Part shown: positions 1 to 64,000 of the stretch, piece by piece
Numbering within the stretch: position 1 is the stretch's first letter
Layout: every line of letters begins with the position of its first letter
NCBI GenBank assembly: GCA_977030845.1
Contig: OZ365112.1
Coordinates: 18,662,001 to 18,726,000 of the forward strand
Direction of reading: 5' to 3'
DNA from: Fimbriosthenelais zetlandica
Taxonomy: Eukaryota
Length of the DNA stretch: 64,000 nucleotides
Translations under genes and position numbers: made by a program
The notes under the pieces: generated by a model
Seen by the model: only the letters and a program-made list of their open reading frames with translations
Told to the model about the DNA's origin: nothing
Databases searched by the model: none

Positions 1-2503
1 TGATATAAGCCTGGTAAAGTTAACATAAAGCTGGGTTTCTATTTATGTATGTAGGCAGAGCTAAGTATGGTCTTGCATGTAGTGAGATGTAACAAGCTGT
101 AAGCTGAAGCTGAGGCGGGTCTGACTGTGGGCAGAAGTAGCCGTGATGCTTGACAGGCCGACATCAAAGCCAGGCTGATTGGCGGTGGTGGTGGCAGTAT
201 CATCTTCCTCACAAGCCTCGCCAATCAATCCCCTCTCCCTCGCCCCTTCCCCACCACTCCCTACATCATTTATTTGTGGATTCCTGTACTTATGCCGAGG
301 AATTAATCAGGTGTGAAACACGCCCTAGGTGGGAAGAAGGAGATCGACACCTGGTAAAGATTGTCAATAGTTAAAAGGTGAGCAGGCCTTTTACTTGTCA
401 TATTCAATAAAAGAGTAGCTCAGAAAGAGATTTTTTTTGTTTCTTAAAGATAGTTCTGTGTTCTTTTGTTTTCATATTTCTACTTTTTGAGGGGACGTCA
501 TCATACAGAGAGGGCATTTATGAAAGGATGAACACTTATATAAGTGAGTTAATGATTGATTAATGTTCAGTACTGAATCAATCCACGTCAGGGGTACAGT
601 ATAGTAGATATGTGAGTGTGCTATACCACCATTATAATGGCTGGGGGTATTTTGTGAGTAATGACACATTTTATACAGATGGTGCTTATCGAGACAGATG
701 GATGTACCAGTATAATATGAGCCTGGAATTGGGTGTACCAGTTTGACCCCGACAAAGTCAAGTCAGTGATATATGTAGCCAAGTATCCGGGATCCATACT
801 CCCGCCATGTCACACACAGACTTCTCCCACCACCTCTCCCCTGGCCTGAGGTCGGGAACACTCTATTCTGTCTAGGACCCCAGATATGGGTCTTTAGAGT
901 TCTGATCGGACTTGGTTGAGAACACTTCAGTGGGATTTAGATCTCATGTTTCATACCAGCTTTCATCGCCTTGGCTAGTCTGGTGTAGACATGTCTCTAT
1001 ACAAACTGTCTCCTCTGATACTTAAATAAAGATCCTGTGTCTCCATCAACTTTATCAATATACTCTAGATAAAGACGTTTATCAAGCCAGATATGATATG
1101 ATGTCCCTATTCAATGATAGAGAGATTTCAATGAGATTATGGGATTGCTATTTTACTCTCATGTGCATGAATTTTGGGGGAACCTTTATTAAAGAGTGAA
1201 AGTCAATATTCCCCATTTTAAATATATACCCTGGAGGTACTTCACAAACACATTAGTCACGAGTCTGTACCGTTTAGATAGCTCATACATATCTCTTTAG
1301 GTTTCAAGCACATATGTACATATTACACACTTGCACACTGATCGATATTTACCGAGACAACCCGAGTAGCGGCATGCTGATTGAAGTCTGTAATCGGCAG
1401 CCTTATTAATGGATTACAAAGCCCCATTCTCCATGCATTGCAGCACTATAACAGTCGACGCTGATTCACGCAAAGACTCCCAAAGGCAGATTAATGCAAT
1501 AAAAACCAGATTATCTTTTCATTTACATTCTTCTTCCAAAGGAATAGGGAGGGATAGGGCCAGGAATTGCACTATTCATTTTTTTCCTGATCAGCAGACT
1601 GCTTCATTATCCAGCAATGTTATCAATGCAGGCCAAATGATAAGTTAGACGCAGATTTATCACTCATCTATTCATATCATATCTCATGACTAATACTATT
1701 AATTGTTTGATAAACTATTTCTCGCCATGAATATAGCCTTAGCAGCTGGCATGGCGTTAAGTCACCATTCATTCATTCATTTCATGACTAATACACCTCA
1801 ATCACTGGTGAATATGTATCCACTATAACTGAGGTAAGCCTGTTCCCCTCAATCCATGAAGGAGCAGAGCTACTCCCATCACATTCTGCCATATATATGC
1901 AACATTCCTCCTCTCAATAGTAGATATACCGGTACGCTGATGAAACTGTTATCTCTTTCATAAAGAGGAACATACCGGTATATTGAACTGATATGAAAGT
2001 GGGGTTCAATTTCCACAAGGGTAAACAATTCTAGGGTTTCCTATCCACTCATCTGTCTTTAGCCTCAGTGGATGTATGGAATGTGATACCTCACCTAGCA
2101 TGGGGTGCACATAGATCATCAGATTGTTTGTGATTGAATGGGGTTTAACGTCACTTTTGAACTAGATCATCAGATGATGATATTGAGTAGTGTGACAGAT
2201 GACTCATGGCATGACAAGTAGTGTAGATAGATTCTCTACTGCCCGTTATGGCTTACTGTTTACTATAGGGTGAAAAGGGGCGGGGTAGGGGAAGTGGGAG
2301 GGGGCATTAGGGGATTCCGTAACCCAGTTTTTCCTCGTTGCCTGATGATTCATACCAACCCTCATCGGGAAGGCTGCCCCTTAATACACCTTAACCATTT
2401 CCTGAATATTTCATGCGATCCTCCTGTGTTTGAAGGAAAAGCTACACACACAGAATGTGAAATGTTCAAATCAGATTCATGAATGAAAATAAAGTCAACT
2501 CAC

Positions 2504-3496
2504 GGTAAGTCTTCCATACTGGCATGCGTAAGACATCATCACCTGCAATATAAGTTAAACCGATCATATTAGAGCAAATATAAATGTACCGGTACCTGAA
2601 TGTAAATGCTTTTAATTTATAAACTGTGTACATTCAGAGGGTATGAAATACTCATTAGGCATAAAGGCATGTTCAAGATATATTGTAGACTATCGACGTA
2701 AAAATAATCCAGCATAAATTTGCCATAGCCTACAGTTATAGTCTATAGGCCCACCACATTTTCATGGATCTTAATTAGAAAAAGTCCTATAAGTTAGTAT
2801 AATTATTTAATTTGTGGTAAATTAGTTCATTAATTGGTGTATCCAAATAAGAGTCCTAATTAAATTTAATATTTTATTAAATCTCTCTCAGGTCCCTGAA
2901 AAACAGAACTAGGTAATACTAATAGAGTAATAGTTTATGACAGATCTTTAACATTTAATCTTTTAGAGAAAACATACATGGGGCTTACACTTTGTTAGAG
3001 AACTGTGCTCAGGTTCTGACTTGTGAATAAGAGCAGAAGCTGGGCTAAAGTCACTATATAACCCCGGGTGACGTGACTACATGGTTAAAGCATATGATGG
3101 AGAGTAGCTGGAGCAGGAACTGTCAACCTCCTCCACTCCATGCTGCGCCAGGCTTGAGCTGGCAAGCCAGCAGCTGTCACCAGGCTGACCAGCGAGACAC
3201 TGCCACTCTCATTTTAGACATCACCGACTCGTCAAACATGTCTATTTTCCCACGAGCAATGCGGCTCCAACTCGGCCTTTAAGATCACTTTTCGTATTAA
3301 ATACCGGTGCCTGGGGAGAATGTTTGGGTATGAGGAAAGCGCTTGTTTTGACACGGTCGGGAGCAAGCCTGGGACTCTCCTTCTCCCCATCACGGCAGCA
3401 GTCCCCATCCTCAAGGCAAGCCAGCCAACCTGCCACCCCACCGGCCCAATAAAAAACCTCAAAAACACCACGCTTACCATGCCTGTCCGACGCCAT
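2504..3496 (-). other. Candidate 5' exons of an unidentified gene divergent from LMBR1
   Basis: Minus strand: ATG GCG TCG GAC AGG CAT G|gtaagc (3496-3478) and a 39-nt segment ttgcag|GTGATG...ACTTACC|gtgagt (2542-2504) join in phase 1 to give MASDRHGDDVLRMPVWKTY. No protein family recognised and no convincing continuation found. Confidence 0.25.
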
Positions 3497-4061
3497 CGTG
3501 GAGAAATGATTCCTTGATCATCGGACTACCGCCACATCTCATCTGGAAGATCTCCGTGGTCTGAATCCATCAAATAACTCGAGAAAATACTAGGTGTCAA
3601 ATCCCGTATGATCCGAGGTATCCTCCATACTTGATCATGACGTCATTTCCTATGTTGTTGGTGGTACCCTCTGCTGGCAAAATTGAGAAACACTGGAGAT
3701 AAGAAAAGCTTACCGGCACTCTAAAAGCCGATGAATTCTAATAAATATTCCGAAATTCGATAAATATAGAGTGTAAAATAATGTAGATCACATTTTCTCA
3801 TCTACGAGTTGAAAGAGAAACAAGAGGAAGACTGGAGAAAGTGTTACTGAGGCGCTAAATGTAGGCCGATTATTCGCCTAGTGAGAAAATGGTGAACTAG
3901 AGAGTGGCGTTGTAACGGTTATGGACCGGTTACATCTCGCACCCAGGGTGTTGCGTTGAAAAATGGCGAATTGTTGAGCCTGGCTCTGAGTGGAGACCCA
4001 GAATTCTGAGGAAATCTGTCTATCATGGATCGATCTATGTCACTATAGCTGATCAACAGAC
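3480..4061. promoter_or_regulatory. CpG-enriched putative (bidirectional) promoter region upstream of LMBR1
   Basis: Locally elevated CpG content directly upstream of the LMBR1 ATG at 4062; minus-strand GTAAGC donors at 3708-3713 and 3472-3477 point away from it. Confidence 0.45.
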
Positions 4062-7000
4062 ATGGAGGATGATATGGACGATGTGGATGTTCGAGAAGCA
4101 GTATTTCACAACGTGGTTAGAGAATGCATCGTAAGTATAAGGCGCCGAGAGTTCATTGTTTATGTTGGTAGACCTTACTATAGTATAGGCATTTATAAGC
4201 CGATGGCATGGGTAGGGCAGAGTCTATTTATCCAGTTTATCTTTAAAAAATCCTGATCAAATTCTGGCTATTATCCACCTCGTGTCTCATAATTTAAATG
4301 AAGCCCAAATGTGTGATAGCCGTCACAGTTTAGTGTTGCATAAATGTATAATAATGTGTGACTGAGTGTGACCTATTCAATAATTTTGTGGTACCGTACC
4401 ATACTTAATTTACTAAGAAATATTTGTAAATTACTGTACTGTGTATAGATCTTATGCTCTAAATTATGGTGATGTGTCTGTGACATTGAATTTCCGTTTT
4501 TAAAGTGATGATTGGCATCATTTCGTGTACTACAGTCTACACAAATTCTGTAGACCTGTACTAGGCTGTAGTGTAGTGTATAAGGGGGGACCCTGGGCAT
4601 AGTAAAGAAAGTAGGTTATAGTCTGCTTAAATTTAGCTACATGGACTTAAGCCCAACATCACTGGGGGGTTAACAGACCGTGTATTAACAACAAAGGACC
4701 GTGTTTGGGAGAATCAGGCCGTCCAATACTGGTTAGCTAGAGATGGATGAGTGTTAGTTTCTAAATGAAAGTCATATAACGAAATTTGTAACTTTATATC
4801 TTTACTCCCTACTTCTCAGAAATAAGAAACCATGAATATTTTCACTTTCACGTTAATGATTGAATTAAGAGCTAACCAAGTCAATTACCTACATGTAGTA
4901 GGAAATAGGAGTGAATACACATTCCAGGTGTTTTTATTTTACCTCATTAGTGCGCCATGTTAAAACCAGCACAGCCACTTAATGGCCAGCTTTTTATCAG
5001 GTTCTAACCTCGAGTTGATCATTAGTACACGGTGCAAGGGAAGATGTTTTCCAAGTGGGTGTGTATGTTTTGATAGGAGGGACATTTTAGCAGTCGATAT
5101 GTCGAGCATGCCATGTTACTTTTAGGAGGCTGGGCAGCGTTCCAAAAAGACTGAAAAACACTCACAGACTTCTCCATCAGTCCCAGCTCATGTTAGTTTC
5201 TTACAACCACCTGACTCTACCACTCTTTACTCGCACCCTGTATTGATGTAAATAACACTAGTCTATTGTGCCACATGTTTTTGGCTTGAATCCAGGGGAA
5301 TGGATTCGCCCTAAAGGGAGAATGTCCCCTATCTTGAGTAATTCGGTTACAGATTTGATATAGGCTGAGTCAAATTGAAGTAGACTTCTTCAAGTTCATT
5401 ATTCAGGCTCTTGTAATTTGTCACCGCCCTTATAGCTTGTGCTGAAGTTCTTGCTTGGAGTGGATAGTGGAGGTTGAATGTGTGGCATAGCTACTTCTGC
5501 TCGGAGAAGGAGCCTGTCAGCATGACTGCTAAGTTTGTTATGCATTCACTTGCTCTGTTTGTTCTTGGACGACTCTATGTTAGATTGAGGAGGAAGGAAC
5601 TGGTACAGAGTGGCCCACTTTCATCCTGCTATGAATAGTTGGCATCTCTCTATCAGTGTTTGTTGAACAGTTCATAGTAGATCGTACGAATAAAATTGTT
5701 GATGAAAATGCGACTGATACTTGGTGACTTAAAAAGTATCGCTTACTGATAAAAGTAAAATAACACTGGAAAAATAAGTCCACGTGGCTTTCTCTGATTG
5801 TTAGTCTAGTTAGTAATTGCTCACGAGGTTTTTGGTTACATAGTCAGCATGACTTGCCTTGATATCAAATGGGGAAGTCTGGACCTGTATTTGCACGTAT
5901 TGACCTTTGGCACTTACCATGTCTTAGAAAAAATGGAGCTCACACCTGATTAGCTCAAATCATCTGGTACTCTATGACTCATAGTACGTCTGGTTTGATG
6001 GCACAGAAAGGAAGATTGATCCTATTCTGATGCATGAACATCTTCATCTGAATGGTGATATAAAAGAATTGATATCCACATGTATACATAATACTCCACA
6101 TGGGCTAACTGTTACTAAATAAAAATTTGAAACATCTTTTTCCTGCCCTGACATTTCAGATCTGGCTGCTCCTGTTTATGATGCTCTATGTCTGCTCGTA
6201 TGCCACAATTTGTGCTTTTAGGAGGAGAAAGGAACAAGAGGACTGCCTCTCGGGTAATATAGACCTGCCTTAAAACAACACCTTGATTATGATAAACATG
6301 TCCTTTTTAAATGCATTCTTTACAAGTCTAACGTTTTTTATGTTGTATGATGATCTCCAGACTGAATTCCTTGGAGAATTAAAATGATAGCCTCAAGAAA
6401 GTATTATGTATATCTTTCATGAAGACGAAATATAGATGTGTGAATTTGGTCGGATATGAAGTCATTTTCTCTTCTAATGTCATTGTATCTTTGATGTTTT
6501 CTAGCGGACACTGACGATGCATTCGTATATCGAATTTCGTGAGTATAAAACCTTTGCAATTTTATCTTGCCTATACTTAAATCAATTCTCAAAAGGGATT
6601 GGCAGTATTGAAGGAGCTATACGTTCATATTACTGATGTTTATGGGTATCCGTTGTTCTATAGCGGGTTCTTTTATCCCTTTCATATCCTTGAATAATGG
6701 TTTTTCTTTGTGGCAGGTTGTGGATATGTACGTTCACCCTGGCGGTGTCGGGTGGGGCCGTCCTTCTCCTTCCTATCTCCATCGTGGCCAATGAGTTGCT
6801 CGTCATGTCACCCAAATCATATTACCTGAAATGGGTCAACTCATCCCTCATCCATGGTCAGTGTTAAAGCGCTCCTTCCTCCTTCCTTCTTATTTCATTA
6901 TATTCTTTCCTATTTGTGGTATTTTCTTGTATTCAACTTGTAACACAGTACACATGTACTTCCTTTCTTCTTTGTGAATTGTCAACTTTCAATATCTTTG

Positions 7001-9952
7001 AATGTCTATCTCGAATGTCGGTTGTAATTCACAGCATGACAAATTATTATATGTAGCATCCTCCATTTTCCTATGTACATCATGTATGTTGATTTTAATT
7101 TGTTTCAAAATGCCGTGTCTCATGTCTCATTCTAGGGTTATGGAGTTTGATATTTCTCGCATCCAACCTGTGTCTCTTCATCCTGATGCCATTTGCATAT
7201 CTCTTCACAGAGTCTGAGGGATTCCCAGGATCCAAGAGGGTCTGTTTCCCTTCTCTCACCTTATGAATACCTTAATGAATGATCATGTCAATCACTTTTC
7301 TGTTAAAATTATATATTACATCTTTGCCTGCCATTTCACTGCTTTCCCATTCGGTTTTCTGATAAATTGATCTTGTAGATACACCAGTAATTGTCATTAT
7401 GTATCTATATATGAGGGGTATCTCTGTAGTTGGTATATTTGGCTTGTTACAGGGTATAATGCCCCGCGTGTATGAGACGGCTGTAGTCCTATTCCTCATC
7501 ACTATCACAGTGTGTGGCCTGGCCTGGGTCTTCTCTGCTATATTTGATGGTGATGCCTCCAGTAGACAGGTCTTCTTCGGTAAGCATGTCTTTTCACAAT
7601 CCTCTTCTTCCTCCTACATTCAGTTTCTAAGCCTAATCCCATGGAAAATGATCAGTGTTTTCTATGACATTGTGTTCAACTCTTCGTTTTTTATTCAGAT
7701 GTATGGAACCATCACCTACCTTACATATATTCGTGTATATCATTACTTGGTGTGCTGATGCTGCTAAGTAAGTATGCCTATCTTTGTCTTCATAACCTCA
7801 TCATCTGCTGCATAATATAAAACAATACTAAAGATAAACATGCATAGAATCTATGAATTTAACTTCAAATGAATTTAGTTAATTATAGTTTTTTATTTTA
7901 ATGTCAAATTTTGTACCTTTCAGTTTGTACACCAGTCGGCTTCGCTAGGTTATTCACTGTGATTGGGGAATTGGTTGTCAAACCTAAGGTAAGGAAAACG
8001 TAAATTTTTAATGTTGTATTTGTCCCAGTCTAATAAGACAAATTATGCTTGTTTTGCTCTGAACATTGCTCTAAAAGTCTAATGATTAAATGTAAAATAT
8101 CTCTTCGTTTTGCAGTTCTTAAGAGATATCAATGAGGAGCTATACTCGGTGTGGTTTGAAGAAGATGCCCTCCGGCGAAGAATACGCCGTTCCAACGGAC
8201 AGGGCAAACTGTCCAATGGTCACAGTAGCCTTACAGAATTACAAAAGAAGCTTAGTGAAATTCAACATGATAGACAAGAATTAGGTGCGTCCAATTTTTA
8301 TACCTTCTCACTTCAATATTTTTACTCACCTGTTCATAATCTCACATAAAATGTATGGTCTTTTATGTTATGAATAATCGTGAGTTTTAATATCTAATTT
8401 ACAGAAAAAAGACGCCAAATATCTTCTTTGCGAAGAAACCTAGGCTACCCTTTAGTAATGCTACTCGTCTTAGCATTAACAGTAAGTACTTAGAACTATT
8501 CTTTATCATTGTATGGTTCGTTCTTAGAGGAGATTAACTGTCGATATTTCAGCCCAAAGTTCTCAGTCAAACAAAGTCAGCTGTTTGCGGTTAAAGCATG
8601 TGTAAGGTATAGAGAGATGTGGCAATCTGTCATGTGGTAAGACTGGTAGAGTGACTTATATATAGAAGGATTCCCGGTGTGCTGTGGACCATATCGGGTA
8701 TGCCCATGTAAACAAGGTCAAGCTTGTATAATCACGCTTCTTTTTGATCTTGATCAAATTTTAACACAGCATCTTTATCACAGAATCAGTTTTGGTTTTC
8801 TATGTTAATTTAAATAAACCCACAGAAATGGATCACATATTCATTATTTAGCAGACATGTATGCCACATACCTAGCATCATAGTTTACTTGTGAATTGAT
8901 GGCTGTTAATTTTTCATTAACATGAATCTTGCTTTGCTTGCCTTTCCCCAGGCCATCTCTGTGCTGATGGTTCTACAAAACAGTTTCGCTTTATTGATAG
9001 GAATAAAAGCTCTACCCAAAGGGGCCAAGGTAAGACAAAACTCAGGCATTTACACGAGAAAAGAAACCGTGTTGGACTACATGATACATCTGCAATCTTT
9101 AATTGGAATGAAGACACTTATACCAAGAATTAACTCAGTCTAATGTCTAAAATCTAATGTCCATGTATGTTTCAGGAGATCGTTCTAGGGATATCTTCTC
9201 TCTCTGCTCTGGGACCGCTAGGAGCTGGTCTTGAAGTGACACTCATATTGTATCCTTAACAAAAGTATCAGTTCTCAATACCTGAGGTATAAATACTCCT
9301 TGATGATGCTGTTGGTATTGACAGCTGTTTCAAAATAGAGTGCCTTTTTGGAGGACATAAAAAGGATAGTAGGAAAAACATTATATATGATGTGTTCTCA
9401 GTAAGGAGTTATCAGCCTTGACTGTCTCTCAGCTATCTAATGTTAGCCTCAGTGGTAGGATTCTTCTCTCTACCGTTTTTCAGCCGTCTTACGCCTGTAC
9501 TACATGACACGCCCATGACGACCATTATCGCCATTGGAGCAGTCATTCTCATCATGAGTAGTGCCCTGCCTGTTTTGTCCAGAACTCTGGGTAAATTGTT
9601 TATTTATTTATCTTATGAATTTATATTAATCATGACATAATTGCCTGGAGTTATTTCCCATATCTAACGTTAGACTGAGCACATTGTCTTTACCTGTTTG
9701 CATCTTGCTTTAGGAATCACCAATTTTGACCTGCTGGGTAACTTTGGTAGCATGGAGTGGCTGGGAAACTTCTACATCATTCTCTTCTACAACATCGTCT
9801 TTACCGTGGCTACCACCATCAGCCTCGTTACCAAATTCACATCAACCATGCGCAACGAAATCTACAACAGATTTGAGGCGTTCTTCCGCCGTGAGAGGCG
9901 ACATACTTCATTCTCCGCCAACGGAAGCAACTTACATATCAAGGACGAGTGA
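4062..9952 (+). CDS. LMBR1: Limb region 1 (LMBR1/LMBR1L-family) multi-pass membrane protein, 498 aa
   Basis: Exons 4062-4130, 6160-6253, 6505-6538, 6717-6856, 7136-7239, 7453-7579, 7699-7767, 7924-7988, 8116-8284, 8405-8481, 8952-9029, 9176-9249, 9433-9590, 9714-9952 (1497 nt, phases consistent). Peptides TFTLAVSGGAVLLLPISIVANE, LMPFAYLFTESEGF, CTPVGFARLFTV, SSALPVLSRTLGITNFDLLGNFG and WLGNFYIILFYN match the LMBR1 family. Confidence 0.96.
9250..9432 (+). other. U12-type (minor spliceosome) GT-AG intron in LMBR1
   Basis: 5' splice site GTATCCTTAAC; branch sequence CCTTGAC at 9416-9422, 8 nt before the AG at 9431-9432; splicing restores TT|C TAT CTA ATG (F-Y-L-M). Confidence 0.88.
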
Positions 9953-10513
9953 TGAGAAACAGGACAGATATTATTCCTTATGTAAAGGTCAGTCACGTAT
10001 AATGTAAATGAGCCAGCTGAACTGAAGGTTCATTGAACCTACTAGTGTATATATGTGAATGGTCAATCCATGCCAATATCACCTAGATACTTAAACGTAG
10101 TGTTAGATATAAAGGTAGGCAATTCAGAGAGAGTAGATACTTAATGGAAGCAAAGCAAAACTTCCATAAACATCAGTTAGAATGATGAGTTAGAAGTTAG
10201 AACAAGTTATAGGGAAGTGAAAGGTGGGCGTTGCAAAATGATTGACTTAATCAGTGGGACTAAATGGGAGAATGCAACAATATCAATAATGAAACTGGGT
10301 TTGTCCATATATGTGATATGTATATTGGGGTGGCTGATGACAACACAGTACAAGCATTTACAATTCATGTCTGTTAGACATCAAATCTTAATGCAAGTCT
10401 TCAGACAGCGACTGTTAGGACCATTTTTATATGAGAGTGGGATGATTTTGTTAGGATGAGTTCTTTCCTCCAAGTTTCTCTGACTTAGTATTTACACTGC
10501 GTTCAGTGGATTA

Positions 10514-10638
10514 GTGAGTACACGTTGTCGCCTGGTGAATGAGGTGTATGTACTGTCAGTAAAGTCATCTCTTCTGGTTCTAGTCATAGAGCGGGATAAC
10601 CAAGAGGTGCCATACTCTACCAGCGACAACTGGCTCAC
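10514..10638 (+). other. Long imperfect inverted repeat/hairpin downstream of the LMBR1 stop (probable 3' UTR)
   Basis: GTGAG..GTTGTCGC.CTGGT..GTATG pairs with CATAC..ACCA.GCGACAAC..CTCAC; inner stem CATCTCTT(CT)GGTT / AACCAAGAGGTG. Confidence 0.5.
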
Positions 10639-13600
10639 GTTCATTCCCCCCATTTACTCTTCTCTCATAAACAGAAACTGAACACGTCACCTAAAATAAT
10701 TCTGATGTATTTCTTGAGGACACACAAATATTGATATTAGACACTTCGTCCTTGATTTTGTAAATTGATATGGATATAATATTGAATGGAATAGGAATGG
10801 ATAAAGATGGATTTGTGTGGTCGGTCTCAAGGGTAAGGAATAATGTAGTATATCGCTTGCATTTTTTAAAATCATTTCAGCTGAATTTGTTTTAATGGGA
10901 TCATCGAGCTGAACAAGTACTCTCATACAGTTTCATTTCTTTGATTGACATTTCCATTAGAGTGATATTCTCTAGGAGACTTACTTTGTTTATTAGGATG
11001 ATGTGGTGTCTGATGTTTACTGTATATTTCCCACGTCCATTTAGCTCCAGGGACCAGATAACATTAATATGTGCCTCCGTGTGTATGTGAGGGGGAGATA
11101 ACCGGTGCATTAAGTGAGGAGTTGTGCCTAATCACTGTAGGTGTAGGTCGATGAGGATGTGTATATCTCATGGCCTGTAACATAATGAATTCACATGACT
11201 ACTGTGTTGAAACTATTTCTAATCGCTGATGGGGTATCGAAAAGTTGTCTAACGAATATCCAGATGTCTAAATGAACTATTTGGTACCAAAGGGGATACC
11301 TGTGCTTGTATGCAGGCTTTCCAAATACTGCATATACATGAAAGTTCTGTTAAACGTACACTTGAAACTGATTCCGGTTTCAGAACGTAAACGTGGATAA
11401 ATTGTCTTTTTAGTAGTGTAATTATATTAGACGGGACTTGTTGACCATTCATGTAATGGTTAAAGCTGTAAATGGTGGGTAGTGAGCACCTTGAGATGGG
11501 GATAGATTATAATACTTACACGTGTAGGTGAGAGGCTGGCCGTCAGGTGGCACTGTATCAGTATTTGCAGCATTCTTGCCCCCGCTGCCCATTGTCTTGT
11601 GTATATACTGCCAATCAGTGAGGGAATACCTGTAACATAACTCGGTTGTTAATACCAATGGACACTAGATTCAGACAGTTCTTTTGTCCTGTGTTTGCTC
11701 AGCAATTGATGTATGTAAATATGTTCTCTTTCATGTGAGCCTGGCTAATATTTTGTGTAGTGTAAAGATATGTGTAGATATTATGAGGTATTATAATTGT
11801 CTTCAGTATTATTCGTGCCTCTGTAAGGCTGATTGTGCGTCTTGTCTATATGTCGTGTTACTAATGGAGGGGGTTGGAGGGTGTGATAAAATATGTGATA
11901 ATCCACTCTCATATTTGTGGATGGTAACTAATTAAACTGGTCATATGCACACTGCTCTCTACACATTCCATGTTCCTGAACATTTCTTTTACTACCCCCT
12001 CGCCGTCAGAGTTATGTTATCAGCCCGATTGGGCTTGGTTAAATTTCCTACTAGACTGTTTTAATGCCAAAGGCTTTTCTTTCACAAAATGTGAACTATG
12101 TTTGAGTCGTTCAGTTTTGCGGGTTTCTGATAGTTACAGATGAATAATAATTTGCTGATTTCTCTGTCAAGTTATTGTTGAACGCCCAGTCCTTGTTAAT
12201 GTGTATCTCTTGTGATTTATAGCGTTTTACGCCGTTTGTCTAGTTAAGGGAAATGAATACTCTCTACATTCAGAATGAGTTTGAGCCTAGTTGAACATAT
12301 TATATAATTTTCTGTAATATTGTCATCAGATATAACATGACTAGCGTAACCGCTTTAGTATTAGAACAGAGGTAATAAAGGCTTCCTATTATACATACAT
12401 GTATGTAACAATGTGCTGCCCCAAACAATAGACCTCAATTGACAATGTTCTCCTTAATGGGAGAAAGTGAAATGATACCTTGAATCTGCATATAGAAATA
12501 CAACAAGGCCAATGCATGTTATTCAAACACTCCAACGACGGAATAATAGTGAAATAAATATATTAAAAATAATAGCTGAATTATGTTATCAAAAATATCC
12601 TCTCACTATCCCCCTTCCCTTCACTCATAGAACCACCACAGGTATTACACATAATGATCCCATCAAACAATGCTCCTCTGCCATAACTCTGGCGTCACCA
12701 AACGCTTGTATGGCGTCATCAAACGTAACAGACATCAAACGCAAACTAGAATCCTCACAGACAATATGAAAACAAACATCTCAACCATTAATGATTTATT
12801 ATCATTTAGATGTGTAAATAACTTATGATAGCCATATTAGCTGATGTAAATAATGATCCTCATAGTGTTCCCCATACAAAACCCCAGTAGTTGACACAAC
12901 AAAATGTAAGGGCAATCACTTTAAATATATCCTGGAAAAACTGGAAAATATGTACAATTCCATTCATATCTAAGTAATGTGAAAGTACATCGATCGGATT
13001 CTCTGTACAACACTCAGGATGCCTTTCATCATACAAAACCAGAGAAACCAAGTTAATACGGGATGAGAAGTACTTGCATACATGTAGCGGGAATGAAAGT
13101 GGCACGAGTTAGGAAGCAGCTAAATACAGATTCAGGGCCAACATAAGGCCTGGAGAAACCATTTAATGTGTTAAATTTGCACAAGAAACTCTTAAATTGC
13201 ACAAGAAACAAGTACATAAACTTCTTTCAATGTTTCAATGTCCGTAAATGCCTATAAATCTAACAAAGGTTTCAGGAGTGAAGTATTTCTTGTTTCAATC
13301 TCAGAATAATCGTCTATCAATCAGCAGAGTGTGATAAACTAGATTAAAGTACCAGGATTAGCAAACAGATGATGGAACAGACCGCTAAAGTGGTAGGGGT
13401 CTAAGCATTCTTTTCCTCAAACCTGTCTCAATCAGACTAGTTTAATCTTAATTTCAACCAACAAATATAACCAACGATACACTGACAATTTCATGGAAAT
13501 ACCCGGGTCATAATTTCACTGTTATATCTATTATTTGGGAATAAATTAATAATAAAATACATTGAATCCATTATCTAGTCATCGCTCACATAAAATCCAA

Positions 13601-16600
13601 AAACATCACCGGTAAGAAACCGTAAATGGATAAATGGAAATTTATGAAGGACCCTAGTGAAACATGGAGGCGTTATGACTGGGTCACTAAACGTAATGAC
13701 ATGGTATCATTCTCTAAGCCAGGATTTAATGAAACAAGCACTCACAGCAGAGTAACATGAATTAACATTATCACAAGTGTTATCTGGAGTGGTCAAACAG
13801 GACAAGAAGCGACCTACCCTCTCCAGAAAAAAACTAAACATTGACTCTGGATGGGGCGGACTTGGGCAGTCTATATTCACCATAAGTTATCTTCATTGTG
13901 CGTGCATCTATCATTTAATGTATTGGGATGACACTTACCCAAGGTCGCACCACGGAGGGAGGCGACAAGACGGAGAACTGAGCTAAAATTAACGGAGCCA
14001 TTCGCCCTATATAACTAACAGGAGCATGTGGAACCTAGTAGTATAACACATTCTGATGAAAATTATCCCTGATTTTTTTTGTCTTATTTGCGTCCAAATT
14101 TTACCCATCAAGTGATCAATTACAGATCTAATTATAAATGCTTCGCACCATTGACCAAGAACTAGATAATTATTCCTCCTATTTTATGAGACATTTATTC
14201 TATAGAGGGGATAACTTCCTGGGGCCAATATCTGACGGATAACATTTGGCGGATAACATTATGTGGTAAGATCCGAGAAATGGTATCTAACAGAATAGTA
14301 CCACTTTGATGGTCGACTCCTCAACATATCTAAGCTTGTGTATGAGCCTTAAGCACCAGAATATACTCGTGTCTCATATATTGGTGGCATGCTTGGCGGA
14401 ATGGCAGAAAACAACACTAATGAGTACATCTATATGAGTTAGATCATATGTAACACGTTCATGATATAATGTAGTAATTTTGATGATCTTTCAGCACTCT
14501 AGACATGAAATCTTACACCCAAAATCGGCAGGGCACAGCCCCACTGTTTAACCAGTCAAAAATTAACATATACACATCATTAACGCTGAAGACACACTGT
14601 TCACTCATGTTAACTATAGCATCAGTTAATTGTCATGCCTGGAATAATTTCATAATTGCTACTGTTAAATGTATTAATAATGCACTCTGCGTATTAGCCC
14701 AAGTATATATATGTACATAAACAGTAAAGGGCATAGAGACCGGACAGCTTCGGAAGTGAACATTCCGGTGGTGGGAGACAGGCTGGATAACCAGTCAAAT
14801 TCAACATCAATGGATATCTTAACCTTACAAGTATGTCTTCTCCGTGCTGAAGGTGGTTTGATATGTGAAAGAAGTGTATCTTACATGAACAACAAGTGAT
14901 TTTCTTTATATTCACCACAATGATATCAACGAGATGAAGATTATTAAGATATACGCATATCTACAGTGGAGGGGAACGATAAAATTAGTAATACATACAC
15001 GTGATTAATCATTGGCCTGTTAATGAGTATCCTCCTCCTAGAGTTTTATACAACAAACAAATACAGCAAATGTCAATATGTATAACAAGTTTTGGCAGTT
15101 TTAATACGCTGCATTGAATGGAAGAAAGGTGCAAGCATGAGTCATTCTGCCACAAGCTATGCAAGCATGCAAGATTCCATTCACGGAGTATGTATGTTAA
15201 GAAATTAACGCCAATAATTCAGTTGTCTACTGACTTGGGCCTTGGTTGATGGAAAAAGACTGCTTGCTGCCTTCCCTGTGCTAACACCATGTCTGTAGGT
15301 TATTCTACCCCTCATGAAAATGCACAACCTTTAATTATATTCGTGCCAAATCAGACTGCCTGGCCCTATAGAAATGCTGATTAATCTCCTTTCCTTCAAT
15401 GTAAAGTACCAAAGATATCGGACCAGAATGTGGAAAGTTTATAATACCGGCATATTGTCTTAAACACAACTATCTATAAATTTACTTCAGACATTAAGGC
15501 TAATATAGTATTATAGAATATAGAAAATAAAATAAAACAATTAAGTACTATGACATTGTGACAATAGTGTACATAAGACTGTGGTAATAGAAGGGGGCAG
15601 AACAATAAAATGCACGCAGGTTCAACCTGTGTGGCACAGACCAAGTCATGCTTTGAGCTTCTCTCTGGTCAGCAAACTGAAAAACTCACTACAAATGTCA
15701 AGCCAGCAACATCCAATGTTTACGACAAAGGAAATTGGTGAAAGATCAATGGTCTGGTTTTGATTTAGAGAACGGTGACGGTAGGGATGGGGAGGTCATA
15801 TTATAATCAGTTCTCATTCGTCAGCAGTGTTTGATTTTGTGAATGCAGCCCATCAAACCCCCCTGTAGCCAGCTTGGTATACCATTATAGGTTGGAATAA
15901 GAAATACCCTCTGTATTCATAGAAGGTATATAAGTGACCATTACATGGCAATATTGCCTATTTTTGATACACTGTAAAAGAATGGGAGAAGAGAGAGTAT
16001 AAGAGTATTCTGATCAGTTGGAAACGTTTGCCTGTAATTGCTGAAAGCCCATCACATCTTTTAACATTTGTTTTTCATACATATTTCCTTCCAGTGCAAA
16101 ATAATATGACAGATTGAAGTGAACATGGTGTGAAAGTTATCTTTGATAAGCGACAAGCAACAACAAACAACCCTGTCTTCACTGTGCAGGAAATACGTTG
16201 TGGTAGTCATGGAAACTGGGATCATGTTATATGGAAAATGTATAATTCAAGACAACAATCGATGACTTATGATGATAATGATATAACAACCCGCAAAATG
16301 GACCCCAAATCTACACTTCTAAAGTCCCCTCCAATAATGAGGAGTGAGTATTATGCTCATTGGTAACAGAAAAACTGACACACAAACGGACAGTCCCAGT
16401 TTACATGACTCACCAGATGACCAGTCAGTGATGTCACTATATTATACTGAACCTCCTGGCTCACTCACTGACTCTACATGTCAGCCACTCCCGTATTATT
16501 ACACCATAGGCAGATGAGACTTCTAATAAATCAATCCAGAAACAATTCTGCCGTCTGTTTGTATCTGTAGTAGGAACACATTGGAGTGTGAACAATGACT

Positions 16601-17362
16601 GAGTGAACTCTACGTTCCTGGAGATGGCAGCTATACTGCTTAGCACTGCCACACGACACACCGTCACTCATCATGCTAAACATCACCATCCCTTTGTACA
16701 GTCTTTGTTACAAATAATCAAGTATGCAATTACATAAAATGATGAACGAAGAATAAACCAACTAGGATATTTACTGCAGAAACGACCTAAGAAGTTAGCC
16801 TTGTGCTTCTTCATGATTGCAATTTGTTCTGGTGTTGTTTGTTAAATGCTTTTCATAATCATTTATGAACACCAGCAATTACAGACACCTTCTATTATGT
16901 ACAGAGACGACTATTATTCAATACGAAAATTTAGGCAGCGAATCGACAACTTTTTTTTTCTCCAAAAAGCGGAAAAATAGTATCACAATTGGAATATGTT
17001 ATCACATCTTCGAACAGCAACATCTGCTGGCTTCATTTAGAGTCGGATGAAGACCGGTGCCAGACTTTGTTTCTGCTTTTTTCTTCTTCTCGGTAATCAC
17101 TATGACGACGTGATGATGGAGAATGAGTGTAGGGCTCGACCTGGCAGTAGTCTGAAGCACTGGCCATTCCCATGGGCTTTGGGCTTCAATATAAAATACA
17201 AATTTAAACTAGTCCTTCCATGGCCAAGTCGGCTAGAAAAGGTGGTCTCAATAAATATGATGGGATGATGATGTGCCTCAAGTGGCCACTCAAATCTCAT
17301 GGCGATGTGAAGACAGCCAGCCACGTGCTGTCTGAAGGAGCAGCTGCTGCTGGCCTGCCCTC

Positions 17363-20300
17363 TCAAGCTTGGAATATCTCTATCTTGTTGGCTTTCCTTA
17401 CAATTTTTACAGAACCCGGTGGAACCTCTGGAAACCCTGTCTTGAAGCTGACTTCAACGCCAACGCCATTCATCTCAGTGTTCATACTGGAAAAAAGATC
17501 ATAATATATAGGCCTACCATTTGTCTGATTTGATCTGAAATACCCCGGCAGTAAATCCAAAGTATTTCAGCTGATAGATACCCTTAGAGAGTACACTTGT
17601 TACAGTATATTAATAATGCTTACTGGGTGGCGATGTGCACTGCTGGGTGTAGACTGGTGGCATTCTGGATGAGGAGGAACATTTTGGCTGCAATCTCAAT
17701 AATATGGTCGCTACTCAGGAGGAAGTCACCCTTCTTGGTCAGCAGATCACCATTCTCATGCTGCAGCAGGAAAGGAAAAGGAAAAGGATATCAGACATAA
17801 ATAAGCCAGCCGAATTATTATCATAAGCCAGGTCCTAACAATCAAAGTTCTATTTAATATTTGAAACAACACATTTCTAAATTGGAGGGGATGTGTCTCA
17901 AGTTGGTTAACTCACCGTTAAGCCCCCTGTTTTGTTCAGGTGGAATATACAGATTTTGTCACTGTAGGGGCTAAGCGACATGCCAGTAAACTCAGTCACT
18001 GGAATGCGATACTTGATCGAGAGGGTTCGCTGGTCGAGAACCAGCATGGCATTGGTGCTCATCACTAAAAGCTGAGGTACCATCTGTAAAGACAACACAT
18101 AAATACCCATCATAAATGGACAAAGGCCTTCATTTAAGGGTAGTGTTCTTATAGCAATTAACGACAAGTGTTACCACCATTAACTTTATACATTACAATC
18201 ATCAGATCATTACTGACCTTGCCATTTTTCCTGTTGACCTTCATAACAATATCAGCAAAGACAAGGTGAAGGTCATTTGTTTCATGTGCCATTCGCTGCC
18301 ACTTGGTATTCTGTCGCAGTTTGACATAATCTCCTTTGAACGGATGAGAAACACTGCAAGAAAACGATGTTATCCATTTAACGAATAAAGGGCATATGAG
18401 ATAAATTCGGATCAGATGGAAAGGCAAAGGGTAGAGGTTTACCTGCGGCTGTATGCTGCCTTCCTCTCTCGGAACAAATCACTTGCTATAACTTTCTCCC
18501 GCATTTTGTTGCGAAATTGTTGGTCACAACTTAGGCGATAGCTCAAACACTACAAAGAGAAATTGTGAGCGTAAAGAGGATAATGGATTAGGTGAATATC
18601 TTTTAAGATAAAATTAAGATAATCACATGTTGGCCTAATTAGATTAGAAATAGAAGCTGTAGTTACATACCCGCCATTTGTGGTAGAGGTGACAGATGTT
18701 GTCGTTTGCTTGACGGAAGAGTGGAGAGCAGGAGGGCCAGGTACGATCTATGGGGGAGGGTGATGGAAGACGAGGGATGAGATTCAGCAGGAACCGCCGC
18801 CTCTGAAAACAAAATCATTTTTATTTTTAATCTCCTTATAGAAAATAACAGTTAAAACTACTCTAGTAAATAGTCCAACTCCGATAAGCCCACATAACAC
18901 AAACGTGGAGTGCACTCCTATGAACTCCTGATGCAAGAATCATGCAGGGTGAGGACCACCATTTTTCTCATGTTGGGAAGAGCTCGTTTTACGTGTATCT
19001 ATCTATGTAATCCGACTCTGGCATGCAAAAGATGAGTTTCGTTTCACAGTAGTCTGGCCCTACACCAGAACTAAACTGATGACTCAGAATAAGCCACTGA
19101 CTGCAGAGCCAATGAATGAAACCTCACAATTATAGTGTGGCAATTAAGCTTGTTTGATGTCTCTTGTCGATGTCCTGCAGACATGACAGTTCTTCCAGCC
19201 TAAACGCTGAGATGTTCACAGACTTGTATAGTTCTGTTGATGGCTGATGGAAGCATCCCAAAGCATGCATATCCCAAGGTGAATTTTCAACAGGAATTTA
19301 GACAAGCAGATCTTATCAGTAGGATAATCAAATGATAGATAAGAGGGAGAATGATAGGAAGAGAGAGAGAGGGCCAGATACTCACAAGACAATCGTAAAT
19401 AAAGCGGACTATCTTTGGCCCTGCGATGGCTCGGAATTTTCGGCGGTATTCTTTACGGACTTTCCAGCCATAGTAATACTTTCTGATGACAGAGACGGCC
19501 CAGAGACAGCGCTGGTGATACTTCATCTCCGCCAAGATGCGTCTTGCCTAAAATATAGGTATATACATGTACCGGGCTATTGGGAGATGCTTTAATAGAA
19601 TTTTAAAATATTAAAATATTTAACATTCGTAGCCAAATATAGATTTGTACAAAATATCTGTCAATTTTGATGCATGAAAAAAAGAATTTCCAGGCTCCAA
19701 AGAATCATTTGAATTTCATTATGTAATCGGGAATAGGTTATAATTTTAAGGTATGTGTTAGTATGATTAGTAAATGTATTTCTTGTCTGTAATTTTTGTC
19801 AGCCAAATCATAGACCGAGTCCAAGGTCTGTATGTGTTTGTGACATATGTACCGGTATATGTGTCTAAATGTAATAGGTACAGTATTAATTGCTCTCTTG
19901 GGTGCACAGCCTTCCTTGATTAACAGGTATCAGTGTTTCATGTGACGCATAGGCAGGAGACAAATTCCATATTGGTTTAAGTGCGGTCATGCTCATTAGG
20001 CCTCATCTGACTGTTACCAAAGACCTTAGACTATCTTTGATCAAGTTTGCTGCAACTGGTAGATGTGAATACTAGTAGCAAGACATATACACCACCACAC
20101 TTGATCCTTGTCTCCCTCATACACTTGTCTAATTATATCTGCAGGAACAAGGAGGTCTCTGATGACGGCGATATTGCACAGAGGTGGTATAAGAATCCTC
20201 TGCCTTTCTTCAGTCAATAGATGGTATCTACTTAGCACAATTAACTGGACAACAAACAGTGAACCTGAACCCCATAACAGATAGATGTTCTGTATTATGA

Positions 20301-23300
20301 TTATTAATAATTATTTTGAGGTGAGGATATTAAGTACGTTAAAGTGTTTGATATTATAAATCATGGAGTGTAATGTTAAGTGGGAGGTTTATATATGTTA
20401 AGCTCTCATCTTGTACCTGCCATCCCCGGACGTGTGCATTGATAATAATGGCTGCGCGTCGGAGCTCCAGGAATCTTTTTCTAGCCTAGAAACCAAATAA
20501 ACTCACACACTAAGTAAAACATCCAATACAACACAAGAGTTACAACACACAGCCAAATAAAAACTGAGCATGTCCTCCACAAGAAAAAATCTTATTTCAA
20601 AAGTATTCTTATAGGAAGCATTGGCTAATTTTGAATTGCCTTGAGGAGGACAAACCCCAAACAAAATGAATGTCTATATACTTTAAGGAGAATATAACAA
20701 CAAAGCAGTGCACATGCAGTTCATAGAATGTGTGGTGTGTTGCCTAGCCTGGCCATCTGTGTATTAAGATCACTCTGATGGTCTGAGTAGAAGGCGGTGC
20801 TGAAATGTGGAAGAAAAACTAACCGACAAGCTACAAAATGGCCTTACTCACTCAAAGCGGCAGCTGGTGAGCGAGACCTGCAGCATGGAGAGGACAGGCA
20901 CACACCAACATTACAAAATACACATAACCCTCAAATAAAACTGCCAAAAATACATGCACCTCAAACAGCTGCAACAGGTCCTGTTGCTTAACCTAAACAG
21001 CCCTCCTCTTGTTTCATTTCTACAAATCAAATGGACAGAGCAGCGGTCTTCAATAACATAACAAAATCAGAAAAAAAATATCTAAGTTGTTATATTCAAA
21101 CAAATAAAATAATTTACAATTATATATAAAGGACATGGCTCTGGGAGTTTACTCAACAAACATTTCCAAGGAGGAAAATTGGGTATATACATGCGTGGTA
21201 ATAATGACTATGAAAACTAGGAATTAAATAATAAAAAGCCTCAGATATAATCAAGTGTGGCTAATCTTCATGCTTATAATAATTAATCCAAAGTTTGCCT
21301 GACTGTAATCCCCTCTCAGCCACTGTACACCTACCATGAAGCCCCTGAAGTTACTCGAGATGACAATTTGCGCTTGTCGTAATTGCTTGTAAAGTTTCCG
21401 GGCTTGCCAGCCACGGTAAACTTTCTGGAGTAAGGTTGCTAGATCATGCATCCTCTCTCTCCTTGTTTCTTCAAGCGCAAATAACTGAAAGTTTACAAAG
21501 ATAATGACTTCATGAATGCTCCAATGGATCATTTCCATATACTACTCACATTCACACTTGTATATGGTACAGAGGTAACTTTTCATATACTACTTGATGT
21601 AGCAGCTGCACCATGTTTTTAAACTCTTTATGATACTATCTATCATTGGCTGTTTGTTATAAACAACTTATAGCAGAATGTATTTATATTAGCATTACGT
21701 TATAGACCACTATATCGCCTATTTTGGCTATCATACATTAATAACATAGATCTAGTAAAGGGCTCACCGTTCGGGGGTTCCGGATGAAGACTTTGGTCTT
21801 GCCAAAGGCATACTCCTGGTCTTCAACCATTTGATGGTCAAATATCTCTGCAACACCGTCACAGAGTGCACCTCTCCAGGCAGGCCAGGTCATGGGTGAA
21901 AGCATCTTGTAGCGGTAGATGAATTGTTCGTATGCTTGTCTGAAGGCGTAGCCAGCTCGCCTCACACGAACATTCTCTAGTAATCTATTGGCAAACAGGA
22001 ATAAAACGACTGAGGGCAAGCAAAGGGAGGATACCTTTACGATAATCATGTTGATAATGACCTAATGTCGTGACGAGGCATCATTATTATTTTCTAATTT
22101 AGAAAAAAATGAAAAAATCATTAGACATCTTACCCCAGGTAGCGTACTTGGTGACAGACCCGCTGCTCATCAAACACTCCAGAACTCTTGTAATCATTAG
22201 GTTTTATACAGCGGATGTAATTAGGGCACTTGGTTTGTAGATTCTTCATCAATTCATTCACAGATGCCTAGAATGAAGACATGAACCTACTGACGACCTA
22301 TTGTTAGCAATGTAAATTTAGAACGGCTCATTCCATTATATGATTTTACCCAAAATTTCTTCTGGGAAACACTCACCTTGAACTGAGAGCCAGCAGTTGG
22401 AGGTCGTCTCAACGAAGAACGCTCAGGATTACCTGAAAAAAGAACATCTGGAGCATTACAAACATGACACAATCAATAAAACTAATCACTATACTTTACG
22501 TCGCAGATCTGAAAAAAGGTACAAATCTAGTTCCTTCATATTGCTGCATCCCTTCATAAAACATGTACCGTATCTATTATCAAAGTGAAAAGGACTTGAC
22601 TTGCCTTCAGGAAAGAGCACCTTGAGCATTGGGTGTTGACACATGTACATCGCTCGGGATAAATCTCGGTATAAGAGGTCATTGTTCTTCTCTATGAACC
22701 CTTCCACTTCATATGTCACCTGACAACCAAACACCTCTATATTACATTTCAAGTCTTGATCCAGTATATCAGTTGCAAAGAGCTATTTTTGTCACTGAGG
22801 TTTAATGTAATACATTTTACTTTTGACAAAAAACTGTTTTCGTTAGAGAGAATGTCATCCTTTAGATGTGAATGTCTTACCGAGCCGGCATAGTGGAGTA
22901 GACGGAAGGCATGGTGGGGTAAGGTCTTGTCAGAGCGCGTCTTCTTACAGCCACGGCTCTCATAATGCGGGTGGCCACAGCAGGCCTGATTCAGCTTACT
23001 GAGGAACGTATCATCAGACACTACTCCTGGCCGCAAACACTCCTCATCCAACATGGCCAGGATTCCCACATTATTCTGATGACAAAAGATAACAAAAACT
23101 TAACACAGTGGAGTCAGGTTATGGGTGTCTGAAATGTTGATGGATGGATTCAGTTCTCTCATGTGTTGGAACTTTTTCATATTAACGTCTTACTGATACT
23201 GCATGATCTGATACCTTGCTTCCCTCCACTTTCTCAAATTATTCCTCTCATTATTATCTAGCAAACACTGTCTGGCATGGGCAAAATCATTGATAAAAGA

Positions 23301-26300
23301 CAAACGAAATGAAAACAAAAATAAACCTTTCATGTCACATTTACAGATTAACTGCTTTAGATCCAAGCGTATAGATATCTAGGCTAAATATCGAGTTGAA
23401 AGCCCAACAAGGTCTTAGGCAGGATGATGCAGAGACCAAAGCTGCTGAAAACAGGACAAACCAAGGAAAACTAACTAAAATAGTTAAAGTAGGTTTGGTA
23501 GAATAAAGTAAGTAACGTAATGAAAAAGAAAGTTAGAAAAGTAAAGGCTACACTCCCCCTCAGCATATCTATAACTTTCCACTGTTAACTTACCCCTTCC
23601 TGCTGCATTTAATATACAAGATTCTTCCACGTCATTCAAAATTTAATCTATTTACAAAAACAGCTTCATACTAAATGAGTTATAAGTAATCAAAGCAAAT
23701 GCCTTCCTCCACCATCTTGCCACTATGTTTAGAAACAGAATTTCAAAACAATAAATTTCTATGTATGAAAACAGGGATGTGGACCCCATCTGATATAGGC
23801 CTGCCTTTGGAGGGCAAAGAGACTCCGATTGATAAGTAAGCAGGAGATGTATATGAACATTGTCAACGATGGAATGTAAAACAGTATCCTTTCTGTCGGA
23901 AAAGTTCAATAGGCCAAATATGCATTCTTGTTACAATCTCAAGAGATTTGTCAGTGATTTATGTTATTTCTACTTAGCTAAGCCCAACACCACTTCTTGT
24001 AAGAGATTATAACCTCTACTTGCAATATCTATATAAAATACCTACTGGTCGGAGTTGGAACCTGAGAGATTCGTGGTTGTTCAGGCCCTGTATTTTTATA
24101 AAATTCACAGAGAAAAATACATATATATCAAAATTATGTTGATTTTAAACGGTTCAAGAATGTTTGACCTCGTGGTGGGTCGATATCAGGTTTTCACCTC
24201 AGCTGTAAAACATGTTAAATCCACTATCTCACCTTTTCTATGAGTTCACAGATGACTGCATTGTTAAAGTAGTCAACGTGAATCCATTCAATTCCCTACA
24301 AAAAAAACAAGAAAACAGTTATACAATGTATCTTGGAAAAATATCTTGTACATGACTTATTAGGAGCTTGAAATAATGCTAAATGGAAGATTTAAATTAA
24401 AGAAATTCTAAGTGAACAAGACGTCTACCTCACTGACGTATTCCTCTTGCTCTTCTTTTAGAGTCAGCTCAATGAAGATCTGCTGCAGCTTCTCGTTACA
24501 ATAGTTGATGATGAACTGTTCGAAGCTGTTGTGCTCGAAAATTTCAAACCCGTAGATATCTAATACTCCCATGGATTTTCTCCTACCTCGTGTTTTGACC
24601 TGAAGGGATAAAACATGTGAAGTTTCATGTAACTATCCCAAGCCGACTTATAGAATATGAGTATGAGCAAAGCACACAGCCATGATGTGCTATTAGAGAC
24701 TAGAAACTGCAGACTGCCTGCAGGGATGAGAGAGGATTGGATTCATGCAAAAAAGCTTTCAAAAAACAGAACAGAGCTCTTCACTCACCCGTATACTGTC
24801 GTTGATTCTGTGAACCAACCAAGTGAACAACCTGTTATAGATAGCTTTGCATAGAGCGTCCCTTGCATAGGTGGCCTATTGTTGGGGGAAAAAGAGGAAA
24901 AAGGCATCATCATATAATGACGTAATTTCAATATTCTTGGTAATTTTAGGACAGATATTCCTTTATGAGAATATATCAGATACCCGAACATCAGAAGTAT
25001 TCATTTTGCCAACCAATGGTTATCGTCAACACTTACCTCCTGTGAGTTGAGGTCAGTTTTGACCCGTTCGCCTGACGTCTCTACAGTTCGCTGAGTGAGC
25101 GCGTTAATAACTGTCATCACATCACATTGTAGCAGATCACAGACCTCGTATACTTCTGTTAACAACGAGAAATACATTAAAACCTTATATAATTAAAAAT
25201 AATATTTGAAAAGCATTTTTAATAAAAGAAAGGAAGAAAGATATATTATACTAACCATCTTCGTTGATGAGCTTGCAGCCATCCGTCCCGTCAATATTAC
25301 TTTGGTGTTGAAAGTGAACATTTCCAAGCTTGAGAACACTGGCGACTAATTGAAAAATAGAAACCATATCTTCCCTGCTGAAGCCTATCACGCTCATAGC
25401 TTTCTGTGGAGGAAAACAGAAGAGCACATTGCACATTAATTAAAAAATATAACAACAAAATATGTTAAAATATAATATAGCAATTTACTTGTTTATTTTT
25501 ATACACGCCTACCTTGGTGAGTGCAAAGTGCTGTTTGTCATCATGAGACTCGATGTGACCAGAGCCACCTAACTTGAGAAACGAGTACTGCTCCGGGTTT
25601 CGTTGCAACTTTAAAGATTCTGAAGGAAATAACCAATTATCAATAATCTCCCTTGTTTTCAGCATCAAACAAGACAGTGCAAAATTGTTCGAGATAATGG
25701 AAAAATCACCAGTATTCTAAAAAGATAAATAATTTGAGAAATTTCAAAAAGTACATACTGAGAAAACTTGTGTCGGCGCCTGATAATAACTGATAGAAGA
25801 TGTGGAAGCTGCGTTCACCTTTACTTTGTACAGAAACTCGTGACTGATATAAAAAAAGAAAAATTAGATAGAATTACAGTTTATTATATGCAGAAAATCA
25901 CAATGGCACAAACATGACAGCAAAGAACTTCTATGCAATTAGAAACATATCCAAATTGCCATCTCTGAAGCAAATGTAAAGGATGTCGATACTTACTTTT
26001 TCAAGCAGATCTGGAGAGAAAAAAGAAAAGAATGGAATTTTATGAATGAAAGTTTGTCATTCTTATCAAACTATAGGAAATCGTCATGTTATTTATCCAC
26101 ATCATAATGGACAATTATGTAACAAAAGAGATTATTAACGAGAGAGCTGATTGAGAGCTCATGTCTACATTTTAAAAATCTGATACGGCATACTCACAAT
26201 TTGTAATAACTCCGCCGATAGGATCTCCTTTGAAATCAAATTCTATGTCCATATATTTACCCTGTGATAACGATATAGGAAGGGAGGTTAGACTATAGCT

Positions 26301-29300
26301 AGAATATATCAATCTGAGGGTAATGGAGTCTAATGTTGTAGATGATCGATGGTAAATACTATAATAAGATGCTGTTTTTTCTATACGGAGCTAACTCCCC
26401 AGTAGAATAGATCCATTTCAACTCGTGGGTGGCACCAAATATTGATATGAAAAAGGCAACAGTTTAGAGCATCCATGAAGGTTTCTTTGGTTCTACTTAC
26501 AAATCGAGAAGAGTTGTCATTTCGATGTGTTTTCGCATTTCCAAAGGCTGAAAGAAAGGTTAGATATAGAAGTGTAAAAGGATATTTTATTGGAATATCT
26601 GAGGCAGTGATACTAAATGAAGATTGATGCATGGAGACAAGACCGGTGAGATCCCAAAGAGAAGAAGGAAAAGAGAAAGTTGGCCAAATCCGAGAATCTA
26701 TTGATCTGAATGATATCTTTAGAAGGCTTTCTACCTATTACATTTCATATAAGATACCATGTATGGTAGCCCGTGTACAAGCCACTGACATCAACGAAAC
26801 TAGACCACTCATTTTTGAGGGAAAGTCATTTTGTGGTCGCTCAACATATCTTACAGATGACATATATAATCATCAAGGTTGGAAAAAGTAATTTTCCAGA
26901 AGAGCATTAAGGCTTGTTTTGGAATATTTTACAGCTGAATGATCCTAACTGCCTCCTTTCCTTCCACGTGCACGGCCCAATATCACCAAGATGAATACTT
27001 GGTCAGAACCTTGGTGGAAAACCTGCTCAGGGGCAGTCATGAGGCTGTTGGTGGAGATTTTAGAGACCATGAATCAAGAGATCTTTTAGACGGCAGCTTC
27101 AGGAATCTAATAATAACCTCAGTTCATACATAAATATTGTCCTAGAGATGTGGAGGGCCAAGAAGCGGACATCCTGGAGCGATAACAATAATATAGAGCT
27201 ATAGAACCGGTAGAGGGACATAAACATGGTCCGGATCATTAGATGATTTAGACTGGATCACATCTTGGCAGACTAAGTGACTCTCTGCTACAGATCCAAA
27301 CCAATGTTGTTTGTCTGGGCAAGTAGAGGTCGGTCTGTAAAAAGGCAATGATGGTCCCAGCAATCAACCAGTAAGCCCAGATCATGACACTCGAGTATAC
27401 TATATCAGCCTCATCATCAACCCTAGTCTATAGTTTCCAAGCAGCTCAACCCCTTAAAGACATAGCAGTTTTCCTCCAGTCTAATATTGATCCACCACAT
27501 GATCCACCATCAACATTCAGATAGGAAACCAATAAATATTAAAAGCCAACTGTCCCTGATTCGTTCTGTGTTTTAGCCATTTCCTTCCTGCCATTTTGTG
27601 AGGTTTATGTGTGATGTAAAGTAGACATTTTGCAGGTTTTATTGGGCCGGGTTTGCAGCATGATGGCTTTATGAGCCCCTCTCATCTGCCTTCACCGTGA
27701 AAAGCCCACTAAGGAATGATCCATATGCTCCTCAGACAATCAATACGCCTATTTCCTATGACGAGCTCCACCGATCAAGTTTCACAGGCTAATCAGTGGA
27801 CATCTGACTAGAATGTTCAAGCACTATTCCTTCTTCTCACCCAGCACATAGCATCTAAACCATGACAAGGTCCTCCTCCATGGAGGGGTATCGAGGGTTT
27901 ATCTAAGCTATGAGATGATAATATGAGGAAAATGCTAGTACAAAATACATGAAATACAAAAATATAAAAGAATGTTATGAAGAAGAATATCTCACCTTCT
28001 AATACAGGATTTGATTGCAGCAGTTGTTCCTTGACTCTGTCAATTTCACGTCCTTTACCAGAAACAGCAGCAACGTATTGCATTATAACTTTACTTGCCT
28101 CTGAAAACGAAAGATTAATAAATGTGAGACACCCTGAAAACCCTTATGATGTGAAAGCCATTTTTCCACATCTGAAATAATATTAAGCCATATTTCATGT
28201 ATAAAGTAACCAATACAGTGTGCGCATCTTGATCAATCTCGCCCTGGATGTCCATACACAAACCACATTGTGATTCAATGGGTTAAGATTATGACCCATG
28301 AAAACCTCGTAATGGGCGATAATTGCCTCTTCTTTGTAATGTGTTAATGAGCTTCAACATTCAACAACAATAAAATGACCTAATTCCATCATAAAGCTGT
28401 GACATTGTCAGTAAATTGTCAGCCAAATTGAGTACAGTTCTAACATATGCTTATTATATGAATGAAAATAACTTTTAATAATTATTGGTGATTTATAGCA
28501 GCGATAAGGGAGGTATATTGCGCTATCAAGTGAATTAAGTGGAGATAGGCCCATAGCTGCAGCCACTTATGTCCCTACTACACTGATTGGCTATCTTTCT
28601 CTGCGTTCTTCACATTGCTCACATGATTAAGGCCCAGATTAGTAGCTCGATACAACTTTCATTCCATCTTATCGACAGCAAGGAGGTTACACCATCAACT
28701 CCATTGTAAACAGTTGGCTGATCTTGGCTAGGAGAGGGAGAGGCGTGGATTATGTGCTGTAAGGGTTAATGTAATATATCTGATTGACTATTATGGTTTA
28801 TGTATACCTGTCTTGCCAGAACCACTCTCGCCGGAGATGATGACACACTGATCTTGATTGATGTCTCTCATCGACCGGTACGCCAAATCAGAAATAGCGT
28901 AACTGTAAAAAGAAAGAAAATAATATATAGTGGACAAAATTCCTATAATGGATGCAGAACAAGGAAGATATGATCAAACATTTCTCATTCATCACATAAT
29001 TGAATAATTAGATTGTTTTTGTGTGGATGTGCCATATGATACTTACATGTGGGGAGGGAGTTCATAGATATTTCGACTTCGGTATTCAAAGATCACATCA
29101 GGCTTGTACAGTGGGAGGTGCTTGTAAGGGTTTACAGATATGACCACATTCCCTATGTAGGTCTGAATAAAAAGAGATAAAATACATGAAAAACAAAATC
29201 GATGCAAGCCTGCATTTAATGCATGATCTGAGAAAGTACAGCTCTCTCCACCCAGAAGAGACTTTTTTCTACCACTTAGCCTAGCATACAGCAATGCCAT

Positions 29301-29541
29301 TATTGATGAAAATGGTTGCTGACACTTAACAAAAATGAAGTGTATACTGTAATGGTAATCAATATTAAGCCCTACATAAAGAACTAATTGCCTTAAATGA
29401 ACTCACATAGATCTGGTCATGAAGGAAGCGGGCATGTAAGTTCTGTAGAAACGTCTCCTCCACCACTGGTTCCAGCAGGCACATGTCGCTCACCCCGACG
29501 TTGTTGTCCAACAGCGCCACGGCTCCCGCGTGAAGCGCCAT
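17363..29541 (-). CDS. MYO1B: Unconventional class I myosin (Myo1a/Myo1b type): motor, 3 IQ-like motifs, TH1 tail; 1062 aa
   Basis: 27 exons (5'->3'): 29541-29407, 29162-29047, 28902-28808, 28100-27996, 26547-26501, 26261-26198, 26010-25997, 25843-25759, 25619-25513, 25403-25256, 25155-25037, 24875-24789, 24599-24429, 24295-24233, 23075-22881, 22719-22605, 22432-22377, 22267-22134, 21984-21768, 21484-21335, 19547-19386, 18802-18671, 18549-18443, 18353-18218, 18083-17916, 17760-17624, 17486-17363 (3189 nt). P-loop [35 protein letters not shown]; N-terminus [16 protein letters not shown] and tail [13 protein letters not shown] resemble MYO1B/MYO1A. Confidence 0.95.
20848..20877 (-). other. Candidate 30-nt alternative exon with in-frame stop inside the myosin neck intron
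   Basis: cctgtcctctccatgctgcag|GTC TCG CTC ACC AGC TGC CGC TTT GAG TGA|gtaagg; phase 0 matches the upstream exon end at 21335. Not required for the main ORF. Confidence 0.3.
22433..22604 (-). other. GC-AG intron in the myosin gene
   Basis: Exon ends ...CCT GAA G|GCAAGT; the next exon begins GT AAT CCT GAG, restoring LFPE-G-NPE. No GT donor gives this junction. Confidence 0.87.
25997..26010 (-). other. 14-nt coding microexon of myosin I (completes NYLLEK)
   Basis: ctttttctctccag|ATCTGCTTGAAAAA|gtaagt; needed to join ...GGVITN-Y-LLEK-SRVSVQ of the motor domain in frame. Confidence 0.92.
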
Positions 29542-32500
29542 GGCCGCCCTCTGTAAAAACAGGAGGAAAAAGATGAAACAACAAGTGATAAGTTAAACCC
29601 ATCATTCATTCTGATTACCCACAGACAGTAGGCCCCAAGATGATCCCAGCCAGCCACCAAGTCAAATAGCAAACCTCCACTTACACAAATCCCTAAATTG
29701 TTTGCCCACAACAGGCAAAGTAGGATATAGGCTAAGAAGGGATTTAGTTATATTAAGCTCACCTAACAAGGTAAATGGTAGGCTATTACCGTATAATATA
29801 ATATATTATAATATAGGTTAAAAACATTTTTAAAAGATGTTATTTAGCAAAGCATATATTTCATTAGGCCTATACATGGTACTATAGTAGCCTACAATCT
29901 AATGCCAAACCTCATTCACAAAAATTGGCCAACTGCACGGCTTATACGTTTTTTACTGTTCATTCATTTCAACCGAGAATTTAAAAGACATTTGGTGTTT
30001 TTACTTCTAAGAACAGGCCTTCTTCACAAAGAAACAGGTTCCTGAATCTTTTCACCTCTTGGGTTTTAAGAGAATAATATGAGGAAATGCTATCAGTCGG
30101 AGCACAAGTTTTGTTTCAACACGGGGCGAGAGCTTGCCACTGTAGGATACAAATGGACTGATGTACAGTATAGCCTTAATCCTAGCCACTGCGATTGTAA
30201 GTTGATAAGCATATTGCTGTGCTTCCCCTGAGGCTTAGCCTTGAATAGTGAGGCTGGTGGGGAGGAAAGCATTGGCTCGTATCCAGGCAGCAACTCAGCT
30301 ACCGTATCACTCTAATGGTGAAGTATCCAATGAACTGGTCCTAATTGTTCTACTCTGAGAATAACTAAAAATGGGCTAATAACAGAGACTGGCAGCAAGA
30401 AGCAGGGTGAGGGAGGAGAGTGTAAGAAGAGATAGGGGGCTGAGACTGGGTCGGGTGAGCTAAGTGTAAGGCAGACCGGTGTAGGACAGGACATGAGAGG
30501 AGCAAGACTGGGGACTGCAGGAAAAGTGTATGGACAGCAAAGCTAGCATTGGGAGATGCTTTTTTCTGGGATTCCCAAAGAGCCCGAACTAAAATAAATC
30601 CCTCCTGAGGCCATTTAAAAATGTGTATCATATTCCCCATGGATCGGGTATGTGGCCTGGAAATTTGTGATCCAATGCATTTAGGGATGCTATACGGAAA
30701 ATGATGGGCGTGGGAAGGGGGATGGGGAGGAAGGTCGGAGCAGGCCTGCAGCAGAGTACAAGACTCAAATTTGATAGCAGCAACTATCATAGTATCATGG
30801 CTGTCCCCTTAAAGTGTCCCTGAATGAGGCCTGTACAGTTTCACCTGAGTTTGTATCACCAGGAAGCCTTGGGTGGCATTCTTAGGGAGACATCTGTATC
30901 ACTAGCCTACTTGTAGACCTAGAAGTGATATCTCTTGAATATTGACTTAATAGACCTTCTATAATGTAAATTCTGAACTGCTTGCGCATCAGCCTTGTCC
31001 TCCAAATTCAACATTATGGATTAAGACTTGCCATGCCAATAAAAAGTAAAATTAAATTTGAAAGAGAAGCAGATGTTAGGCGCTCATATTACTAGGCTAA
31101 GCGTGGTAATATGATAGGGAAGTTAACCACCTCTCTCTGCCATGTATTTCCTTCTGACATTAGATGATCAAAGAAAAGAACCCAGCCTTATTACACCAGC
31201 CCTTCTGTGACATAGTTCTTGCTCAAGCGACAATAAGAATGGAAAATAACATTTCACTGTAAGTGATATCAAAAATATACATAGTAATAAAGAACTGAAG
31301 AGTTTTATCAGATCTCTCTTGCAGACTATACAATCAGCTAGAAAAAAGCAAAGGTTCTGCTACTTCCATTCTCCCGCCTATCCATCAGTATGTCAAGCTG
31401 AAGCAAGGGTGGAGAACGCACATAACAGATTAGTTATTCACCTCTTTCTTCATTAATGCTACACACCACCAACAAGGCCTTGGTTTTGCTGTCTGTCTCT
31501 CTCACAATGGTGAGCCACCCAATGCCATCAACATCACAAATTCCTGGTGCTGAGAACAGACTGCATCAACATAAGAATCAACCAGATTTGGGAGGAAATG
31601 CTCCCAGTCTGTCTCCACTACTGTATAAATCAGTGGGTCACCTTTAAGTCGCCGACCTCTACTATTCCCTTTACAACATCCAAAAACATCCAATTGATGA
31701 CCTCTTCTCTTTCACCAGCTCTAGTATAATCCCTCATCTTGTAGCAATCTTCCTCATCATTCAATTCAGTCTCGTCTTATTGCCTACTCTCCCTTCTACT
31801 TCTCATCAACCTCCTTCTGATCTCCCTCCCTCTACAACACTCTCTCCCAGAAACCAGTTTGCCCTCCACTGCCCCATCTCGGCAGGGACGCCTTGAAGAC
31901 TGTATATTGTGGCCAACTATCTTCCGCTTGTGTGGCCGCTAGGTGAGGAGTACGACCGATAGATGGCGCTAAGTGGTTCTATTAGGGGCGAAGGCCTTCA
32001 TGGAAGGTTGCTATGGTGATTGATTCAAGAGGGGCAGTGTGTGGCGAGAAGTGAAGCATTGTGAACTGTGAGAGACAAAATCTTCAAAGGAGGTACAATG
32101 ATCTTCATGAACAAAAACAATCATTTACATCTGTATGTACGTCTTAATCTTACTCGATTCATGCCCACAAACTATTGGCATTTCTAGTCGGGGTTAGTAA
32201 ACTCCAAATCCTGTAATGCATACTCTATGGACTAAAAAACCACGAGTCCTGAGTCCTAATGTCAACCCGTACTCTATCCTTTAACTATAGGTCAATCATG
32301 AGATTAACCTGAGACCTGATTAACCTGATTAACCTGGGGCTGAGGGAAGGAGCGACAAGTATCAGTGCATTTACTGTATCAACACATTATCTAAAACATA
32401 TTTTCAGCATGGGCATTTTGTAAATCATCTATCATCTTTATTTAGACAATGCACATTTCTGTCTAAACCTCTATAGGTCAATGTACTCTTATTAAGAACT

Positions 32501-35500
32501 CAAGTGGAAGCAATGTCTGCAGACACGAGATCCCAGGTGTGAGAGAGGGGAAGACACCTGGTCAAGTATAGAAGGCACGTCACAGTGTCTGACAGCTGAG
32601 ACGCCGACTGTGACATGTCTACATTGCATGACTTGTAGTCGTCATTAGTGTCTAGTCATTAGTCCTTCCTCCCTGGATGGCTCCTAGCAGAGTTAAAGAT
32701 AATGACCACATGAAAAAATGATCAATAGCCTGTTTAGCTCCACTCAGACAATGTAGTCCTAAAACGCCCGGGGCGATGAGGGAATACAGTATAACAAATA
32801 ATAGTCTAGAATAGAAAAAAAACAAATTACAAAAAGAGATCCCATTTCAAATGTTCTTGTTTCAGAATCAAGGTTTCAGGGAGCAGTTGGTGACAAATGA
32901 AATATACCAAAGTACATTGAACAAAGTACATTAAATAACATCCAAGGTACGGAATCAAGTTATCCACATGAATTAAATTTAATTCCAAGCAGGTTGTGCT
33001 GAAGTTTTATGGGCATACATCCCAAACCAGATACAGTCCCGAGACATATTTACCATCCTTAAATCATATCACTTTGGTCACCATCAATACCGAACACTTG
33101 CACATGACAATAGACATGCATAGTGCTGCTCCTTTGGGAGGGTCTTATCAGTCATATTCATTGTTGTATGGGTATGTGAGGCATGTATAAGGGTGAGTTG
33201 TAACATACGACTGGCAGACTAATGTGGCCCGGTAGAGATAATAAGTACAGACAGCAGTCCTTGCCTGCTCATCTTCTGATGCCCACTGCTCTAACCATCC
33301 CCTGGGATGGCCGTCGGAAGCGGGAGAGCCATCACAACCACTCCTGGTATTTGGCTCAGGGCCACAGCTTTCTCAGTGCACAAAGGTCAAGTAGGGAAGA
33401 AGGAGAGACATGGATAATGTGGTCATGTGATAAGGTCACTTGTCCTCAGGTATAAGCTTGGACTGTAGATGGACACAGTGATAGATACAAATACATGTGG
33501 AAACAATGGACTCCTCCCAGCCTGGCATGCTGTTTCTTTTCACATTCGTTACTTCCCATTGTGAGCTCAATCAAGCAAACTCACAACAGACCTACAGTAC
33601 TAGACAGAGTAGCTCAGTAGAAAATGGGTCGCGAGCAGTTGTGTGGCTGAGGCAGACTTAACGACAGAGCAGTGCTGAGCAGGTGCAAGACGCAGGATGC
33701 CTGTGTACAGGCATAGAGGGATGGTACATGGGAAGGGGTTAAGTACAGGGGAGTCGGAGCAGGGAAGCAGGCCTGTGAGTAGCATATAACAAATGGACTT
33801 TGACACAGGCTTTTGCTCCTCAAATTTATGCGCAACCATTATATTTCACTTTTCATCCTATATGTAAGAGGCAGTATCGGTACATGTATACATGGCAGCT
33901 CCAATTTTAAAAATATTTATGGGATATTTCCTTCCAGAGGATCATAAAGCCCAGATTCACCAAGGCTTATAAATGGTTGGGTATCGGGTGTCTATATCTA
34001 TTATGATAAAGGAGATAATACCCTTCATCTTTGACCTAGAATGCTGTAGCTGATATTGCGTTATATATATGTATGTATTATCTTTCTGAGAAAGGAACTT
34101 TATCTTGTGGCATTCTCACAGCACCATGGTACTAAATGATAAACACGTCTTATATTCCTTGGTGGAAACAAGATAAGACAGATGGCATGGCATGGGGACG
34201 AAATCAATGAGTGGTTTAAATGACCACCGTGTGGATCGCCAGCTCAATGTACCACTGTACAGACAAAGTGTTGAAAAACAAACTCTATGTTCAGGGTGTA
34301 TACATGAGCAGAGCCTCAGGCACTTGTAAATAAGTCAATGTAGGGCTTTGATTTTAGGTACACTGAAGGACAGCGAAGGCAATTATTCAACTTAAAGATG
34401 GGCCAACCAGTTAGGACGAGCGTCAAAATGTATTAGCAGAGAACTGCCTTTTTTCAAACTGGACACCAAAATAAGAATGAACAATTAAATAAGTCTACTT
34501 TATATACTGCATGCTATGGACAAAATTAATGAAATATTAAAAGGACCAGTCAACTAAGAAAGGCTATAGCAAGGCCGTGTTTGCCTGGATTCAATTCAAT
34601 TAGTGCAAAACCTTCCAGATAAGAGAATAATATAGAATATAAGGATGAGTATAAAATATTCAGCAATAGAGGCATTGTAACATTATAAATCATATACCTT
34701 TCAAATAAAGACGGAGTTCTTGACAGGAAGTATCCGGGTCAACACAAAACAGGACAAGGGACAAACAGGAGCCTGGGAGATCTGTAGCTCAGGATGTGAT
34801 CAACTTACTGTCACCTATATCTGTGTAATATTGTTTGGGAAAAGATCCTCTTACAACAGTATAAATGCTACCACACCTAGTCTGTTATCAACCTATATAA
34901 CATATGACACCACATGTGATATGGGGGCCACTCATTTTTATCTTTCAATTAGATATAAATTTTAACTGTACGGTACCCAAGATACTAGTATCTTTGACTG
35001 TAATAGATATCGCTGCCGGTCATTATTCTAGGTTCAATGTCCAAAGACGCCATAATTTAACCAGTGATTTTACAATTTACAATTTTCCACTTTGGAAACA
35101 CCTGACATTAGAATTTCTGTGAACTGGCCTATTTTAAGTGTGCCTAACACAGTGGGTGACTTGTAAATCCGTTAAATACCGGTACACTGAACAAAAGAAC
35201 CTAAAATCTTGTGCTTTAGCCTCGGGGGACTTGAAGGTGTCCAATCTAATCCGACCATTCTGTGTGACAGAATTCGAGGACACAGGATGGAGGTGGGCTA
35301 ATCCAGCAGTACACCAACTGATCTGTCCATACATGCCCCTCCTCCTCTCCTCCTACCAGTGGTCGCAGGCGGGTGGGCAGGAGGAGGGGGTAACATTAGC
35401 AAAAATTACCCCCTGTAAGAGCATTGGGGAGCTGGGGACACGCAGGGCAAGCCTGTTCCTGGAAAGTTTCACCATTGGCAGGCTAGACATGTTTTTATGT

Positions 35501-38500
35501 CTAAAACAGTCAGGTTGAACATTACAGGAGGGCTGGAGGTGGGCGGACCAGCACCCCAGTCATACACATGGACCAGGAGTTGCACTGGTGTTGGGGAGTT
35601 ATATAGTGATTATAATGGGTATGGTATATGGGGGTGGGGGTGGGATATCAGCTGATGCTTCTGCAAGAACAGACCACAGTTGTATCCTAAATGGGTGATA
35701 TATATAAGAAAATATGAGAGGTGGAAGGAATTGACTGAAAAATGTAGAGGTTTTATAAGGATAAATGGAATGGGGTTGGAAGGAGCTGAAGCAAGTTGCA
35801 TGAAAGTGGCGAGGTTGTAAGAGGTGTGGGTATATTGAATATTGAGTCGAAACAGAAGACATGCACTATAAATAGCCTCATGCCAATAAATGCCCAACAC
35901 CATGACACCAATTCTATTAATATGAGTGACTTGTCTAGTCCACCTCAATGCCCGCCTCCAGTCTACAGGGACCTGTCCAGGAGTCCTTATTATCCTCCTC
36001 CAAATCCATCCTCTGGTAAAGCCCTAACGTCACTGGTGTAGTCCTCTGATCGCAATCCCTCTACTATTACTCTATACATCCTTGAAATGGCTCTAGATCC
36101 TGAATCTATCAAGGGCTCTCCATCACTAACTAAAGTGCCCTTGTTACAGTAACTTTAAAACTTCCAACTTTCAAATTACATGCATTTCGGTGAGGGAAAT
36201 GCGAAATCTCTCTTCAAATGAGAAAGAAGGAACAATTTGATTATACAAATGAAACTGAAAACTCATGATCATGGCAATGTACTTCTGGATACATCCATGG
36301 CAATAAATCTTTGCCAACTGCCTAGAGGGGAATCAGAAAATGGGGCTCAGCATCAGGCACCCGAGTTTGCTGGCGGTTTTAACAGATGCATAGGCCGCAG
36401 GAGGAGGCACATATATCGACCCGATGTCTTGAGTAGAACCTTAAAACATACTCAATCACTAGAGTCTAGTACACGGATTCCCCCTCTAAGAACTGTCATC
36501 TTTGCAAATCAAAAGAGGGCAGGGAACTGCCCGCAGCTGCATTACTACTCAGGCTGTAGTCACCCATTAAAAAGACCCACATCATCTTAATCTAATCAGG
36601 ATGACTGCAGATTGTGAAATTGGAAGAGCTTAAAACGGATTAATCAGTGGAGAGTACCTTCAAATTCAGCCAGAGGCAGAGATGCGGATAAAAGGTATCT
36701 CCGTGAATCAAGTAATATCTCTATGGTAATCAAGGAAGTAAGGAGACTAACACAGAGGCTAGAATGGTACTCATTCACTGATAAACTTTTTCATTGTTGT
36801 AATTTAGAGATATAAATATGTTTTAATAGCCATAGATTTTTCCCTCAGGCAGGATATATCAAGAAGTTTGGTTGCCGAGACAAGAATCCTGTCTCAATAT
36901 GTTCCACCATTAAAACCATGTCATACAAGGATGTCCACGTGAATTTCTGAGCAACTAAATAAAGCACCATATTAAACATTCAGGCGAGGGAGTATTTTAG
37001 GTACATATCAAACCAACAATGACAGAATGGGAGGGCCTCAAACTGACACTGTGTGATGAATAGAGAGATAGCAGCCAACAGTGAGGCTAGAGGTGGCAAG
37101 AATGAAGGTGGCTCGCTGGCAATGAGAAGCAGTGACTAATTGCAGCCATTCTCACAAACCTTCAATTTGGAGAGATACATGTGATAAAAGTATGGAACAA
37201 TAAGCAATCTGCAAGGGACTAGCGTATTAATAGATACCATAGAGACTTGTCTAAAATGTTAAAAACCAATGCTTAAAATTGTGATGAATTAATTTTAAAT
37301 CAATGTATAGCTATGAAAAGGCCCTATTCGCCAAGCTAGCAGGTACCAATAATCAAAATACTGTTGGGTAAGACAATGACATAGGAAATATAGCTGGACC
37401 ATAAAGAGTTATGGAAAGTCATCTTTTAAAAAATTAAGGATGGGTTGAAGGATAGCAGGGCCGAGTATTAAATGACATACTTTATTTACTCAAGATCAAG
37501 CTGGCAGCTGGTCTGGTTTGCCCTTTTCATGGAAGTCACGGCAGTTTTGGAACAAGCGGCCAAATTGCACGACACTGGGCTGGAAATTGGCAATAGAAGG
37601 CGCCAAAACCCAATAGGCACATTAAGGCCAAGTAGCAGTGAGAAATAAGGTCAGCGTTATTGCTCTTGCTGGCCTGAATAGGTGCTTTACCAATCACTAC
37701 TTCCTCCACGTCCCAAACCTGCCCCACAACCTTATCATTGACCCTTCATGTCTTAGATCTCCACGGCTACCATCGCCTGTAAGATATGGCAGTGTAGGGG
37801 TCCAACCTATAAGTTTACAGTCATAATTCAAAACCATTATACATCCGACAATTCTGGTCCGGTTTCCAGATATATCTCCTCCCAAGACCTCGAGATAATG
37901 GCATTAGTAATCCAACCCGACCTTCAACTTAGACCGGACATCTATATATTTGAGTGTGGAGCTATAATACCTAACAATAATATGAAGCTAGATCAAGGCA
38001 TGACCATGAAAGTCAATCTTTCAACCACCGCCCAATCAAATCTCATCGCATATTCCGGAGTCCTGTTTTTGCAATCAAGTTATTGACCACGAGCCAATCA
38101 AATCAATCAAATCCTCGCCGTTTTTCGCCGACAATCCTTATAACCATACCTACATCTATAGCCAGCCCAGCCCAGCAATTAATATCACCTATAGACGCGC
38201 TACCAGTATTACCTTATCAATCACACCAGCTCCATACACAGCATAAATCCTAATTCACATCATTATTATCACAACTGGTCAGCTAACTGAACAATGTCAT
38301 GATAAAATTATCTCTCTTACAATCCTGAAGGCAAGGGAATGAATGGGGCGCAATAGGACCAGACGGCGGATGAGATGGCAATAGAATAAGAGTTGTAATG
38401 AAAGAGAGCAAGGAGAGGCGAGGAATGGGAGAAAACCTGGAGAAGGAGAGAAGAAATAAGCTGGATGCAGAGCAGGGAGAGGAAGAAGAAGAGAGGTAGA

Positions 38501-41422
38501 ATGAGAAGTGAGTGCATCTGGTGGTAGAGAGTGAGGTGGGAGGTACTGGAGGAGGTGCTTGCTGAAGGCACTGTTTACTGATGGAATCTGGAGAGCAGCT
38601 AAGAAAAGCAGACCACCTTTTTACTTCAACGGGAGACATTCTGTGTAGGGGACAAAGTCCCATGAGAACCTCTTTGTGTGACATCTCAATAGGTGATAGC
38701 TATAGTGGGGATACCTCATGCTTATGCATTATCAATTCCTCCTGTTTTCTTAGCTTCCAGGGGACATCGCCAATCTGACATGCCCTCCACCCCCAGCAAC
38801 GCCACCTCTGCCTCCTACCGGCAGCCAAGAACACTACGGCTTCATGACAAGATTATCAATGTGCTAGGAGAAAACTGGTGGCTTTCATTTTGCAATCTAA
38901 TCCTTGTGCTTAGCAAAGGCACATTTTTTCCTCAATGGCAAGGATCAATGATCTATATATTATATGAAAACGGGTATCAATATGAGATGCAATTTTACCA
39001 GTAGGTATATATAAGCCTGGAATATTATAGCCTCATTTATACAGTATTATGCAAATAGAAATTTGTAAGGACATTTATATAAGGACGTGTGTCTGTACAT
39101 GGTAAATATATTGATGTATACATAAGACTAAAGAGAAATACCGATAGAGGAAAAGGGTGTAGTTTTAGGTAAGGTTAGCCTACCTGAGTTAACGACACAG
39201 AGTGAAGCCCAATCACAGCATGTCCAGCTGCCGCTCAGGGGGCGGGCGAGTTAATCTGTAAATCCACACAGTGTCTACATAGTGAGCCGGCACCTGGTAT
39301 CATCCAGCCATCCACATACAGCCGTAATCCAGCACAACCCTCGTTAACAATATAAACCTGAAAAAACGAGCAGACAGTGAGAGCCATGGTGGGCGGGCCA
39401 GTAATAGTCATATACAACCATATACCTCATAGACTAAATGTATACAATGGTCATCCAATGATCTGTTACATAAAGATCATGTTTGTTCTGTATAAGATGG
39501 ATAGGGTCAACAGCCATCCATCAATTTACAACAGATGATTTATGTAATGTCATGAACTATCAGAAATAAACATCAATATACCATATAACTTCACCTAGAT
39601 ATGTATACTAATACTGTACATCAATCAAAATCCCTATATTGTACCTTATAAAGCAAATTGGGAGATTTCCCCCATAAGTACTATTACATAGCTAGGAATT
39701 GAATGCTGAAGTTTCCCATTCCATTCAACAAAATGTTCTAAGCTGAAGTTTACCATCATCGACCGTTTTTTAAAGTAACTCTAAAATTTACGATTGACAA
39801 ATCCTAAGCGGAAATGCTGATCACTCCAATAATGGCATGGAACTAGGAACATCAGAGTTAAAAAACAGAGGGATTTCCCTCTTTCCATTAACATGTTTTT
39901 TTTAATGTACATTCAATAGAAAATTACAATGTGTTCTCTGTCTGAACTACAGAAGCATCATTCTTCTAAAGCAATTGATATGGCACTATTTTTTCTATCA
40001 TTTAAACACTTGATGCATCTTTAATTGCCGTCATTATCATATTGTGTATATGCCCCTCACCGTGAAGCAGTGTAGCAGTTATAAGCCATCACTTGTTCCT
40101 ATTGTATATCAGTTACATACAATCTATATGCCTATCCATCTCATTAACAAGAAGCTTGGCTTCACATCCTCTCTGCCCAGACCTGTCCTTGTCCCACATT
40201 CCTGGATGCATTTCAAACCACACCTGCGTCCTTTTACAACAGCAGCAAAAAAGACCACCCAGTGCTTGGCACAGCTGCTTCAAGCTCTTTGATGCACAAC
40301 TACTTATAACATGATTGCATCACAAAGAGTTAGTATGGCTCTCTGTCTTAAGACAGTCAGTGCTACCGTCTTCTAATTGATATAGGGACGATATACCATC
40401 ATATACTGCAGCAGAAAGCTAGCAGTACATGTTGCCTCGTGGCAACATTATAAGTTAGGTTTAGGTCAATCTAAAGCCAGAATAAAGCAGCCTAAAGATC
40501 TCTATGGACATGAAGAAATCTATGCATGAAATATTTATCCAAATAATGTAGCCTATAGCAGTCCATTAGGGCTGGAAGTAGCATGCCACTGGTTTAATTA
40601 CATGAGCAAGCATAGGTTATTCCTCGTAAAAATACATGGGCCGTATCCCCAAGGTAGCAATTGTAAAGGATGCTTCTACAATCGTTATGTCCTACACCAC
40701 TTTGAAGATCTGTACTCTACGATTCATGGCCACTAAGCAATGGCTGTGGCGGCCAGTATAGGAGTGTGAGACTGTAGTAGGTGGTGTTGTCGAGATCTAT
40801 GTTATGTACATATTTGATCTGGCTGTGTCAATGGCCGGGGATGTACAAGTAACATTTGTCTGCACTTGCGAGCAGCAGGTCCCGGGCCTGGTGGAAATGG
40901 GTCTGATGTGAGAGCTTGGATCCGCCACAAGCCCCACACAATTACTTCCCATTACAAGGCACCGAGATGATACAGAGGGAGCCTGGCACCAGAAATAACA
41001 CAACATGCTGCCACATCTGACTGGCGAGCTTTTGCTACTCAGCAAAGTGGAAAATTCTTGGTGTTTGACTGTGAAACTGCCAACTGTGATTGTGGGAAAT
41101 GGTGAATCTCAGACTGCTTCCTGGCGAGAGGTATTCCAATCCACTTTTTTCCTGTATATTTCTACTTTATAATAGTCAATATTTATACATGTCATTTCTA
41201 CGAAAGACATTGGAGTAGGAAGGGAGTCTATCCTTCGTAATATCAATCACAGTAAATTGAATTCACATTATTGCTTTCAGATAATTCTGAATATCGTCTC
41301 TGAAAACCAAATGTCAGACTCCCTCCAACTGTATGAGATTTTATTTTGAGTCGAGAAGAGAGAACAATTCTGAAAAACAGGGCAAGACCCAATAGAGAAG
41401 ATTTATGGTGGTCTCCTATATA

Positions 41423-41674
41423 AGGTCAATGTGAATGGTGGCCTGTGGGGAGAGGCTGGGCTGAAGCATTCCAGCAGGTCAATGTGAATGAAGGCTCTTC
41501 CTCTCCTTTATTTAGGTCAATATGAATGGAAGCCCCATAGACAGAAGCAGGGTATCCTCCTATAATATTAGATCAATGGAAATGAATGCTCTTGTCTTCT
41601 AGGGTGGGTTAATCTAAAATGAATGACGGTCCAACAGATAGGGGTAGGGTGAAGATATGTATAGTAGGTCAATG
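41423..41674. repeat. Degenerate dispersed repeats of AGGTCAATG(T)GAATG
   Basis: Copies start at 41423, 41476, 41514, 41570 (variant) and 41666. Confidence 0.55.
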
Positions 41675-44600
41675 GGAAGCTGTGTAGAAGGACAGACTGT
41701 GCCTGTCCAGTAGAGTTGAGGACAGGTGTAGGAGTATCAACTAATCCTGGCCCATCAGGCGGTCGTGAGAGAGCCAGGCCTGCTCTGCCAGCTGCCAGGT
41801 CAGCCCCAAGTTCCCATCATTCCTTCCTCAGCACAACATCCGTCAGGCCAGGATCGATTTGATCGTGGTCGAACCACTGCGATTAAACCCACGGGAGTGG
41901 AAAAATGGGAAACGGGGTGAACGCTGAACCCACGCTTTACAAACCTATAGTTTTCACAAGCATGGCCCCATTAAAGATTCCTCCCTAATGTTTCTTGAGG
42001 CCGTGATTCAAACATATTTCATCATTAATTAATTGGAGCATTGGTGCTATGCGTTTATTCCACCTAAATAAATATTCTGAGATAAGAAATCGCCGAAACT
42101 TTAAATCAAAGAAATCTTTTTTCCTCAGATCTAATTTTTAAATGATCAATTAATGTCGGGGTCCGATCTAAAATGCAGGCAAAATACAACATGATCAGCT
42201 TCCTCTATGTTGCCCCTGGGTTTCTCCTTGAACTAGATATTTCCTACTATCCACTGCGAAGAGCTATGTGAGAATGACCTTTATTTCAGTCGTAGAAGAA
42301 TGAAGTAGAATCAGGCTGTGTCCCAGGAGAAGAGTCAGCTAGTCTTGAGATACGGCCATTACATTCTCATTATTTTGAGGCCTCCCAGCAAGTTTCCTCT
42401 TCCCTATGTATAAGGAAAATTTCTCCATCAAATCTTCTTTCATTACTTAATAAAATATTCTTTTTAAACCTAATTTATAGAAAAAGATTGAGATTCAAGA
42501 TGGCCGAAAAACAGTTTCATAGCGCTTGTCTGATACACTGTTAAAAATAATTGTTAAAATGAGAGTCAACACTCTCCATGAATAATCCAAGCCAAAGGAC
42601 CCCCCCCCCCTGTTTTAGCATGTCTTTGGGAGAGAGTAATAAGAAATGCATAGGGATTCTAACTACATGGCCCACAGTCGGAAGTCGCCCCAGATAAGGC
42701 GTAGGGAACATTTCCAAATTGGCAGGAGAGTGTACAGAAGCCGTCAAATAAAAGAAGGACTGGGCTTCTATGGCAAAGCTAATCTACATCTAACATAGTG
42801 TGAATAATCACTTGTTCCCCAGAAAACTAGGAGTTGAAAACTACATATCACGTTTAAATGGCTTAAGGATCTCGGAATCTCCAGAAATATTTCGGCAAAA
42901 TCCTAGAATGAAACCGTTTTGAATCAAGTATCATCACTCTGGAGCTTCCCAAATCACAGCACGATCTAATAGCCATTGATTTGTATGTATGTGGCCATTT
43001 ATTATTTGTGGGAATATCCCAGTGCGCCCAAGCTATTGGGGCGCGTGTATAAGGGGTTCTTCTAATCGATGTCCTAATGATACGGCATGGGTAGGACAAG
43101 TTCCTTGCTCGCCTGACAAGCGCCTGGACCAGCCAGGGTGCCACCATTCAACATGTTAACCTGGCGCGAGAATCCTCAAGAGGAGGGGAAGAGAAAGTAG
43201 CAGGCAGAAGAGGGGAAGAAAGAATGAAAGAGAAGGGGGAGAAAGTGGGAGAAGAGGGCTGGAGCTGGGGAGAATTAGATCCAGTCCTGTCATCTAAGCC
43301 CTCTCTATATAAGCTTTCCTCTCACGTCTAATCCTGGTATGACCCACCTATATATACTCTACCTCGACAGTACAAATCTTGGCAACTGGTTGTGTAAATA
43401 CAGTTAACCTACAAAATAAACCCACTAAATAAATCTTCATCTTTCTAATATTTTTGAAGACAGATGGTCTTCAACAGCGTCAAACATGAATTAATATGTG
43501 CCATTTGGTGTGTATGGAGGATCAATGTCGTGCAGCACGTGGAAAGTGAGGACAAATGCACCCAGAGAGATAGTCAGTGTTAGCTCAGGATCAACATGGG
43601 GATCAGATGGATCCAGGCCGGCTGTGACAGTCCAAAGTCATAACCCAGCATACTGCCCTATAAAGAAAGGGATTTACTTCATGATTGAACTTCATCTGAG
43701 AACCAGACTCAAGCAGATGTTGAGCTCTAACCTTGTTATATGGAAATATTTAAATATAATATTCTTATAAGGGGAGTATTAGATGGTCCATTATCGCTGA
43801 TCAGTAATAATGTTAAAATCAAGAGGATGTTACAGGTAACATAGTTTGTGGACTTGACACATGAGAGGCAATACAAAACAAAGGTGGTAGAAACATGAAG
43901 CCTTTGGTAACTGCAAGGCAGGTGGCACAGACAAACAAATAACTCCAGTCAGTATCCTGATATATGCACAGACCAAAGAGGGGGAAAAGTAATATAGAGT
44001 AAGATTATTATATATGAGAGACTGGAAGAGAGTGCAGAATTTATCTCCTGTTAGTGGTATATATGTGGATGAGGAATACGGCAGATGTATTTATCACCAT
44101 TACAGGATAACAGGGTAGATGTTTAGTTTGAGAAGAAAAGGAATATTTAGATGATAATGAATGGTATAGGGCCTACATCTTTAATTGAAAAGATCCATAC
44201 ATTATTCACATAAATAACTACTTATTAGCCAAGGAAATATAGCAAATATAAAGCTAGTTTAAATTTGTTATTTTCATAAGAAAACCTGACCTAAAAGGTC
44301 ATATCGATATATGATTATTTGTCCCTGACTCTGAGACACATACGTGGTGTGTATGACATTAATTGAGACTGACCAGTGCATACAATGACCAGAGGTCAGT
44401 GTGACAGCCTGCCTCGTATATATAGCTAAGGGAGTTTCCTCTCTTATTCACAGAACCAACTTGTACCCATCCACCAACTAGACTATCTTAACATCACACA
44501 AAGCACTCACCAAACTGAATTAAGAGAAGGCGGAGAGCCTGAGGTGCCACCATCTTGTAGCAGAAGGCATTAATTGACGTTGATGAGGGAAGGGTGTGTG

Positions 44601-47600
44601 GGGGTCTGTCAGTAGAAGATTTTAAAAAAGAAACCTGCATTGTGGGTGAAGACAGAGGCTGCCAGAACCGTCAAGGGGAAGCACAACTCCCGGAGGATTC
44701 ACAACACATCACAACACATAGAGGAAAGCAGAGGTAATAACTGGCCGGCTTATAGTGAGCACATGGTGAGGGGTGGAGAAGGAATGGTGTGGCTTGATGG
44801 ACGAGTTGACGACTTGAAGAAAACTCATCTGTCTTAATTAATGGTCCACACTCCTTACTTCAAGCCCACTAGGGGAGATATGTGGTTGACTGGGCTAAGG
44901 GCAAGTATAGATTTCAGCAAAACATGATAGGAGCATACATGTACTATACATTATATTAACCCAATTCTAGATACCTATACCTGAAAATGGTTAAAAAAAA
45001 TTCAGCTCACTCTCAGCTTTTATATTGAACAAGAGCTTGGGCAAACTTTCCGATATTAACATGGACTATATATATATATCTTCAAATCACAAATCTATAG
45101 ATCTAGACAGGAGTGTTCAGTGTTCTCTTTGTCTAACATTTATATCAGCAGCAGTAGACACAACCTACAACTATTTAAGTGTTTTAATTGGATGATAAGC
45201 TGCAATTTAATCAATCACGGCAACACTTTAATCTGCCTTTTTGTTTGGAGGATAATTTACAAAATGCGCCTGGCTTTCATCTTGGCATCATAATATTTGC
45301 CATTAAAACACGTAGTTAAAGCTATAATGCTTCATTGTCGATTCACTGATCCTATATTAGGCTACTACAAACTTCTATTATAGCTACCTTATATTAAAGT
45401 TAAAATATTATTGTCTGCTTGAATAGACTTAATACACTGGCATTGAGCAGAACGCCAAAATATGAAGAGAATGTTTAAGCTTGAAAAGAAAGAGGTCGAA
45501 TGAACGAACTGGGGAAAAGGACTGATAGCAGAGGCATGCCCTAGCACTGGGCCGAGTAGTTGGCCTAAGTAGTATATGTAAATGGTGCATATACCCTGGC
45601 CTCTACCGGTATCTCATCCGTGGTTATTGGATAGATCTCATTTCTTTTAACAGTAGATATAGGCCTAGAATCAGTTACAAGGCCATCCTTTAAATACTTG
45701 GGGTCTATGGACCTACTAGAAGGTATTTTGGTGTGGGAATGGGTGAGTTTGGGTTAGTGAGGGTGGGTGGGTGAGTAGATGTGTGTTTTAACAAGACACC
45801 TTGGGCACAGCCGTCAATCATTGTCATAACTCTTACATGCCTAGATCATGAAATATTCAATCAAGCTGGCTGGTAATTTGATGGAGTGTAGGGTGGAGAG
45901 GCGTGAGGGGGGCTGGCAGAAGTTCCCCATATATAAAGCCAATTATATACATGTAAACATGGCCTAAAAGTCTGGGTCAAACACGCCCATAAAACCCAAT
46001 TACCACCAGCTCCGCCCAGCGGTGGCAAGACCAGCTGTTTAAGGATTCTGGGCATCCTGACATAGATCAACATTAACCAAGCTTGTCTGCCCTCTTCTGT
46101 CCACTTTCATTACATTATAATTCACTAACTCCTCATAAATAGCTGTAAAGCATTAATCTCTTGGTTAGATTAATAGGTTGGACGTTACACTGTGTGTCAT
46201 ATAATGTATGAGTTGTGGGTTTAGAGCAGTACATTAGGTCTACATGGACCAGCTGAGGACCTCTCTACAGATGTCCTCAGGAGGAAGACACAAATGTGTG
46301 TGGACGTGATGTGTCTTATATACACATGTATGTAGACAGGATATCAACATACCATAGTTTCACTTCAGTACCAGACATACCTCGTTAGAAATTGGGTCTG
46401 ATACAAATATGATGTGAAATATCCATATGGATAAAAAGATTGACTTTCATAGGAATTTAATGAGCATGTTGTCAAGGATGATTTTTTTCAAACGTCAAAG
46501 AAACATCTTCATGATTGCTTGAGAATGTCCATTCAGGGCAGTATTTGGGTTCAAACCCTTACAGGCACAAGTATGTGTATGTCACATACACACAATGTAC
46601 TTACTGGTCTATGGGCTGTAGCTAGATAGGCTTGACATAGTGATGATCCTGGAAATCCTTTGAGACCTCCACCTTGACAGGTGGCTCTCTGCCCTGCCAT
46701 ATACAAACAGGCTAATGTATACCAATGAGGCAGACTTGAGCGTGGAACATAGGGCATAGACAATATTCTTTACGCAGGCCTTCACTGATAAAAAATACTG
46801 CTTATCATGCATACACATAAAATAAGATCAAAAAACGGCTCACTATCACTCTTTTCAAGGTTAAGAAGATAAGCCTCAACCTGCCGACTGTCATAACACT
46901 ACAGAGGACTCCCTAATTAAGTTCTTCCACTCTGACACAATTTATCTTGCTTCATTATTTTGGGAGCTTTCTTTTATCTTTTAATTCTTGCCCTGATTCC
47001 TCCTGTCGGGTTTCTGAATAAAATCCAGATTTGCATGATGAGCTGAGCTTCAATGGGAGGCCAAGGGTGGGTATGATCAATTGAGAAGAGAGAGTTATTC
47101 ACAGAAATAAATCAAATGAATGTGATAGGCCTACGTACATGTACATGTATATGCAAGGATACCAAAGATAATGTCAACATATTGAATGTCGGCTTAATGG
47201 AGGAAAAATTGGTGTAATCAATGAACATAGACGGCCAGTGGAAAGAGTGATTATAGAGTGAATGTGCTGTGAACACATGATGTTCAATGATATTTGGTGG
47301 AAGCCTGTGGTGTATAATGTCGTGTGAATACATGCTTAAAGCAACTAACAACACGCGAGGACACATATAATGGTCTCCGGCAGGGGTTTTTTCTTGCAAG
47401 TGTTTTAATTAAGAGATGATTAATTGAGTGTTAATCAGAGCACGAAGTGTGGTTAATCTCACTTGAGGGACACAGTATAGGGTTTGAGAGAATATAAAGG
47501 ACAAATACACGAGAAGACACATCCATACCCGAAGAAACATGATGAAATAAAACACCGAGACTTCATAAAAATAGCGAAGAATGAAGAATTGAGACACGAG

Positions 47601-48970
47601 TTGTGAAAAAGATTCCGAAAGGAAAGCAGCATGAGATATAAGCAACAGATTGTGGAGGAAGGAGATAAGAGGTGTCGAAGATGAGTGGGAAAAGGGGAAT
47701 GAACGTGAAGAGAATTTCGAGGTCAATTTTATGGATGACTGTATTCTGACAGCCTCACAATTGATGGACCTGGCAGACGAGTGCGTCGGAGGAAACTCTC
47801 GTGTAAAACTGGTTTCGTATAGAAAGCTTCATATGACGTGAAGGCGAAGACTGACTCAGACTAGTAACCAGGAACTTGTTAGCAGGGCCAGAGATGAAGC
47901 TGGGCAGAACAGACCATTTAGATAGTTCACCGTACCTATGTAATCACATGTCCCCGAGTCTCTTGGGTGACATTCTTATCTAAATGTCAGTCGCTGACCT
48001 AAACATCAAAGCTTAGCTCTCCAGTCTACAGGTCTGGCTCGGTCTAGACCATCAAAACTTTATTACAGAATGATTCTCAGGTTTCCCAATCTGGATGGAT
48101 CCAGCGCCGAGATTAGGTAATAAAAAAAGGACCATCATGTCAATGGAAATATTACTTGGCAATATGATAATAATCTTCATTTAAATTTAAATTAAAAATC
48201 ATGAAAAAAAAAATTTATATGATTTGTCGCCCATAGATATTGAAGGTTACATGTGTAGATAAAATATATAGAGCCTATGAAAAATAGCTTTCTTCAATCG
48301 AAAGGCATTACTATTCTATGTTCATTCCTGCAAGGCTGGCGCAGTTTGTATGCCCTGCCTGCAATGGACAGGTACGTGCTGAATGCCAAGTCAGGGCAAA
48401 AAGCATACATGACAAGAGGAGGGGAGGTAACGAAGCAAGTTATGGCAAGAAATAGAAGGCCAGGACCGGAACACACCATTAGTAGAGGCTGAAGTTACTG
48501 CCAACTTACATCACCATGATCGTCTCCTCTCCAGTCAAAAATGGCCCTGCCACTCTAATAACAACAGAGATGCTGCAAAATGAGTCATGATTCCCCCAGC
48601 ATCGCTGCTACTATAGAGATATAATATACACGCATCCTCCTCATATTCAATAACATATAATGGCATTTTACAGGGTATAAAATCCAAATGGATATGGGCC
48701 AATGTGGTGGAGGGGAAGAGAGTGAGAAGAGAAGATACGAGAATGGATGGAAGACTGAATGGGTTCATTTATTATTTGAATAGCACTGCCTTAAGGTAGA
48801 CTACCTGTGACTTTTTCGACCTTATAACCAAGGCCCCGGGGGAAAAATGTCTTACCAGGAAAATGTATCCAAGAGACAAAGAAGACACCTAAGGCATTAG
48901 AATGAATGTACGTTTGACTGGGAGAGAGAAAGCCCAAGGGTTGGAGTAGCTTATTCAAGTTCGTGGCCTA

Positions 48971-51438
48971 TAGGCCTAATATGGTAATTTAACCTATAGG
49001 TAATATATTATATAGGCCTATATTAGTTACAAATACAGAATATAAATGCAGATTAAATACAGAATGTACAATACCATGTATAAAACTATAGGTCCTACTG
49101 TAGATCTATTGCACGGTCCAACGTAACGTTTGTGATTAGGTCTACTTTTGAAACTTAGGGCCTAGGCCTACACATCTTATAGAAGAGGCAGGCCAGGTGA
49201 GGTGGAAAGGTGGGCGGGGCCACGAGGACCAGGTCTACACATGCTCGACTGGTCTGGAGCATACAGTATTTAACCCTCCGAGTCCCAAACCCCCTATATT
49301 ATCTTGGTGGGAGGGATAGGCCTATATCTGGAGAGGATCACTCTCCTTTTTGCCTCCTGTCACGAGCCTCTAGTTGGTTTCTTCAGCCATGCTGTCATGA
49401 CATCTCCACTCGCCATGTCATGACAACAAATGAATTAAATGGCCAACGCAGGTTATTATGTAGGCCCAAAGCAGGGACCCACTAACCGGCAATTAACACA
49501 AGGTTTAAATAGATTATAATCTTTAAAGTCAATGATAACATTGGGGTTTTAAATGGACATGTTATGCATGTATAAGTTTAGCTATGTGATTCCACATGAG
49601 AACCACCCTACTCCCTAGAACCAGCAGGCCAGCAAGGAAGCAGCAGCGGTGGGCCATTGAATCTCCTGCTACGAGTAGGCCTAAGGACTACGTTCATTCT
49701 AGTGTTATGACCAAAACTGGGCAAGTACCGTCTTCATACATTATGTATTAAACATACATATTTTATCTTTTACCATTTTCTCCCCGGCTAAGGACAGGAG
49801 GAGGAGTAGGAGCACCAGCTGTAGGCCTATACTAGTAAAAGGCTGTAATTTTAACACGGACACTGACCGGTTCATAGGTACTGGCTCTTGGCCCGACTCT
49901 TACCTTTTTGCCTGTTTTCTCGTCTCTCCCTCCACGACGCTTTATGCAGAGAGTATAATCAGAAAGCGTACATCCACCACACGTATTGTGCCCGATTTTA
50001 ATCCACTCTATGAAGGAGAAGTCGGTTGAAAACCCCCTGTTGAGGCTATCTCACCAGCCAGGCTGCCTCGACCATGATCCTTCCATGGCCGAATTTTCCT
50101 TTTACGCATGCGCACACCTGTCCTGCCTGGCATTCCTGAGGCGACATGCCATGTGAGGGGCGGGCACGAGGAGCGTCTGTAGTGACAGTCTATAGGCCTA
50201 TAGAACAGATAATGATGCTTAGAAAGCAGAAAGAATGGCCACAGGCATTATTTCTCTTCAAAGAGAACCTTTAAGAGATAAATTAAATAGTTATAAATAC
50301 TAGTCTCTAGAGGCCGATATAAGCGTGTCGTCGCGTCTGCCGGTCGTCTGGGGCTTCTGCTTCGATTCAGTTTTCCTTGGAATAGGCCTTGCATGGCTCC
50401 CTAATCCTAGGCATAGAAAGATAAATTGATATGATGGCCCCACGCACGTTCACAACCGGCCGGCAAACATAACATGAGTTATACCTAACAACCTCAGGAG
50501 TGCAGGGAGAGTGTCGAGTTACTCACATTGAAGTCATGACTCGTTGCACATGGCCCCACATAGACGCAGCACGTGGCACTCCATCTCAACAACTGAGATA
50601 AGATGATAACACAGGAAATGATGAATATATAGCTTTATAGACCTACTCCTGAGCAAAATAATAGGCTACACTAACAGCTAACGCTATAACACTAGGTCTA
50701 GCTTAGCCTAATTTAGACAATGTCATGCTAGGCATATATGGCTATTTTAATATAACATTTATGAGAATAGGCCTAGGCCTACTCTATCTTCTTTAGGCTA
50801 GCCGCCGTATATTAGGCCTACATGTATTTGTATACTTGTATACGGTAGGCCTACACAAATAGGGGTCCACATCGTCATGTTAATAGCTTAGGGCCAGCCT
50901 GCAAGCGAATGAGCGAAGAATAACTTAACTGAGCAGGACTCATGTCGTCTCAGTAGGCCAACAGCGCGAACTGCTTGGTCTGCTCGTGCTGGTCGCTGCT
51001 TGCGACCAGCGACTATAGCAGCTCTGTAGGTTACTTCACCATATTCCCGCCTAGTGGCAGCACTGTACATTCCCAACATTTTCTTGGGTCAAGATTATTA
51101 CGGGGACAGGACAACTAGGCCTAAATACATGCTAGAAAATTATCTATAAAATTGTAGCATAGCAAGTCCACGACACCAATATGAAACTCTATTGACATTT
51201 TATCTATTTAGGCCTAGCTTAGGCCTATTGAATTGGTTCAGGTGTGATTTAAAAAAAATTAATTGGACTAACTTGGTTAATTACGTGTGGACCTACAGAG
51301 ACCCACCATAAATTTAGTCAATTTTTATATAGCATGTAGCCTATGTTTTTTTTAAATGGGATTAAATTTATGTTGGATGTCTGTACGCCTGTAAGACAAT
51401 AAATATAAATTCTCGTCTAAGGTACCGTAATAGGCCTA
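48971..51438. repeat. Dense cluster of the palindromic octamer TAGGCCTA
   Basis: At least 15 exact copies: 48971, 49013, 49163, 49317, 49676, 49822, 50193, 50768, 50774, 50813, 50846, 51116, 51209, 51220, 51431. Confidence 0.85.
49904..50170 (-). promoter_or_regulatory. Candidate distal promoter/first exon (possibly of the myosin gene)
   Basis: CpG-rich patch with GC box GGGGCGGG (50157-50164) and NRF1-like ACGCATGCGC (50104-50113); strong minus-strand donors AAG|gtaaga (exon end 49904) and CTG|gtgaga (exon end 50055). Confidence 0.35.
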
Positions 51439-51978
51439 CTATATTTTAGGACATAGTTCTAGCCCGAACCACGTGTTTTAGCACATGTCTATAATAATTG
51501 AAAACATGGCAATAACTTGGGGAAGGAACAAGTCGGAAAAGGCCTTATTATTTAAATACATTTTTATAAAAAAAAAAAAAAAGCACCGCTGATCTAAAAT
51601 TTGAAAATACAAATCTATAAGTCACTGGTATAATTATATCAGTACAAAAGTATATAATGTACATGTAGGCGTACCCTGGAAATTTATGTTTACATAGTTA
51701 TAATGGCGTCGGGTTTCATTTTTTTGGCGGGGGTTCCAAGCTTCACATATTAAATCGAAATCCCCCTTTTCTCATTTACAATGTGATCCGAGGCCTAAAA
51801 ATGATGTAAAGTCACTATACAGGAATGGTAAAATAAACAGAGTATCCAACTAGGCATATAAGATGACAATGTAGCTATGGAGATTCATCTGAAGTCGCGT
51901 CAATATTTAAACATTAAATGTTTTTTATCATCAAGCCTCTTAGACTTGGCAGTCATACATACATATAACACATATTAT

Positions 51979-54900
51979 CTATAATTTGATTCTCTCTTCG
52001 AAGATAGCAATTACAAGGAGTAAGCCAACACCGATGAAGATTCCAATGTTTTGGAGTATCAAACATCTCACTCGTTTACATCTGGTTTTAGCATGTAACT
52101 GTGAGCTCACAAGTTCCGGCACCTGAGAGAGAGAAAAAAGATTAGACCATGGCTATGTGTCAATCAATCTAAATATAAATACAGGCCTAGGTATATTAAA
52201 ACACATATACCTGAGGCCTAAATACAATATATTTAAAGTTCAAGAATATATAATTATAGTGACATAAGAAAATGACGTTTTAAATATCAGAATATTCAAG
52301 GTATTAAATATTGCACACGGGTAAATTATAGATTTTATTACTCACCATTTCCACGAGTGCAATATAGATGAACATTCCTCCCGATATGACAAAGATCCAG
52401 GACCGTACCTCAGGATCTTCGGCCAGGCTAGCCCCAATAAAGAAGCCTATAAATGCTGTCGCAGCCGAAATTAAGTTCAGTAACGCAGCATATCGGAACT
52501 TTAAACCCGACTGAATAAGGATGGCAAAATCACCTGAGGAATAAAATTGTCAAAAATTATCACGCCTATTGGAATTAATGTATAGTAACATAATTTCTTT
52601 AGACTATGTTCTCTCTTAAAAATATAGATCTTTTCATTTGCGATTCTTCCCAAATATAATAACAAATTGGGGTGGATTACCTAGTTCATGAGGCAGTTCA
52701 TGGGAAAAGACAGCGAGAGACGTAGCTAGTCCCCCTGTAACGCTAAAGCTGAATGCTGCACCTATAGCTAAACCATCAGCCAGATTGTGAACCGCATCTC
52801 CCAGTACGACCATCAATACCACTGGTTTCATCTCTGTAATATTTAACAAATAATTACAATGATAAGAATTCTTAAAAAATATATTTTGAATTTATAACAC
52901 GTGCTTTTCATCATTAAATTTGTCATAGTTTACTGTAAATCACGGCACTCACTTCCAACACATCCTTTCTGTCCATCTTCTTTATAAGCCACTTCGAGAT
53001 CATGGGACTTGTTCTGCAACATGGAAGGTAAGTGGACTAATGAAACTAAACCATTTTTTGTAAATTGTAATTTTGCTTTTTGTAAGATAGCAAAGTTAAG
53101 AGTATAGAATATTACAGGAAATTCAGATTGGATAAGTCAAGGGATAGCTATTATTGTGATATTTGTTCGAAATTGATTGACTAAGTAAATAATGTACGCG
53201 TTTTAAAATCTTTGGCTTTTAGTGAACTTACATTCTGCAGGCCAGATTCTGTAACAGTATAATCAGCTGCTGGATTTCGTTTGGGGACTTCTTGGATATG
53301 GGAATGACCAGAACTCTCCTGAAAAAACCAGATTAATTCGTTGTTAAAACAGGTTTTAAAATAAAATGAATAACAAATTGCCATTTATGCTAAAATTCCT
53401 CAGAGTGCTCGAGTTACAAGAACTACCGCATAATTATATATTTGTACTCATGAAAGCCTGAATAAATACCTTCTCATTCCGGCCTGTTATTATACCCATG
53501 ATGGACTCAAAGAGGAAGAAAAAATACAAGGCTGAAATACAAAGGAATAGATGTCATCATATTGATCAGGTTGGAGGTATTTAAAAGTCATATTAAAATT
53601 TAATTAAATAGTTGTTTTAATATCTCAATTATAAAAAGCATTATTGAAGGAGTATGGGATGAAGTTGTTGTAACTTAAATTTAAAAAAAATAAATTAGGA
53701 AGTATGTTAACTTAAAAAATACATACCGGCCAGAATACCCATCGTTTTTATGAGGTATGGTTCTAGGACAATATCATCCCCATGGCCATGGCCATCTTCC
53801 TCGTGTCCATGAAGGCCATATCCCTGACAAGAAAAAATAATGACTTTTGTTGTATTGCATACATTAACTCGAAAGTTCGCCAGAATTAATTGTATAAATG
53901 GCACAGTGAATAAGCGGACATAAATAATGGGCACAATTAATGGTGGGAGTCGCGGCAGTCCTTGATTATCCGGCTAATTTCTACCCAATTACTTGATATT
54001 TAACTAATGTACATACCGCGGGGAAGAGGTGAAGGAAGGCATCACCAATGAGAGAACCTACAGCCAGCCCTATAAAAACTGCCATGACATCTCGATAAAA
54101 TGGGGTGGACATGCAAGGGACGAGGACCAGTCCAAACAGCGCACACAAACAGATAATAGCCACAGCTAATACACCATATCCATACACTGCAATACAAATT
54201 ATAATTGGCATCCTCAGTAGGACAATATTTCAAAAATATAAAAAACAAGTTCAATTAAAGAAAACTTAATTAAAAGGATCATGTAATCGTGATCCATAAA
54301 GATGTGAGATTACCTTCTGCTGGTGTTGGTGGGTTTACTGGTTTAGGGGGATCAAGATTCTGTGGTAGACACGCCCCCGTCACCTGCTGCTGGACGAGAG
54401 CAGGTGAGAGTGTTTCCAGATTACTTCCAGATATTCCCTCACTCAGGTTAAACCCATAGACGGCAGCAAAATCTGAGGCGGAGAGGCACTGTAGGTAACA
54501 CGAGAAACAAATAAAACATTTAAATCTGTAACAGATAGAAATTTAGTTCATTTCGAATATTGAGAAAAAAACCTATGTGCACTTAACTTTGATGCAAATG
54601 ATAAATTTAAATTCATACCTTAATTACATAAGGCAAAAATTTAATCAGACTAAAGAATCCGGCAGGTTATGATAAATCACTGTCACTCACTTGTACAGAG
54701 CCTGATGTTGGTGTGGGCATGGAATGGCCATGGTCATCCACCGCCCTCTTCCTCCTCCTGCTGCCATGATCATGTCCATCCTCACCCCCCTCTTCACTAT
54801 GACTTGTGTCCTGCCCTTTGCTGAATGCGCCTATTTTCAACTTGTTGAGCAACTGATCGAATTCTGAAAAATCATGAATCCGAGCCGATCACTTATTGAA

Positions 54901-57900
54901 TATTTACATAAAATATTTTCTAAACATCATGATATGCAAAGACAATTGAGGCTAGCACAAAAAGGTAATAATGAGAAGACTTACCTGCCATGGTAAGGGG
55001 GGCACCACCACCAGATCCATATGTAGATAAGAGGGATTCTGTGATCTCCCCGCGATAAGGCAGGGGATTGCAGTGACGATCAATCGTATATCCTGATAAA
55101 CCAACATTTTATTAATTATTACAACAATCATGACAGAAGCGTAACATTAACAATGTAATTTATAGGGGACCAATGTGTGTAGCTTCCCTCAGAATGATAA
55201 TCATTAGCCTCACCTTGGAGGACATAGAGTATGACTCGGGTTGCCACCTCCTGTACCTGCTCATCTGTAACGGTATTACTCTCTATGCCTGCTTCTCTCA
55301 GTAAAGTGTATGCATCAAAACACTGAAACAGATACACCATTGTTTAGATCCTGTATGTCAGGTTTATTCATCAGTGAGGGACAACCTTCCGGCCTGTTGA
55401 ATGTGATGACTATAAAATATGACATGACCTAAAGGTGTCTGCATGTCCTGAATAGCCGGGAGGGCAGGAAACCTATGGGAAAACTCCAGTATGTATTAAC
55501 TAGTTGAATCTGGTCCAATAATTCACGTGGGACAGCTCTAAATGTTAAAGTAAAATTCTAATCCCCAAGAAGAAATAATGTTCCAATATGTTAGGATCGT
55601 TAAGACCCTTTACATGTACCGGTTCAGTGATTGGGTACACCATAATATTACTTTGTATCAAAGGATCATGTAATCGTGATCTGGGGCGGTCGGTGAATAA
55701 ATCAATTGAAACTCATTACAACTGCCGCTGATGAAAGTCAGGGAAATATCAGGGGTACATCCAAGGCCGATACGTTCTCATTAATTACAACGATCCTTCT
55801 ATTTACAAATGAATTAGAACGAAACAATAGAATATATTCATGCCATCAATACAAAAATTCCATCAAGTTAGCTCAATCTAAAAAACAATTTGGGATAAAA
55901 TAAGTCTATATAAGCCTAATAGCTTATTGAATGACATGGCATTGATAGCGTAGTATGCATGTTCAAGGTAATAACATTGAATCTGTGTTACCTCATCATT
56001 CGTATTTTCTTCCTCAGAATGGTCGTGTCCTTCGTATGTATGCTCATCTTCGTGCGTCTCACTATGAGTATCCTCATGAGAATCCTCATTGGAATTATCG
56101 ATCTTAAGATCATTTAAAATCCCCTGCAATCTTTCTCTGAAACTTAATATTTTTTTAGTTGGAACTTCTTCACTGTGAGAGTGCCCTTGCTCTTTTGAAT
56201 GTCCACTATGAGAATGCCCTTTATGATAATCCCCATCTTCATGGTGATCCTCGTCCTCAGAATGGGATTCCCCTTTATGGTCATCCCCTTCTTCATGGTG
56301 ATCCTCGTCCTCAGAATGGGATTCCCCTTTATGGTCATCACCTTCTTCATGGTGATCCTCGTCCTCAGAATGGGATTCCCCTTTATGGTCATCCCCTTCT
56401 TCATGGTGATCCTCGTCCTCAGAATGGGATTTCCTTTCATAATCAGGGGGGTGGCCTTCCTTGGAATGGGAATCCCTGACACCCCTCTCATGTGAATTCC
56501 CTTCGTCTGAATGGCTGTCCTCTGGGATGACATCACCCTCATTGTCATCCAATCTCAGCCAATTAGTGAAGTTACTCAAAGTATAGTCAGTAAATTTCGT
56601 GGAACAGGCCTCCCTGACATCATGGATGTAGAAGAGCAGGACAGGGGCAGCTCTCTTCAGGTCAGTCTTATTTAGCCCTAGATCAGGATCAGCTCCCAGC
56701 AAGCTGAAGAGTGTATTCACACTAAGGCACTGAAAGAGAAATCAAATTGTTGAACAGGTTACATTATATGCTCATTTCTATTTATGAACATTAGGCTACA
56801 TTAGCTATTTCTGCTGAGAAAAAGTTCCAGGGTTCTACATCGAGTTTCCAGTTTTCTTACATATGGTTCAAAAAGAGCTTCATAATAGACATTGTGCTTT
56901 CAAACATCAAGAACACGGATGTAGAATACATTTGTAAGGATTATTTGTACCAGTGGGAGTGAAATAATGTTTTTTAAAACTGTAAGATGAAAGCTACGCT
57001 CAAATATTCATCACACCCAGGCGGCTGAGTCTATAGACACTGCCCACTCCAAAGGTGGGGCTCAAGATTCTCTATTTGCAAGTCATGATCTACTTCTGAT
57101 CTAAATATACATCCTGGTAGAGAAGAACAGGTTAGATTATATCACCTTGAGGAAATCCCACTTTCATGATTGTACAATGATTCACAGTCCTTGGATATTG
57201 ACTTAACAAGTAATACTGCCCAATTTTACCTTCATACAATATATATTTCAACAGTGTCAGTAAAATTCCTAAAATGTGAATATTCTAGTTTGTTTCATTA
57301 TTGAGGGCTGAGAGATTAATCCTTTGATGACATCATCCTGTCATGTACAGAAAAGCTGCGTTCAAGTGAGAAGTGTTATTTTTAAAATATCATATGAAAC
57401 TTCAAGACAGAATTGTAAAACATGAAAATGTTCATTGTCTGCTGAGTTTATGGAAAGGACTGCGTTCATGTGGAATACATTACGTGTAAAACTTACTTTT
57501 AAAGATTTTTAAAACACAGTACTTTAAGTCACATTGCACATAGGATAAGAAAAGGAGAAGCTGGTATTCTTTATCTTCATCTTGGCGTGAGACTCAAATG
57601 ATTAATTCATGTATGAAACAGTCACAGCCTCTTATTTCTTTGTATAAGGTCCATCATAGAATTCCAGGAGGGACAGGTAGGCTATTCATAGCAGCAGATC
57701 CTGTCTACACATTACTTACATTACATTCCCACACAACAGATTTACTACGCATTGTCCCCATGAAGTATATTAAACTCCTTCCTACATTAAAAATACATAT
57801 ATATCTTAACTAGTAGAGCTTTGGGACCGAATTACAGCCTATTTAATTACAGCCTAGACCTTTGGTAAAATATTCGACAAGTAGATAACCAACCACTGAC

Positions 57901-58414
57901 TTTCTAAAGGAAAATTTCTCATTGAGTATTTCGACAAGTTAGACATTTCTCAAAGCTCAATACATCATTTTTGTAAACTCATAAACATGATATTCCGTGA
58001 GGGGCGGTACCAGGCCCAGAGGCAGGAAGGCATAACGTTTGAGCTTCTGATAATTTATGATAGTAATAAATTCGAAAAATCGATTCATAATGTGGAATTA
58101 GATGAATGATAGTTTTGAATACTAAGAATTAACCTGTATCCGTAAGGATAATACTAGAATAATTTTAAATAATGACGTCTTTTGGTACTAAATGCACCTA
58201 TAATCACCTGGCATATTTGGAGGTTACATCCTATACGTCCCCACAATTCAGTAATTATATAATCAGTCTCTTGTAGGCTCAATGTCGTCTCGTTGACCTT
58301 ACGTAAAGAGAATATGGCAGCAGCTGCATTCTGGTGGGTGTCAGGCTTGGCCTGGCAACCTCCAGCCACAAGAGTACATAATACAAGTCCTATGAGCAAG
58401 GTCCTGTCCATCAT
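51979..58414 (-). CDS. SLC39A12: LIV-1 subfamily zinc transporter, ZIP12/ZIP4-like, 823 aa with signal peptide and large His-rich ectodomain
   Basis: Exons 58414-58208, 56729-55992, 55322-55214, 55092-54985, 54863-54691, 54488-54314, 54186-54017, 53823-53727, 53531-53470, 53318-53232, 53013-52953, 52833-52681, 52533-52346, 52122-51979 (2472 nt). TM4 [15 protein letters not shown]5 [14 protein letters not shown] (HEXPHEXGD), PAL motif [14 protein letters not shown], three Cys-flanked ectodomain modules as in ZIP12. Family certain; orthology (ZIP12 vs ZIP4) less so. Confidence 0.92.
54273..54294. repeat. 22-nt sequence duplicated at 55660-55681 (small hairpin) in ZIP introns
   Basis: AAAGGATCATGTAATCGTGATC is identical at both sites; GATCATG/CGTGATC can pair around a TAAT loop. 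Confidence 0.7.
56217..56432 (-). repeat. Coding minisatellite: 4 x 54 nt encoding approx. [18 protein letters not shown]
   Basis: Units start at 56217, 56271, 56325 and 56379 on the + strand, near-identical, inside ZIP exon 2. Confidence 0.95.
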
Positions 58415-60317
58415 GGTCCAAGATACCTCCAGCCAGTGATAATCCCGTATGATAGCAATATTGTAAAATCACAATGGAAAAAGAACAGTTGTGTTCTTCT
58501 GTCCACGCGCAGCAGGGTTCAATACCAATGATCGATCCTGGCTTAAGAGGTATACCAGTCAAGGTAAGCGGGATTGCTTCCCATTAGCTGGCCAAGTAAG
58601 GAGTGAGTAGTGAGCAGAGTTTGGACACATGCCTATATATGGCCTATCACAGTAGATGGGCCAATGAATATACGTACCGCCAGTCCGTGATTCAAGCATC
58701 ACTAACCAAGCATGACCAGAAACCTTTTACAAGCCCTAACCATTCCAAACAATGTAAAATATTTGGGAGCAAGTACATTCCTCGGTATAGGGTACATCCT
58801 CCCATCACCTGAATGTAAATTTGAGTGACATTTTATAAAGTTAATGGTTGTGTCTGCCGGTCATTTCAACCTTCCTTAGCTATAAATGGTGAAGTGGTAC
58901 ATGGAGAATTCAGGGTCACAGTGAAATGTGAGCATAAGGACACCTCGTGTAATGTGAAGCACAGGTATGTTTTGCGCACTGACCTCTAGTAGTGTCTTCC
59001 CATATGTTAAGCTTGACTGGTATGTAGACTCGCGTGGAGTTAATAGACCCTATATTACAGCGTCTAACAAAGGTGGCGTCCGTTACAGATACAAATCTAA
59101 CGCTTTCATTAAGGATATTTATGTGCACACTAGTCAAAAATAGAATGGGATTTGAGTAGGTGTTATTTCAGCTGTGGAACAGTAATATACATTGGCCAGG
59201 TAAGACAAGGGAAGCATGGATTCTAAGCTGGGATTAAGAACAATCCTGGAAATAGAATACATTTTTGTAAGGGCCTTTACCGTGACCGAAATAAAGATTA
59301 ATGGCTAAGAGTTTAGAGCTGCAGTGAGGAGAAATTTAGTTTTTAATCTACCTGTGCAGAATCAACAGCAAAATTGAATATATTTTATCGTATATTTATT
59401 CATTTTTTATTTTTTTTCAACAGTCAACATTTACATTGCCATGGGCTGGTGTGGTCTATGCCACAGGAATTCTCAGCTCTACCTTCCCTCTCACTCATTC
59501 CCTACATGTTAAGACTAAGCCAGATCCTAGTAGAACTACGTTTCCACATGATCAAATGAAGACATGACAAGATGCTCGGTACAAGTACGTAATATCCAGC
59601 AATGTATTTCACAAGATCTCGGTACCTGACACACTCATTACTGAAGGACTTCCTCCCATGTGACTGAGGAAGAAGTGGTGGAACATTTTCCTGATATAAA
59701 CCTCGGGTGTAATATAAACATATGTATATAATATAGTTCAATTCGTGGCCTGAGTTTCATATGGCTTTATTTCTTTGTCCTGCTTCCTATCCGTGCCATC
59801 ACCTGTGTCGCAGTTCTGAACCGCTCCCCAGGGGGAACTATACATCAGTATTCCTCCGCAAAAAATGTGGATCCTGATTTACGAACTGTTGGTTTGAGGC
59901 GGTGACTCGTGGTAAGTGTTCCAATAAATGACCACTCAACCATGAGCAGGAGCTGCGGTAGTTGTGTAGATGCGACCGTTTTTATTACCAGATTCATCAT
60001 AAAGATTGGGTGGACTGGCAGAGAACTTTCCTCTTAAGGCTCCTCCACCCCATGCCTGTCATATTAAACCGATTCCTTCTATTTTTCATTCTCTTTAACA
60101 TTTTTTTTTTTACATACATTACACTGACATTTACATAAAAGATAAAAGTTATAATAATTGTGTTGCTGGCTCAGTTGATGCATTCTTTACTAGCACTGGT
60201 GAGAATCCTGTCAATCATGGAGAGCCAGGATGACCGGGTAGGTCTCAAGGAGACGCTATCTCACATTGTGAATGCCCCACTAACACACAGTGGGGAGCCA
60301 TTATAATAATTTATCTC

Positions 60318-63300
60318 TTAAACTGCTTCCTCCTCCTCCTCTTCCTCCTCGTCAGACTCTGTAAATGCAAGTAATTTCATTAGATATTCAGTTGACATGC
60401 AGAATGTTGCTCATGCTTCTTTTTCTACTTCGTTCTATCCAAGCTCCGAAAGGCGGATATCATCAAACGATTTCTTCTTGATACTAGCTGAAGTCATGAC
60501 TTTGTGTTACAATGTTTTAAGCACCAGCAGACTGAAGATGTCTTGACTAAAGGCTGGCCTAATTAGATCTCAATTTAGGGTTATTGATAATTGAAGGACT
60601 TTAGTCCAGAGAAGTGTAATTGGTCAGATATTTTTGTGAATTCTAAACTATATTGACGATTGTAGTTGTTCCTGGTACGATTTGTCGGCGGCAGGTTTTT
60701 CATGTCCGTTCTTTCAAAGGTGCGAGTCTCTCAATAATATGTGATGTGCTTTCATCGACTCATTATTCATTCATTAAAGAAAATTACCTCAATTTATAGT
60801 TTAGTATCCAAAGTATCAACTAACCTTCTTCCTCTGCATTCTGGAGCCATTCGACAAACTTGCGAGTCTGGTCAAGGAAGACGCTCTTGCCCTTAGCGCT
60901 GTGGGCGCCACGGTGCCACTTGAGGATTGTATCCTCGCTCAGCACGTCAGCTGTAAAGATGAAATAGATCACATTATAATCATTATACCAAATCATGGTC
61001 TATAAGTTTATAATATATACACCATCTATTAGATAATTCATCTTCAGACTCATTAGATCATTTTTGCTTTCATAAAAATCAAGCAAAATAGGGATATCGT
61101 CACAGGAATCGGGCAATTATCGTAAACAGATATAATATTCATACATCATCTTCACAAATAAATGTGCACCTTTTCTTTAAAAATTACAATTTTGCTTCTT
61201 GATTTCCTCAGACTCATTAGATCATTTTTGCTTTCATAAAAATCAAGCAAAATAGGGATATCGTCACAGGAATCGAGCAATTACAGTAAACAGATATATT
61301 TTTCTTAAAAAACATGTGTATGTTTGCTTTCCTCAGACTCATTAGATCATTTTTGCTTTCATCAAATTCAAGCAAAATTAAGGATATCGTCATAGGAAGG
61401 ATGTAATCAGACCTGTACAATAAATATTATACATTCTTGATGAATACTTTAACTTGCGTAGGTTACATGCTATTTAAAAAGATTTCCTCAGACTCATTAG
61501 ATCAGATTATGCTATCATCAGAATCAAGCAAAAAATTAACATCTTCACAGGAAAAATGCATTTAAATCAGGTACACTGAAGCATAACTAGGATATATGCA
61601 TAGAACATGACTGCGTTTCAAGACCCTCAGACTCATTAGATCAAGTTAGCTATCAGTACATATCAAGCTGAGATGATATCATCAGTGGGTCGAACTTCAG
61701 ACAGGTATTGTTTGGGTAAACAGGTTTCAATGTTTGTCAACGAACAATATCATTTGAAAGCAATATCAAGTAATTCTGAAAACATACCTTTGTACAAAAG
61801 CACTACTATCTTTTGGAACACCTTGAGAAAGTTCTGGTTCTCGTAGCAGAATTCCTGAATCTTCAGGAGAAGAGAAAGTTCGGACTTCTCTGTCTGGGTG
61901 AGAGCAGCCAGCACCTGAGCGTGGGATTTGAGATGTTTCAGAGCTTGTTCAGCCACCAGCTCCTCTTTCTTGTTCCATTCAACTGACGCCATAAGAGTTT
62001 GCCAAGCCTGCAGGATACAAAACAGTTAATCAGTTTTTTTTCGTCGAAAGTAACGGTTGAAGACATTTAACTGAGTATTCATTTCATCAGATTAGATCAG
62101 TTATAGGGGTTTATCCTCACAGATAATAAGACTGGGTATATCATCATATGAAATGATCTTAAATTAAATGTCCACAAAACCAAATTAGCAAAAGGTTACA
62201 TAGAATTATTAATCAACCAATTAATAGACCCGATTTTAAGCAAAGTTAATAACCTTTGAGTAGGGATATCAGCTATCAGCTTAACTCACCATAACTACGA
62301 CTTCGTGCTCGCTTATCTGATTCTTCTTCATGCTCTCCTTGATATGAGCAATGATTTCCTTCACTGGTTCCTCGTTACGCATCATTTCCTCCATCTGTTT
62401 GTGGAGCTCCTTCTTTACTTCCATGGTTGCTTTAGCACGCTGAAAGATCAAGTTAACAGTGAAATTAAAGCTGGCATATTTCAGATGACTTACAATACTC
62501 AAAACCATGAATTACTTTTATCATTTTATCAGACATTAAGAATAAAGATTGCTTGCATTGGCAGACATATTAAGAATAAAGATTGCTTGCATTGGAACGC
62601 AAAGGAACTTACTTGATAATCGCATATTTGACTCAGGCCTGCCCCCTGAAAGTGATTCTGAAAGTTGGCTAGCGTCCGTTTGTTGATGGGCAACAAATTC
62701 TGTAAGAAAAATTACAGGAAATATTAATATATTTCTAATGGTCTAGACATAAAATATCAGTTGGTTGATTATTAGAATGAATAACGTAATTTAATGCCAA
62801 TACATTACGTCCTAAGTAAAGTAATTTATGCAAATTAATCTTTTAAATATAGGGAACTCTTCCCTGCTATGCAATACAGATCGATATATCTACTCTGCAA
62901 ATTTATCCATATAAAGCACGTACCATTAATTTCCCCTCCAGCCCAGCACGTTTTAAAGTACTGGCTATGTTGCTTAGGTCTTTCTCCACCAACCATGCCT
63001 TAAACAGATCGGTAGCAAAGCTCAGGGCTATTCCTGCAAGAACAAATCATGCACACACCATGCGTTATTACGGCGGGTAAATTAATCAGATCTACCAACG
63101 ACATCAACTCACTGAGGGATACTCAACAAAGCAACCTCCAATTCCACCTCTGGTTAGAGGAATTGAATACAGAATACAGTATTACACCCATTACAACTTG
63201 ATAACTTACTAATTTTAGTATGTTGGAGTGGGAGGAAAAAGTACACTATAACTATGGTCGGTGTAGGGAGCCGGAAGCAAGTAGAGGAACCCCATGAAAT

Positions 63301-64000
63301 AACAGTATGGTTTCTTAAATATACACATGCCATTATAAAGGAACTGGGCAGGATGAGCTAAACCATTTCTAAGGTCTCTACATCCTCACCATGAGACTAT
63401 CGTCTATATGAGAGCGTTTCAACGTGGAAGATAAATGCTTGATGTCCCGCTCCCGTAACCAATGGCGGAAAACCTCAGTGGCAAACTAAGGATATTCCTG
63501 GAACAATGTGCCACAACTTTGTGTATTACATCGGGTTTGGGGACCGGCCACCCAGAAAAATTCTGATATTTTGCCTCAATATAAGAATCCTGTTATATTC
63601 AGAGGATTTTGTCTTCATTAGGTACGGATATGAAGCAAAAGAAAATAAGTACCGTCTTTGACGAGGTGATCCTCAAAGAGAGCCTGGAGACAGGTGGCAT
63701 TTCCCATGGCATTGGCCAGGCAGATGCCCATCACTGTCGCTAGCTTTTGCCGCTGTTTCTCATCGAAACCTTTGAGGAAGATGATGAGCTGTAGAGGAAG
63801 AAGTAAAATGATGCCGTCAGACAAAACCAATAAGACATTCTCTGCCACACCATATTTATTCAAGACAGCAATTCAGGATATTTTTAATTGTTAAATATTA
63901 ATGGATTATTTACAAGACAAAATTTTTGAAAATGCAGACAGATCAAAATATACCTTTTTAAGTTCATCTTCGAAGCTCCTCTCCAGGTATTTGTAGCGTC
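60318..64000 (-). CDS. BZW: Basic leucine zipper and W2 domain protein (BZW1/BZW2, eIF5-mimic protein), 5' truncated by the window edge
   Basis: Exons >64000-63954, 63788-63653, 63033-62924, 62699-62613, 62439-62290, 62007-61788, 60950-60825, 60358-60318 in consistent phase. [69 protein letters not shown] and an acidic tail match BZW/5MP. Confidence 0.96.
61039..61108 (-). ncRNA. Intronic box C/D snoRNA, SNORD57/U57-like (copy A)
   Basis: C-like box GTGACGA (61103-61097), guide TGATCTAATGAGT, D box CTGA (61047-61044), about 93 nt from the 3' splice site. Confidence 0.65.
61203..61272 (-). ncRNA. Intronic box C/D snoRNA, SNORD57/U57-like (copy B)
   Basis: TTCC/GGAA terminal stem, C-like GTGACGA (61267-61261), guide TGATCTAATGAGT, D CTGA (61211-61208); 67 nt identical to copy A. 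Confidence 0.7.
61328..61398 (-). ncRNA. Intronic box C/D snoRNA, SNORD57/U57-like (copy C)
   Basis: TTCC/GGAA stem, C-like ATGACGA (61393-61387), D'-like TTGA, guide TGATCTAATGAGT, D CTGA (61336-61333). Confidence 0.7.
61483..61553 (-). ncRNA. Intronic box C/D snoRNA, SNORD57/U57-like (copy D)
   Basis: TTTCC/GGAAA stem, C-like GTGAAGA (61548-61542), D' CTGA, C'-like TGATAG, 14-nt guide CTGATCTAATGAGT, D CTGA (61491-61488). Confidence 0.7.
61621..61692 (-). ncRNA. Intronic box C/D snoRNA, SNORD57/U57-like (copy E)
   Basis: GACCC/GGGTC stem, C box TGATGA (61684-61679), internal CTGA, guide TGATCTAATGAGT, D CTGA (61630-61627). Confidence 0.78.
62080..62155 (-). ncRNA. Intronic box C/D snoRNA with 18S-complementary guide ATAACTGATCTAAT (copy F, distinct family)
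   Basis: 7-bp terminal stem CATTTCA/TGAAATG, perfect C box ATGATGA (62147-62141), C'-like TGAGGA, D box CTGA (62090-62087) about 79 nt from the 3' splice site at 62008. Confidence 0.82.
62530..62595. repeat. Short tandem duplication (about 32-34 nt) in a BZW intron
   Basis: CAGACA(T)(A)TTAAGAATAAAGATTGCTTGCATTGG occurs twice back to back. Confidence 0.85.

Follow-up and report, generated by a model that had tools for sequence, protein, structure and literature searches.

A box C/D snoRNA in an intron of the BZW/5MP gene of Fimbriosthenelais zetlandica, predicted to target 18S rRNA G103 and adjacent to U57-like guides for A99

Does an intron of the BZW/5MP gene of Fimbriosthenelais zetlandica encode a guide for 2'-O-methylation of an 18S rRNA nucleotide for which no guide has been described, and could this guide derive from another one acting on the same rRNA segment? 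The locus lies in a 64,000-nucleotide stretch of contig OZ365112.1 (positions 18,662,001 to 18,726,000), which we call the window. We found at window positions 62079-62156, on the minus strand, a canonical intronic box C/D snoRNA (hereafter copy A). Its sequence, read directly in the 5' to 3' direction from 62156 to 62079, is U-CAUUUCA-U-AUGAUGA-UAUACCCAGU-CUUA-UUAUCUG-UGAGGA-UAAAC-CCCUAUAACUGAUCUAAU-CUGA-UGAAAUG-A. Its elements and those of its immediate host are the following:

62079-62156, minus strand: box C/D snoRNA copy A (from the sequence; 92.5 bits with the family covariance model R1; terminal stem in the MFE fold)
62156-62149, minus strand: 5' stem, (U)CAUUUCA (from the sequence)
62141-62147, minus strand: C box, AUGAUGA (from the sequence)
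62127-62130, minus strand: degenerate D' box, CUUA (aligned with the CUGA of the relative L030)
62114-62119, minus strand: C' box, UGAGGA (from alignments of the snoRNA family)
62091-62106, minus strand: D guide, CUAUAACUGAUCUAAU (antisense to 18S 99-114; its position 5 is the C at 62095, facing G103)
62087-62090, minus strand: D box, CUGA (from the sequence; invariant in the family alignment)
62079-62086, minus strand: 3' stem, UGAAAUG(A) (from the sequence)
62008-62289, minus strand: host intron of the BZW/5MP gene, 282 nt (GT at 62289-62288, AG at 62009-62008; flanking exons by tblastn)
61788-62007, minus strand: downstream exon of 73 codons, where the W2 domain starts (Pfam PF02020)

Box C/D snoRNAs are recognized by their two boxes and by the stem that joins their ends, and copy A possesses an AUGAUGA C box, a CUGA D box and a terminal stem of 7 bp (8 bp counting the outer U-A pair), which is formed in the predicted folds. 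Methylation guides carry, directly before box D or D', at least 10 nt of sequence antisense to a stable RNA, with the target opposite its fifth position; in copy A this element forms 16 bp and the nucleotide is G103. In animals, these RNAs occupy intronic sites on the sense strand, typically 70-80 nt before the 3' splice site, and box D of copy A is 79 nt away from it (the exon starts at 62007). The textbook intronic C/D snoRNA announced by the original prediction, with its stem, AUGAUGA, CUGA and 79-nt spacing, could thus be read in the sequence in all these respects. The D' side is different. The D'-like box of copy A is located just 10 nt from box C, and in the paralogue described below (copy B) the C' box reads UGAAGA, the D'-like boxes of both copies being degenerate (CUUA and CGUA). 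We scanned every possible D' end against the 18S, 5.8S, 28S and 5S rRNAs and rejected a second guide in either copy, as there was no target common to both and only 10 nt of room. The D' side of copy A is degenerate and probably inactive.

The host gene encodes a protein whose full-length homologues contain the PF25504 domain (HEAT_5MP1_2) and are named BZW or eIF5-mimic protein; no named BZW homologue exceeds about 52% identity to it. According to tblastn, the gene has around eleven exons extending from window position 60826 to roughly 65351, that is, beyond the window end, and Pfam places the W2 domain (PF02020) in the exons downstream of the host intron. A search for RNA runs with a 4.4-kb stretch listed none. 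A 309-nt contig of a relative found in a marine metatranscriptome, about 4% divergent, is spliced over three upstream exons and therefore supports the exon map at three upstream junctions, while being uninformative about the snoRNA. The sole ORF of at least 180 amino acids in the window (280 amino acids with a GTG start, 55878-56720, minus strand) had no Pfam match.

The target was evaluated on the genome's own rRNA. A pattern search of the rDNA followed by Rfam identified the 18S rRNA gene at positions 67-1969 of contig L009 (Rfam SSU model, 1744.6 bits). Around the target it reads GGCTCATTAGATCAGTTATGG, and the target region as read from the rDNA is GGCUCAUUAGAUCAGUUAUGG. The nucleotide at position 103 is G in all six rDNA copies found, as the original prediction had anticipated for the host; human and yeast 18S rRNAs have A. 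The predicted perfect 14-nt complement indeed exists at 18S 99-112 and places G103 five nucleotides from box D. Anchored at box D, the duplex extends to 16 contiguous base pairs (15 Watson-Crick plus one G-U) over 18S 99-114, the runner-up anchored site in the 18S, 5.8S, 28S and 5S rRNAs having 9 bp. By our own arithmetic, a perfect 14-nt match anchored at box D would arise by chance in some 6 kb of rRNA with a probability of ~2e-5. The energy of the guide-18S duplex was -20.8 kcal/mol, compared with a mean of -14.6 (sd 1.7) for shuffled guides; the guide is AU-rich, and a margin of only about 3.6 sd over the shuffles counts against its assignment. In the Rfam eukaryotic SSU model, column 103 is a lower-case 'a', weakly conserved and located in an unpaired junction, so that the position varies among eukaryotes and should be accessible. 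An isolated 19-mer in the same genome (L007; G000:C13:21833481-21833499) resembles the 18S segment with A at position 103 (GGCTCATTAAATCAGTCAT); with no rRNA found there by Rfam, it probably represents a fortuitous match or a short fragment. In addition, two 5S rRNA genes are present in the spacer downstream of the 28S gene (L009 7718-7836 and 8749-8867; G000:C41), on the same strand as 18S-5.8S-28S, so that in this genome the 5S genes and the major rDNA repeat are linked.

The snoRNA is not alone in its gene. A second copy, copy B, lies 424-501 nt past the window end on the minus strand (G000:C13:18726424-18726501; L024 424-501), in a more upstream intron of the BZW/5MP gene (the fourth one up on the exon map), some 95 nt before the 3' splice site of that intron. 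The two copies differ at 6 of 78 positions (about 92% identity), and their flanks are only 33-37% identical. None of the six differences touches the stem, C box, guide or D box; they are confined to the remaining 35 positions (P = 0.006). At the guide edge, a change in copy B converts the C-G pair with G114 into U-G, so pairing is retained. Searches by BLAST and model R1, with only 150 scored out of some 116,000 first-look candidates, detected no copies in this genome besides A and B.

Orthologous contigs of relatives were fetched with the 73-aa host exon as query. One of them, L030 (ENA assembly ERZ25767047), has an exon with 82% identity at the protein level and about 80% at the DNA level, and its orthologous intron contains five copies of the same snoRNA, which we call G103-type after its predicted target:

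L030 2489-2566, gene strand: G103-type copy
L030 3921-3997, gene strand: G103-type copy
L030 4565-4641, gene strand: G103-type copy
L030 4993-5069, gene strand: G103-type copy
L030 5433-5509, gene strand: G103-type copy

Alignment of the seven G103-type sequences from these two species showed that the 20-nt block made of guide plus D box, UAUAACUGAUCUAAUCUGAU, is invariant in all seven while the remainder diverges, and the introns are otherwise unalignable between this genome and L030. The C box core TGATG and an A at alignment column 18 are also invariant, with a degenerate C box in the L030 copy rel_1; the C' box in L030 is UGAGGA or UGACGA. The D' box of L030 is a perfect CUGA located only 9 nt after box C, which leaves no room for a D' guide there either. 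The terminal stem has changed from CAUUUCA/UGAAAUG in this genome to GCUCUA/UAGAGC in L030, with five of the seven pairs altered on both sides. In the seven sequences, 92.9% of the stem cells are paired, compared with 29-52% when the partner is slid, and none of 500 shuffles attained the observed covariation score. With a paralogue and five L030 copies that keep the guide unchanged, the sequences argue that the G103-type snoRNA is under selection, a conservation that rests on two species.

The distribution of these copies is uneven. The closest relative sampled, L031 (exon 88% identical in nucleotides), has no G103-type copy in the three introns covered by its contig; these include the orthologue of the intron of copy A (L031 1105-1335), which is without snoRNA. 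G103-type copies therefore change quickly in position or number from one species to another. The stretches captured for L026-L029 and L032-L034 yielded no G103-type snoRNA, and model R1 found no extra family members in the other loci searched. A pattern scan of metagenomes gave no match for the exact C variant and 20 matches with N opposite position 103, all of them devoid of a terminal stem and of an extended guide. Of the two that were checked, L038, which has a recurring sequence, overlaps an ORF, and L050 has no terminal stem. We treated these matches as chance. The L030 intron hosting the G103-type copies also contains two SNORA74-like H/ACA candidates (2862-3074 and 3472-3684, plus strand; 48.1 and 41.8 bits, cut-off 71), without a detected counterpart in the BZW gene of this genome.

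The next intron downstream in the host gene contains a second set of guides, which appear to use the same 18S segment:

60952-61787, minus strand: next intron downstream, 836 nt, with five tandem U57-like C/D snoRNAs spanning 61041-61690
61624-61690, minus strand: U57-like snoRNA 1, guide ending in UUGAUCUAAUGAGU followed by CUGA (SNORD57 25.7 bits; 14 bp to 18S from position 95; D+5 = A99)
61485-61553, minus strand: U57-like snoRNA 2 (SNORD57 33.1 bits; 14 bp; A99)
61330-61398, minus strand: U57-like snoRNA 3 (SNORD57 31.2 bits; 13 bp; A99)
61205-61272, minus strand: U57-like snoRNA 4 (SNORD57 33.3 bits; 13 bp; A99)
61041-61108, minus strand: U57-like snoRNA 5, with a weakened or broken terminal stem (SNORD57 28.9 bits; 13 bp; A99)

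In Rfam they score highest with SNORD57, at 25.7-33.3 bits (gathering cut-off 47). The guide, ending in GAUCUAAUGAGU before CUGA, pairs with 18S 95-108 and has A99 opposite position 5. Some of the C boxes are weakened (UGACGA, UGAAGA), and at guide position 1 the C of the vertebrate consensus is replaced by U, which forms a G-U pair with G95. U57 (SNORD57, RF00274) directs Am99 in 18S, the corresponding Am100 of yeast being guided by snR51; in vertebrates it is hosted in NOP56. BZW may be an old host of U57 outside vertebrates. As in this genome, the next intron of L030 carries five U57-like snoRNAs.

The U57-like guides also provide information on the target nucleotide. Those of this genome bear C opposite G103 and hence have tracked the substitution in the 18S rRNA, and the U57-like guide of L031 likewise has C opposite position 103. 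In the more distant L035 (exon 71% identical in amino acids), we found a U57-like C/D candidate at about 5495-5580 (plus strand), upstream of the orthologous exon and in its orientation, with the guide GGAUUUAAUGAGC before CUGA; it has U opposite position 103, which implies A103 in that species. From these sequences we infer that G103 is derived, common to at least three related species and absent from the more distant one. This gives partial support to the earlier proposal that the snoRNA marks a lineage-specific nucleotide; G103 also differs from the Rfam consensus, a weakly conserved 'a'.

No described family accounts for copy A. As the original prediction supposed, Rfam 15 assigns none: at gathering thresholds there was no family match on the window, and permissive scans of copy A gave only sub-threshold, box-driven matches, namely SNORD100 (24.9 bits, cut-off 58) and SNORD57 (18.6 bits, cut-off 47, E 0.35). 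The accompanying claim that no 2'-O-methylation has been described at this position also held, as full-text literature searches for Nm at 18S 102-104 returned nothing relevant; the planarian rRNA map has no site near 99-103. SNORD100 (RF00609) is the top Rfam score in both species (24.9-27.8 bits), arising from UGAUGAUA, the UGAGGA C' box, AUCUGA and the overall spacing. However, copy A has neither its D' antisense nor its D-side sequence, and with only the boxes aligning, the likeness is one of box architecture and does not support membership. SNORD57 shares more with copy A. It is likewise a box C/D methylation guide using a D-side antisense element, its consensus has the antisense AACUGAU(U/C)UAAU in common with copy A, the UGAGGA C' box of copy A resembles its UGGAGG, and in both species the intron next to that of the G103-type snoRNA carries five bona fide U57-like genes. 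Nevertheless, copy A lacks the four nucleotides (GAGC or GAGU) that separate antisense from box D in SNORD57, so that the methyl is predicted on G103 instead of A99. In copy A, A99 faces position 1 and G103 faces position 5, which sets it apart from SNORD57 by target as well as by score (18.6 bits against 47). The terminal stem and the C-to-C' segment are also unrelated in sequence to those of SNORD57, and the host is BZW/5MP, whereas that of vertebrate U57 is NOP56.

Removal of GAGU from the 3' end of the U57-like guides (UAAUGAGU followed by CUGA) leaves UAAU followed by CUGA, exactly the junction of the G103-type snoRNA. As both families are adjacent in one host gene in two species, the simplest history is that a guide was duplicated within the gene and then lost 4 nt. 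The original prediction of a U57-like ancestor with a 4-nt register shift thus fits the adjacent U57-like genes and the GAGU removal, but similarity outside the boxes and the common antisense, as seen in a MAFFT alignment, is not significant (SNORD57 scores copy A at 18.6 bits, E 0.35, and model R1 gives 16-21 bits on the U57-like snoRNAs). A resemblance over 8 nt of flank in L030 (UGUUCCCC) is too short to use, and the common antisense could also stem from convergence on one target. An origin of the G103-type snoRNA by intragenic duplication of a U57-like guide and a 4-nt deletion is accordingly plausible and unproven, with chances that we judge to be close to even or slightly below. If true, the split between the two types predates the divergence of the two species.

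Copy A is probably a functional intronic box C/D snoRNA that directs Gm103 in 18S rRNA. What is established here is its anatomy, its complementarity to the 18S rRNA of the same genome, the existence of a paralogue and the conservation with covariation in a second species; we infer its expression, its assembly into a snoRNP and the methyl on G103. The snoRNA would be spliced out of the BZW/5MP pre-mRNA and trimmed to about 76-78 nt, and a fibrillarin snoRNP would assemble on the C/D kink-turn and terminal stem; members of the class are stable RNAs of 60-100 nt, bound by fibrillarin, NOP56, NOP58 and SNU13, whose target nucleotides carry the 2'-O-methyl. The sole working antisense element, upstream of box D, would then pair with 18S 99-114 and direct 2'-O-methylation to G103, which faces guide position 5. 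The five U57-like snoRNAs of the adjoining intron would work alongside it, directing Am99 on the same rRNA segment.

Several other explanations deserve consideration. The 18S stretch paired in this duplex (99-114) and the one paired by the U57-like guides (95-108) have about 10 nt in common, and in each of the two species the guide families are transcribed together from a single host gene, which would suit an RNA that binds this segment without methylating it, either as a folding chaperone or as a competitor tuning the access of the U57-like snoRNP and the level of Am99. Overlapping guides for nearby sites are common. The guide of copy A, however, abuts a perfect D box and is paired from position 1, a geometry that supports methylation, and the sequence contains no hint of a non-catalytic snoRNP; we regard this role as unlikely. 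One could also see in copy A a decaying, functionless duplicate of a U57-like gene that lost four bases beside box D, given that it shares a gene with five U57-like copies, that its D' box is degenerate (CUUA, and CGUA in copy B) and that SNORD57 is among its weak Rfam matches (18.6 bits). Yet seven copies in two species have maintained the invariant 20-nt guide-plus-D block together with compensatory stem changes in introns that are otherwise unalignable, which makes decay very improbable. Finally, the target scan covered rRNAs only, so copy A might be a genuine methylation guide whose true substrate is another RNA (snRNA, tRNA or mRNA), with the 18S match being secondary. Against this stand the 16-bp D-anchored match to a universally conserved rRNA segment, invariant across species, and the use of that same segment by the sister guides next door, and we consider such a substrate hardly credible. 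Guidance of methylation at 18S G103 is therefore the function that we retain for copy A.

This function would add a 2'-O-methylation site to the 18S 5' domain, four nucleotides from the universally conserved Am99 and on a base that departs from the eukaryotic consensus. More tentatively, a duplicate of U57 may have lost four bases, sliding its register by four and thereby creating a new Gm103 on a lineage-substituted base, with parent and derivative both retained under selection in at least two species; if this is true, the locus offers a clean natural example of the birth of a new rRNA modification site. With the presumed parent guides in the next intron, it represents a testable case of a guide duplication and a small indel moving a modification to a new nucleotide, and it bears on the co-evolution of rRNA substitutions and modifications. 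The mechanism is ordinary snoRNA biology, and lineage-specific guides are to be expected in any newly examined clade. The novelty resides in the target, 18S G103, for which no modification has been reported in model organisms, and not in the type of molecule, which is ordinary. Of the 61 sites in Drosophila, 8 have no counterpart in five other model organisms (PMC11014333). The case described here likewise consists of a guide-and-site pair outside the conserved core, but differs from such lineage-specific guides in that its site is predicted, falls on a base off the eukaryotic consensus and has a putative parent guide next door.

Follow-up and report, generated by a model that had tools for sequence, protein, structure and literature searches.

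Five Predicted Tandem SNORD57-Like Box C/D snoRNA Genes in One Intron of the BZW Gene of a Marine Invertebrate

A BZW Intron Holding Five Repeated Units

The window (the whole 64,000-nt stretch of DNA that was analysed) carries on its minus strand a host gene of ~12 coding exons that runs past the window end. Since the two exons flanking the intron considered here match Pfam W2 and an exon farther upstream matches Pfam HEAT_5MP1_2, we identify this host as a BZW/5MP (eIF5-mimic) orthologue. The intron at 60951-61787, bounded by GT and AG, joins the two W2-domain exons in frame; the downstream exon closes at its 3' end with either a splice site (60825/60824) or a stop codon (60820). As the original prediction stated, five units of ~70 nt lie in this intron. 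They measure 67-69 nt each and span 61041-61690, within the interval first proposed (61039-61692); that placement needs one correction, the RNAs being encoded by the minus strand. The units are transcribed in the order E, D, C, B, A, separated by AU-rich spacers of 57-96 nt. Unit boundaries were taken as the limits of the Rfam matches, and scores are listed for the Rfam SNORD57 model and for a covariance model that we built from 12 homologues ("our model").

61788..62007, minus strand: BZW exon 10, which precedes the snoRNA intron and opens the W2 domain (translation, Pfam W2; 82-100% amino acid identity to relatives)
60951..61787, minus strand: BZW intron 10, 837 nt, phase 1, GTATGT...TTTACAG (GT at 61787, AG at 60951), holding all five units
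61624..61690, minus strand: unit E, intron nt 98-164; SNORD57 25.7 bits, our model 77.5 bits
61485..61553, minus strand: unit D, intron nt 235-303; SNORD57 33.1 bits, our model 76.0 bits
61330..61398, minus strand: unit C, intron nt 390-458; SNORD57 31.2 bits, our model 81.2 bits
61205..61272, minus strand: unit B, intron nt 516-583; SNORD57 33.3 bits, our model 83.7 bits
61041..61108, minus strand: unit A, intron nt 680-747; SNORD57 28.9 bits, our model 75.8 bits
60825..60950, minus strand: BZW exon 11, which follows the snoRNA intron and belongs to the W2 domain (Pfam W2 E-value 5.8e-14; tblastn to relatives)

The 17-mer TGATCTAATGAGTCTGA has five exact matches in the 64-kb window, at positions 61044, 61208, 61333, 61488, and 61627 and in each case on the minus strand, against a mean of 0.02 in shuffled versions of the window, none of 100 of which reached five. 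Tandem Repeats Finder detected no array at the five-unit locus because the spacers are too diverged from one another. With five sense-strand units inside one spliceosomal intron, where two are sufficient, the locus has the organization of an intronic snoRNA cluster. A small share of one marine metatranscriptome yielded just a single splice joint (63788/63954) and pieces of exons from a relative; none fell in the snoRNA intron.

Box C/D Architecture of the Units

All five units keep the guide UGAUCUAAUGAGU-CUGA, and the box pair expected of C/D snoRNAs, a UGAnGA C box with a CUGA D box, is present in 5/5, in agreement with the invariant guide and C-like box first described. Position 5 of the C box deviates from RUGAUGA in four of the five (C or A for U), and unit E, the only one with U at this position, has C instead of R at position 1. 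The clear terminal stems that had been ascribed to four units are those of B to E, which adjoin the boxes over 4-5 bp and are extended in B and D; counting the external stem of unit A, all five units have the terminal stem characteristic of box C/D snoRNAs.

Unit E, the first in the transcript, combines the C box CUGAUGA with a D box at 61630-61627 and the terminal stem GACCC/GGGUC. Unit D has the C box GUGAAGA, the C' box UGAUGA, and the stem UUUCC/GGAAA, beyond which an outer 7-bp stem (AUUUAAA/UUUAAAU) is predicted by folding, and unit C has the C box AUGACGA and the stem UUCC/GGAA. In unit B, the C box is GUGACGA and the folded terminal stem extends to ~12 bp with bulges. Unit A, the last in the transcript and 90 nt before the 3' splice site, has the same C box and the body of unit B. 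A G>A change just after its D box (CUGA-A vs CUGA-G) breaks the adjacent stem, with two of four stem pairs lost, and folding predicts an alternative 7-bp external stem (GAUAAUU/AAUUAUC).

An internal element, GCUUGA...UGA(A/U)AGC, is likewise kept in all five units, and we read it as a putative D'/C' kink-loop closed by a stem of 4-6 bp (UUGCU/AGCAA). As this stem occupies the D'-proximal sequence, only the D guide would be used, making each unit a single-guide snoRNA like SNORD57. The D' antisense was considered as a second guide and rejected, being partly locked in the internal stem and not conserved among the copies; searched against the rRNA of this genome, it gave no convincing match, only pairings of 9-12 bp with many G-U.

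Family Assignment and Uniqueness in the Genome

An Rfam scan of the window at the gathering score returned no match. A permissive scan (951 nt) placed SNORD57 (RF00274) as the top family for all five units (E-values of 6e-5 to 8e-3), and other C/D families scored far below it. The U57 identity proposed at the outset, along with an Rfam comparison as its check, is thus upheld at the level of the best family but not at the level of score, as the units reach 25.7-33.3 bits and the gathering score is 47. A canonical-guide copy from another invertebrate (L032, described below) also scores just 25.4 bits, which suggests that the Rfam SNORD57 model is narrow.

Across the whole 447-Mb genome, our model scored the five units at 75.8-83.7 bits and the next match, a neighbouring G103 snoRNA, at 31 bits. 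Exact pattern searches with TGATCTAATGAGTCTGA recovered only the five copies in the window, and a whole-genome search with the Rfam model returned again these five genes only. Thus, the unit is not an abundant genome-wide repeat, the possibility against which the original prediction had set its interpretation, and the array is the organism's sole source of the predicted A99 guide (see the next section).

Several further matches were set aside. Three one-mismatch matches to the 17-mer elsewhere in the genome lack C boxes and stems and are attributed to chance, and an Rfam match on C25 (29 bits) was rejected for want of a D box. A metagenome scan with the 17-mer gave 44 loci that scored at most 31 bits with our model, compared with at least 59 for true copies; these too are regarded as chance, and the best of them has no C box.

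A Predicted Target at 18S rRNA A99

The rDNA of this genome was confirmed by Rfam (18S at positions 67-1969 of L026, plus 5.8S and 28S), and nt 94-108 of its 18S rRNA read GGCUCAUUAGAUCAG. Between the guide UGAUCUAAUGAGU and 18S nt 95-107, 13 pairs can form, 12 Watson-Crick and one G-U. The antisense therefore exceeds 10 nt and A99 lies opposite D+5, at the fifth pair. Human SNORD57 is assigned to 18S:A99 (PMC10835520), so that the earlier expectation that D+5 would face the same A holds for the organism's own rRNA. Positions 95-107 are the best rRNA match for copies A-D; for copy E they tie with 18S A209, a second and weaker site with 12 pairs (including two G-U) for A-D and 14 pairs for E. 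From this complementarity, we predict that the units should guide 2'-O-methylation of 18S A99.

The sole internal difference between the guide and the Rfam consensus GAUUUAAUGAGC is a C at D+9. This C pairs with the lineage-specific G103, whereas in human a U at D+9 stands opposite an A in 18S. We take this to indicate that the guide followed the rRNA substitution (18S A103G, guide U>C), a clean case of guide/target co-evolution; the canonical U at D+9 in the single L032 copy agrees with such tracking. Yeast snR51, which is independently transcribed and has two guides, is presumably the guide for 18S Am100, the homologous 18S position, and this correspondence suggests that the modification is ancient.

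Conservation in Related Species and History of the Copies

Relatives were found by comparing the exon-10 ORF with a 90%-clustered protein set, after which their contigs were examined; 50%-clustered protein representatives yielded only BZW relatives with at most 72% identity. Three assemblies contain U57-like units in BZW introns:

L027 (ENA ERZ25767047): exon 10 80% identical to the window in nucleotides and 82% in amino acids; five U57-like units at 6499-6567, 6886-6954, 7200-7268, 7531-7599, and 7989-8057, between exon 10 (5986-6204) and exon 11 (from 8330)
L028 (Logan ERR14368249): exon 10 89% identical in nucleotides and 100% in amino acids; at least one unit, ~90 nt into intron 10 before the contig end
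L032 (ENA ERZ25069296): exon 10 70% identical in nucleotides; a single unit with the canonical guide GGAUUUAAUGAGC-CUGA, in BZW intron 5

The examined parts of four more distant BZW loci (two from TARA, two from other ENA assemblies) contained no U57-like unit. In COX1, TGA occurs in frame 10 times, and the mitochondrial pieces free of stops were too short for a useful protein search. Together with the window, U57-like genes in BZW introns are thus present in four invertebrate assemblies, with all copies on the host sense strand. BZW had been put forward as a non-vertebrate host for this family, and these assemblies bear that out: judged from genome sequence, BZW is a U57 host common to several invertebrates, and the multi-copy intron-10 array is common to at least two species. 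Human SNORD57 is hosted in NOP56 (PMC10835520; PMC7962485); outside vertebrates, U57-type guides are found in BZW instead. The occurrence of the same array in a related species also indicates that the snoRNA gene cluster is real but fairly ordinary.

The comparison of orthologous introns that had been suggested, with five copies in L027 and at least one in L028, shows that the snoRNA bodies are conserved. In blastn between species, the intron is alignable at these bodies alone, and comparison of the copies within a species gives 72-99% identity for the bodies, with values close to the shuffled level for most 50-nt flanks. We further aligned 12 sequences over the terminal stem and the C'/D' internal stem (11 pairs). 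In this alignment, 89% of the cells are paired and 7/11 pairs have changes on both sides, values that none of 500 shuffles reached; slid controls were 28-64% paired. Variants of the two stems include UUCC/GGAA, UCCC/GGGA, ACCC/GGGU, and GCUU/AAGC. Compensatory changes affect 4/5 terminal-stem pairs across the 12 sequences. Selection on the units, which had been suspected from the window alone, is therefore supported by the restriction of the alignable sequence to the bodies and by the covariation of their stems. The UGACGA C box is common to most copies in both species (window and L027) and is thus better seen as a kept variant than as decay.

The earlier description of how the copies differ stands: A and B are the same at 67/68 positions, unit E is the most divergent (72-75% identity), and the spacers are unlike one another. 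Unit C is 91-93% identical to A and B, and copies 2-5 of L027 are 86-93% alike in the non-guide body. A tree of the copies is poorly resolved, its sole standout being the A-D group of the window (89/96 support). Units A-D would accordingly be young and unit E either old or fast-evolving. These patterns fit a birth-and-death process inside a conserved array, with repeated local duplication or homogenisation in each lineage; purifying selection would keep the boxes, stems, and guide while the array turns over by local duplication. As a multi-copy intronic array conserved across species, the locus documents such turnover.

Proposed Expression of the Array and Alternative Explanations

We consider it probable (roughly 0.78) that the units are five functional, tandemly duplicated box C/D genes, the invertebrate counterpart of SNORD57, transcribed within intron 10 of the BZW pre-mRNA. 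The units would be co-transcribed with BZW, and snoRNPs would assemble on each kink-turn, each unit forming a C/D kink-turn closed by its terminal or external stem plus the internal C'/D' kink-loop. Copies other than A are far from the branch point, so that assembly probably relies on these terminal or external stems. Fibrillarin would then 2'-O-methylate A99 by means of the 13-nt D guide. Once the intron has been spliced out and debranched, trimming by 5'-3' and 3'-5' exonucleases would halt at units E and A, respectively the first and last of the array. Since the exonucleases would stop at these outermost snoRNPs, release of inner monomers should need endonucleolytic cuts in the spacers followed by trimming.

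It is possible, though on balance we doubt it, that some units only are working genes and that at least one is a young pseudogene, the likeliest being A or the copies with variant C boxes. The G>A change that distinguishes A from B opens the stem beside the D box, position 5 of the C box varies among the copies, and the A/B duplication is so recent (67/68) that selection has had little time to act on copy A. However, the UGACGA form of the C box appears to be maintained, being the common form in both species, and unit A has the 7-bp alternative external stem 90 nt from the 3' splice site.

A second alternative, which we hold to be unlikely, concerns processing: the array could stay uncut as a ~650-nt sno-lncRNA with up to five snoRNPs, or the outer units E and A alone could mature. 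We recognised no endonuclease signal in the spacers, and mammalian introns with two snoRNAs yield sno-lncRNAs by this route (review PMC11028025). On the other hand, the inner copies B, C, and D have intact boxes, stems, and guide, and in L027, too, conservation is highest among the inner copies (86-93% over the non-guide body), which fits selection on each unit as a working guide. Moreover, polycistronic snoRNA precursors are resolved in plants and yeast.

That each unit is expressed from its own intronic promoter, independent of BZW, is very improbable; units A and B do have ~25 nt of upstream flank in common, but no upstream motif is common to all five copies or to L027, and the sense-strand placement in four assemblies is typical of intron-processed snoRNAs. 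Finally, the low Rfam scores could suggest an intronic satellite or mobile-element fragment resembling a C/D snoRNA by chance, a reading that is scarcely credible given that the unit was found nowhere else in the genome by pattern or by our model, is conserved, unlike the spacers, at this intron in other species, covaries in two stems, and is complementary to the organism's own 18S rRNA at a known methylation site.

Comparison With Known snoRNAs and Intronic Clusters

As functional box C/D genes, the five units resemble SNORD57 (U57, RF00274) in class, in length (~70 nt), in their single D guide with A99 at D+5, and in the guide core, which matches GAU(C/U)UAAUGAG(U/C)-CUGA. They differ from it in the C at D+9, in the variant C boxes (UGACGA, UGAAGA), in the D' box UUGA, in scoring 25.7-33.3 bits where the gathering score is 47, and in their arrangement as five tandem copies in one intron. 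Their host is intron 10 of BZW and not NOP56, so that the synteny of the vertebrate gene is not shared.

Clusters of snoRNA genes within introns of rice and Drosophila were reportedly described by Liang in 2002 and Huang in 2004 and 2005, as cited in two later reports (PMC2780460; PMC5932544). The present array is like them in having several sense-strand snoRNAs per spliceosomal intron, often paralogous isoforms from local duplication. It differs in that it belongs to a marine invertebrate, consists of a C/D family, and recurs as a five-copy array in a second species. In addition, snoRNAs lie in introns of kra, which is the BZW orthologue of Drosophila (PMC9074282). In animals there is mostly one snoRNA per intron (PMC11028025), and the contrast with that arrangement, which the original prediction drew for vertebrates, is less striking in light of the rice and Drosophila clusters (PMC2780460) and of the kra snoRNAs. 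The genomic precondition for sno-lncRNAs, more than one snoRNA in one intron (PMC11028025), is present here as well. In known sno-lncRNAs, however, two snoRNAs flank a long non-snoRNA insert, whereas here five predicted units lie 57-96 nt apart.

Overall, the array belongs to a known family, and its organization, though uncommon, is known as well; the novelty is modest, and current understanding is not overturned. It adds a well-supported snoRNA family with a predicted rRNA target for an uncharacterised marine invertebrate.

Other Arrays

Further arrays were noted in passing. In the same genome, the RACK1 region contains repeat arrays of 5 x 71 nt and 4 x 64 nt, and in L027, BZW intron 9 contains three SNORA74-like (H/ACA) units and at least four G103-type C/D units.

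We raise only tentatively the broader idea that this lineage has largely given up the one-snoRNA-per-intron rule in favour of tandem paralogous arrays in translation-related genes (BZW intron 10 here and in L027, BZW intron 9 in L027, and the RACK1 region), since on present grounds it is more probably wrong than right. If true and conserved, it would mean either that animals have a so far overlooked pathway for separating intronic polycistrons or that RNAs bearing several snoRNPs are functional. Such arrays may also give rise to new guide specificities. Taken with the other arrays in the genome, the locus is a natural system in which to ask how multiple snoRNAs from a single intron are processed in animal cells.

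An alignment of the neighbouring 18S-G103 snoRNA with the U57-like model needs just one gap, which is 4 nt long and lies ahead of the D box, and a gap in this position would shift the target from A99 to G103.

A second C/D snoRNA in BZW

The BZW gene carries another box C/D snoRNA, distinct from the U57-like units and present in two copies in introns 9 and 3, the second of them lying just beyond the window end in the overlapping locus L015:

62078-62158, minus strand: G103-type C/D snoRNA, copy 1, BZW intron 9
64423-64503 in window coordinates (L015:6423-6503), minus strand: G103-type C/D snoRNA, copy 2, BZW intron 3

Its guide, AUAACUGAUCUAAU-CUGA, is predicted by complementarity to place 18S G103 at D+5. 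A covariance model built from 12 U57-like homologues (R1) scores the two copies at 30-31 bits, with one 4-nt gap (GAGU) immediately 5' of the D box. The G103-type snoRNA could have been derived from a U57-like copy by a target shift from A99 to G103; however, their homology is unproven because similarity beyond the boxes and guide is weak.

The BZW contig of the relative (L027; ENA ERZ25767047) has a mixed set of units in intron 9:

L027:1838-5510, strand not given: three SNORA74-like H/ACA matches plus four or more G103-type C/D units

The H/ACA matches score 41.8-48.8 bits and share one 4.6-kb intron with the C/D units. Judged from these matches, the relative's intron 9 is a mixed intronic polycistron.

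A second rRNA complement of the U57-like guide

The U57-like guide is also complementary to 18S nucleotides 205-220 in the genome's own rDNA locus (L026), UUAUUAGAUCAAG, with A209 at D+5. As a result of an A103G change, the A99 and A209 sites of 18S both contain AUUAGAUCA. The duplex at the A209 site comprises 12 pairs (two of them G-U) with copies A-D and 14 pairs with copy E, in which the bases at D+14 and D+15 lengthen the helix. The same 20.5-kb rDNA unit has two 5S rRNA genes within its spacer (L026:7718-7836 and 8749-8867), both sharing the orientation of the 18S, 5.8S and 28S genes.

Intron architecture and further arrays

Within the spacer between units D and C of the U57-like intron, a pyrimidine-rich tract is followed by AG|GU (uauuuauuguacag|gucuga, 61411-61415, minus strand). 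This element resembles a recursive splice site, and its use would divide the intron into a two-unit and a three-unit part. Downstream of BZW is the sole long ORF of the window (55878-56720, minus strand), whose 280-aa product is high in His, Glu and Asp and contains repeated sequence units.

Elsewhere in the genome, the RACK1 region (L035; contig C13, ~5.819-5.822 Mb) contains two tandem arrays:

L035:2225-3025, strand not given: tandem array of repeat units
L035:4116-5106, strand not given: tandem array of repeat units

One array consists of four 64-nt units and the other of five 71-nt units, at a spacing of 138-465 nt. Both are barely recognized by Rfam and look like additional multi-copy snoRNA arrays of the same genome.

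The mitochondrial genome is represented by a contig of 15,667 bp (C79), on which COX1 has 10 in-frame TGA codons, indicating that mitochondrial TGA is read as Trp.
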